This document shows, piece by piece, positions 1-64,000 of a stretch of DNA of 64,000 bases (position 1 is the first letter of the stretch; each line of letters starts with the position of its first letter). The stretch is from positions 1,247,520-1,311,519 of the forward strand of contig MU004193.1 of the NCBI GenBank assembly GCA_010093605.1. The letters run 5' to 3'. The stretch comes from Lophium mytilinum. Its lineage: Eukaryota. Position numbers and translations under genes: made by a program. The notes below the pieces were generated by a model that did no database searches, had not been told where the DNA came from, and saw only the letters and a list, made by a program, of their open reading frames with translations.

Positions 1-773
1 CGCTGCTAGATGCTTAATGCATGCTTCTCGATGAAGCGGAACGGGCCACGGATGCACACTTCTGTGGACAGAATGGTGTTTTCGGGCCAGGGCAGAGAGT
101 CGAGCTGGCTCGAGTCAAATTGACTATCTCTGCAATAGATTGGACCTTATGTTTCTTTCGTTCTGACCATTCGGACGGCTGGTTGAAGTCGTGTGGTAGT
201 TTGAGGATGATACTTTCTCTCTCTTGTTGGAAAAGTGGTATCTTTGAATGAACGGCCTGGATGCTTTCATCTACCATGATGTATACTAGTCTAGTCTGAT
301 ACCCCCTGCGAGAAATGTTATATGTCTTAGAGAACAATCAATTGCCTCATCTGTGCGCGTTGCAACTTTCCCGTGTTTGACGGTGGTGACTTTTGAATGA
401 TGATCTTACTATCGCGGGGAGGATAGGATCACGAGGAGCCGCATAGCCCTACGGCTTAAGGAGTGGGGGTGGGGTATTTCGAATTTTCGATGCCTGAATT
501 GAAGGTTGTAGAAGGAGGAAAGACCATTTCAAGGCCGAGCTTCACGTTCCTCGAACACTCTTTCTTCGTTCGTCGTTTCCACCCTTGACACCTACAACAC
601 CATCCATTCCGACTCCGACTGCCAGCTTTCGGAGTGCTCCCGCTGGAACACCTTCGTTACTCCGATCATCAGGCTCCACAACGGTACAAACAGTACATAA
701 GGCCGAACAAACGCATCATGTCGAGCCCCACACATACCTACGCAACGTCCCTCATCTCCTACAACCACCCACC

Positions 774-2333
774 ATGACAAACACAGGCTCTACGGACCAT
801 GTCCGTTCAACTTTACCAACGCCAGTGTCCACAGCATCTTTTTGGCATAGCGAGCCCTCCGAGTTCCTTTTGGGACATAGATCGACCGATGGCCTCCCAG
901 CGTCGGCAGACATTGTTATCGTAGGAAGCGGCATAACAGGATCATCCATCGCAAGATTTCTCGCAGAAGATGAACGGGCAAAGGGCAAGAGTATCGTTAT
1001 GTTAGAGGCGAGAGAGGCATGCTGGGGTGCTACTGGAAGGGTGAGTTTGCCGTACACTCTGTGTTAAACAAGATGAAGCATGAGCAACCACTTTGGCCAA
1101 TACATGGAACACTTGCTGATTTGCGACAACGTATCACAGAACGGAGGCCATTGCCAGCCACTCCTTTTCGACCGCGGCCCCGATGTCGCCGCCTTCGAGC
1201 TCAAAAACGTTCACGCCGTTCAATCCTACATCGAAGCTCACAATATCTCATGTGAATGGCGCAGCGTATCTGGATGCCGTACATTTTGGAAAGAAGACCT
1301 GATCCAAGAAGCCGAAGACGCAATCAAAGAGCTCAGATCAGCAGCCCCAGACATCGGTAAAATGGTCACAATAATCAAAGACGCCGCCGAACTTGCCAAA
1401 CACCGCGTGCACCCCTCCTGCACCGGCGCAACCATCAGCGAAGGCGCTGCAAGCCTCTGGCCCTATAAATACGTCACCTTCATCCTCGAGAAACTCGTGA
1501 AAGCAGGCATCTTGAACCTCCAAACCACCACCCCCGTCACCTCCATCACCTCCACCCCTTCCACCTTCGCATCAAACAACAACCCCCCAAAGCCCCTATA
1601 CACCCTGCACACCCCCCGCGGTCCTATCTCTACAACTACCCTCCTCCTGGCCACGAATGGCTACACCTCCGCCCTCCTCCCCTCCTTCGCCGACCTCATC
1701 GTCCCCGTCCGCGGCACCATGTCCGCGCTCCTCCCCCCGCCCGCCGCCTCCCTCCTCCCAAACTCCTACGGCATGGTCGGCGCCCTCGACCAGCCCAAGA
1801 CCGCCGACGACTACCTCATCCAGCGGCCCTTCGCCGGCGTCCCGAACCCCGCCGGCCACTACATGTTCGGCGGCGGGCGGGGTGCTAGTTCGCTGCCTTG
1901 CATCGGCGTCAGCGACGACTCGGTTCTCGATACCGGCGCTGCTGCGTACCTCCGCACTGCACTACCCCGCATCCTGGATCTTGGGCTGGGTAGTAAGCCT
2001 GGTGATGAGCTCGAGGCGGTGCAGCAGTGGACGGGGATTATGGGGTACTCGCGCGACGATCATCCGTGGGTCGGCGCGGTGCCGGATATGCCGGGGGTGT
2101 GGCTGGCCGGGGGATACACGGGGCATGGGATGCCGAATGGGAGTTTGTGCGGGAAGGCGGTGGTTGGGATGGCGTTGGCGGCGCTGGAGGGGAAGGGCGA
2201 GGGGGTTGGGGAAGCGATGGTGGAGAGGGGGGAGATGCCGCGGGCGTATTTGATTAGCAAGGAGAGGATTGAGCGGACGAGGAGGCTGCCGACGGTTGAG
2301 GTGCAAGATTTGGAAGGGGGCTTTAGGGTGTAA
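774..2333 (+). CDS. FAD-dependent oxidoreductase (DAO/glycine oxidase-like family); exons 774-1040, 1140-2333
   Basis: Dinucleotide-binding motif IVIVGSGITG. Splicing the GTGAGT...CAG intron restores GATGRNGGH. C-terminal WTGIMGYSRD and GYTGHGM motifs. Confidence 0.9.
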
Positions 2334-3162
2334 AGGGTATGTAAAATGTTGTGATGGGTTGTAGAGTGTAGATGGTGGACAGAGAGGGACGCTTTGGGGC
2401 CTAGAAAGTGGTTTTGTCGGTACATCTGGAAGGTCTTCGCACAGCGCGCCCTATGTGTCATGATTCTCCTGCGTGGTCTTCCTAGACTCACGTTTTAGAA
2501 ACACCAAAAGGCGTGCTGGCTGGGATAGAGCGTCCATAGCGTATATGAGTGGAAAGAGGCACATGAATAGCTCAAACAATACAGTCAATGTACTCTCTAA
2601 CATGGAATATAGTTCCCTAAATCCACAGCGATTCGTCAATTCATCTAAACGCATGATCAAAGGGCGTACAGCTACCCTTCTTGGTCAAGTACTCTGCCAC
2701 TAGCTTGCTCCAAAGTCACAAAAATCTAACAGAATCCGTCCTCCAAGTCCCCCAACGCAGCCCCCAGCCCCCCACAACCTATATCTAGCTCATATTACCG
2801 CACGACGCTGTTGCAGCTTGGATTGGGGCTTATGTGGCTTAGTCATACGAGGCTGATGGCGGGGCATCTTTACAGCTATAAGAAGCATGACTGCCGTTGC
2901 TTAAAGCTGTCGTACGGTTCGATATTTCATCTCTCTCATTCCAGAGTCTCACATCCATTGAAAGGAACCAGTAAACTTTTGTGTACCCCGAGAGACCAGA
3001 ATACAATAGCTCTATTAGGGTACGTCTAAGACCAAAATACCTCTCCACCCCTCAATCTCCCCTTCTCATCATCAATCAACACGCATTCTCAGCGCATTGC
3101 CCCTAGTCTCAACCCCCCTCCCAGCCTCACCTCTATAAAACCCCAACATCCCCACCCCAGCC

Positions 3163-3883
3163 ATGACCACCCCCCTCCCCAAATCCTACGGCCTCCTCCT
3201 CTTCCCCGGCTTCCAAGCCCTCGACGCCTTCGGCCCCCTTGACGTCCTCAACATCCTCTCCGTCACCCACCCCCTCTCTTTGTCCATCATCGCCTCCACC
3301 CTATCGCCCGTGCCCACCAACAACCCCGTCAACGGCAAGCTCTCCCCCAACTTCGGCCAGTCCGTTGTGCCGACGCACACGTTCGCGGACCCCCCCGCGG
3401 ATCTGGAGGTGCTGATCGTGCCGGGCGGAATGGGGCTGCGGAACCCGGCGGTAGTCGAGGAACTCGCGCAGTTCCTGAAGGGGGCGTATCCCAAGCTGCG
3501 GTACGTGTTGACGGTGTGCACGGGGAGCGTGCCGTTGGCAGCGAGCGGGGTGTTGGAGAGGCGGAAGGCGACGACGAATAAGAAGGCGTGGGTTTGGGTG
3601 AGTCCGCTTCTTTTCGTGAGCAAGGAGGTGGTGTGTGCTAACGTGATGCCAGGCGACGTCGCCGTATGCGAATGTGGACTGGGTCCACAAGGCGCGGTGG
3701 GTGGTGGATGGGAATGTGTGGACGGGGTCGGGCGTGTCGGCAGGGATTGATCTGGTGCTTGCGTTTGTGGAGGAGGTGTATGGCGCGGAGAAGGCGAAGG
3801 AGCTGGCGATTGGGATTGAGTATGATAGGCATGAGGATCCGAGTTATGATCCGTTTGCGGATATATGGAAAATCACGGAGTGA
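3163..3883 (+). CDS. DJ-1/PfpI family protein, one intron (~3599-3652)
   Basis: LLLFPGFQALDAFGPLD, LIVPGGMG, VCTGS nucleophile, ATTNKKAW, and RWVVDGNVWTGSGVSAGID in exon 2. Confidence 0.9.
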
Positions 3884-3945
3884 GTCCGGGACATTTCGTA
3901 GTTATAGTCTCCTTGATAGGAAACGGTTCCACAATGTTCGAAATT

Positions 3946-6900
3946 TCAGCCGTAACTGACTACGCTTTGGCCTCCGACCTTGACGGATGATACCGTGGAG
4001 ATTCCTGGGAGTTCCCAACTGGTCAAGACGGATGGGAGTTCTGCCATTTGCGGAATGGGTTCGATGCTTGGGAGCTCTGCTGGTGGTGCTGGCTCGTCTT
4101 CCAGAGTATTTTCCACTCGTTGGTTGGTCCATTTGTGCCGTATCAATTTACCGTTCATATCAATTGCAAATACAAATAATCCCTCGGGGGACTCGAGAAA
4201 CCGCAGCGATGTGGGCGATGCCTTCTCTTGAGTTGATAGTTGGGCGACACATTGCTCATCTACGTCCCTCTTACAGTCGAGACCACCCTTTACAGCACCA
4301 GTCAGGCTGAGGATCTTGATCTTGCCGCCCTCTTCAAGCACAGCTACCAAGCCGCCATTCGTGGTTACTGTCCCCACGAGATACTTGGCACGTAAGCTAG
4401 TGAGGTCATGTTCTAGATCCGGCGGCATGATGACTGGACATGGCGCTACGGGACTGATGTATGACCACTCCCCTCGGCCATTATTGGCGGCTCGCTCGAA
4501 TGATGGCGAAGTCGTTGTAAGGACGTAAGGTCGCCTTGAAGGAGCAAAGAATAAGGTTGCGGACGTCACGCCATGAGAGACCATAGACTAAGTACAATTA
4601 GCTGTTCTGAAATAGAGAAAAATACGCAGAGACTGAAAAATGAAGCCGCATGGTGATCGGGGAAGATAATAGCGCAGTTCACCTACTTTGGTGTACTCTC
4701 TTTCAATTCTAAAAGGATGACCCTTCGGTTGGCCGTTGCTTGATAGCCGCCATACGAGCACCACGTTGTTGTTTGTGATACAGACTAACTTGCTTTTGTC
4801 AGGACTGAAGCTTACGCCTTTGAGAAGGCCGCCCGCGAGAGGGTCCGGTCGGCTTCGATAAAACCTCTCCAGCTTAGGCTCAAGCCTTCTGCGGTTGTTG
4901 TGTTTCTTGAAATGGAAAAGCTTGATGTCGCCAACGAAACCATTGACGCCACGGACAATGCCGCCACCAACGGCAATCCACACTTGATCTTTACCCTCAT
5001 GAATGGCAAGGCAGCTCGGCTCCCACCGGTGTCCCCCAGCTTCTTGCTCGGACAGCTGGCATTGTCCGACAGGGTGTGTAGAGTTTGGAAGGTTAAGGTG
5101 ATGGTACTCATGGACTTCTAGGCCGCGGTCATTGGTGAAGGCGAGGAAACAATTTGATAGTACTGCATCCTTCATATAGCTTTGAGGTCGAATCAACTCT
5201 AGTCCGGCCTGCAACTTCTTACCATGGGATAAATACCGCGTATCGTAAAGTATAACGCGGTCGTCGCTTTGGAGAAATGCAGCTTCGCAATTTGGTGAAA
5301 GTCCGGAGTTGATACAAGTCACTCGAGAAGACTTCAAAAATTTACGCGCTTTTTCCCGAGGTATTTGCAGTTCGACTAATACGGTCTCAACATTTGATGA
5401 TCGCTGCATAGATTCGATGCCGTGTTCGTTCCATCCATCGCGCCGGATACGATACTTAGGGCCTTCTTCGGACACAAGACTCCCCGACGACGATAAAGCT
5501 TGAGAGTGGCGTCGATCTCTGACATACTGGCCCCTTTCCTGGAGGATGCAATGGCTGATGGCTTGGACTTCGGCTCGGAGCTGCTGTGCTGGCTGTTGCA
5601 CGTGACTGCGACGAGGATGTGAAGCCGCCGTGAGTATATCTCTTGAGCAGTCGTCATGGTTGCTTGCGTTGATTAGAAGCACCTCTATCTTTACCAAAGT
5701 TAGCGTATCGATGCTTTGATGAGAGTAAATTAAGTAGGAAATGATGGATAGACATGTAATATGCTCGCTCAATTACAAGACGATGTACTTACTGCCTTCC
5801 AGCGAAGCCTTCGCTCGTCCGCAATTGCGACTGTACGGCCCATGAGAGTCCAAAACGGTTGCGGGAGGTCTCCGACCTCAAGGACCTCGCTCAGCTGTCG
5901 AGCACATTCTAAGATACCACAAAGATAGGTGGTGATATCGAGCGCAGCAAAGGTAGCCATTGGGGTGAGAGAACTAGGAGATTGAGGTGATAAAACCATA
6001 TCAAGCTCATCAGTGATTACTTGTGAAGCTTTTTCCAAGACCATTTTAGCAAAGTTCTGCACCCCTTGAAGCATTGGAGGTGGTTGTCGACGCCCTGATG
6101 GCCGTATGTTGGAGCCTAGGGTGACGGTAGAAAGTAGATGCAAAGCAACGGTCAGTCGGGTAAGCTCTTGAACGGTGGCGAGAATCTGGAACTTGTCGGA
6201 TAATTGGCGCCAGAACTCAGACAGGCGTCGCTCAATCTCTTGGAAGCATCCTGCTGTTTGTGCCCTTAAGCGGTGTTCAGAGTCCTGCTTTCTGTGAGTG
6301 AACATTCCAACGGAGATCGCTCGCAACGTACGGTAGGGACGGCTTGAAAAGCAAACGAGATCCACTGTCGTAACGGATCTACGATGGAAGCCGGCAGCGG
6401 CGACGCAACTAACTGATCAAAGTCAAGTGCAACTCGGAGTAAATACGACGTCTGCGAAATACGGAAGTTGTCCACAGTGAGCGGCTGGTGGATGATGCGG
6501 AGTCCTTGCTGGAGCTCGTCGTCGAAACGGCGAAGTAGATGTTGGCGCTGGGTATCGGGAAGCTGTTGAGAGCCTTGGACGTGGAGTAGACTCAGAACAG
6601 AGAGGAGAACTCGAAGGAGTAGCACGATCTCCAGACGAGTAGGCCCAGAGACACGCTCGACCAAGCACTCGACGACCTGGCCAAGCAGTGTTTGCAGCCG
6701 CGTTTGCAGCCATGTGTCGACGCTGTTCCGGTGGACACTTCCAACGCGCAGGAGAGTCTGTGGCTGTCCATATTCAAGGCAGAGGTATTCGTGGTTTAGA
6801 ACTTGTTGGAGCTCGTTCAGTGTCTGGCGGTCGAAGCTTCTTGAAGCAAGGGCGTCTCGGCGTGACTCGAGGACCTGTCGCCGGACCGCAACATCCTCTA

Positions 6901-6964
6901 TCATCCAGCCTCTATACCACTCAACATTCTGTTCGAGGCAGCGCTCTCGCTGATTGAGAGCCAT
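3946..6964 (-). CDS. Hypothetical ~900 aa protein, helical N-terminus and probable beta-propeller (WD40-like) C-terminus; 4 exons
   Basis: Four long minus-strand ORFs joined by GT-AG introns (donors ~6330, ~5793, ~4684). WD-like segment GVSFSPDKSKLVCITNNNVVLVWRL. Confidence 0.65.
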
Positions 6965-7557
6965 TTTGACAACGACAAGAGAGATAGGAAGGTCAGAACA
7001 CGAAAGCCGACGCTCCGCGAGCCCTGCAGGCTCTTTTGTTGGATTTCAGCAGCAGGCTGTCTTCGACGGCCTCCACGCGTCTCGATATCGATTGCTCCAG
7101 CCTCTAGTGAGGGCTGAGACTGCTCGCCTGCCTCTGGTCGGCCGACATGCCCTCCGTATTAATTGGGGCGAAGCAGATGGTTTTGGTCCCCCGCATGCAA
7201 GCCACAGCGCGTCCTCCCCACGCCCGGAGGCGGGATCCCAGTCTACTGATAGGCCCTATCAACAGAAAAGAGATGCCGGTGACCAGGCTGGGACCAATAT
7301 ACCGAAGCCACCGAGGCGCATTCCACGACAGCTCATCGCTTGTGGCGCCATAGCCTCGTTGCTTGACCGGCGTTTTTCAGCCTTGTCGCTTCATACGGTC
7401 ACTTGAGGACATTTCTAGCGCGTTTGATCATGCCGGCGAGACTCGTCTCTCAGCCTTTTCCTTTGGTTCAAATACCTTGTTGATTCCCTATCTATCGGGC
7501 CAACTCGCATCTTTTCAACGGCCTCGTGACCGTCTACCGAGCAACGTTACTTTTACC

Positions 7558-9790
7558 ATGGCCGATACCCTGATGCGGAATGAACACTCTCAGAGCTCCA
7601 TCGAATTATCTCTGCACGGGAAGTCAGGAAGTGTAGTTCAGTCTGGCGTTCATGATGCCGATTTCGACTCGGTACACAGCGACAATGGTTGGTTCGAGAA
7701 TGTAGCTCATTGGATCTTCCACAATGACCATCTCGATCGAGTACTTGAAAAGCATCACATAACAAGCATCGCGATTTCCGGCACTATTGGAATCGGGCTG
7801 TTCATCACGTCTGGCGAGCTTATTGCCGTGTCGGGCTCTGCTGGATGTGTTCTGGGTTATGCCATTGCAAGCCTTATCGTTGTTGGTGGTGAGTAGCCTT
7901 GAGAAAACTTTGTATGGCCATAGCTAACATATATCCAGTCTACCGATGTCTAGCAGAGCTCGTCAGTGTAAGACCGCTATCAGGAGCACTCATTGATTAT
8001 CCTCATACCTTTGTAAGCGGTTCGATGCTCTGCATGCTTCCAATCACTAATAGGCCATCCCAGGTTGACCCTGCCTTGGGCTTTGCGGTGGCCGTTACCT
8101 ACTGCCTCGCTCAATGCTTGAGTATGGCTGCCCTGACTTCAGGAGCAGCACGGGTCGCCGACAATTTTGGTCCCTCTGGAAGCCCACCTCTGGACAAAGG
8201 CAAGAAGACTGGTATTGTGATCGGACTCGTCACTCTTACTCTCTTCTCCAACATCTGTGGTGTCAAGACCTATGGCCGGATTGAGCGAATAGTCAAGTGG
8301 TTCAAGATGCTCCTCATCCTAGCGCTGTGCATCTTGATGATAGTCATAAATCTTGGAGTCGGAGGAGCGAGAATGAAGCCTACCGTGGGCAACTACAGCT
8401 CCGAGTATGCATTCACGCCCTATTTCAATCCGGCAGGCTTCAACGATACAACCGCTCATACTCCTCCGATCGGCAATACTCAGGGTATTCCTGGAGGCGG
8501 CGGACGCTTTCTGGCAGTCTGGTTAGTCATGTTGCTCTTTTCGCCACACCTTCCGCTAATCGTCTTTCCCAGGACATCCGTGACTGTTGGCATGTTTGCG
8601 TGCATGGTAAGCAGTCACTCTAGTACTAGTTTTACAACCCTTGCTAACGAATATCTTAGGGCGGTGACATCGTCGTGGTGACTGCAGGAGAGGCCCGCAG
8701 ACCTCGAAAAGACCTGCCTCCTGCGACGCGATTTATGTATTGGGTCCCATTGGGACTGTACTTCATCGCGTCTCTTCTCGTAGGATTCAACATCAACTAT
8801 ACTGATCGCGACCTCTTCCGGATATACTCCCTCGAGAACACAATTACATCTCACTCGCCATTCATCATCGTTGTCAAATCGACGGCTATCAAAGCCCTAC
8901 CGGACATTCTGAATGCTTGCTTCTTGGTATCAGGCTACACTGCCGCTAATACCGCACTGTATGTGTCGAGTCGTACCCTCTTTGCGACTGCGCAACTCTA
9001 CGGCAACACCTTCATAAAATCCACGCTCGGCAAAACCAACAACGGTCACACACCCATTGCAGCAATCATATTCTGCTCGTCCTTCGGGTTTCTTGCATTG
9101 CTGGGACTAGCAGACACTTCTTACAACCAACCCATTTTATCCCTATCTGCGTTCTTCACTGGAGCCGTCGCCTGCGTCTACGCTAGTGAATGCATCGCCT
9201 TCCTCCGGTTCAAAGCAGGGTAAGCACCCTATCGCATTTGCCACTCACTAGATACTAACATTGACAGTCTTGACCTCCTCCACCAACGCCAAGTCTACTC
9301 CCGAGACCGCCCACCGTACACCACAAAGCACTATCGCGCCCACTGGCAGCCCTGGTGGGCATATGTCGGCCTTATGGGCTCCTGCCTGATCGTCTTCTTC
9401 TCCGGGTGGCCCGCAATCTATATCCTGCATTCTCGTCACCACTTGGCAGCGGACAAGCAACTAAAAACCAATGTCCAACTTGCAGCAGACCTGATCGGAG
9501 CTTATGCAGGTCCTATCGTGTTTTTGACCCTCTATCTTGGGTGGAAGTTCTGGCATGGAACGAAGCTCCGCCCCATTTCTTCCCTGGGCGTTCCACTGTA
9601 CGTCTTGCAAGAGACATTTCCAGGTGATGAGGAGCCCGATGCGAGCGGGCGCCTCCCAGACGCTGAGAACCTACGGAGGAGAGGCGCCGCGAGAAGAGTG
9701 CCGGGTCAGCCTGGGCCGTATGTGCAGCGTGAGCCTACTGTCCAACGAATGAAGTGGTGGTTGCGGGAGGCTTGGGGATTGATGAAGTAG
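7558..9790 (+). CDS. Amino acid permease (APC/YAT family), multi-exon
   Basis: HHITSIAISGTIGIGLF TM1 motif, VDPALGFAV, TAGEARRPRKDLP, SPFIIVV, ANTALYVSSRTLF; many hydrophobic helices. Confidence 0.9.
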
Positions 9791-10515
9791 GAGCATGTCT
9801 AGGCTATGACTGATGAATGGCTCTGTAAAATCACTTGCAATGTGCAAAGACTCGTTTCTTGATTTATCCTGATCTTTCTTTTGTGGAGTTGACACTAAAC
9901 TTATTGTCGTGGAGATCACGCTCATCACGGGAGTAGTACTCATTCACATGTCATACTTCTTGTCTTTCCCTCTCCTCCGGAGATCTCATGTTGTTCTGGG
10001 CCTAGGAAAATTACTCATTGCGCGATTCGTTGGGCAATCCAAATGTCACCAGTGAACCTCAGACTTCGTTTTCCATCATGTATACTCAAATTCAGTGATG
10101 CGGTTTGTACTGCACCGAAGCCCGAGCCTAGTGATATGCCGAAAAAAGGATCAACACACTAGCAGCACCTGTAATCCGGGAGACCACCTGAGTGGTCCAT
10201 ATGTAAACTTGGTTCCTGACTTAAGTGCATTCCGCCAATAAAAAAAACAAGAGCGGCTAGCCCTAACCCGTCATAGAATAGTAAGTAGAATATGTGGGGT
10301 ACTGAGGGGTATTTCAGAAAGCAACATGACGTTTCGTAAATGCGAATCACAGCAAGCCAATTGACAATCGTTTAACGAGATAGCTTGCTTCAACATTTGC
10401 CGACGTCGAGCTACTCGGCGTCCTTGATTCAGTGTTAATGAAACTACGAGGCTTCTCGAGCTGTCCTCATGTCTCTATCCTCTCTTCACAATACCTACAC
10501 CACCTAGCCTCAACT

Positions 10516-11598
10516 ATGTCAAACATCATCCCCATCGACCTCCTCGCGCTCTCCACGAACCTCAATTACCTTTCTTCCTTCCCCGCCTTCAACACCGCCG
10601 AGCCTGCCATCTCTCTTCTTGCATACAACAGCACCTTTGCCACCAACATCCTAGGAGAAAATGCGAAAGCACGGCAATTGTACGACTTACCATGGCAGGC
10701 CTTCCACGAAATGGGAACCTACCACAAAGCTACGAACTCGATCTACATCACCTCTAACTGGAACGGCTCGCTGGAGAACCCTATTAACGTCACAGTGCTC
10801 AGTCTGGACGATTACGCGCTCAGCTCTACGCATTACGCAAACCTATACGAAGCAAATGGGGGCACAGGATACTACCCTCCCGGTTCGTCGAATAGCACCA
10901 CGCCGCCAAAACTTTTGTTTTGCGACGAGGGCGACTTCGAGCATCCCTCCGGCCTCGTAGCGGTAGATCCAGTCACGAACACATCAGAAGTGATCCTGAA
11001 CAACTTTCTCGGCCGGAACTTCTCCTCGTTGAACGATGTGCGCCAACATCCCGAGACGGGGGATCTGTGGTTCACGGACGCGGATTACGGGTTCTTCCAA
11101 TCTTTCAGACCGGCGCCAACGATCCCAAAGCAGGTGTATCGCTTCGAGCCGTCCACGGGCGTGATCCAGGTTGTGGCAGACGGCTTTGATCAGCCGAATG
11201 GATTGGAGTTCTCCCCGGATCTGAAGACGCTCTATGTCACGGACACCGGTGCGCAGCATGTTAGCAAGAATCTCACGCGGCCTGCGACGATTTATGCGTT
11301 CGATGTTGTCGAGAAAGTGAGGCTTGGGAACCGGAGGACCTTTGCGTATCCGGATAATGGGTTCCCGGATGGGATACATGCTGATACTGATGGTAACGTG
11401 TGGGCAAATTGCGGAGATGGGGTTCATGTTTGGAGTCCGCAGGGGATTCTACTTGGGAAGATCTTTGTAGGGGCGCAGAGTAATAATATGGCATTTCTCC
11501 CGGGTGGGGTGCTGGTGTTTAGTAATTCACAGCTTTGGATTGTAGAGAATATCCGGGCAGAAGGGAGGGAGATATGTCGGGATTTTGGTCGTTGTTGA
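10516..11598 (+). CDS. SMP-30/gluconolactonase (six-bladed beta-propeller lactonohydrolase)
   Basis: FSSLNDV, LWFTDADYG, VYRFEP, FDQPNGLEFSPD, GFPDGIHADTDGNVW motifs. Confidence 0.9.
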   Translation: MSNIIPIDLLALSTNLNYLSSFPAFNTAEPAISLLAYNSTFATNILGENAKARQLYDLPWQAFHEMGTYHKATNSIYITSNWNGSLENPINVTVLSLDDYALSSTHYANLYEANGGTGYYPPGSSNSTTPPKLLFCDEGDFEHPSGLVAVDPVTNTSEVILNNFLGRNFSSLNDVRQHPETGDLWFTDADYGFFQSFRPAPTIPKQVYRFEPSTGVIQVVADGFDQPNGLEFSPDLKTLYVTDTGAQHVSKNLTRPATIYAFDVVEKVRLGNRRTFAYPDNGFPDGIHADTDGNVWANCGDGVHVWSPQGILLGKIFVGAQSNNMAFLPGGVLVFSNSQLWIVENIRAEGREICRDFGRC

Positions 11599-11685
11599 TT
11601 GCTATGCCAACGATAAATACAGTACAAAATCGTACATACTACCTATATAATTTGGTATGCCGCTTCGCCCTCATTAGACCTCCTT

Positions 11686-13830
11686 CTATCTCCAGCGTTC
11701 AGGAACTTCCCTCCGAAATTGCAACTGCTGCAACCATTTTCCCATCTCCCCTCTTTTCAGTCTGCTAGCTCCTGACTTACTTGCCAGGTACAGAGCGTTC
11801 CCACAGTCAGTCTCGATCTTTCCATTTTTCAGAAGACCGTTGTCTTTCACACCTGCAAGGGAACACGTTAGTATGAAAGCAGTGGCATTGTCGCAGCAGT
11901 ATGAGCACCTACAGTCTTTACTGTCTGAAAACGCAGAGAAAACCGCCTCGCAGTCAAAATCGCAAGAGTCTTTGGTGTTCTCCCAAGTCAACGACCAAGT
12001 AAATCCAGCTTCAGAATCGGCCTCTTCCCAATAATCCTCGCCATTTGGACCTTTAATGTTTAGGCCGTCCTGCAGTTTCGCGTGATTTTTACACAGCTTC
12101 TTGATTTTCCTTGGGCAAGTTAGTAAGCTATCGTATAAAGAGTCAAGGAAAGACGACCCACTCTTCGAACTTTTCTGCGCCCACTTTGGAATCCTGCAAC
12201 GCACCGTCACACTTGGGCTCGAATTCCGGCACGTCAGCAAGTTTGATGAGCTGTTCTAGCCATTCATACTGCTTATCCATGTAGTCAGGTTTGACTAGAG
12301 TGATGTGAGGATAGTTGATCTTTCGGCAGTGGCACCCCTCATGTTCCGCCTGTACACTGGTGTCAGCAATTCCTCCTTCCTCCATGCATGGTCGCCGACT
12401 CACCACATTACAAAAGGCATTTCTTTCAAGAATCCCTTTACCCTCATCCTGCGCCTTGCAGTCGTCCGCAATACAAAGTATATCTTTTGGACACAAGAAG
12501 TCTTCCGGCTTCAGATCTTTCGTGAGTGCCGTCTGTGGCACCCAGATATTTAGCGCCATCTGACCCGCAGCCATGACCGCATGCAACACGATCGTGACCG
12601 CTAACGAGCTTCTTACGAGCATCGGAATTTCGAAAACTTCTGCTCCAGGTGGCGGCGCGGGAACTGCCTCATCTCCACGAAGGACGCGAACCACAGCAAC
12701 ACGGTAAGCAATGACGGCCATATTCATGTTTTCCAACATCAGATTCTGAATCGGAAACCCGATTTGCCCACCGGGCGCTGGCTGTGCCGGCATGTTCTGA
12801 GCCGCCAGCTGGATGAGCTCCTGCGGCGCGGCATTCTCGAGCTCGGGGATGATTTGGCTTAGCTGGCGTACACATTCTTCGAGGGCAGTGGATCGGACGC
12901 GGCTCTTTGGCGGCTTGTTTAAATCAAGACCTTTGCAGGCTTTTTGCGCGCTCGAGATACCCAACATGCCGAGAAGGTCTTGGATGCGGCGGGCGGAGTC
13001 GACGGGAATGTGATAGACGATGTCGCCGACTTTGCGCTCCCCGTCGTCCTTAGTGAGGGTCTCGAGCGTTATATATTGGCTAAATAAACATGTAAGAGAT
13101 GAGAGAAGGTGCATTAGCGAGACCTCTAACTCACGTAGCTGTCGGTGTCTGCGTCGGAACTGAAGGTATAGTGATAGTGTTGGGCGTTCCATCCTGCCCT
13201 TGTTGAACAGCAATCGTGCTCGAGGCTCCGATGTTATAGATCTGGTCCATGTCACCATACTCAAATTTGACCTCCTTCGGCGGCTCCGCCGTCCCCAGCC
13301 GGAAAATAACGAACAGTTCGGAGACTATGAGGCTAAGCAGGATGCCTACCAAGATAGCGCTCACCACGGCAAACCTCTTAGTATGGGTTTCGACATCCGT
13401 GTTGTGCAGAACTGGGACTAGAGCATTGCGGCATTCGTCATCGGGTTTGTCTTTGCAACTCTTGATCATTGTGTCTTGGATTCTTTTCCGGAGGTCTGGC
13501 CCGAATGCGACAGTGACGCCATCTTTGGGGAAGTCATCGTAGATGCCTGTAGGGTAGATCTGGAGCTTGTCGCCGGGTGGCTCCGGATTTGCAGCCTTGG
13601 ACAGATTGTTAGCGACCTCATGAAGGTTAGCGTAGATTGCATACTCTTTTGGGAAAGTATTGATTGCGGGGACCGAATGTAAACGTGGGCATGGCGGCAT
13701 TTTCGGCAGGGGTTCTGCCTTGTCGACGGTCAAGAGTCGTCAAGATGGGAGTTGGAGCGACGGATGGGACTGCAACTGCAGAAACCCTGTTGAATATTAA
13801 CGCAAGAAAGAGTGCTTTGCGTGGACGCAT
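11686..13830 (-). CDS. Secreted Cys-containing hypothetical protein with dibasic (Kex2) sites, multi-exon; 3' end approximate
   Basis: Signal-peptide-like MRPRKALFLALIFNRVSAVA. The intron GTATGC...GCTAAC...AAG joins FPKR to AANPEPP. LDRR/PKR/TKR sites; Cys-rich C-terminal part. Confidence 0.65.
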
Positions 13831-14640
13831 CTTCGAAATTGAAAATATTTTATGAAACTGGTGGAGAAGAAAGAATGTGAACAACAGAACCAAGCACTTC
13901 GAGGACCTCCGCTGATATTTCTTCCAAAGGTTCTCCCACCATAATGATATAGTTCGATGCTGCGGCTCCACCACCCAAATTCTGTAGATCGAGGCACGGG
14001 GATGAGACGCAAGGTTCCGATCACCCCAAAAAGAAGGCGAAGCATTCGGGATAGAGCCTAGTTGCGACTTGGTTCTATATCCATAACTTCACAGCCGCAA
14101 AAGTTGGTTACACTTATTTCGAATGAAACAAGCTGCGGCACACTCTTGCCTGAAATGTCCCTCATCTAGACTCACTATCACGGCGAGTTAGCGCGGCGTA
14201 TGGACGAAGTTAGCGGTTCTCACGTGCTTCGGGTTACGTGCCTCATCTACGCCGCAACCAAGCCGCCGTTCCAACATCAACTCCATGCGCCTCACCAACG
14301 CCGCAATCAAACCTCTGTTTCAACATGGAATACGTGGAAGTGTGTTCATGTAACGATTGGGCAAGTCCAACCACGCCGCGACTACGCCACTACATCCCAA
14401 AAAGACGTATGACCAGACTTGTAGATAACCGCGTGCGGCGTTGAATATTGGCATCCGGCTGTGAAGCACTGTGCTATTTTCATAGCCCTACCTGGCGGCT
14501 ACTGGGGTGCTATTCTTTGCCGCGAAGACAAAGTTTCCGAAGTCCAGTTTGGAGATATGCTGAAAACCTGTCATGCCCCGGATTATTTATCTGTTTCAGT
14601 GATTCTCTCTCTTTTGCTTCTTCGACCCACACTTTCCACC

Positions 14641-16051
14641 ATGTTTCACCGAGCTATCCTTCTTGCAGGGTTACTCCTCCTTCCTCGTTCTATTTCTGCG
14701 TACAAGATAGACTCCTCATGCACCAAAGCAGGCATCGAAAATGACGTTCGGGATGCTATGACGAGTGCCTTCGAGATGGTAGATTCGTCGATCGCTCGCT
14801 TGAATGATTCCCCGTATACGGTGGAGACTGTGGACCTGATCAGAAGGCTTTTCATTGGGAAGCCCGGCCAACTTCCCACGCAAAGATTTCGAATGACGAA
14901 AGTCAGACAAATTTTCGCGGATATCAAGGAGAACTACGAAGAAGAAATCACAGGCGCTGGAGGGGTGTCCAATAAGGACGTGGTGCGTACCCAGTGCCTT
15001 CTATTCCTATTACTTCTTCGCTCCCATAAAGCGTATTGCATTAGTGCTAAAACGACGAACCGTAGATCATATACTGTGACCTTTCACGCTACAAAGAGTT
15101 CGACAAGAAGAAGGATCTCTGGCTAGATCAAAGTAGGCCTCACCCGTCATTTCGAAACGCTAGCAAGCTTCTCAAAATGCTGACGAGTCGATGATTCCAG
15201 CCACCAAGGAGCTAGTCAAGTATAAGGAGCAACAATGCAAGGGGTCCGTGGCCGACTTCTTTGCATTAGCTGTAACAAGGAATCCAGAAACCTCCGAGGT
15301 AGTCAGCGATGATGATATACCCGATGAAGAGTTGTATTGGGACGAGAAGCCAACCCAAATTCAACTCTGCCCTTGGTTTGTCGATTGGGTCAAATCTAAA
15401 GAATTCAAGACGGCTAGCGATGTCAAGAAGAGAACGAAGATCGGAAGAGTAGTTATCAAGCTAGTAGAAAGTAAAAATTTCGGCTTAAAACAAATAGGTA
15501 TGTCGTTTCGTGCTTTCACACATCGAATGCGTATAGAGAGTGTATCAAAGCTAATGAGCGACTGGCGTAGATGCATTCTCGCTGCTCGATAAAGTCCTTC
15601 TACACGAAATGACGCATGGAAGATCAGCCTGGCTGGCTTACAAAGAAGGAACACGGATCACTGGCACCGCGGATGTAAGCTCTCCCTCAATTCGGTTCTC
15701 TCATCACCCATGCACACAACAATCGTTGACGTCTTCATCAGGTTCGGATACCTTTTCTCGGCGTCTTCGGACAGCCTGCATACGGATGGACAAATGTCAG
15801 GAAACTTGCGCAAAACGGAGAAGATGTCACCGGCGTGACCGACTGGAAGCTCAAGGCAGCGGATAATAACGCAGACTCTTATGCGCTGTTTGGTAGCGGT
15901 AAGTCGTTCTCTCTATGTTCCTGGACAGTCGTGGTGTGAAATGTGAGCAGCTGACATGCCCTAAACAGCGGCCAAATTGCTGGACGACATACTTCCCAAG
16001 CGGGTGGATGACAACGGTAGAATTGTACCTATTGTCTATCAAGGAACTTAG
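14641..16051 (+). CDS. Secreted zinc metalloprotease, M35/deuterolysin (aspzincin)-like, multi-exon
   Basis: Signal peptide MFHRAILLAGLLLLPRSISA. After splicing, DKVLLHEMTH (HEXXH, ~15600) and NNADSYALFG (~15865) motifs. Confidence 0.75.
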
Positions 16052-16142
16052 ACAGCGGTTAGATTGTTGGACGACGTCAAAGGATGTTGCAGCGTGTAGA
16101 GCCGATCTTGTACCATAATAGAGTGTATGGTAGATATTTGTT

Positions 16143-17141
16143 CTAGTATCGACCATATAACTTTCTGTAGGGTCTATGTTGGACCTTGAGCGAAAAGTTG
16201 GTGTCCCCAAGTATAGCCTGGACAGAATCAGGAATGACAAAATTCGTTTCAACCTCAAATGACGGGGCTTTGATGTCCTTGAGCGGTTCCAAAATCGACA
16301 CTAATGCTTCAACATCTGCCGACGCAGGGCCATCTTCTCTCTCTTCATAGGCCTTGACGAGAATCTCAAAGCGTATAGAGCGGATGTTTTGTAGCTTTTG
16401 CAAAGCTTTACAACCGTCGGCCCAATTGATGTAGTTCTCGGGCGGGAAATCTTGGTGCAGCCAGTATGACCTCGGTGTCAAGAACAACGTTGAGACATGC
16501 AAATAACGTATTGCATGCCATTGAGGGGCTGGTACAATTGATCTCATCTCGAGCATGCCTCTTGCGCCTTTCAAGCTGAAATAATTTGCAGTGTACAAGA
16601 TGCCAATCGCATCAGAATAACTATGCAAGAACTCAGTAACGCGACATTAGACCCATAAGCGTCTAGCCTCGATCTCAAGCGTCGGGATTTCGAGATCGGA
16701 CGAAAATCATACATACATTAGACGACAGCTCACGAGCAGAGAAAGTAGTTTGTCGTGGGTCTGAGGCGTACGCCGATGATGCATTCCTCTTTCGTCCTCA
16801 TACTTTCCGAAGCACTTGTGTTGCCAGGTCGGATACGGGCAATCCAGTTCGATGCAGCGACGGTGACCTACGCGCTTTGATCCGTCTTCGTGCGGGACGA
16901 TATGCATTAGCCTAACAGGATCGCCGAGAACCGCTTCATAAATAGCGATGCGTAATTCTGCTGGAAAGCGTTTACCAAACAGTGGCGACTGGGCTTGGTC
17001 ATGGCATGGAGACAGTGTGATTGGCGGTTTCAAAGGCGCATGCACTTGCGGAGGGACCATACCTGGCCTCAATCGGGGCTTTTTGGGCTTTTTGCGTTTT
17101 TTGCGTTCCGTCCGCACTTTCTCGAGAATATGCGCAAACAT
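16143..17141 (-). CDS. Hypothetical fungal protein with F-box-like motif (DUF7730-type), one intron
   Basis: QSPLFGKRFPAELRIAIYEAVLG and LLVSCRLM / YSDAIGILYTANYF motifs typical of this family. Confidence 0.7.
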
Positions 17142-17781
17142 AATTGTTATGGGGATTTCAGTAAATGTTGAGGACAGGTAGAGAAGAGAGAGAAGAGGGA
17201 GGAAAGTTCCTGAAGATTAAATTGTGGCACAGCTAGAGCAGGGCGCTTAACTACTTCGCATCTTGAGCTAAGCTGCATTCAGCAGAGCACGTGATCCTCG
17301 TTGATTTCGCACTGGTGTGTTCACTGAAGTAAGTTGAGTACGTGCCTACACAGGCTAGTGGCTGGTAAAGCTGTAACTCTTTCATTTTTCAAGTCACCGA
17401 AAAGACACGTTATCTTCAACAAAGTATGTTGGCTAGTTCTCATGCGTCCATTCATAATTTTGTTTACACGGGAGAACACTGATTCAGATTCAATGCCCGT
17501 TTCACTAGGACTTACGTTGGACTACCCGGAGACGACAGACGGTCTCACTGCCTCAGAGACTTGCTCAACAGCCCACTCATAACAACTCAACCCATAGATT
17601 CATCACCAATGCAAATTCCTATCCAAACCTCTAGAATACCCAAACACCTGATTCCGGTACAGTCTTCGCCGCCCCCCCGCGCTGCTCCTCCTCTCACACA
17701 GCCCACACCTTACCCCTCTTCCATCCCCATGGAAACTCTCCACACGACTCAATTACTCTCTGCGCATTTTCGCTAGCCAAT

Positions 17782-18486
17782 CTAAATCATCTCCCTCACA
17801 ATCAATCTCTTGTTCTTCTGCCCCGTCAACGCCTTCGCCGCATTATCATTTGGACTCGCATCCCCGAACCCACACCCGCCATCCCTCTCCTGCGCCACCA
17901 CTGCGCCCGCACACTTCCCGCTATTGAACCCACAGCACCCATTCGCGCAGTCGGCATCCGACGTGCACGGGCCGGTGATGAATTGCTTTCCCGCGCCATT
18001 CCCAGCCCCATTACCGCCAGCAGCGGGAGTAGCAGCGGGAGTTGCAGCGGGAGTTGCAGCTGCCGTGGCGGCTGGTGTGGTGGCAGAGACAGCCACTGGG
18101 GAGGGGGCTTGCCCGCGCAGCACTTGGGCGGCGTTGTCGTTGGGCGTGGCGTCCCCGAAGCCGCAACCACCGTCTCGGGTCAGGGCGATGATCGCGCCGG
18201 CGCATTTGCCTGTATTGAAGCCGCAGCAGCCGGAGGCGCAGGAGGCGTCGGACGTGCAGGGACCCGTGATGAATTGGGTGCCGGTGCCTTGGGCGAGGGT
18301 AGGGAGGGAGACTTTGGGACGTCAGTGATTGTGAAGAGTGATGAGATGGGTGCCGTGAGAGAGGTGTCGAGTTCGAAAGAGATATGGGGCGTTCATTGAT
18401 AATGGATTATGTTTTGAGGGGGTTGGGGCGTAAGTAGACATACGATTGAGAAGCACTAAGGCCACAGTCATGAGTTTATACGCCAT
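17782..18486 (-). CDS. Small secreted Cys-rich protein, biotrophy-associated secreted protein 2 (BAS2)-like, two repeats; one intron
   Basis: Signal peptide MAYKLMTVALVLLN(intron)LSLPTLA. Two copies of QFITGPCTSDAxCAxGCCGFNxGKCAGAxxAxxRDGGCGFG separated by an Ala/Thr/Pro linker. Confidence 0.75.
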
Positions 18487-20091
18487 TTCGAGTACTTTAG
18501 AGTGATCGGTCTGGTAAAGTAGAGAATTTGCTAAGAATCGCAGACTCGAAAGAATGTAATAGAAGAAGAAGATGTGAAGGACAGTATTTGAGATCAACTC
18601 AAAGGAATGTAGAGACTAAGAAGAGTGATTAAGAGGAATTGATTGATGTGAATTGAAGCTCTTGGATATTGCTCTCCCAGTGCACATCCTCAGGCTATTA
18701 TATACAGATGTCAGCCTTGTGGAGCCTGAACTAGGAAGTGGCGCCTGGATCTGCTGGCCCCGGTAGCTGGAAACCCCGCTGTCTCGATATGTCAGGCTAG
18801 TTTGGGACTGTATACACCCTGAGACGGGAACTGGCTCAAGTCCCAAACGGGCCGAGCTGGCGCGCGGGCGCCAACGTAGTATTCTGCGAGACTGCGGGCG
18901 CGAGTACTGAATGTAACGGTTGGTCGTCGGCCCCAAAGTGAGGAGATGTGTGCGGCATGATCATGATTATGAATTGAGAGGCCGAAAAAGGAGTGTTGTA
19001 GCAATAGAGAAGGTTGGGGGTTAACGATGGTGAAGTCAGGGGTGCGGACCACCAAAAGATTTCAACCCTCACACGTCACAACTCACCATCCAGAATACAC
19101 TCACTGCAAGAACACAAACTTTCAGACTGCCAAAACTCCATACAAGCCTCGTCGCCAGATGTTCAGTTTCCCCCCTCCCAAAATCCGCTAGACACGATCT
19201 CGGCCGCCATGCGTTTCAAGCCCGCTTCATGCGGCCCCCCTAGCCTTAGTCCGCCGGACTACTCTCTCTCCTCTCTCGCCCTCCTCAGAACGCATAAGAT
19301 TCAAATCTGCCAGCAGGCCTGGCGTGTTCACGTTTTGAGAATCCCCAGTTTCGGTCTTCGGCCGGTCTGACGCTGATCGGGGCCACGAGTGGCTGCGCTA
19401 TGCCTGAGGCCCGGAAACGCTGATCGCCGACTCAGACGGGGCGCGTTGCAGGAGAGCTTGCGCACTCGCCGGTCGCAGATGGGCGAAGAGGGAAGGTAGA
19501 GAGGTAGGTTGTATGGTGCTACGATGTTTGGGGATGGTGTTTGGGAGGGGGTCTAGAGGCTTGATCCTTCGCAGGCTGAAGTGCGGTGTGGTAAGTCGAC
19601 CTAGATAGTAACACCTGCAGTCGCAACAATTTTATCATCTAGTTAACGTTGCGCTTTGCGCAATAACTCATGTTCACCAGTCTAACCATGCTATCATAGA
19701 GCGCGAAGTACTTATTATTTGGAGAATCGCTATCAGACGCTGGAGGTCACGTGCCCATGACCACGTGTAGATAGATCTGGTTATCACCCTTCACACAACC
19801 TTAAGTAAACAACATCTCGTCTTCGCGGAGTCCACTTTTTGAGCTCATAGCCTCGAATTCGACGTCAAGGTGACCTCTGAGACTAAACCTACCGTCTCTT
19901 GGCTACTTGAGGATAGCTGTATTGTATTCTCTATGGCGATGCGGTCGCCTACTGAATATTGCGCCGTTGCGCGTTTCTCAGCCTTGTCGCTGACTGATTC
20001 GCGATATCATCGAGCGTTTCCCGCGCGAAGAAACACCACGCCCTTTAAGCTCACCGAATAAAGGTTGCATGTTCCATATCGAGTCAGAAGA

Positions 20092-23000
20092 ATGTACTCT
20101 ACAAAACCACATGTTGCTACGGCAGATGGTTCATTAGGCGCGTTTCCGGCATCTAGTTAGTTTGCTTTCATTTTATTCCAACACTTCACTGCCTAACTAC
20201 TACTTGCAGGGCCCAATACTTACACATACGGTAATGACGTACGTCAACTTCACCCCGCTCAGACATCGCCTGCCCCAGTTCTCCAGGACGAAATCTCCAA
20301 TGCACCAGACAAGGCTCCAGGCTCCTATCTGCCTCCGCTCCGATACTCTTCTGCACACCAATTTGATACAACTGGACAATTATGTCCATCTGGAATGAAA
20401 CCACGCGTTACAGCAACGCTGTGGGACGACGAAGGGTCTCTTTGCTTCCAAGTGGAAGCCAAAGGAGTCTGTGTCGCAAGGAGGGAAGACAACCACATGA
20501 TAAATGGCACAAAACTGTTGAATGTCGCTGGAATGACGCGTGGCCGGCGAGACGGGATATTGAAATCGGAGAAGACCAGGCATGTGGTGAAGATAGGCCC
20601 TATGCATCTAAAGGGTGTATGGTACGTCTTGTACTCCCTATATGGAGTAATTAGCAACCTACTAATAGTCAAAGGATACCGTTTGAGCGTGCTTTAGATT
20701 TTGCGAATAGGGAAAGGATAACAGAGCAACTTTTTCCTCTTTTCGTTCATGACATTGGTGCTTTTTTGTACCATCCCACAAATCAGCCGCATGCTGGCGT
20801 CGGTGCAGGTGTTAGTCCAAGAATGGCACAGCGGTTTGGAGTTGCAGGGCTAATCTACTAAACAGCACTTTCTCGGCGCCTCCGCGAGCCTCCAGTCGCC
20901 GTTGCAGCATCCCCATCAAGCAATGAGCAACACGCCGCAGCCTTCCCACTCTATTCTACCACATCCTTCGGCTTCGCGACCAGGGCTGGATAGAGCCCAT
21001 CCTTTTCCAACTCCACCCACCAGCGCGTCTAGTATAATAGGCATGGGAAATCAGGGCAGCTCGTCTGCATCTGAGTGGGGCCAGTCGGATTTCCAGTCAA
21101 TGTCTGGAAGCCAATCCCTCAACATAGACACCGGACTAAGCAACACACGCTCTATGCCAGCAACTCCCGTGTCAACCCCGCCGGGCTCGCCGCTCCCACA
21201 TGATTCGCAATGGTGCCCTCCTAGCCAGGGTTACAACAGCAACTGTGCTGTTGTATGGGATGAAATAATTCTAGACGCGGAGGCTATGAGTCTTAAGAAA
21301 CACTCCCTAACTGAAGTCAAAAGGCAAATGGGTCCCCCGGAATTTGCGAACACGTTGAATGAAAGGAAGGCCTTAGAGGTGAAGACCGAGCCGTTGCCTT
21401 CTACGCTTGACTACTCTATCCAAGTGGAACCACCTATGACTTCGAAGGTCGTCGAGTTGGACGATGCTGACGACATCCAACGCCTATCAGACATCCCGGA
21501 TCTCGGTGAAGCAGACTCCTGCGGTGGTGTCACCCAATCTCAGAGAGGGCAATCGGATTTAGACCTTGAAAGCAAAACCAGTCACTTTCAAGCTTCCCCC
21601 ATGATGCAATCAGAACCCAGCACCGCTGGTACAGCCACCTCGGCAACAAACAGTAGTTATGATGAATCTAGTGAAGAAGAGTCATTCGATATACCGGCGC
21701 GAAAAAAACGGATGATCGACCTTGCCATGATGGAGTTCTATCGTATGTTTGATGCAACGTTTGGTATCCGCCAGGTTGCGTCCGGAGAGTCCGCAAAAAG
21801 TGGCGTTGTCAACTGTGTGAATACCTCAAATGGCGAATCTGCGAAACCTCAGAATGCGAAGCGAAAAGCTGCCGACAACAACGGTCGAGATGACGGTGAA
21901 AATGAGGATGATCAGCCACGTAAAAGAAGCAAACCCAGTAATGATGACGACCTGGAATGCCAGAGGAAGCTAGCCTGCCCCTACTTTAAACGCAACCCGC
22001 GAAAATATGGAAATGTTCACTCTTGCCTGGGACCAGGCTGGGTTGCCATTGCTCGTCTGAAGTAGGTTTCGTATTGCCTTTCAAGGGTATAAGATACTTA
22101 CCAGTGCAGAGAACACTTATATCGCCGCCATGCGCTTCCGCCGCAATGTACGCGATGCTGTCAGACGTTCAAGTCCGAAGCCGAGCTGAAAGCACACTCA
22201 AGGATTCCAGAAGGGTGCGAAATTCGAGACGAAGAGCGACTAGAAGGCTTTGATCTAAGTCAGGAGAAGAGACTAAGATCGAAGAAGAGAGGTCTCTTGG
22301 GTGATGCTAGAGAAGACCAGTGGAGGGATGTATATTTGATTCTTTTCCCAGATGCTCTTTTGTCGGAGATTCCGTCGCCTTGTGAGTACTCCATTCTACC
22401 ATTGCGAGAATTACCACGCAGCAAGCTGTGAGCATCAACTAACATATTTGCAGACTACAACTACGATGAAGACTCTGGTCGGCAACCCATCAATTCACCC
22501 TCTTCTGCAGGGTTCGCTCGGTATGACGCGTACCTCCGGCGCGAACTGCCTCAAAGGGTCCGACAAGAACTCGAAGCCGAGATGGAAGAAGAGCTTGGCC
22601 TTGTCGACGAACGATTAAAAAGCCGGTTGTCCACCATTGTTCGTAACTGCCTTGAACAGCTCTGCCAAACATACAAAGGAAAGTCTCCAACTACAGAAGA
22701 AGCCACGGAAGATGAAACACCTGCACCAACCGAACGACTCAATGCGAACTCATTACCAGGCCCATCTATCCTCCACTACGACATGGCGGTCTTCGAGATT
22801 CCTTCGGAGGCGTGCCTAGAGATGTGGGATGATTTCATGGCTTGCTCTGATATAGGTGGAGGGGAGCCATCTGACTCGGCGTACGGTTCTCTTGATCGGG
22901 TTCGAGATTCTGCAATGACGGAAGACACTTCACATATGCCAGAAACAGATGAATCGTGGATGCTGCCGTTCTTCGATTCCCAATCCGAATTTCCACACAT

Positions 23001-23157
23001 GGAGCGGAGGCTATCCTGCCCACCTCCGCACGCCAGCACGGACCATGGAGAGGATCACATTGAGGCTAGGAGTGCAAATATAGGGAAGGGAAAGGGCAAA
23101 GAGAAAGAAAAGTGCGATGCAGACATGTGGTTGGACAAACAGCAAGGCGAGATTTGA
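20092..23157 (+). CDS. stuA: APSES (StuA-type) transcription factor fused to a C-terminal zinc-finger region; multi-exon
   Basis: [71 protein letters not shown]...[15 protein letters not shown] is the StuA APSES domain. Later ACPYFKRNP...RLKEHLYRRH...CTRC...H motif. Exon 1 (20092-20155) phases correctly into exon 2 at 20210. May be a paralog rather than the main stuA. Confidence 0.8.
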
Positions 23158-23295
23158 AGGCGGGTTTCCATAGTGTCACGCAACCAAGACATTCAGAAAG
23201 TATTTGCAATGCGGTACACTATCGTTAGCCCCTCTCTGAGGTCGTCCGGCTTGAACTTATTCCACCCTGTCTTTTGTACCACCTTTACCTCAACC

Positions 23296-26200
23296 CTATT
23301 TCCAGCTCTGCTGTCCACCCGCCCCGCTCGTCTGACTTGCATTTGGCGTCCCAATCTGCGATTGTCTCTGATTCCCGTTATATTGCGTGGGTTGCACGTA
23401 CTGACTTGACTGCGACGTTCGCGCCGAGTTCTGCGAGCCTGGAGTACTGTTGTACGCCACGTAGCCTGTCTCTTGCCCTGTATATTGCGGTTGAGGAACT
23501 GGAGGCGATCGGTAAGGGGGTTGCGGCGGACGAGTATCGAATGGAGCGATTTGTGAAGGAGAGTGCCGCGTTTGCTGTGGCGGAGCTGAATATTGCGGGC
23601 TGCTGTGGTAATTGCTTTGCGGAGGGTTCATACTGTATCGATTGGGCAGAACGGATGCGCGGTTCGTGTCTTCAGCTGGGGGCGAGGCTCTGTATCCCGC
23701 TTGTGGCATCTGGTAAGAAGATTGACGCTGCGGTTGTTCATAGTGGCCTGGAGATCCATCGGTCTCGGAAGGTTGGGAACGATGACGGCCATACATGGAT
23801 GAGTCCTGGCTGACTTGTCTTGGAGGAAACGGTGGAGCGCTTCCATGGGCAGGAGGAGTGTTTGAGTACTGGCGCTGAGGGCTACCGTATCCTTGATTGG
23901 GTCGTACCTGAGGGCGCTCTTGAGAATGCTGGCTACTAGTAGGGTACTGTGATGGCCGGGGCTGTGGAGGATTATTGACAGAGCCTTGGTACGGAGCATA
24001 AGACTGGCCCAAAGGTGCCGTTGGGTAATTTCGTTGAGATGGAATGTTGCCATAAGGATTTGTTCCTAGGTCCGGCCTTAAGTCTCGTTGTGGTAGGCTT
24101 TGGCTTGCGTATGCGGGCATACGGTAGGGCTCAGTGGTAAAAGCTGGGTTCAACCGCGTCCCCGCTGTGCTTTCTGGACGATTTTGCGGCGGGCCGGTTG
24201 TAAGGCTCTGCGGGAGGTGGCCAGGGGCTACCGGCTTGCGTTTAACAGATCGAAAGCGCTTGACACTCGGATTGCGTTTCACTCGAGCCATTGCCTCCTG
24301 AAGCAGCTTTTCAATCTTGGCTTCATCGCTCACTTCATCCTCTAGCTGAAGGTCTGTGACACTTCCTTCAGTATCTCCATCGATGGAACCCTTGTCATCA
24401 CCCTCCCACTCTTCCTCATCTTCTGTATCAGGGTCATCATCACTGTCTTCGGAGTCGGAGTCATCAAGATCTCCCTCATCTTCATCATCGCTGTTGTAAT
24501 CGGCAGGCGCGTTTGCCTGGAGCGCCTCTGTAGGTAGCCCAAGGGTGGGATGTCGGCCGTATACGCTCGCCCCGGCTTTGAGCAGTGCTTCAACACTTGC
24601 CGTTTGTCTGTTATAGCACGACTCCACGAGTGCTTCGTCAAGCATTCGATGAGCAGGTTTCAAGTCCAGTAACGTACCCAGCACATCCTTATGACCTCTT
24701 ACAGCAGCAGCATTGAGAGCGTTCCCATAAAGGCCACCTTTGTTCCTGAAGTCAGCACCATGATTTAGGAGTTTCTTCACAACGTCAACTCGATTAACGC
24801 ATGTAGCAGCCTGAATCGCAGTGCCGTATTTCCCTCCACAGTAGTTCACGTCCACAGCTTTGTCGAGTAAGACATCGATGAACTCCACGTCAGCCTTTAC
24901 GGCAGCGGCTTGTAGCGCGCAACCGTATTTCCCACCTTTAGTGTGAACGCTCGCTCCGCGGTCGAGCAGTAGCTCAAGACTACCAAGATTGTTTCCATAG
25001 GCAGCAGCCTGAACTGCCGAACCTAAACGTCCTCCCTCAAGCTTTACTTCAGCTCCGTGGTCTAAAAGCAGCTGTATGCACTCTTCATTATCTGGCTTCG
25101 ATGCGGCGGCAAGAAGGGCGTTTCCGTGAGCGTCCCCTTTAAGATTTACCTCCGCACCATGAGATAAAAGCAGTTCCATGATGTCTTTGTGTCCCAAAGA
25201 AGCTGCTGCTTGAAGAGGAAAGTCATGCTCCCCGCCTCGGTGATCGATGGTGGCCTCGTGGTCAATCAGCTCTCGCACGACTTCAATATTACCTGAGATG
25301 ACAGCAGCTTGTAGTGCAGAACCATATTGGCCTGCCGTCAACCCAACATCTGCACCTGCGTTCAGTAGCATTCTGACAGTGTCAATGTCGTTACTAGCAT
25401 CGTAAGCGGCAGCTTGCAGTGCTGTGCCGTAGGTGCCGCCAATAGCATTGACATTTGCACCTGCTTTGAGGAGGATCTCACAGCACTCTTTTTCGCTTTC
25501 CCCTGCGGCAGCATGGAGAGCCGTTCCGAGCTCGTCGCTAGACATGTGGATATCGGCGCCTCGGGAGAGAAAGAACTCCAAGCCTTCAGTGTCACCCATC
25601 CATGCTGTATTGATGAGCGCGGTCGTACCCTTGTCGCAAGTAGCATCGATGTCGGCGCCCTTGTCCAAAATCGCCTCGAGATCTTCCTTCACCAAGTTTA
25701 GTCCCGCAAGGGAGATGACCGGGTGATTGTCCTCTCCGCCACGTACATTGACATCGGCATTGTGTTCAAGAAGGACCGTTGTCGTCTCACTATCTCCCTC
25801 GTCTACCGCTGCGATGATGGCGTAACTATGGCAGCCGCCCTCCGCGTTAACGTTGGCGCCATGATCCAGTAATATTTTAATCGTAGAGGCATCTCCGGTC
25901 TTACAAGCGGCTTGTAAAGGGTTCCCATATTTTCCGATGGGGTCGGTATTGACTTCAGCACCATAGTCTAGGAGCAGCTTGACATTGTCGGAGTCGCCAT
26001 GGAAGGCCGCAGCTTGCAAGGCCGTCCCGTAATCTCCTCCGCGCTTGTTCACATCTGCCCCTTTCTCGAGCAGAACCTCAAGAATCTCTTTAGTGCCATC
26101 GTGCGCTGAGGCTGTTAGGGCATTGCCATACCTACCGAAATGTTGTCAATGGGTGTTACTTTCTTGTGGTATTGGAGTACTTACTCAGCTCCCTCGGCGT

Positions 26201-29200
26201 TCGGGTCCGCACCAAATTCGAGAAGAAGCTTGACAGTCTCGGTATGTTCGTGGTCGGACGCATGATATAGCGCGGCATTCAGCTTATCTTTTGGAATGCC
26301 CCGCTGGAGCAGGAGATCCAGGACATCGTTACGTCCATAGGAAGCTGCTAGCATGAAAGCCTTCTCATGACGCAGGGTTGGAGCGCTGTCCAAAATCGTC
26401 TTGACAACCGCAGCCTTGCCATTCTGCGACGACGCTTGCAACGCTTGCTCCAATACGGTGATCCGGGCTTCTTTCTGTACGAGCGCCTCGACCACCTCGA
26501 CATGGCCGTATGTCGCGGCAGCTGTCAGGAACGAACCGTACCTCGTCATGCTTTTGTTCGGACTCCACCCCTTCGAGAGCAATAGCTTGACGACATTTGC
26601 ATGACCTCTACGGGAAGCAGCACCGAGTGCGCTTCCGTACTCATATTCCTCATCGGGGTCAATATCCGCGCCCTGATCTACCAAGAGCTGAACGCTTTCT
26701 GGGTCGCCGTTGTACGCGGCTATGTTGAGCGCTCTGCGATGCTCCCCTCCAACCATGTTCACCATTGCGCCGCGCTTCAGAAGAATCTTCATGGTTTCGA
26801 GATGACGTTCCTCAGCTGCTGCGTATAGCGGTGTCCCCCAGGAGTCTTCGTCTGCATTGACGTTGGCATCTCGGTCGAGCAAGCATTCAACAACTTCATT
26901 CCGCCCTTCGGATGCTGCTTCCCACAGTGGAGTCACTTCGCCTTCCTCGCTGCATGCATTGACGTCTGCACCAGCACCGAGTAATGCTAATACAATCTCG
27001 TAACTGCCATTGCCGCATGCATAAAACAGTGGCTGAAAACCAAGCGAGTCCTCCTTGTGGACATCGGATTCCCAGCCGTAAGTCAAAAGATAATCAACGA
27101 ATGCTGAGAATCCAGCGATCGTAGCGATGTGTAACACAGATACGTCTGCGTGTTCAGACATATAGTGGAGCTGGTCGTTCGCGCCCCACCATGCCTGTCT
27201 TGCCGTCGATTCGTCCTCCCAAAAGGCGTGGTCTTGGTGTACCCCAAATTCTGCGATTACATCCACAGGCGCGAGTTTAGCGTGTTCTATCCAGTACTTG
27301 ACAGGGTAGTTTAATGCGTCTTCCCAGGAATCAGCATCGATGATGCCTGTAGTGCGGCTGGTAGGACGTTCGGTCTGAGGCACCGATTCAGCTTCGTCCT
27401 CATCAGTGTCGTTATTACTCTCTGAATCGCTATGATCTCCGCAGTCGCTCTGAACTCCTTCGGACTGGGCAGCTGGTGGGTCGGTTTGCTCGATCGGCTC
27501 TGTGAAGGAGACATTCAATCAGCAAGATCTCTGTGTCAAAAAGGAGAAGGGAAAAGAACGAAATCCCGAGCTTGCTTGCTCCTGTTGCAGCTGCACGTAT
27601 CGACTATTGCTCCAATGTGCCCTAGACTGCCCAAAAAAAGGTAGACCAAATTGCAAGACCTGGAAAGTGTGCGATAGGGTGTTAAAGTAAGAGCTATTAC
27701 CTTCTCGAGAGTCATCTGGATCTTCTTCTATCGCTTGATTTATCGTTTTTGCATCCTCACTCTTTTCATGTCTCTCGTAGAGATACTCTAGACACCGAAG
27801 TGCGATAATGCCATGATGCATGTCTTTCAGATCTAAGCCAAGATCATCCTGAGAGTAATGCTCCAAGTGTTCTTTAGCCGACATATCAACCCAGCCCACG
27901 GTATTAGTGTCCTCGGCAAGATTGCTACCACGGATAGTGAGGAACGCGCCACATCGAATGATGTGGGCTTTCAGTGTAGCGTATTCTTCCCAGTGTTCGC
28001 GAGGGAGACCAGCAATTACGGCAAGCTCTCGCATACTGGGGGTTTCCTGGGAGAGAATCATGCAACGTAAGATCTCCTTGGTGTATTCGATGCCTTCGGA
28101 TTCTGGTTTCAGCACCCTTCCACGGATGTGCTCATACAATTCGGTCAAGCCGTAGGGGAGCGATTCCAATAGGGCTCGAAATTCGACATACGAGGCCTTC
28201 CCCGATTCTTGCGCATTCTTCAATTCTTGTATCACAAGAAGAACATAGATAGCGTTGCCTTCCGCGCGAGAGTGAATATGGCGCTTCACAAAGTAAGCCA
28301 ACGAGGCTACTAAACCGAGCTCGTCCACCATTGCTGAGATGCGCTCTTTTAGCTCGTCTTTAACGTGGACCGAGTTCTCCGAATCGTCCAGGTTTATTTC
28401 GAGAGCTTTGTGCTTCAATGCCTTCTCAATGTTGGGTCGACTAGACCTGCTCAACACCATCCATTTGATAGGATTTGATTGCACATCGCTCTCAGGAGGA
28501 ACACAGGCGGCCGAGATATCGTCCGTAAATTGTAAAAACTCAGCCAGAGAGTCTTGAGAGAGAAGGTCAAGGCCGTAGATAATGATGTAGATGCATCCAA
28601 AGGAGAGATCCCTCGCCATTGCTTGCAAACCGTCCCAAAGAAAAGACACCTTCGATAGCGACTCGTTGTCAAAATCTTGGGCGCTGCCCTTCTTGCCTTT
28701 CTTCGAGTCGGTAAGGAGATGAACAGCTAGGTCTTGGTTCCGGTCAATTATTTGACGGACAATGAGTTTGAGTAGTCCCAACAGAGTTCTGCGTTTCTCG
28801 TCGCCTTGATCGCAGAAAAAGGACGCAACTATGGGGCCAGCCTCGTCTGACCTTTCATCCGGCTTTTCGTCCAAGTCTTTGGCTGACTTTTGAAGGCTGT
28901 CAATGACAGATGACGCGATCGTGTCCTGGCCTGTGCCAGCCCTGCCGTGTACCCAAAGAAGCTGGGATGTATGTTGTTCTTTCCAATTCTTATAACTGTC
29001 TTTTAAAACAACCCAAGAGTTCTTGGTTGTCATTTGATCACCCGGTTTTTCTTTTTCGGTGGCTTTTGGGTATTGGAAAGTGCCTTTCATCGCGGCATCT
29101 ATATCTGAGAACCCCTTCCCAAGCGCATCAATGATGGCATGATATGTGCGGTCGCCAATAAGGGCTTGCCGATTAGCTGCACCGAGAACGTGTTAAAAAG

Positions 29201-30364
29201 CATCTCCATACGTAAGCCAGAATAACATACCATTCTGCCTCGACTTGATAACATTAGCCGCCCTACTAGCTGTAACCTTGATCTCGTTTGATACCGAGAT
29301 GAAGTTACCATCTTTAGGCCCCGAATATTTGTTCAGGGCGAAATGATCTAACGCGAGCTGGAGGCATTCTACACCAGGATATGTCGCTGATTCTTTGTCC
29401 ACCATGAGTTCCTACGCGATAGATTAGAGCGATCACACATTAATCCACCCCAACGGACCCTAGAATAATTACCTTTGCAAAACCTTTCACCACGAGCCCT
29501 ACCACATCGCTCTTTTCTCCCTCAAAGAAGCAGAATACGCGTATCTGGGCTTCAGTAGACAAGCGAACAAAGTCATGAAGCGTCCGTTTCAAGGTCTCGG
29601 AATCCTTCTCAAGCAGCTTCAGCAAGCTTGATTGTACTGCCCCACCCCACACGCTTGCGATTCCGGCAAGCAACATGCCCTTTGACTGAGTCTTTGTGCC
29701 GTTGAAGGGCGTACCGAGGAAAATAGATCCAACAACCCATGGAAAGACGCTGGGAAAGTCATTTTGCCGCAACTTTGCTGTTAGAAGTGCCTGTTCAAGA
29801 ACTATACCACCAAAACAATGGCACACGAATATAATCGGGGCTTTGCAGTCGTGCTTGATTTTTGTAAGCACTTAACGCCCCAATTCATCGTATCCCGACT
29901 GTACTTACACCACGTGAACGTTCAAGCGCATACAGCAGCTGATCAACCACATTCTCTAACTTTTGGTCGATCGGGTCCTTTCCATACCACTGACTCTCAT
30001 AATGGAGCACACTAATTCGTGCGTTCGGAATCTTTTTGGGAAGCATGTTGCTGTCGCGCAGCCAGTGTACAGTCTTGCCGTATTTCCAGGTCCATTCTGG
30101 ATTCGCGCCCAACCCGGGGATAGCGACGATGCTGGTTTGATCAGCCTTGAATACTTGGCAGCTTGGCTTGGTACATTACTCAAAATCAAACTTGGTGGAT
30201 GATTTAGATGGCTCATCTGGCCTCGGATGGAGCACCTCCAGACCAAGATTGATGGCCTTTGGAGCGCAGTCATGTCAGCGAGTTGACACATGTGTTCATC
30301 AGGCTGTTGGCTCACTCACCACATGATCGGACTTCGACCTCACCTTCTTCGTTGTCGTTGCCAT
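23296..30364 (-). CDS. Fungal NLR-like protein: alpha/beta-hydrolase (SesB/DUF676-like) + NACHT-like + ~26 ankyrin repeats + low-complexity tail; multi-exon
   Basis: IVAIPGLGANPEWTW, IIFVCHCFGGIV, IFLGTPFNG, DHFALNKY (hydrolase). LLWVHGRAGTGQ, ASFFC, KWMVLSRS, LESLPYGLTELY (NACHT). Repeated YGTALQAAA...LLxxGADVN (ankyrin). Confidence 0.85.
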
Positions 30365-30813
30365 GTGGGTGGTCTTGCTGGCTAAAGGACTGAAAGCAGA
30401 TTCTTGCGGTCCCACGCTGGGCTAAAAGGCTCGTCATGTTGATTGCTCCTGCCAATATCGCGTCCGCATGCATCCCGCCAGTATTTGGGGGCCAGAAAAC
30501 CATTTGAAACCCACAGGGAATATCGGGCACAACCGAGCTTTAAGGGCCAATGAGCTCGAGGGGAGGGAATGAGGCTTTGGATGACCAACATGCGTTCCGG
30601 CTTGATTTGCTTTCGTGCAGGGGCACTGTGAGTCGTTTGGGGGCCAAAACCTGGGCCAAGGAGAACTAAATCAAAGCGGCTGACCCCGGGAGCCGGGGGG
30701 TCAATCCTGCGAACTTGGCGCTCCCCAACTCCAAATATATAGGGCTCCTGACTTCTTTGGTATTAGTCAAAGACGGATCTATCCGCTACTCGACTTATAT
30801 AATATCTCGAAGG

Positions 30814-31872
30814 ATGCTAAGTCACTCACCGGTGAGTTTATTCCGACCTCTGGCACTGATGATACCCGCTGACAAAGCAAAGAAAAGCGTCCCTTTGGCG
30901 CCTCCTTTCCACACTCAGCTTCTTGATATGGGAATCGAAGAGGTCAAGATACCCCTTCTTCCAGCAACGTATCGTACTCCATCGCACTCCGTTCGGCTCG
31001 TCAGTGCGGATCTCCAGTCTTTTCTCGAATGCGAGCTAAGTGTGGAGAGGCTGAACGCCGTCCACAAATGGCTTTGGCTCGCAGGCCTTCCATCATCACC
31101 TCGACCATTGCACTACCAGCGCCTGAAGAAGAGAGAGATTGTGGTAGCTGAGCAACTAGACTTGCACATGGTGTGGTCGCCATCCCGGATACTCATCAAG
31201 CCTCTCTCGAGATTCTTGTTCTGCCCGCACTTCTGGCATGCAAACATTTGTCCGCACCCCCTTTTGTATCAGACCGCGCTTGGATTCCTTCTTTCTTACA
31301 TCGCCTTGATTGAGCGAGAAATCGACTTGAAAATTGCGAAAGACAAGTGTCTAATACCCGAAAGCATCACTTGGGCAGGGTGGCTTGCTCTAGTCGAAGA
31401 AATCATTACAACAATATCACAGGGAGCTGCATATCCAACTGGCAATGCTGCTATCGATATCCTCTCAACTCGCGCACTACATACATCGGTCAACCCTCGA
31501 TTTTACTACGGTGAACTCCGCCTCGGACGGCTGAATTGGATCTATCGACTTATCCAAAGAGCACCTCGAGGCTACTTGAGCAGTTGTACAACCTATGGAG
31601 AGTTTGTAAAAGAAAATGTGAACTCTCTGATCACGATATTCGCCTATACGGCGATTGTGCTGTCAGCCATGCAGGTTGGATTGGCAACCACTTTCCTGTC
31701 CGAGGATTATGCCTTTGGCAGGGCATCTTATGTCTTCTCGCTTTTCGCCATCATCGCACCGCTAGCGGGCATCGTTGGGCTTCTTGCGGTGCTGGCCGTT
31801 TTCTTCACCATGAACCTTCTGAGGACCTTGAAAGTCCGGGGTGACCGCAGGCAGCAAGGCGCAGGAGTATGA
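30814..31872 (+). CDS. DUF6601-type protein with two C-terminal transmembrane helices; start uncertain
   Basis: ELSVERLNAVHKWLWLAG, PRPLHYQ, DLHMVW...IKPL, GFLLSYIALI, RFYYGELRLGRLN, IVLSAMQVGL motifs. Confidence 0.8.
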   Translation: MLSHSPVSLFRPLALMIPADKAKKSVPLAPPFHTQLLDMGIEEVKIPLLPATYRTPSHSVRLVSADLQSFLECELSVERLNAVHKWLWLAGLPSSPRPLHYQRLKKREIVVAEQLDLHMVWSPSRILIKPLSRFLFCPHFWHANICPHPLLYQTALGFLLSYIALIEREIDLKIAKDKCLIPESITWAGWLALVEEIITTISQGAAYPTGNAAIDILSTRALHTSVNPRFYYGELRLGRLNWIYRLIQRAPRGYLSSCTTYGEFVKENVNSLITIFAYTAIVLSAMQVGLATTFLSEDYAFGRASYVFSLFAIIAPLAGIVGLLAVLAVFFTMNLLRTLKVRGDRRQQGAGV

Positions 31873-33200
31873 AGAGGGGGTCGACTAGGCAAGTAACGCC
31901 GGTGGCATGAGACAATCTGTCCAAAAGTCGCGCCAACTTGCGAGGCATGAGTAGAGGGTGCCTTGACGACTATCTTCCCTCGCAAGCTACAGCATACCCA
32001 CACGTGCGGCGACAGTTCCCATAACGATGATAATCCTCGGGAGCTTCAATTGCGTAGTCTTTGAGCCTTTCTATGTCGAATCGGAACACACTTTCAAGAA
32101 GATCGCCTCATTCGCACACCTACCACGTTCTTCGGGTGCTTCAATGAGCTTTCGAAAGTACGATCGAAAGGTGTGAACTATTTGGACGGTTGACGATTTC
32201 GTTGAAGCTTCTAGGCACACCTGCGAGCACTTGAGGCAGCCTGCAGCACGTTTGGGCTTCTTCCCCAACGCTTCCCGCGCTACAGAGGCACGTTGGCTCC
32301 TTTGGTTCATCTTAGAGAGCTGTCTTCCGACAGTAATCTGACAGCCATCCAGGATTGCTCGTAAAGGATAAACCACAGCGGTTTCACCTGATCGCCCTGA
32401 TCCCGAGCAGGTGCTCATTCTAGTTCGCACCTATGAGCAGAGAAGTTACACAAGCATAGTCTGCGCGGCTCTCTACTTGATTATCCTGGTGGATATGGTA
32501 TAGCTTCTTGTATGTACTGAATAGAACGTATAGCTTCGGACACGAACGGCTAACCTTCCGTTCCGTCCTATTGTTGTTCGGGACAAAACTTACAGCGCAA
32601 ACCCAGACCTAGCACACGATTCTTTGAATTCCATGCAGTTGTGTCTTATGGTTCATTGCCGCAATGACAATCTAGCAAAAACAAATTCCCCCGTAGTCGC
32701 AGATTTCTAGGCTCCTTTCTATCAAACGTCCTTCCTATCCCCAGCCGTAAATTTGCCACACCTCAGATCCATCGTCCCCTACTCAACCCCCCCACAGACA
32801 CAGATCGAACATATCAAGTTCTCAAGCAAGCAGACATATAAACGCTCCATTATAAATTAGGTAAAAAAACCCGCCCCACCACCTCAAAACCATATACAAA
32901 GAAGCGAATGTGGTCCCGTAATTCCAAATAGATCCCATCATCGGGATCCGTGGTATCATCCCCGAATCTTATCGCAAAGCACACGCGCGCTCCGCACCCC
33001 CCAAAAACGAAATCAAGGTTGTGATGATACACTTTTCTCCACCCCTTCACTCTCGCGGACCTCGTAGCCCCTTCTCCACCCAACCATCGAAAAAGTAAAG
33101 AAAAAGGGGGTACACCCGTAGGCCTCAAATAGGCGTAAAAATCCCACCCTACATCTCCGCCCCTCCGCCACCTCAGCTTCTGTCCCGATATCAGCCAATC

Positions 33201-36200
33201 TCAATCATGCAACCCAAACGCCTTCCGCAGCATCGGGAACCTCTTCTTCTTCCCCGTCCTCCCCACCACAACCTCTTTCCCTGTCTTCGGATCAATTCCC
33301 ATGCGCGCCTCGCTAACCGCAGAACTATACCGCTTGTTCAGCGTCGGTCTCAGGCTGCTCGGCCCCTTCGAACCGCCCTGGGGGAACACGCCGTCCGAGC
33401 TCGCGGGCCGCACCTCCTGCCCGATCGCCGGGGGTTGGGGCAGCGGCCACGAGTCCGAGGTGGAGCGGCCCCACTGCGGCGTATTGCGGCGCTGCAGCTT
33501 GGGGCTGCGGATGCTGCCGGGGCTCTGCGGCGTATCAGGGGAGGCGGCGTCGAAAACTTTCTCGTCTTCGCCGATGGGGGTGAGGGGGCGCTGGGCTTGG
33601 GGTTGGGAGCGGACGGTGTGTGGAGGGGGTTCAGGGATGGGCAGAGGTTGGGCAGCAAACTCGCCGGGTTGGGAAGCGGACTGCTTTTTCTTGCCTAGGC
33701 CGAAGAAGCCGCGCTTGGATTTCTCTTTCTTCGTGGTTTGGTTGTCTGACGGGTCAGCGGTGTGCTTGCCGTCCCGGAGAGTACTCGATGCGAAGGATGG
33801 CTGGCCGTTGGTCGTTGTCCCTTTCTCTATGTCCTTGTTAGCAGCGGGTCTTTCTGTGCTGCTGTCTTCGTCGGAGAGATCGGTGGAGTCACCATCTTCT
33901 TCGCCTGGCTTCCTCGGTATACCGCGAACAGGGGCTAATCCAGATGGTAGGGTGTAGTCGTCGTCTTCATCGGAATCCGCGAATCGGCTCTGGAATCTTG
34001 CCGGCCTATCGTCGTCTTCGTCACTGGAGTCGGCGAAACGGCTTTGGAAACGCTTTGCAGGTTTACTTGGAGCCGGCGATTTAGCCTTCGATTTATTGCC
34101 AAACCCACCCATTTTTGTCCCCGGTTTCTCAGATTGAGCTCTTAGGGTAGACACGCCTGCATCGATAGACCCATTACGGTTTGAGTTCCCTATCCCCCTA
34201 CCTCTGGGTGATAATGACCTGATACTGAAGCGAGACGACTTGAGGCCTGCGGGGGCCTCAGGCGTTGGCGACGAGGGTCGCATCGAAGTCCGCATGGTGG
34301 GCGGTGGCGACAAAGGCTGCGCATGAGCAGATTGTGGTCTCATGGTCGGCGCTGGAGCTGATGGAGCAGCTGGTCCCCCTCTCATAGATCGTCGCATAGA
34401 GTATCTCTCCCCATTCGATCCTTTCGGTCGGCGCCGTTCCCTCTTAAAGCTACTGTCTGATAAGTCCGAATCGTCATTCGAAAACGTGCGGGCTAGAGGA
34501 GCCATTTGAGGTGGCTTTGCGGAGGTGCCCAGTGGTCCGGACGCCGATTGAGGGCGATTCTTGGCGGGTACTGCTGCAGGTGGTATCACCCTTTTCTGTA
34601 GGGCACCCCTGGGCTCTCGACTCGCCGGTGGGCTGCTGTATCTCGACGCAGCTAGACCAGGTTCGTTCCGCATGCCTGATCGCATAGTATCACCACCTCT
34701 CATGCTTTTCTTCATGTGGGGTTCTGAAGCGGAAGACGCGTTATTTCCTTGGAAACCAGGCCCTGATCGCATAGTCTTTCTGATGTGAGGCTCAGCTGCC
34801 GTCGATTCTTGTGCTTGACGCATCGAGTTCTTCATTGCAGATTTCCGTGGTTGAGCAGCCGCTGGTGGCGGTCCTGTTCGCGACGCGCCACCACTGGATA
34901 CGTTCTTCTTCCTCGGCTTGGCAGCTTGTAGGATGGGTACATTAGATGATGTTGCTACTGCTGTTGGCGGTTCGGGTTTTGCTTCCCGTCCCAGGCCTTT
35001 TCGTTGCGCCTGGGTCAGGCTAGTCCAGTGATCTCTTGCATCGTTCCAATCGGTTTCCTCACGAGAAGGGGGAGTGGCATTATCTTGTAGAGCCCGACTT
35101 GCGTTGGATGGTGCGGGCATGACGGGACTATCTGGGGGAGGTGTAATAGCAAGACCTCTAGCGGGTTTCGTAATAGGGCTATCCACAACAGCGTCAATTG
35201 AAGCAAACGGAGCTTCGTCATCTGAGAAATCCTCTGCAGCATCACTGTAGATACTGCTTGTGTCGCTATCGGGCTCCTCTTGAACAACTGTTAACTGTTC
35301 TTCTTGGCTGACTACCGGTTGCGAAGGGATGATAGCAGGAGGGGGAGCGACGGGTTCGATCGTTTTCAGTGGTGTGGATGATGAACTGTTGGTTCTTCGT
35401 TCAGCGTTCGCAGGCTCTGTATTCTTGACGATGGCGCGAGTCTCCTCAAATTGGTCAGGAAACCCTCCGGGCATCATGTACTTCGGTTCTGGCGCATCCT
35501 CAGGTCCGGGGGTAGCAGGAAGAATGGCAATGTCCGGAACCGCCATCTCTTCGCGCTTGGGTGGTGCCTCTAATGTTGCTGGTGCAGTGATCGGCCCTTT
35601 ACGTGATGATACTGGTCCTTCGTCTTGAGTAGCCACGCTCTGTTCCGAATCGGAGACATAGCCTGAGCCCTCGACCGATGTTACTTCCGGGGGCACTGGG
35701 TCTAGCAAATTGCTCTTGCGAGCTGCTTCTTGGGGCGAAGAAGAGTCTGTCCTCTTCTTGGATGCGAAGTCATTGGCGATAATATTGGCCAGCGCGTGGT
35801 CATTTGAAGACTCAAGTGGCTCTGCAATCGTACTAGCAGATGTCGACATCGAAGACGGGATGGTTTCAGTGACCTTCTCGGCCAGATCATCGTCGTCGTT
35901 ACGTCTCGAACGTTCACGAACACTTCCAAAAGATGGCAATGCCGGGCGCGGCGTCATGACATCATCAAGGTTGTCGTCTGGCGAGGTAGGCGACCGAGAA
36001 CTCCACTTGGAAGTGTCAATTCCGGTTGGCGACGACGGCGATGTTTCCCCATAAGCCGAAGTTCCTGCGATGACGGGACCCTCATCGAAACTAACTCGCA
36101 CGTTCTTCTTTCTTCTTGGAGTGGACCTGGAGCCGTCATCCGACATATTATCTGAGCCTTCGCTGGGAGCTCCCCTGGCAGCGATGACTACAGGCGAGTT

Positions 36201-37823
36201 GTTCCTGATAGAGGAAGAGGGCGAGTGTTTGAGAGCGGACTTTGCTGGTGAATACGACCTTGGTGGTGGGTGGTGCTTGAATCCATTCGGCAATTCGACT
36301 GATGAAGTCGCAAAATGTGCCGACCGTCCTGGACTGAGAGACTGGGGTCGATCACCACGTATACTGCCATTCTTTCCCGCAGATAAGGTGTTGGTCGGCG
36401 TTTGAGTCCTCGGTTGTGCGGGAGTACTTGGTGGACCAGTCGATACGGGCGTAGTCTGAACCTGCTCCCTGTTCAGGCCAGATGAACTAGGCTCTAGTCT
36501 CCGGCTGGTATTTGCATCGTGGCCACCCTGTTCTTGATCGCTTTCTCCATAGTCCTCGGAGTTTCTTCTAGCAAGGAGGGCTCCAGCTCGGGTTTGGAAC
36601 CCCGAGGATAGGTTTTGTCGCATGGGAGGGCTCTGGGGTCGCTCTTGTCGTTGGACTGGTGGACTCTGTGGCCGCTCCACAGCATGGTAAACCGGTTCTT
36701 GATACGCCGGTTGTGCCACCTCTCTCTGATAGAACTTCCGCGTGGATGGGTCGTACACCGCTCCCGGAGATTTGGGGTCGACGGCTTGAAGCCCAGATGA
36801 GGTAGCAGGTCGAGTATACTCGTCCACGGCCGTTCCCGTAGGTCTAGCTCCCATGTGGCCGCTAGCCAGGCGAGCCCCTTCCACTCCGGCAGAAAATTGG
36901 CTCCTGTTCTTATGTACTGGCATTTCCGGCGCGTTCCGAATCGACTCTTGGGCGAAAGAGTTTCTGATACCAGCTCCGTCGGAAGTCTTCGGGCGCGTAG
37001 CCGAGTCGTCTCTGAAAGTCTTGTTTGCAACGACTGGCGAACCAAACCATCCGCTGTGACCAGCTCGTCCCGGGGCAACGACAGGAGAAGGCGTCGGACT
37101 AGCCGGCGGAGACATGGGCCTGGAAAAGTTGACAGAGGACCGAATACTGTTCTCGCGATCGACTTCCATGACCTGAGCTAGATTGCTCCCACCACGAACA
37201 TGGCCGCGGCCAGCCGCAGGCATCCCTCTATCAACACTAACACCTCTCCCACCTCCTCTCCTCGGCGAGGCTCCGCGGAAGACCGGTTCGAGGCTGGAGG
37301 CGCGCTTCTGGGAAACAGGACTCGGGACATCACGTGGAATTGCAGGCACTGGAGGCGCGTTAGGATCCGCCTCGACTACGGGGCTGCTCCTATTAGGCGA
37401 AGATGTGCGAAATGTGCGTTCACTCATCGAGCCAGAGCTGGACTGCCTACGCAAGCCGGGCGCCTGATTGCTTCCAACGCTGCCCTGTGACGACGTCGAA
37501 CCCCTCCGAATCATCCGCTTTGTCTGTATATCGCCAACCGGCGTTGGCGATGTCGCGTGGGTGCGCAGGGCTGCCGCGGCGGCGGCATTGGAGAGGGAGG
37601 CATTGGGGACGCGGTCTTTGAGGAACGCTTGACTCGCGGCTAGAGCGGCTGCAGAGCTTGGAGCAGTGGGCTGACGGATGGGCTGCATGAGGAGATGGTG
37701 TTAGTGTGATGTTTCGAAGCATAGCTTGGACAGGCGCAAAGGAGCTCTCATGAGGTTTGTTCCTGCCGACAGGATAAAGAGGGCACTCACCGGATTAGAC
37801 GCAGCGCGCCGGCGATGAAACAT
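33201..37823 (-). CDS. Large Ser/Pro/Arg-rich disordered protein, possibly Seg1/Sle1-like eisosome protein; short exon 1 (37823-37791)
   Basis: 1495-codon ORF plus upstream exon MFHRRRAASNP. N-terminal Ala-rich helix and basic C-terminus GKKKRFPMLRKAFGLHD. The Seg1 resemblance is inference. Confidence 0.75.
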
Positions 37824-39019
37824 GACAGATTATAGACTATGAAAGAGCGCAATGAACATGGCCAGCAAAATCGCAGATAATAAAAAAAGGTGAGGTCGTC
37901 AGGGTCGAGCGACGGCTGATGTCATGTATGTGGAGCGGATGCGCTGGAGGAGAGAGGTGGCCGCGGGCGAGACTCCGAAGCGAGAGCGCGGCAGGCTGAC
38001 AGCTTCAATGCAGCACGACCAGGGATGTTGACAAGCACTCAGGCCACGACGAGGCTAGAGATGCGAAGATCAGGGTGGAGGATTCGCAACACAGTCGAGG
38101 ATGTGAATGTGCAAAGGAAAACAACAGGATGGAGCCTCAACAGGATCTGCGACTTGGAGCGCGGCACGATGAACTTCCACCAAGGTTTAGCCCTCCCTAT
38201 TAGCAAACGCCCCAGTCGTCATCCTTCACGCACCAGCCACTTGCAGCCACTCGTCATCGCTGGTGCCGCCGAGGGATGCCGGGGAATTTGAGCAAAAGCG
38301 TCTAGACAGGCCTTTTCCGTGCTGTCGAATTCATGAATCACCAGTCTTTTGGGAATTGCATCCAATAGGGCTCCCTGCGTGGTTGGAGTGGAGCTACAGG
38401 GTAATTCTGCATTCGGACCCTATGATGCCTCTCTAACTTCATCTGGCAGCTAGTTCTAAATCCTTTATTGGATACTTGCAAATTTCCAGTCTTATGTAAG
38501 ATCCTTGACAACTGTTAATGTTTAGTTCAGGGGCAATATCAACCAAATGGCCCGAAGCGGCATACACGAGGAAGTTGGGAGAATCTACCTGTATATGAAT
38601 CTGGCGTGTAGCATGTGTATAAATCTGGATTGATGTACATATTCTGACAACGCTTGGCAGGCAGAGTCGTCCACAAAAAGCGCAGTCAAGACCATCTCTA
38701 AAATAATATGAAAGGATTGGTATTCATATCTCTTTAAGATTTGAATCATTCGCAGACCATGGCACATAATCAAATGGCGTCGATACTGATGATATGTCGA
38801 AGTATTATTGTTATTACTGGGCTCATGAAAAGATGAATGCTACCCGTTATGCAGGTGTTGATATCCTTTCTCGCATTGCTTTTCGAGATTCGTTTTTGTC
38901 GCTTCAAACCGCTTCCCTCAACGCCTAAATGTGTTGCAGATGTTCGTAGGCAACCGTATTACCTTAATGCAGCTCCATGGACCCGTCAAACACCATTTCA
39001 CTCCTCACAGAGCACCTCC

Positions 39020-40120
39020 CTAAGAGCTCCTAGCAATCTCCAGCACATCCCTCTCCAAGTCCAACCCCACAAACCCCGGAAACCCCCCCTCAGGCAACTT
39101 GCTGACCGGCTGAATCGCCACGGCCACCATAAACTCCTCCTCAAACGCCTGAATCTCCATCCTCACATCCCCCAACCTCTTCCTATGCATCCACACCTCC
39201 ACATCCCCCACCCTCTCCCCCCACGTCCCATGCGTCGAGCACCTCGCCACCGTCCCCGGCGCCGGACTCCTCACATTCCGAAACTCCAACTCCCTCAACC
39301 ACGTCGCCAACAACGCCTCCCCGGACAGCTTAATAAACGCCTCCTTATAGCACCAATACGTATAGAACCTCCTCAACTTCGCCTCGACCACCAGATCACT
39401 CGAGAAACCCACCTCCTCGCCACTGTCCAGCACGGCCCTCAACTCCTTGCCCCTCACACAACACCGATCCCCGCGCCCAATATCCGCCGCTGTCACCACC
39501 GTCCCATCCAACAATTTAAACCCATCCACCGTATACTTCATCTCCCAACTCTCCTCCTCCCCGAAAATCTCGCCATACATATCCACCCACCCCTCAAACC
39601 CCTCCTCATCAATGACCCTATAATCATTGCGCTCGTTCACGCACACGATGTCGGTCCCTAGCTCCACATCCCCGCGCTTGCACCCAATCAAGCTGACCAG
39701 CCCAGCCTGGTGCGAGATATTGAACTCGAGCGGCGCGCGCGAGCCGTCGGCGAGGATGGCGCAGGGCTTGCCGTGCTTGGGGTCGCCTTTGCGCGCGTAG
39801 CGGACGTCGGCCCACGGGATGCGGAGGGAGAGGTGGACGAAGAGGCGTTTGAGGAGAGCCGAGGCGAGCGACATGCGCGCGTCGGCGATGTGGTATTTGC
39901 GCGTGATGTGGTCGCGTTCTTCGGGGCTGACGAGGGCGAGGGCGGCGGCGGCCTAGAGAGGAAGGGGGGTTAGTTAGGTGGTTGCGCAATTGGAGCGTGA
40001 AGGGGAGCTTGAGGGAGCTGAGGGAGATGGGAGATTACGGACGGAGTCTTCGATGCGCTCGCCGGGCCAGAGGTTGCGCGTGTCGAGGAGCCAGCAGGTG
40101 AGTGCTGGCTCGTCCGTCAT
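39020..40120 (-). CDS. npgA: Sfp-type 4'-phosphopantetheinyl transferase (NpgA/PptA/Lys5), one intron
   Basis: WLLDTRNLWPG, MSLASALLKR, HGKP, FNISHQAGLV, GTDIVCVNER, WCYKEAFIKLSGEAL. Confidence 0.92.
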
Positions 40121-40407
40121 TGTCGCGTCCGTTTCCCGGTTCTGTGGGCTTAGGAGAGGGTCTCGAGTTGTTCGTGTCGTGTGTTTGGTGGAGGTGGAGG
40201 TGGAGGTGGAGATCTGATCGCAGTCCCGCCGATCGGGGAAGCCAGGAAGCTCGCGCGCGGGGATCTATTTCGGGAAACAAGCTTATCGATAAGCCCTCCA
40301 CCCTAGCCCTACATCCGTCAGTTTATTCCGACCTGCATCAATTATTCTTCTCGTTCGTCACTGAATTCCTCGTCATTGCCGCCCCGCCATACATCCAGTT
40401 CCACAAC

Positions 40408-41322
40408 ATGCCCAGCGCGCAACCGGTCACTGTCGGCGTGCTCGCGCTGCAAGGGGCGTTCAGCGAGCACGTCCAATTGCTTCGCCACGCTGCGGTTGCG
40501 CTCAAAGCACATGACTCAGAAACGCGGTTCGACTTTCTAGAGATCAGAACGCCGCAAGAACTTGTACGTTGTGATGCCCTGATTATACCAGGAGGAGAGA
40601 GCACGACAATCTCGCTCGTAGCCGCGCGCTCGGGGATGCTGGAGCCGCTGCGCGATTTTGTCAAGTTAGTCACCCTCACCGTTTCAATATCAAAACCGAA
40701 TGCGTGAATCCTATTGATACGCTGCAGGGTCATTCGAAAGCCAACATGGGGCACCTGCGCCGGTCTGATTCTGCTCGCGGAGTCTGCTAATCGTACGAAG
40801 AAAGGCGGCCAAGAGTTGATTGGCGGGCTGGACGTTAGAGTGAACCGCAATCATTTCGGACGACAGGTGGAGAGTTTCCAGGCCAATCTCGATTTGCCGT
40901 TCCTTAGAGATTCCGTTGCAGTGTCAGGCAGCGAAGCTACTCGACCATTCAGGAGCGTCTTCATCCGGGCGCCAGTAGTTGAGAAGATCTTGCCGCATGT
41001 GGATGGGATCCAAGCAGGGGAGGCTGAAAGGGAGGAGACTGTCGTTGCGCCTTCGAAGCAGCCGCTTGATAAACTTGCAAAAAAGGAGCTTAGAGCTGAA
41101 GTAGAGGTGTTGGCGAGGCTACCTGGCGATGCGACTGCGATTAAAGATGAGGAGAAGACTGCACGCGCTGCCGGAGAAGAGGGAGATATTATCGCGGTGA
41201 GACAAGGGAATGTCTTCGGGACCAGCTTCCATCCTGAACTTACTGGAGACTCGCGGATACACGTGTGGTGGCTGGAGCAGGTTCTGAACGCTTTAGATCG
41301 ACGGAAACAGATAGCGTCGTAG
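40408..41322 (+). CDS. PDX2: Pyridoxal 5'-phosphate synthase glutaminase subunit (PDX2/SNO1/PyroB), one intron
   Basis: [55 protein letters not shown]. Confidence 0.95.
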
Positions 41323-41832
41323 ACGCTTGCTGTCATGGTTGCTTCGATGTTCCCTCAAAGATCTGAGAAAGACGGAAACTCATCATTTTGAATGGTCCGT
41401 AGAGCTCCTGGGCCACCTGAGAAGACGGTGTTGGTACTTTCGGCCGTAGAGGTGAAAGGAACGAAGGAACGATACCTATAGACTTGAAAAGGCTACGATA
41501 TCTTAGATCTTCGATCCTGGTAGACGTTTTCTAGACTTTGCATGGCAAGCACTTCCGGAGCTGGAGACCTTATACGGCTTTGTAGGATGCATTCGAGGCC
41601 CATAGGGAACCAAAATATAGAAGTGTCCCCAAAAACGCCGTATTTCCTGCCTATGTTATACAGAGGGTATCCTACCACTACCTTTTTGAATGCAGACGGC
41701 TTGAATTGGATCGAGTCTGAGCATAGCCCAAATGCCCTCTAGAGAAGTCTGACGTACTATTGCACTGGGATTAGATTTGAATTAATGAGACATGTGAGAA
41801 AACATCTTACCACACAGCCCCGCCTAACCTCC

Positions 41833-42545
41833 CTACTCATCCAGATCCTCACCCAGCGCCCTCCCATACCCACCTCGTCCAGGGTCGTACTCGTCGCGGT
41901 ATTCATCGCGAACCTGACCACCAGACTTGCCACGGCCATATTGTCGACCCTCCGAGAAGCCTTCATCCAAGTCTGTGCGGATGACCCGCTCGTCCAACTT
42001 GGTGCCACCGATGTACTTCATGCAATCCAGCGCATCCTCATGACTGTAGTATTCCACGAAGCAGAACCCGCAAGGTGTTTTCTTGAACCGGTCGAGACCC
42101 ATGACCAGACGCTTGATTTCGCCGCACCTGTGATTCGCGCATTAGAGCGAGGCCCAGTGGAGAGTGCAGTGAGGGGTATACTTGGAGAAGAGTTCATGAA
42201 CCTGCTCTTCGGTGGTGTAGAAGGACCTGTGATTGTTCAGCTGCCGCCATATCGAAGTGTTGGCCTGAGGGCTCACAAGTTTCCAACGTAGAGCGTGGTA
42301 GCATCCTTCAGCTTGTCCTCGAACTCTGGGGTCCGCTCTCGCTGGTACCGGTCTCCATCGTCGCCGTCTCGATTGTACTTGCGCCGCTTGTTCTGTGAGG
42401 ATTTAGCTATGGTTTTAGAAGCTCAACCTAGACTTCGAAAGGCTGCGCATCGAGTGGGATAAGTTAAAGCTTCGTATACCTTGCTGGCAGCATAGGAGCT
42501 CGGCTTGTCCATCCGATCAACGGTGTTTCGGGTCGTGGGAGCCAT
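41833..42545 (-). CDS. CBC2: Nuclear cap-binding protein subunit 2 (CBP20), multi-exon
   Basis: [60 protein letters not shown]. Confidence 0.95.
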
Positions 42546-42961
42546 GGCTGGCGTGATTCGTTCAAAGTTGGTGGAGGTAGGTTGCGCGAAGTGAGGCTCC
42601 TCCTAGCTCGAGAAGCGCATGTATGATTAGAAGGTGGTAGAGATCTAAGACACCTCGTATGGTCTCCTGCGATAGTATTGAGTCCTTCCGACTGCAGCAA
42701 GCAAAGGCGCAAAGTGTTACGAGGTGAATGTAGATGGAGGTTGAAGCGGCCTGTCGCGTCGCTCTTTCCCGAAATGCTGAAGATGGCCCGAGCTCGACCA
42801 ACCGCGCGACTTGCCTGACTTCAAGGTGCATATTTACATTTCATTCATGTCGTCTTCCTCGCCGCGCAAAGCTTCCCATTGCACTACTCGCCACTGACTC
42901 CCTCCACCATACCTCCTACTATACTGTCGCTCTTTGGGCCCGTCTCCCGCATCCCGCGACG

Positions 42962-45657
42962 ATGCCCAAAGTCATCAGTTACACGCCGCCGTGGCTGTCC
43001 AGGCCTTCACCAGGGTTTGACTTATTCGCTCCGAAAGCCTCCTCCAAAGCTACGAACGGCCACAAAGCTGCGCAGGAATACTCCGGAACGAACAAGACAA
43101 TTGCTAAGCGGGGCACCGAAGTGTTCGTGGCTGTGGGCAACGAGATTCGGTGGTCCGACCTGGTCCTACTACAAGAGAAGAGCGAGGAGCAAGCAAACAG
43201 ACTAGGACATTCGCGATCGCGACCAGGCAGGAGTGCTGCTCAAGATGAAGTCTTACATAGGGTAAGTCTCTACGTCCTAAGACAACGGGCAAAGCACTGA
43301 ACATATTCTCTAGGTCTTGAGAGTCGGTGTCCATGGAGCCATCAAACAGCTGGTCATTTCGCCAGAGGGCGAGTTTATGGCGATAGCTACGACGCATACC
43401 ATCCACATTGCAGTTCTACCAAACTCCTCACACCTCGGCACCGAGGACACTAGCCCGCTGAAGCTGAAGACCTTCCAACTAGGCCCAACCGCACACGTAC
43501 TAGAGCAATCCCCAATAGCTTCTGTTCTATGGCACCCCCTAGGTTACCGCGGGCGATGTCTGGTCACGATCACAACCGATGCGGTGGTGCGATTATGGGA
43601 GTTAAATCGTACCAATCGGTACTCGTTCAGTGAACCCACCGTCGCGGTGGATTTGCGGAAACTTATCGACGCGACGAGTACCGAAGATGATCTGAGCGTG
43701 TCAGGCTACGCACATAGCAAGGGCTTCTCTCCCGATGCATACGAATGGGAAATTGCTTCCGCGTGTTTTGGAGGTTCGCTCGAGCAAGAAGGCATCAATG
43801 GGTGGTCTCCAATGACCCTTTGGGTGGCTATGAAAGAGGGAGATGTCTACGCATTGTGCCCTCTCTTACCCAGCAAATGGCAGGTGACTAAGTCGCCTGG
43901 AACGTCTACGATTCTACAACACCTGACAACCGCAATCGAATCTCAAAACGCGTATACCGAAGAGTCTAGCACGAAGGAGCAGCGGATATCCCAGGCCCAA
44001 TTTTCTTGGCTGTTAGATATCCTAGACCAGGAGCCGGTAGTTGAAAAGGATCATTTGGACGATGTCACAGAGATTTATAGCCGACCAGAGAGCACGCCCA
44101 TCTTTCCTAAGCTTCAAGGTCCATTACAACTGACTCCAGACTTGGACGACTCCAAAGATTTCGAAATCTCAGATATACTGGTCTTCGGTCTGAGCAATCT
44201 AGACAGCGTTGATGAGGATGGGAGCCCAGAGGGACTCTCAGCATCCGTTGTGTGTTTGCTTTCGAGCAACTGTGATGTACACATGTGCTTGGATCTCGAG
44301 GGGGTTGAAGGGCAGTGGCTACCTGCACGAGAGGTGGGTTTATCTTTTAATGAAGTTGTTTTCGACGCTAACCTCGGCACAGGACTCAGAAACAGCACTA
44401 GAGGAAGGCGACGAGGATCACACCTTACTCGTCGTTGAGACTGTACACCTGCTTCCGCGCTCATCGCAAGGCCGCCCGCTCTCCTCCCATCCGACATTCA
44501 CTCTCGATGACAGTACAGACTTCGCGTTCTTCGTGACGGACGAGAGTGGAGTGTTTCACTTGAGCATGCTGTCGTGGGTACCGGATTTGGAGAGGGAGCT
44601 GAGTGGAGCGCAGATTGAGGGCGCAGAGTTCCGATTGAACGGGTTCCTCAACCTCGCTCAGTCGGCGGCAGAGAAGATTTTCCCCCTCTCGGAAAAAGAG
44701 CACCAAGATGCGACGCACGAGATTGCGTCGTGCGTAGCCTACGATGTTGCAGACCTCGGACATTTTGTCCTCACAGCGGTTCACGGACAGCCCCTCGCAG
44801 CAACGCTTGATTCTCGTGGAATTAGTCAACCGTTCAGGGATGCCGCCAGCGAAGAGTTGGATATCCCAGATCTTCCTCTGCGACCTACCTACCAGCCACC
44901 TGCAGTCTTTTATCACCACACGAAACTCACTTCTTTCATGGATGAGAAGGTACCAGCGCGGTATAAGTCTTCCTTGACACAGGAAGTCCGACTGTCAGCA
45001 GCTACGCTCGAAATCATGACCAACGCACATCGTATACTAAGTCACGAAACCAACCAACTAGGTCTTGCTGCATCCGATCTCTTCAGTCGGTGTGAGCGCC
45101 TTAAGCTGGAGTTCAAGGCTCAGATCTTAAGAGCTGCACAGCTTGCGGACCAGATCGACAAGACCACTGGAGCGGACGAGGACACGTTTGAGGACGACGC
45201 CAGCGAGGACCGGGCGGTCGGGAAGACTCAGATTGACGATCGACTCAAGGAAGTGAAAGCGCGGCAGGCGGCGCTCGTGTCACAACACGACCGTATCCGC
45301 GCCAAACTAGCGCAGACAAACCCGCGTAAGCTCACTGAGAAGGAGCAGATGTGGATGGAGGAGGTTGAGAAGATGAGTCAAGCCATCAACAAGCAGCAGC
45401 AGCAAGATGATAGCGATAAGCCTTCGACGCTCGCACGCGTGGAGGAAGTTAGGCGGATCAAAGAGCAAGTAATTAAGGAGGCCAAAGATACTGATACTTC
45501 TCAAGCGGACGCTGGGCTAAACGGGAACGGACACGTGTTGGTGTCGTCGGATTTCCGGAAGCAGAAGGTCGAGACTATCCACAAGATGCTCGAGAAGGAG
45601 AAGGCGATGTTGGATAGTGCGCAAGACCGGGTGGAAAAGATGGCTGCGATAGTCTAG
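42962..45657 (+). CDS. NUP82: Nucleoporin Nup82, two introns
   Basis: MPKVISYTPPWLSRPSPGF, RGTEVFVAVGNEIRWSDL, LWHPLG, LWVAMKEGDVYALCPLLP; C-terminal coiled coil. Confidence 0.85.
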
Positions 45658-46982
45658 GAAATGAGGATTTGACGGAGGAGTCAACGATGGTGCATTGTAT
45701 TACTATCCCTTCAGCGTCGGCGCTTTGGATATGAGGGCTTGAATAATGTACACTGATCTGTCACTATTACTCTCGCTTGACGGTTTCTGATTGAATTTGA
45801 ACAGTGCAAAGGAGAAGTCGCGCCTTGGACGAAGACGGCTAATAAGGGCGTCACGTTGGCTGCTGGCCATCCATGGGTCTGGACTCTGCTAACGACACCT
45901 TAACTCGGCCACCTCAACACCACTCCTTTATGCGATATACAGGTAACGGTCAATATTTCCTCCAATCTATCGAATCGTCGGCGGCATTACTTCGTACCCC
46001 GCCTTGCTTTCGCTCCACGCCCAACGTCTATCACATCGCATCGGCCAATCCCGCGCCGTCCGAATGAAGCTTGGAAACCTCAAACTCAACACCAGACAAT
46101 AATGCAACTCGCACTCCCTTTCACATCGAACTCTCCAGTTCCATGCAATAAGGCTGAGGCTTCCCCCAGCTCTGCACGCCCGCCGTTGCAGTCACTCTGT
46201 ATCACCTTTCGGTCACATCAGGATTCAGTTGCGCGCGTCTGGAAGGCAGCGGAGAGGTCCCGAGTGGGCGGGCGACCTCTTTTGCGACCGCCGTTGGCAA
46301 GAGCTGCGGTGCTGCGGCGTGATGCGAACGTGTTCATCACATCACCACTCAGAGTCGCGCGCTTGAGAGGGTGCTGCACGGCGTGGAAGAGGGCGATATC
46401 AGTCGGGCGCTTAGAGAAGCTGTGGTGGAGAGGATCCGGCGCGCCCCTTGCCGAAGCCTGCAGAGATGTCACATGGCCGGCGAATCAGCGGCAACGTCGA
46501 CCTACTCACCCCGGCCCACCACTCACCCACCCCGGCCAGCGACCTGCACAAGTCCCCGGGCCGATGTCTGTCCTGCGTGCTTTCGGCTAGATCTCCCGCG
46601 CCGCACTCTTGCTCTCGAGGGTGCTGTTGCTGTGAGTGGCCGTCTTCCCCTTCGCTATCCTTGCGCTATCAATATGCGGCCAGTCTGCCAATTCGCTGCA
46701 CAACCAACTCCTACGGCTGACCTGCGTGCTCGCTGGCCGGCCAAGATGCCGCCCTGCTGGGCTCACACGCGCCGCCATTCGCTGCAGCCCCATGGCGGAA
46801 AAGGCGCACCGCTTGCTGGGGGAGCACGAGAACGCTGCCCACCCATAAGTGCAAGAAGCCCCCGCCCCAATCCGCCCGTCGTCGAGTCCACTACATGTCC
46901 TAGAGCACCTCATCCACCGTCCTGAGATCCTAAGAAGAAAGAGCTTGGAAGGGCAATCACAGCAAAAGCAACAACCACCGCC

Positions 46983-47827
46983 ATGATGTCCCTAAGATCC
47001 CTCGTCGTCCTCGCGGCCACCTGTGCCATCGCCAGCGCCCACACAGTCATCACCTATCCCGGCTGGAGAGGCAACAACATCCACACCAACGGCACCGAGC
47101 CAGGCAGCGTTGATATCATCCCGGGCTCGCTGGGCATCACCTTCGACAACGGCACCCTGGGCTTTCCCTACGGCATGCAATGGATGTATCCATGTGAGCA
47201 CGCTTCGCACACCTCGAACCACCTCAGTTGCTAATGACCTCCAGGCGGCGGTATGCCCACCTCCCGCAACCGCACCAAGTGGCCCGTCGGCGGCGGTGCC
47301 ATTGCCATCCAGCCCGGATGGTTTCCCGGCCACTCGCTGGCCCTCATCTACCTCAATATGGGCTACGGCAACGAGCCGCTGAATATGTCCCACGCCATGC
47401 TACCTGTTTTTCAAATCGCGGGTCCTACGAATGTCGAATACCCGGGCACGATCTGTCTACCGCAAGTGCCTCTACCCGCGAACTTCACGCCGGCGATTGG
47501 CGACAATGCGACCATTCAGGTTATCGAAGCCGCTCAGCACGGAGCGTCGCTTTACAACGTGAGCAACACCCACTATACGAGGGCAGCGATGAACAATAGC
47601 TAATAAATTCGCAGTGCGTCGACATCACCTTCGCCGACCCCAAAGACGTCGAAGAAGTCACGCCCCAGAACTGCTTCAACTCCTCCGGGGCAAACGACAA
47701 AATAAGCTTCAACAACGTCTACACTTCGGCCCTCCAATCCGCAGGCTTTGCATCCGTGCGGCTAAACACATACGCATCCACCCTCGCGCCGTCGCTGTTT
47801 TCGCTCGCGGCGTGGATCTGGTTATAA
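46983..47827 (+). CDS. Secreted, probably GPI-anchored copper-binding BIM1-like (X325) protein, two introns
   Basis: Signal peptide ends ...IASA giving mature N-terminal His (HTVITYPGWRG). YPCGG, RTKWP, ATIQVIE...LYNCVDITF motifs; hydrophobic C-terminus. Confidence 0.78.
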
Positions 47828-48517
47828 ACTCATCCTTCGCTGCTTTTGAACATTTAAGAAAGATCTAAGAACGAGATATCCATTTGTGGTTTTAGCCAAG
47901 GGAATTTTTGTACAGCATTTGGCGTTGTCTAAGGGTGGGCGCGGCGTTCAATCTTTGCGGAGCCAGTCGGCATTTCAGGTGTAGCTACGGAGAAGAAACG
48001 GTGACCGATTCCGCATTCACAGCGCCACTTTGTATATAGCACGGTGCTGGGGAGTCCGAGGTGTCTAGCTCGTGTTGCTTTTCGGGAGAAGAAAGACGAG
48101 GGTGTCGCGGTAATACCAGCAGCGAGCCACAGAGCTCCTGCGCTATTCGTGTTCATCACCACCGTGCGAACTGTGAATCGTAAACTCTGAACTGTGATGA
48201 CAACGAGAATGTGCACCGTGAGAGTCGGATTAGAGTAGAGAGTTGGTTTCGAAACAGAAACAAGAGATATGCAGGGTGCCGCGCACCCCACGTGCACCGT
48301 TTCAGCGTCCCGTTCCCGCGAAAAGCTTGAAGCTCGCCATCCTCGAATTTCGACCCCTCTAATAAAAATATCTCATTTGCAACACCAACGCCCACCATTC
48401 CATTACTATAGTATACAAACCCCTCCCGACCCAGATCCCCCAACCCCGCAAACTCAACCCTAGCGAACCGCGAGCGTCCCGATTCCTTATGCCAGCCGGC
48501 GCTTGGGTGTGTCCACC

Positions 48518-49497
48518 ATGCCCGCTAAACGCATCCAAGTCCCCCTCGACGACGGCTGGAGCGTCATAACGCACTCCAACCCCTCCAAATCCTCCAAATC
48601 CTCCAAATCCAAACCGCACCGAAAAACCCCCTCGATCCCTCACCCCAAAACCGCTCCAACCCACCAGAAACCCACAGACACATCCACCTTATTCGCCGCC
48701 CTCCGCGCCGGCACACTCACGCCGCGCGAATACAACGATGCTGTGATGGCGCGGACGATGGGGGGTGGGGTGGTGGGCGCGGTGATTGAGGACTTGACGG
48801 TCGAGAAGCTGGGGGCGGAGTTTGAGAGGTTGGGGCGTGTGTGGAGGAGTTCTGCGTGCCGGGCGGCGGTGGTGGGGATGCTGGAAGCCGCACGCGGGAA
48901 TGGTTGGAGTATCACAGAGGCAGTGGCGTTTGGCACGGGGAGTTTCAGTCTCGACTGGGCGATGCGGGGGAGGGCGTTGTGGCAGCTGGTTGTGTTTGTG
49001 GATGTAGTTACATCAGGTATCTATCCCCCTTCATTCAAGAAAAAAGAGAGGCATCCCGAAGCTAAGTAGCCATGCTAACACCCCCGCGCCCAGTCAAGAA
49101 AACAGTCGCGATCAGGATGTTTGCCCAAGACCCCCTCTACACCCCCCTCGATAGCGCTTTCCTCGCATCCCTGGGAATTGCGGTTGAGACGGAGGCGGCG
49201 AAGTCCCACCTTACCCCCTCCTCCTTCCTCTATGTCCCGTTCGTCGATTGGCGGATTCTGAATCTCGTGATTCTACCTGGCACGGATCCGGCGTTGTATA
49301 TTGGGAATCTTATTCAGGGGGAGATGACGGCGTTGACGCATGGGGGACCCGCCCCATTGCTGGAGGAGGCGAATGAGGTTGCGAGCGGGTGGTTGAGGGG
49401 CAGGGAGGGGAGGAGGGTGCCGGAGTTTGAGGGAGAGGGGTTGGAGGGGTTGTGGTGCTGTTGGAGGAGGGAGAAAGGGGAGGGAGGGGAGGGGTGA
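48518..49497 (+). CDS. SRR1-like domain protein, one intron
   Basis: DDGWSVIT, AVAFGTGSFS, WQLVVF, MFAQDPLYTPLDSAFLASLGI, FLYVPF, LYIGN motifs. Confidence 0.75.
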
Positions 49498-50265
49498 TGA
49501 GGGGGTTGAGTATATTGGTATTGACTTGTGGTAAGGGAAGGTAGAATACGGGCGTTTGGCTAACACCACCAGAAGGCTTCGAGGGGTGGTAATGTGGGTT
49601 ATGAGGGGCTCGAACGCTTGAATGCTCGAGAACTCGAGCAGTCGAGCAGTCGAACATTCAGACGCGTAAACACAGGACCACACCGATACCGCCGTCTGGA
49701 GCCTCGTGGAACTGGCGAGCCGACGCTGGGCCACGATTCTCAAGAATTCATTGGGGTATCTCGGGGAGTGTTTAGCAAGTCTACACGGAGTTCTAAAGAC
49801 GAAGCCCTGTTGTAGCTTCTCTTACAAGTAAGACGTTTCTTGTTTTCTTTAAGTCTCGAAGATGCTTAGCCGAGTCTTGCTAATATAGTGACTAGTTTGA
49901 GACGCAGTTTCGCATATCTGGATGTAGAATAGAGCTTGTTTTGTCACTGCCTATACATAAAGACAGTAAGCAAGTGTAGGACCCAGAGGTTCAGAGCACT
50001 CTACAGCTTTCCTTCATAAGTCAAAATTTTCTAAGGAGGGCGTATCCCTAAATGTCTAATATAACTTCCCCTCTACTCTAGCGTCTTGCAAACTCGCGCG
50101 ACCGGGACTATACACATTCCAAAAATTCCGGATCTAAGTCGAACATCCTCTATACCTCAAGGCAACCACCCCACGCCCCCCATACGCCGCCACTCCCCCT
50201 CTCCACCCATCAGCACCCGCTCATTCAACCCCTCCCTTTCCCCTTACTTTCCTGCCGCCCCTTTC

Positions 50266-51697
50266 TTACCACCCCTGCGGCGCCGGCCTCAGATCTGGGA
50301 AACAGCTTCCCCACGGCGGCAGCCCTGAACACAATTTCGCAAACATCGCCGCCCCCCTCGCGCCCGCGTAGACCGCCTCACTGCTCACAAACACCGGCCG
50401 CTCCCCCTCTTCATCACTCTCCTGCGCCGCCAGCACCTCCTCCCGCAAGATCTTGTTAAAATCCTCATCGTCCGCCGCGTCCCCATACACCACCACCCGC
50501 CCGAGCCGCGCGCCGATATAATACGACCCCAGCGCCTCGCGCAGCGCAGCACGAACAGCGCGCCAGTAGACATCAATAGGCAGGGCCGGCCGATTCGGAG
50601 CATTGCGCTTGGCCCCAGACCCGAGCGTGAAATCCACCACGCCCTTCGCGGCGTAGAAATGTGGCGCTGAGGCCAGCGGGGTGAGGTGAGCCGCCAGCGC
50701 GTGTTTGGTGAAAAGCACAGAGAAGATAGCGTCGGACGCTGATTCTGAGTCCTCGTTACAGGGGGTGGTGATGTTCAGGCCCTTGAGGCCTAGACACATC
50801 CCCGCGAAAGCGGCGTTAATAGTTGTCACGGGGTACTGTGCGGAGTCGCCGGAGCGGTGGATGTACCAGGGGAGTGTGAGCATTTGGATCCCCGCGGCGT
50901 CGGCGGCGTCGAGGAGGGGTTCGTTATAGAGGCCGGGGAGCGGGGGCGTGGTGAGGAAGACTTGTTCTAGGGGGCCACGGGGGCCGAGATAGGTGTTTGT
51001 GGCGGCTTTGAGTTGAGTGAGTAGGCTAGCGAGAACGGCTGCGTCGGGGGAAGCGGGCTGGTGGGTGAGTTCGCGAAGGTAGCGGAGCCATTGGCGGGGG
51101 AGGTCGGAGAGTTGGGCGGTACAGTTGTAGTAGGGGGGGCTAGCACGGGGGGGAGAGGTTAGGATACTGGAGGAGTTGAGGAGGGAGGGGGAGCGTACGT
51201 TGGTGTTTGAGCTGAGGATTCGAGGGATAGGCGGGTTAGAGCGGCGTTGTATTCGGGAGTGCCTTCGATGCGGGCTACGTTCACGATTGTGCCGTTGTCG
51301 AATAGAACGGCGGCGGTGCTGTGACACTTTTAGTATATCAAGCACTTCGCTAACGTGGTCGCACTTGAGGATGGACGTACGCATAACCAGCAGTCAAGTC
51401 GAACCCAACAGAAAAGGTTTGGTTCTTGAAGTTGCTACGGGCTGGTGGGAGTGGGAAAGGAGGGCTGAGGAAATTCGTATAGCAGATAATCTCTCCTGCA
51501 AACGCAGCGAAATGCCACAATAAAGTGCTTATCACAGCGAGAACGATAAGGACTTTGAAGAAAAGCGAACGGAGAATCTTTTTGCAGCATCTTCTTCGTC
51601 GACGACGCGTTTTCTCGATGACTAGAATTCTATCTGGCGCGCCTGGTGGTGGTCTAGTTCTGGGTGACAACGTTCCGTACGAGGTGTCCCAAGGCAT
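50266..51697 (-). CDS. Hypothetical membrane-anchored protein (possible actin-like/Hsp70-type fold), two introns
   Basis: N-terminal TM helix. Spliced VGFDLTAGY/ATAAVLFDNGTIVNVARIEG; C-terminal VVVYGDAA and YAGARGAAMFA. The fold is inference. Confidence 0.6.
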
Positions 51698-52698
51698 ACT
51701 GTATGTTTTTAGGAAGGGAGTTGACTTAGCTTGAATGGACGTGGAGACAGTGGGGAGGTCTGCAATTTAATGTGTCCCCCACGGGTTGGGGGCGGACATG
51801 CAGGCAGCATTCTGGGGTCACGTGAAGAGGCGCAGATGCTGGCGATGAAACAGGCTGAGTATTTACGCAGCTGTGGAGGATCATCCCTGGAATTACAAGA
51901 TACCGCTGGTCAAAGCGGAAAGCACGCAGGGAACGTTTATATAAAAAGGCCTTGAATATGATGCGGAGCAATTGCATGGCCCTTGATAAGTTACCCTTAG
52001 ATGGTAAATAAATTGGTAGCCCGTTAAACCGCAGCACCGCTGTTCGATGTAGGCTCCAAGACTCAAACATTCCAGACGTGAATGTGAAGACTTGAAGCGT
52101 GGGAATCAGAGATGTTACGAAGGTGACATCTTATGCTTATGTCTGGAATGCGCTGTTAGAAACAGCGAAGTGTTCTCATTTCTCTTTCCAGCTAGTGTCA
52201 CCGAACCAGCGTGACGCTGTCATAAACAGCTCTGTTAAGTGCCGGTCCTTGGTCCCAATATAAAGATTCGAAGCTTAGAGATGAGATGATCCATAGGGGT
52301 GTAGCGACCGAGCTGCGTCAGGAAGCCTTTGACATACGAAATATCTCATTGTCGGTAAGCAGATTTCCAGGGTAGGAGTTGATAGTTATGCGGCTGCTGT
52401 AGTGCGGCAATGACGGAGCAGGTAATACGGTGATGACGGCAATGTATAATGGCTTTGTCGCTTTGCGAAGTTAAGAGATTGAGATGTAAAGATGAAGTGT
52501 GAATGAGGGGCGCCATTGACGTTCCAGGGATAGTCTATGCGAGGAGTAGCTCGCCTCTCGCTAAGCACACCACACACAATCAACGATCAACGTTCACTCG
52601 AAAAGTGTGGAGCTTGAAAGGTTCTTTCATAGGTAGTAGAGCATTGTGTGAGAGATCATATTGCGTAGTATTTCTGCAGTTTCCAAAATAATCAATCC

Positions 52699-52823
52699 GC
52701 ACTGTTGGTCCAGCGGTAGGATTCTTGCCGTAAGAATTCCCCTACAGCAGCGTAATTTGTTCCCTCTTACTAATATACATTAGTTCCAAGCAAGAGGCTC
52801 GGGTTCGACTCCCGGACAGTGCA
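52699..52823 (+). tRNA. tRNA-Gly(TCC) interrupted by a 54-nt intron at position 32/33
   Basis: Acceptor stem GCACTGT/ACAGTGC plus discriminator A. D arm GTCC-AGCGGTA-GGAT; anticodon stem CTTGC/GCAAG; T arm TCGGG-TTCGACT-CCCGG. Removing 52730-52783 gives a 71-nt cloverleaf with loop CTTCCAA. Confidence 0.88.
52730..52783 (+). other. Spliceosomal-type (GT-AG) intron within the tRNA anticodon loop
   Basis: 5' GTAAGA, branch-point TACTAAT (52768-52774), 3' TAG. Same signals and size class as mRNA introns in this window. Confidence 0.75.
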
Positions 52824-52853
52824 ATGTCCGTCAGCTTATAGCTGATCTAGAAC

Positions 52854-52871
52854 TTTATTTTTTACATTTTT
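52854..52871 (+). terminator. RNA polymerase III oligo-T terminator of the tRNA gene
   Basis: TTTATTTTTTACATTTTT about 30 nt after the discriminator base. Confidence 0.7.
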
Positions 52872-53471
52872 CTGTGTCCAGCCTGTCAGGTGGTTGCGTA
52901 GTGAGAAGCCACCCTTTTTTTGCTCTTTGGGGGGGGTTTTCTTCCAATACGAGATGCTGAAAGCAAGGCACGCATCGTGGCGCTCACACGTCCACCCTCC
53001 TCCACCACCTCCATTCCCCGCACAAGGCAACGACCCTCATCAGCTGCCTCTTCCGCCATGAAGAGGCAGAAAGGTTGTGTGTTCCAGAGCTCATCACTCT
53101 AGGGTCTAGTCATCCAATGAGCGGACGTTGCCAACATTTACAGCTCGCTGACATAGCTGTGAAGGGAAAGCCGGGGCGAGAAATAGGCCCCTGTTATCAT
53201 GTGGCTTCGAGATGGCTTTCTCACAGAACCTTCGCGCCCTCCTGTGGTGTGACACGGAGGCTGAAAGGCTGAGAGCCATCTCTCCAATTGTTTCATTGCG
53301 TGTCACTTACTTGATTCTTATTCGCGTTGTCCGCTCTTCACTTCATTTCCTGGATAGTTTTCCAATATAAGTCTTCATCCTTCACATTCTTACAGTTCTT
53401 TCGTACCTAAGTCAGTTTCTTGAATCTTTCGCTCTAGGGGTTGCTTGAAGCCACAGCTCCGTTAAGACACC

Positions 53472-54906
53472 ATGACCTCCCCTCCCCCCTCCCCACCAAA
53501 AGACCGCCTCAAAAGACGTCTCATAGTCCTCTGCGACGGTACGCTCATCCTTCCGCCTTCCCAAATCCCAACACCACCTCCTCCCCCTCAACGCCCCTAA
53601 GCCACCCGCAGACACATGGCAAGACTCCACCTCCGACTCCTCCACCGCCGCGCCCACCAACGTCACCCGCTTCGCGCGCGCCCTCAGCCAATGGGCCCCC
53701 GCCGCCTTCGGGGACATCCAGCAAATCGTCTACTACCAAAAAGGCGTCGGCTCCTCACCTCTCGACCGCCTCCTCGGCGGCGCCGCCGGCATCGGCATCT
53801 CCGCCAACGTGCGCGCTGCCTACGGCTTCCTCGCCAATAACTACGCCCCGGGTGACTCGATCCACTTCGTCGGCTTTTCGCGTGGGGCATACACGGCACG
53901 AGCCGTCGCGGGACTAGTCGCGGCGTGTGGGTTGCTTACGAAGAAGGGGATGGATAGTTTTCCCGAGCTGTATAATCTGTACTACAAGGAGCATGGGACG
54001 GATGCGCAGATGACGGGGGAGCAGAAGAGGGTGTATGGGGAGAAAGAAACGCGGTTTTTGAAGACGCTTACAGAAAACGGGTTGCTGGAACCTAAAGCCG
54101 CGCTGGCCATCGAGGTCGTCGCGGTCTGGGATACCGTCGCGTTCGACCTAACGTGGTTCTCGACGAGCTGGATCGCACGGCTGCTGGGGCTCGCGCCGGA
54201 GCGGTTGGAGTTTCGTAATGCGGAATTGAGTGCGAAGATAAGGTATGGGTTTCACGCGTTGGCGTTGGATGAAACGCGGAATGCGTTTCGGCCGACGTTG
54301 TGGCAGATGCCGAAGGCGGATGGCGGCGCGGGAGATGGGGAGTGGAGATTGAGGGAGATGAAGCAGTGCTGGTTCTCTGGGAGGCATTCAGATGTCGGGG
54401 GCGGGTATTCGCAGCGGTGGTTGTCGGATATCACGCTCGCGTGGATGGTGGCGCAGTGTGAGAGGCGGGGGTTGCTGGCGTTTGATCAGGGGTATTTGCT
54501 GGATCTCGGGTTGCCGCCTGCTGAGGGGTTAGACGGGCAGTGGGGGACGGCGAAGGGGGAGACGAGCAGTGACAAGAAGGGGATGACGTTGGTTGTGGAT
54601 AAAGCGTCGAGGACTTTACCGCTAGTAAGTGGGTATAGGAAGCCGATGAGTCTGAGAGGTACGAACGAGATGATTCATTGCTCTATCGAGGACCGCCACT
54701 TTGGGAATAATACTGGGAGTAAGGGGGCGGTGAGATGGCCGTGCGGTGCGTTGACTGGAGATCGAGATGGTGGAAAGTGGGAAGTGAAAGGGAATTCAAA
54801 GAAGTATCTGGCCGAGGATAAGGTGGACGAAATGGAGCAGACGTACAAGGGGAGAGTAAGAGCCCCAGAAAACTCGTGCGTCGGAAAGTTGCATCTCCGC
54901 AAGTAG
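53472..54906 (+). CDS. DUF2235 (Tle1-like alpha/beta-hydrolase) family protein, intron 53539-53611
   Basis: KRRLIVLCD, PTNVTRFARAL, QIVYYQKGVG, AYGFLANNYAPGD, GFSRGAYTAR, VWDTV, HALALDETR, WFSGRHSDVGGG. Confidence 0.88.
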
Positions 54907-55232
54907 CTTGTCAAGAGGGTATGGGTACGTTTTGTTTTCGGTTCTTGAGGCTGCACACAGGATATTCTAGTTGGCGTATTGTAGGTACTCGCAAAGAAGG
55001 CTTCAACACATAGTCTGGTATGCGCTCTGGACCCTTTCAGGTCTTCAAGGAAATCACAACTATGTCCCAGAAATATCAAAATGCTGACGACTGAACCGAG
55101 AACGAAGAAGCAGAATTTCTAGAGTAACTGACACGGAGAGTAAAATGTCGCGTGAGGTATACAACAAAGATATCATGGAAACCAAATCTAAACACTCGCC
55201 GACTATGCCGAAGTTGTCTTAAACCCATCCTT

Positions 55233-56468
55233 TTATCGGATATCCACCCAGTCGTAACTCGGTAGCTCGAAGCCACTCTCGTCATCAGCCGGGAGAAGCT
55301 TGTATAGCTTAGTCTTGCTCACAAACCACAAGAGCGAGTCTCTCAACCACAACGCCCAACTCGTCTGCGGAAATGCCCCTTGCGGGAAGAAGGGCGGGCC
55401 ATCCTCACTCTTCGTATACAACGGGCGGTAGACCTCCTCAAACCTCTCTAGAGCCCGCGGAACGTCCTCGCTGCTCTGTATCTTCGAGAGCTCTCCGGCC
55501 AGGATGTACGCACTCTCGATAGCTAAAGTCGTTCCCACTCCGAAAGTGGCATGGGCTGCGTCTCCCAGCACGAGCGCGCGTCCGTTCGTCCATTTCGGAA
55601 GCTTCACCTGCGCAGCCCTGCTCATGTAGAAGTCTTCAGCGGCGTCCATCCCTTCCAGCACCCGCTTTGCTTCCCATCCTAGGTTTCCGAGGTACTCGTG
55701 GCAGATGCGTTTTTGGGCTTCGACTCCTTTGTCTAGCGCAGCTTCGACGGCCGGATCCTGCTGCCCGTGTGCTGGCGTTGTAATACACAGATACGCCCCC
55801 ACAGTAGCAGGGTTTCGATGTGGACGCAGCATGATACAGAGCCCTTTGGGGCGGTTGTACCACTGCCACATCTTCGGATCAGTCGGCCGGCTCGGTATGC
55901 TGAAGAAAGCGATATACTGGCCAAGAAAGTCGTAGCTGTTCTTGGTGATGTGCTCGTCCAGGATCATGTCCCGAGTCCTCGACGTGCCCCCGTCTGCAGC
56001 GACAACCAGATCGAACGTGGCGCTTGATCCCCCATCAAAGGTCACGTTCACGTTCTTCTCTCTCTGGTCGAGCGATTTGATCGAATCGCCGTACACGTAC
56101 TTTACATTGCTCAAGCTCTCAGTAGTCTCCATGAATAGGCCCGCCAGGTCTGCCCGTAGGATTTCGTACTCGGCAGTGAAGGTGTCGCCGCCTTTGAAGA
56201 GAGCGAATGGCTTTCCTGAGGAATCCAGAATCACTGTGGCTTCTTCTGTCGTATTCCGGGCGCGGACAGCCTCTTCCAAGTTCATTCTCTTCACGATTTC
56301 GATTCCTGGACCACGGATGTCGATCGACTGGCCGGTGACCCTAGGGACGGATGATCGCTCGATGATTGTGATGGCTGCATTGAGACGTGTTCTAGAAAGC
56401 CAATATGCGAGACAAGGTCCGGCGATACCTGCCCCGGATATGAGAAATTTCAATTTCGTTGCGGACAT
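55233..56468 (-). CDS. FAD-dependent monooxygenase (FAD_binding_3)
   Basis: LISGAGIAG, GQSIDIRG, EYEILRADL, DLVVAADG, LVLGDAAH motifs; no intron. Confidence 0.9.
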   Translation of the reverse strand: MSATKLKFLISGAGIAGPCLAYWLSRTRLNAAITIIERSSVPRVTGQSIDIRGPGIEIVKRMNLEEAVRARNTTEEATVILDSSGKPFALFKGGDTFTAEYEILRADLAGLFMETTESLSNVKYVYGDSIKSLDQREKNVNVTFDGGSSATFDLVVAADGGTSRTRDMILDEHITKNSYDFLGQYIAFFSIPSRPTDPKMWQWYNRPKGLCIMLRPHRNPATVGAYLCITTPAHGQQDPAVEAALDKGVEAQKRICHEYLGNLGWEAKRVLEGMDAAEDFYMSRAAQVKLPKWTNGRALVLGDAAHATFGVGTTLAIESAYILAGELSKIQSSEDVPRALERFEEVYRPLYTKSEDGPPFFPQGAFPQTSWALWLRDSLLWFVSKTKLYKLLPADDESGFELPSYDWVDIR

Positions 56469-56792
56469 TTTCTTTGTCGTCGAATGGACGTTTTTGTTGG
56501 ATGTTTTTCTCTCATATATGGGTAAGGAATATATATAATATATTAGCATTGAGGTCGATGCTTAGAAGCTTGTATCGTTCAAGCATCAATAGATTACCAG
56601 AAGTGGTTTGTATATCGTCATAGATTTCCGTTGGCTCGTAGAGTATTTCCTAATGCAGACAAGCGGCCTCTCTTTCTTAGCGACACGAACGCGACGCGAA
56701 AACGCAAGGCAGTGACTTGTAGAATTGCGCAGGTACATTTAATGAGCAGAATGCTTTTACCGCCTGTCGCTTGTAGCAATACTCTGCGAGAC

Positions 56793-56884
56793 CACTTTCG
56801 GGACCGAATTATGCACTATTGGGACCGAACTATGCACTACCGGGGTCGAACCATGCACTATCGGGGCCGAATTATGTACTATCG
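56793..56884. repeat. Degenerate 21-bp tandem repeat, ~4.4 copies
   Basis: CACTTTCGGGACCGAATTATG / CACTATTGGGACCGAACTATG / CACTACCGGGGTCGAACCATG / CACTATCGGGGCCGAATTATG / TACTATCG. Confidence 0.85.
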
Positions 56885-57418
56885 TTCTCTCCAATTGATT
56901 CACGGGCAGTCGGACCATATTCACGGCGAACTGGAATATATCTACGGGGACTCGGGATGCTTTAAGAATCGATAGAAGGTTGGCCTGACGGATAGTTTGT
57001 GTTGAAAGAGTCCCGTTATTCACTTTCGCTCCCTCCGAGACGAGTTTGGTAGAATAGAATAGGGGTAACCGCGGTGATATTTAGTCATTAAGGGATGAGT
57101 CTCCAGGCTGTCACGGCTGTTCTGACTGGGCATGAGTGCTATAAGAACACCTGGAGATTGCAAGTTACTAATGAGGAATCCTTGTCTAGATATCTGCGTA
57201 CGACCTTTCAGCCATTGGCTTGACGAAGAAACCTTTGTAACAATACGATACGTCTGAAGTCGAACGGGGTAAGAAGACTTTCATAACAGCACTATAACTT
57301 TCTCAGCGTGGAGTTTGTTGTGTGGGCGGTATGAATTGCTGTCGAGATGTGCTTACATGGCCCGAGAGAAATGACCTCAAGGGCTTCCTGAATGAATGAC
57401 CGAATCTAATGGTCGCGC

Positions 57419-58898
57419 TCATGGCGGTACCGAGTCGATGTCTTCAAAGCTTCTCTCAAAGTCTTGCTTCTGCCGCTCCATTCCCCCATTCCCATGTGCG
57501 ACCCCACGCTCTTCATAATCGATAGCAACGGTTGTCTTCGCAGATATTCCTTCCCCGGTGTACTCCCCCTCGTCCTCCTTCCCTTTGTTTGTTGAAGTCG
57601 CCGAAAACACCGAGTCGCACGTACCCACGGAGTCCCTTGCCTTTTGTGCTCCGCCAATAATGGTGGTCTTAGTCTTAGCCCGGAGGGGTTTGAGTGCCGT
57701 GCCAACCCGTGAGCGATCGGAGAACTCCAAAGGTAGAGGGGCAGAGGCAGACTGTCTGCGCTCTCTCGCCGATGGACTGTAGTGACGATATACAGTACGG
57801 ATTGCTGGAACGCATACGGATATGATGCTGAGGGTCAGCTCGGTGGTGTTCCATAGCTCAAGGTCGGTGGATTCATCTGTTGGTAGGTGGTGAGATAGGC
57901 AGGCACATTCATGGTGTGGATGCGAGAATTGAGCTGGGATGGGATCAACTTACAGGTATAGTCGGCTAGCGCAGATAAAGTATTGCCTTTCATGGTGCGG
58001 AAGATACCGGCGACTCCGGCGCTGGAGGGTATTTAGCAAAACCGGAACGTTTGGCCCCAGAGTCTTATAGGGGTTTTAGCTACTAACAATGCGCAGGCGC
58101 TGAGTGAGAGGTTGATGAGGAGTTTCTCTCGGCGTGGTATCTTCAATTTTCGAAGAATGACCCAGGGCAATGCAGCGAGGAAGAAATCTGCGATGCATGT
58201 CCAGGCTTCGAATGGTGTTAGCGGCAACTACCAGAAGAACAGTTTCGTTGGAAAAATGAGGGAAGTAACTCACCGCTGGTAATTTCACCAAAAAGCCCCA
58301 TGTTCAGGTAGCATTTGCCTTCAACATTCGCATCCCATGTGTAGTCCACGGGCTGGCAGTGTGTGATGAGAGAAATGCCAAGTGTTATACATGGGATAGC
58401 AACTGTGATGATGCAAACCCAGAGGATCGTTTTGTGGCTGCCTCCGATTGTCTCAGCAGCATCGTGGAAACAGAGTAGGAGTAATCACCTACACCTTGTG
58501 GTTGACAATATAAAGAAGGAAGCCAGCCACGCATGCTTTCGAGCTTGCGAGACTGAAGCAGTTGACCACTTGCGCTATGATAATGTATCTTGTTGCAGAT
58601 ACAAGATTTTTGTGGGGAATATCGCGGGCATGTGTACCCATACCCTGGAAGGACGCCAGGCTACAAAGAATCGTGATCACGACAAGGGACATCTAAACAC
58701 ATCAGTCGCTTTGGGCAAATGAGTACTCGTGTTTGACATGGAACGAACATAGCAGTACGCCAGAAGGGCGTCATCGGCTTTGAAACCACCAAGAATCACT
58801 TTCCTGGCCCATATTCTGATGAAGACAAAACAGAAGGTCATAACGCTTTGAAAGACCATCACACCGATGACCACGTACCCCATGCGTGCGGGTTGCAT
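57419..58898 (-). CDS. PTH11-like integral membrane protein (rhodopsin-like domain, no CFEM), multi-exon
   Basis: FIRIWARKVILGGFKADDALL, GMGTHARDI, SKACVAGFLL, QPVDYTWD...C, DFFLAALPWVILRKLKIPRREK motifs. Confidence 0.8.
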
Positions 58899-59856
58899 AG
58901 CCGTGTATAGAGGTGACGCAAGATTACCGCGGCTGCGCAAACGAGTTGGAGGTAGAGAAAGCCCGAGCGTGTAGGGTGAGAAGAGACGTAGGTCTGATAA
59001 TTTGAATAAGGATTTGGAATAGGATTACGTGACTTTAGCAGGTTTGGATTGGAGAAGGAGAAAGAAAATCGGAACGGCAGCGAGAAATCGGAAGTTGATC
59101 GATCATGAATGTGAGATTTAGGCAGGTGCTCTCTGGCAGGATCAATCAGGAACATTCAGCACTTCGTCGATGGTGGCACCATTCTAACAAAGATTTCTTT
59201 CTTCGAGGTAACTGTAGAACATTGCTTTGCATTTAAAGGCAATTGCATATAAAGAGTAGCATGGAATAGCGAGGATGCATCGAGATCCGTGTCGCGTTCC
59301 CGTTGTCATCTCGGGAGTGCGTCTGAGTAAGGTGGGAATTTCGAGGAGAGTTCAGCTTGGGTGTCCAGTATTGATTCTGTGGCAGATGGCTTGGGCCGAG
59401 CTCGAGCGCATTTTGAGGTTAAGTATACCGACGTCGTTTCCATCTCGTATAGCATGGCAGAAGTCGTTGTCGAGAGATTGACTCGGGCTCATCATTGCAA
59501 GCTTAGTAGAGTTACGTTGTTAGCATGCATTGCTGTTGCTATCTGACTTGTCGCGGTATGTTGTAGGTGGAAGCGTTAATGAAAGGGGGCCGTGGAGGTT
59601 CTGCGAGGCGTGACGTCAGCATTTCTACACTCATACACTCATTACTACTTACAATCCAAATTCCTTATAAATACGATCTCCTTCCCCCAAAGCTTATTTC
59701 CCCTAATTTGATGCATGTCTTTCCTGCCAGTTCTTAAGGTCTTATTTCTCGGAAAAATCATTGTCACATAACCTTTCCAATCGATTTCCTCCTCTTTAAT
59801 CTTCCTTGATTTTATTATAAACATCACTTCAACAACCTTCCTGTTCTTCTCGAATC

Positions 59857-60950
59857 ATGCCCTCCACTGATTCCCCAAAGCTCTCCTGGCATCCCCTCCC
59901 CCAATCCCCTACAAACAGCATCTGCACCCTCCACATTCTCTAAGCCGGCTCTCTCACACTCCCCCATCACCTCGTCTATCTTCCCCCAAACCCTCCCGAC
60001 TCCAAACTCCTCGTCCCAGTATACACTTTCCTCCTCACGCACCCGCCCTCCAACACTACCTACCTCATCGACCTCGGCATACACCCCAATCTCTCCCAAA
60101 CTACCCCCTTCTTCCAGAAAACCGTTCTCAAGAACTTCGACTGCTACCCCGAAAGCCCTGCGGACGTGCTACGACACCACGGCTCCCCGACCCAGCAGCC
60201 CGAGGAGGTTAGAGCAGTCCTGTTTACACACCTCCACTTCGACCACTTCGGCGACGGCGCGCAATCCGGCGGGTTGGGGCACGCAGAACTCTGGATGGGC
60301 CCAGGGAGCGTGGCGAAGGTGCGGCCAGGGTATCCCGAGAACCCCGAGGCGGCGATGTGGTCGAGTGACCTGCCTAGCGACGGCTCGCGGAAGATCGTGG
60401 AGTTCTCGATACCTGAGGACGAGGAGGATGGGGAAAGGGGGCGCGTTGTGAGAGATGCAGTGGAGGAGGGGTTGTATGAGGGTGTGGAACGACGGATCCC
60501 TAGTTCGGGTGGGAGCCTCTGGGAGCATTTGAGCGCGCGTGCGACCTCTTTGGTGATGCGAGTGTGTATTTGGTTGATGCACCGGGGCATATGCTGGGCC
60601 ATGTTATGGTTCTGGTACGCGTGAGGATTGGAAGGGGTGAAGGGGAAGAGGGAGAGGAGGACGACTGGGTACTAATAGCCGGCGACTGCTTTCACCATGC
60701 CGACTTGCTCAGGGAGCCGTTGAGAACGGCGAGGCCACCGCAGAGTAAGAGTGGGATGCATGGGGATGGAAGGCTGGCGGTGGAGATGATGTGGCGGGCC
60801 AGAGCAATGGCGGAGAGAAAAAATGTGTGGGTTATTGGGGCGCATGACGAGGAGGTTGGGGAAGCTTTGAATGAGGGAAAGGGGGATATCCAGGGTTTGA
60901 TGGATCTGAGGAACTGGAGGGAGAAGGGCTGGAAGAGAAATCTAAGGTAA
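59857..60950 (+). pseudogene. Metallo-beta-lactamase-fold (AHL-lactonase-like) hydrolase with nonsense codon and frameshift
   Basis: LIDLG, THLHFDHFG, DLFGDASVYLVDAPGHMLGH, AGDCFH, GAHD motifs. In-frame TAA at 59941 and a frame change near 60505. Confidence 0.75.
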
Positions 60951-62148
60951 ATGAGCGAGGTGTGTCTTGATATGCTAAAACGTCTTCCAAAATGCATAAC
61001 CAATTCAATCGATTCAGGAACTCGAGAGTCTAGTTGTATTTTTCAAGAAATCTGACTTCGACTCTGATTCACAGGGTCAAGATCTTGACATCTTAAGCAT
61101 TAGATTTCAGTAAGTGTAGAGGTGGCTTGGCTTGTTACAAACCCGTGCAGAATGAACAGTGAACTTGCTCTATCTAGGAAGTTTCAAATTCGAATACAAA
61201 TCACATATTGCTATGGAACACGTCTAATTCCTATACTTAGAACCCTTACATGTTATAATTTCGAACCTAATACGTTTTGGGGTGGCTCACGCAGATGTCA
61301 GGGTGCGCAGAGGGCATAGAAAACAGACTCACTTCTTACGCTCGAGAACTCGCATCCAATTTCTACGCAGTCTTGGACCGAGTCTAAGTTATGGGCTCTA
61401 GAATGTGACATCTTAGGATTTCAAACTTCATACACGGTGAGGTGCCTCAGCCTACCACAAGGGGGTGCAAAGAAACTGTGGACACGGTCTAGTTTTGGGG
61501 TATCAGCAATTTCAAAGCATTAAAAGGAGCGTTTGACGCAGCTTCAATTCGCACTCTAAAAGACTTTACATTCGTTGATAGAAATTATAGTAGGTGCGGG
61601 GGTGTCTCGAGGCACTATCCATGTGTGCAAAACAAGTTGAGGAGTTTATACGATTTGCGAGGTCGAGGAAATATATAGCATCTCTTAGATGTTATCGAAA
61701 TAGGTCTAATTCAGCGAGCTCGTACCTTTACATCCATCACATTTCATTTCGCCACGTGGAGGCGCGTCTTCGGGTGTTATTGGGGTGCACCAAACGAATG
61801 CCAGATTTAATATGATTAACAGACCTGAGCAGATACATCGTGCTCAAAGCACATCGTTGGAGTAGTCCTGATTCGCACGCTTGTTACCTTTACATCGTCT
61901 ACGTTCAGCGTCGCCACCTGCTGGGGGGTATTCAGGTGATATCGAAGCCTCCAAAACGACAGTCGCGCTAATCCAACTCACGAGCCCAGGATTTCACATG
62001 TCAGGTTTACGATGTTTGAGAGAGAGGTTGCATTATCCACTTGATCTCAAGCCGGAACCGGGTATCCATCTCCACCAAGCCCAATATCAGCACTGCTCCA
62101 CCACCACATCTCCACCCCAGAACACTCACCAGAAGCGCCTCAGTCTGC

Positions 62149-63716
62149 TCAGAGCTCTCCCAAGACCAGGTCGTGCTCGGCCGGGATCATCGGGTGGAAG
62201 ACGTCCTCGTGGGAGAGACGGATCTCGTCCACGCAACCGCAGAACTTTGTCTCCACGCCGCGTACGCGCTTGACCCCATTTCGCATCAACTCCCCACGCT
62301 TCGGGTCCAACTTTGGCAGCACCGCGTGGACGCATTCGTAGATGCTGTCGTCCACCGAGGCCCCATGGAGCGCCATTGCGTCTCCACCCTTCTTGACGAG
62401 GTACTCGTAGTAAATGGCCGTAAGAGTCTCGTCAGCGTCCTCTGGCATCAGTTGCTTGTACCCGAAGAACCCCTCCGGGCGCAAGTCCTCCTTCTTCGAG
62501 ATGACGTACTGCTTGAGGTACCACACCGCCTGGTGGAACTCTCGACTGAATAGGACCGTCTCCACGTGAGGAAAGCCCTGGAGGGGGCCATCGAGGCCCT
62601 TTGACTTGAACAACGTTACCAAGGCGGGCTCGTTGCCAGGCTCTGGGCGCTTGTTGTTGTTGTTGGCGGCTTCGACGAATTGTCGGAAGTTGCACTTCTT
62701 CATCAGCTCGATGTAGAGCTTGCCGAGATCCGTGATGTTGGGGTGTTGTGTCATGTTGCAGACACAGAAGGCAAAGAGGCGGTACGTCTCCTCGGTGACA
62801 TCAGGCGCCATGCCGTAGAAAAGCTTGTAGAACAGCATGTAGCAACGAGCCTCGGTGTCGGTCCAGGCGCTCGTGATTGCTGCGTACTGCTGCTGGCTCT
62901 GGACTTTCGGTAAATGAAGACCACGCCACGCCGTCAGATGAGTGTCATGTTCCTTGGTTTCTAGATCGAGGATGTGGGTGTTCTTGGTGAACCAAGCAGA
63001 GAAGCGGGGTTTGCAGTCTGGATCTGCAAGAAGAAGCTCACAGGCGGCCTGAACCTTCTCTTTCATGATGCGCTTGTTGTGCCACTTGAGTATGTCGTCG
63101 GTCGTGATGTTGAGTTCTTTGGCGTCCAGGATCTCCAGGTAGACTTGACGAAGACGCTCCGCATCGCCTCCGGTGGTCGCCTTGGAGAAGCCGAACATTC
63201 GATAAATGCTCGAGTACCATAGTGGTTCACCGTACCTCAGGACGTTCTCAAAGCGAGCCGCGAAGGACATGCTACAATTCTCCTTGTGCTCCTTTCGCCA
63301 CATCTTGCTCTGACATTCCGTGCCACAGTATCTGACCGCCTTGCACTTGACACAAGCCTTGGAGTTGGGTTTGCCGCAATTCTGGCAGCCGGTTGCGAAA
63401 ATCTCGCCGGTCGGGCTCCACGAGTAGGAAGAATTGAGACAGGTTTGAAAGTCGATGTCTGGACTGAACGACTCGGGGCCAACGAATGGATGAAGCGGAT
63501 CGAGATCGGGAGGAGTAGTGTCGCAGACTTCGGAGTCGGTGGTGCTGGCTGTGGTTTCTTCGACATACCGAGAGCTTGTAGCGGGAGTAGGAGATCTATA
63601 GCGAGAGCTGTGAGCAATTGAAGGACCGTGAGACGATATGGAGGGACCTACCTAGCTGTACTAGTCATCTTGAGCTTCCTCAACCCACCCGCTAAGGTTT
63701 CCGTCGCGTCGGACAT
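62149..63716 (-). CDS. MYND-type zinc finger protein, one coding intron (~63597-63651)
   Basis: CQNCGKPNSKACVKCKAVRYCGTECQSKMWRKEHKENC MYND motif upstream of and in frame with the 384-aa ORF; start MSDATETL. Confidence 0.8.
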
Positions 63717-64000
63717 GATGTCGCTGGTCTGTCTGATTGAACTGGCACAATTGACGATTAGCCCAGAGGTTCGCTGCGGTCGTGAGTATGCGCGCGTTAG
63801 TGACGGTCACGGCGTGCGAGTCCTCGAGGAAGAGGCGCGACACGAGGCAAGCGTAGCAACGGTTTGGTGTTGACACGGGCGAGCTGGAGGAGGAAGCTTT
63901 GGCGGGGCGCGGGGTTTTGTAGCTGGGGAGATCTTGCGGCCAAGCCGCTAGGCAGATGGATCTTCCGCGGCCGCCAATCGGAGGATCTCAGGTGGGGCAA

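Follow-up and report, generated by a model that had tools for sequence, protein, structure and literature searches.

Can a tRNA be matured by the spliceosome? Textbooks keep two kinds of nuclear intron apart, namely those of tRNA genes, which a protein endonuclease removes from a fixed place, and spliceosomal introns, which belong to Pol II transcripts and to a small number of genes for snRNA and rRNA. This separation would break down if a tRNA gene that is conserved, and apparently present in one copy, did depend on the spliceosome. A candidate for such a gene lies in a 64-kb stretch of fungal DNA (the whole of which is called the window here, all positions being given in its numbering), where an earlier note had described an intact tRNA cloverleaf, with A- and B-box sequences and an oligo-T terminator, that is interrupted by an insert resembling the intron of an mRNA.

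Anatomy of a split tRNA-Gly(UCC) gene

The observation of a split tRNA-Gly(UCC) gene is confirmed. With introns allowed, ARAGORN called tRNA-Gly(tcc) [52699,52823] i(32,54) under all four option sets, and both this call and the cloverleaf of the joined exons agree with the earlier description of the gene. Exon 1 (52699..52729, + strand, 31 nt) comprises the 5' strand of the acceptor stem, the D arm, the 5' strand of the anticodon stem and C32, and exon 2 (52784..52823, + strand, 40 nt) comprises U33, the anticodon UCC, A37, A38, the 3' strand of the anticodon stem, the variable loop, the T arm, the 3' strand of the acceptor stem and the discriminator A. Neither exon differs at any position from the homologue described below. 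The intron (52730..52783, + strand, 54 nt), which has U2-type GT-AG signals, falls between tRNA positions 32 and 33. Since the bases at the two junctions differ, its boundaries are unambiguous and the cut cannot slide.

When the two exons are joined, ARAGORN without introns finds a tRNA-Gly(tcc) of 71 nt whose cloverleaf is complete and whose anticodon loop reads C-U-UCC-A-A, the same loop that the earlier note had obtained by GT-AG removal. The insert itself is as that note described it, i.e., 54 nt with GTAAGA at the start, TACTAAT within and TAG at the end. Also in line with it, reading the insert from the sequence as an intron at 37/38 gives the loop C-G-UAA-G-A, with G33 and the anticodon UAA, which would be non-functional. 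tRNA finders had been expected to stumble on this gene, and the two used here do: default ARAGORN reports 0 tRNA genes in the whole 64-kb window, and Rfam gives no tRNA match at the gathering score in the 64-kb window or at E values up to 10 in 52550-52950. Because default ARAGORN and Rfam both miss the gene, the tRNA sets of such fungi may wrongly seem to be without tRNA-Gly(UCC).

The gene has the layout of a Pol III type 2 (tRNA) gene, with internal A and B boxes, a downstream oligo-T run and no terminator inside. An A-box-like element, TGGTCCAGCGG (52706..52716, + strand), and a B-box-like element, GGTTCGACTCC (52802..52812, + strand), were read from the sequence, and we take them to be the A and B boxes by the general consensus of these elements. 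The likely Pol III terminator is TTTTTT at 52858..52863 (+ strand), 35 nt after the end of the tRNA; it is the first run of five or more T, and no run of even four T occurs from 52691 to 52857. As a signature of Pol III, the lack of T runs within the intron was discarded as uninformative; of the window's 23 ORF-bridging intron candidates, only 4 contain four or more T in a row.

The trailer contains a hairpin (52830..52846, + strand) of 7 bp with a 3-nt loop (-7.7 kcal/mol, z -2.34), and a structured trailer of 35 nt is unusual for a tRNA gene. The downstream neighbour of the tRNA gene is a 459-aa ORF (53527-54906, + strand) with a T6SS Tle1-like (DUF2235) phospholipase catalytic domain (E 9e-73). 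Elsewhere in the window, an ORF for an NPHP3_N NTPase (27519-29192) adjoins a 949-aa ankyrin-repeat ORF (23296-26145, - strand), and the two look like one fungal NLR-type gene (23296-29192, - strand). This pair of ORFs and the style of the introns point to a filamentous fungus. A tandem repeat at 56793-56884 (period 21, 4.4 copies, 81% matches) lies just outside an FAD-monooxygenase ORF (55233-56561, - strand), and an open frame of 1,499 aa (33201-37700, - strand) matches no Pfam family at E values up to 1e-5.

Signals of the insert and tests against other intron classes

The insert carries a donor of the form GTRAGN, a branch site of the form CTRAY and an acceptor of the form YAG, as in U2-type introns, and its removal restores the cloverleaf. 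The 5' splice site is GTAAGA (52730..52735, + strand), of which the homologue has the same GTAAG and a sixth base changed from A to C. The branch-site motif TACTAAT (52768..52774, + strand), whose predicted branch A (52773) is followed by the final base of the 54-nt intron at a distance of 10 nt, and the 3' splice site TAG (52781..52783, + strand) are unchanged in the homologue.

As a test of chance, 54-nt segments on both strands of the window were searched for a GTRAG start, a CTRAY motif whose A precedes the end by 7-20 nt, and a YAG end. Three of the 127,892 segments pass, the insert being one of them, and block-shuffled windows contain a mean of 0.5 such segments; therefore, the probability of a chance match is about 4e-6 to 2e-5 per fixed segment. 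The places of the three signals agree exactly with the boundaries at which the insert must be cut to give back the anticodon loop.

The insert also resembles the window's own mRNA introns in size and signals. This comparison concerns the ORF-bridging subset only; a loose GT-AG scan of the window yields 1,453 candidates with no clear consensus, and a looser three-signal pattern is not commoner in the window (49 and 53 matches) than in its reversed sequence (54 and 58). An amino-acid permease gene (7354-9787, + strand) has three introns of 48-53 nt, and its exon translations match consecutive parts of PF00324. The candidate introns are 7889-7938 (50 nt; GTGAGT, AGCTAAC with the branch A 11 nt from the end, CAG), 8607-8659 (53 nt; GTAAGC, TGCTAAC with a distance of 12 nt, TAG) and 9220-9267 (48 nt; GTAAGC, TACTAAC with a distance of 9 nt, CAG). 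The second of these is supported as a real intron because the ORFs that flank it align with successive stretches, 70-185 and 208-382, of the Pfam amino-acid permease profile, which has 470 positions; Pfam support is confined to it, the first and third being placed by ORF continuity alone. The tRNA insert, at 54 nt and a GC content of 0.37, can be set beside the permease-gene introns (48-53 nt, GC 0.38-0.44), and its branch distance of 10 nt beside the 9-12 nt of the short mRNA introns in the window (CTAAC or CTAAT). GTAAGC, the donor form of the homologue, is the donor of two mRNA introns in the window too. Two further candidate introns, 47194-47244 and 47559-47614, were dropped since their frames are mutually inconsistent. 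As to a repeat origin of the tRNA intron, no other copy was found within the 64-kb window, where the best further match is 11 nt.

By the features of tRNA-endonuclease (TSEN/EndA) introns, the insert does not look like a member of that class, since it lies at 32/33 instead of 37/38 and lacks a bulge-helix-bulge motif. Of the pairs that such a motif would need at the two cuts, 2 of 4 can form in the central helix and 0 of 4 in the helix that follows the 3' bulge, and shifts of up to 3 nt give no helix of 4 bp either. Cut sites in 3-nt bulges were seen neither in the fold with the cloverleaf enforced (-29.3 kcal/mol) nor in the free fold (-38.9 kcal/mol). In the free fold, exon 1 and the 5' part of the intron form a hairpin that is not conserved, because two of its pairs are lost in the homologue (52735 and 52743) with no compensation. 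A self-splicing group I or group II intron was also rejected: no Rfam intron family matches at the gathering score, nor at E values up to 10 in 52550-52950, and 54 nt is far too short for an intron of either group.

A homologue in soil RNA, copy number and the search for spliced RNA

Four sequencing runs (X1, X3, X12 and X13) were aligned to 52300-53200 at 90% likeness. The homologue comes from two soil RNA libraries. In X12, one of 7,415,661 records aligned, a contig of 199 nt, and in X13 three of 5,538,564 records, one of which is a contig of 158 nt. Both contigs span 52697-52833 in unspliced form, and they belong to another organism, because their sequence outside 52697-52833 is unlike the window. 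Each has 12 substitutions and one single-base deletion, and the changed places, 13 overall, all lie in 52735-52776. The exons and near flank are therefore changed at 0 of 83 places, compared with 13 of 54 in the intron (Fisher p = 2e-6), and the sequences firmly indicate that the two exons have been under purifying selection from the gain of the intron onwards.

Within the intron, the core signals GTAAG, CTAAT and AG are changed at 0 of 12 places, vs. 13 of the 42 other intron places (p = 0.05, with one other lineage), and the motifs defined a priori, GTAAGA, TACTAAT and TAG, at 1 of 16 vs. 12 of 38 (p = 0.08, again with one other lineage). If GTAAG is taken together with the last 21 nt, the counts are 1 of 26 vs. 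12 of 28 (p = 0.001), a figure that counts for less because this partition was picked after seeing the data. Statistically, the retention of the splice signals fits a spliceosomal reading to a modest degree, because the homologue amounts to only one other lineage, i.e., two near-identical contig variants from two studies, perhaps of one campaign. The unspliced form is the only form found in the RNA libraries, and soil RNA libraries can contain DNA.

The trailer was compared by eye. Behind 52833, 30 letters of the X12 contig line up with the window without gaps, and 12 of them differ, eight of these in 52834-52842, the inner part of the trailer hairpin. All three inner pairs (52834/42, 52835/41 and 52836/40) are changed on both sides and still pair, so that selection seems to act on the long trailer and on its hairpin. 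TGATC, AGAACTT and T6 recur either in place or shifted by one base, the T6 run of the homologue coming one base earlier than that of the window, after the same AGAACTT, and the X12 contig extends about 27 letters beyond this run. Both soil contigs begin 8 nt before the tRNA (record position 7 = 52697 in each), and this common start hints, though only weakly, that the 5' end is a defined one or that there is a short leader. It is our guess that the trailer and hairpin might delay 3' processing or the folding of the tRNA until the intron has been removed.

For copy number, we turned to the source DNA run X1, in which one of 129,617 contigs aligned, a contig of 17.6 kb that passes straight through the split gene. 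The X1 contigs contain no second gene copy with an exon 2 at least 90% alike, the filter used being one that drops some records. Since partial matches as short as 32 and 38 letters were picked up in X13, a second copy with an exon 2 at least 90% alike would be expected to be visible in X1. The gene is thus apparently single-copy, as far as X1 is suggestive of it, and in a single-copy gene splicing would be obligatory. One of the short X13 matches, record 4, represents an intronless Gly(UCC) gene from a different organism; there, the same 5' strand of the anticodon stem and C32 directly abut exon 2.

The spliced junction was found in none of X1, X3, X12 and X13. Such libraries capture mature tRNA poorly, and therefore its absence from them says nothing either way on splicing. 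X3 may be a transcriptome of the same species; its contigs are letter-identical to the window in the flanks, end at 52551 and resume at 52958, so that the tRNA is uncovered. These two positions may be the ends of two neighbouring transcripts (X3 contigs, 52300-52551 and 52958-53200), and the gap might mean that the tRNA lies outside polyadenylated transcripts, an uncovered stretch proving nothing by itself. Between the tRNA terminator and 52958, where the X3 contigs resume, there is a second hairpin, GGTGG...CCACC, in 52881-52935, then T7, a G8 run and TTTTC; Rfam returned only chance-level matches for this region (L20 leader, E 3.6; rdlD, E 8).

Wider searches were made with a 25-nt word from exon 2, which has 0 matches in a metagenome contig collection, so that exon 2 itself is absent there, and with a pattern made of the end of exon 1, GTNNG, a gap of 35-65, and AG with the start of exon 2, which has 0 matches in metagenome, genome and viral contigs. 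The pattern zeros are uninformative on the spread of the intron, the metagenome collection being without exon 2 and the genome and viral collections without fungi. Among 20 listed sequencing runs, 18 hold less than 0.35 of the sampled words, and 17 have shares of 0.05-0.11; the runs in the latter range belong to organisms C, D and E and to metagenomes of air, straw, soil and plants, and a word share of this kind is no evidence of distribution.

Removal of the intron and its place among known systems

Taken together, the gene is very probably functional, and we think it fairly probable that it is a working nuclear tRNA-Gly(UCC) gene of a filamentous fungus from whose transcript the spliceosome removes a U2-type intron, as it does from U6 of fission yeast. 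Judged from the sequence, the spliceosome is the best-supported route of removal, and we hold to it with reasonable, though clearly incomplete, confidence. We infer the identity of the polymerase, the removal by the spliceosome and the order of the processing steps. The earlier note had proposed maturation by the spliceosome; the anatomy it gave is right and its proposal is supported in part, with the lack of a bulge-helix-bulge motif, the likeness to mRNA introns and the homologue in its favour, and with no spliced junction in the four runs.

In such a scheme, transcription would start from the internal A and B boxes, probably by Pol III, and give a transcript that begins some 8 nt upstream of the tRNA and extends as far as the T6 run, 35 nt downstream. 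GUAAGA would be recognised by U1, and UACUAAU (branch A 52773) by branch-point factors and U2. Two transesterifications would then join C32 to U33 and release a 54-nt lariat, after which RNase P, RNase Z and CCA addition would complete the tRNA. Against this scheme, Pol III transcripts are spliced only in exceptional cases. The 5' splice site and the anticodon stem are 1 nt apart, and GCC, with which the exon ends, adds no pairing with U1; therefore, the anticodon stem would have to open for splicing to occur.

Alternatively, the intron could be excised by a TSEN-type endonuclease and a ligase acting at a non-canonical position, its spliceosomal likeness being incidental. The eukaryotic tRNA endonuclease measures the distance to 37/38, and the cuts here are off that distance, whereas cutting at it would give the G33/UAA loop. 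Excised non-canonical tRNA introns do exist in nucleomorphs and in Cyanidioschyzon merolae (PMC4090602, in the part available). Moreover, the conserved 3' part of the intron pairs with exon 2 in predicted folds (CCUCUU/AAGAGG and ACUAAU/AUUAGU), and so structural constraint could also explain its conservation. However, there is no bulge-helix-bulge motif at the cuts, the hairpin between exon 1 and the 5' part of the intron decays in the homologue at 52735 and 52743 as noted above, and incidental likeness would require all three splice signals to have arisen at the chance rate given earlier, so that we regard endonuclease cleavage as improbable. We give equally little credence to a dead or non-tRNA relic that was disrupted by an insertion (e.g., of a stray intron copy), with GGA decoded via other genes. 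Such a relic would agree with the failure to see a spliced product in X1, X3, X12 or X13, with the silence of default ARAGORN and Rfam, and with the view of reviews that odd insertions in eukaryotic tRNA genes are usually pseudogenes (available text of PMC4090602); the count of Gly(UCC) genes also spans the X1 contigs only, and another gene could lie elsewhere in the genome. Against this, the exons and near flank are unchanged over 83 places while the intron differs at 13 of 54 and the outer flanks are unlike the window, which contradicts a neutral relic because its exons would have drifted too. The distance to the terminator is preserved as well, and so is the trailer hairpin, although three of its pairs are changed on both sides. 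With the exons unchanged in the homologue and no second copy from X1, a dead gene is therefore unlikely.

The gene might also work in such a way that the spliceosome acts on a longer host RNA made by Pol II and the tRNA is cut out of it later. Recruitment of the spliceosome is normally coupled to Pol II, which speaks for such an arrangement, and the X12 contig, by running on behind the T run for about 27 letters, could represent read-through or a longer transcript. By contrast, the A box, the B box and the T6 run, the distance of which is conserved, are in keeping with a Pol III unit, and the start of both soil contigs 8 nt before the tRNA hints, if weakly, at a short leader; we judge a Pol II host transcript to be unlikely. 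Returning to spliceosomal removal from a Pol III transcript, a more far-reaching version can be put forward tentatively, which we think possible but are inclined to doubt. According to it, this fungus and its relatives would have a single tRNA-Gly(UCC) gene, transcribed by Pol III and dependent on the spliceosome; decoding of GGA would depend on the splicing of its transcript, and the trailer with its hairpin would keep the precursor from being folded and processed at its ends before the intron has been removed. If true, nature would have four ways to remove tRNA introns, with the spliceosome added to the protein endonuclease and to the group I and group II routes.

The earlier note knew of no spliceosomal intron in a tRNA gene, and we likewise found no description of one in the full-text literature, outside of which most subscription journals and supplements lie. 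In the parts available, PMC12530127 and PMC10946435 treat tRNA introns and spliceosomal introns as unrelated classes, PMC3879985, PMC8216456 and PMC11782384 contain nothing relevant on spliceosomal introns in tRNA genes, and PMC5855946 contains nothing on them. An mRNA-type intron in a non-coding RNA gene is known, then, and one in a tRNA gene would be the first as far as the literature searched extends.

Among tRNA introns, the insert shares with the canonical 37/38 intron that it interrupts the anticodon loop of a nuclear tRNA, and differs from it by its position at 32/33. Non-canonical eukaryotic tRNA introns are listed only for nucleomorphs and C. merolae, where the bulge-helix-bulge motif matters, in the accessible portion of a 2014 review (PMC4090602), in the text of which the word stem 'spliceosom' has 0 occurrences; the accessible portion of PMC8450103 handles non-canonical tRNA introns only for archaea. 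According to these portions of the two papers, the introns of nucleomorphs, C. merolae and archaea resemble the insert in lying off 37/38, with the anticodon stem-loop included among their positions, and in being missed by standard finders. However, they are bounded by bulge-helix-bulge motifs and cut by an endonuclease, whereas the insert has GT, a branch site and AG, and no bulge-helix-bulge.

Spliceosomal introns in fungal non-coding RNA genes have been reported for the U1, U2 and U5 snRNA genes of Rhodotorula hasegawae and for ascomycete rRNA genes (available part of PMC5855946). These are likewise spliceosomal introns in genes of this kind, but their host genes are transcribed by Pol II or Pol I, and none is a tRNA. 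In S. pombe, the single U6 gene is a Pol III gene with an intron which the spliceosome excises and which holds the B block inside it (same part of PMC5855946), and mRNA-type introns in U6 of S. pombe and other fungi were described earlier (Tani and Ohshima, 1989, 1991; Canzler et al., 2016; all as cited in the available part of PMC5855946). Like the fungal U6 intron, the insert described here is a short GT-AG intron with a branch site in a small, structured non-coding gene of the Pol III type, and as in U6, the gene is single-copy (here apparently) and its exons and intron are each about 30-50 nt long. Unlike U6, the host RNA is a tRNA and no component of the spliceosome, and the case is known from its sequence alone. 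The argument made for an origin by reverse splicing is not directly applicable, because a tRNA is not at the catalytic centre of the spliceosome; if true, the gene would offer a clean example of intron gain in an RNA away from the spliceosome active site. It would also, if true, provide a natural test of the spliceosome on a tightly folded RNA with exons of 31 and 40 nt, and would stand beside U6 as a second Pol III substrate of the spliceosome.
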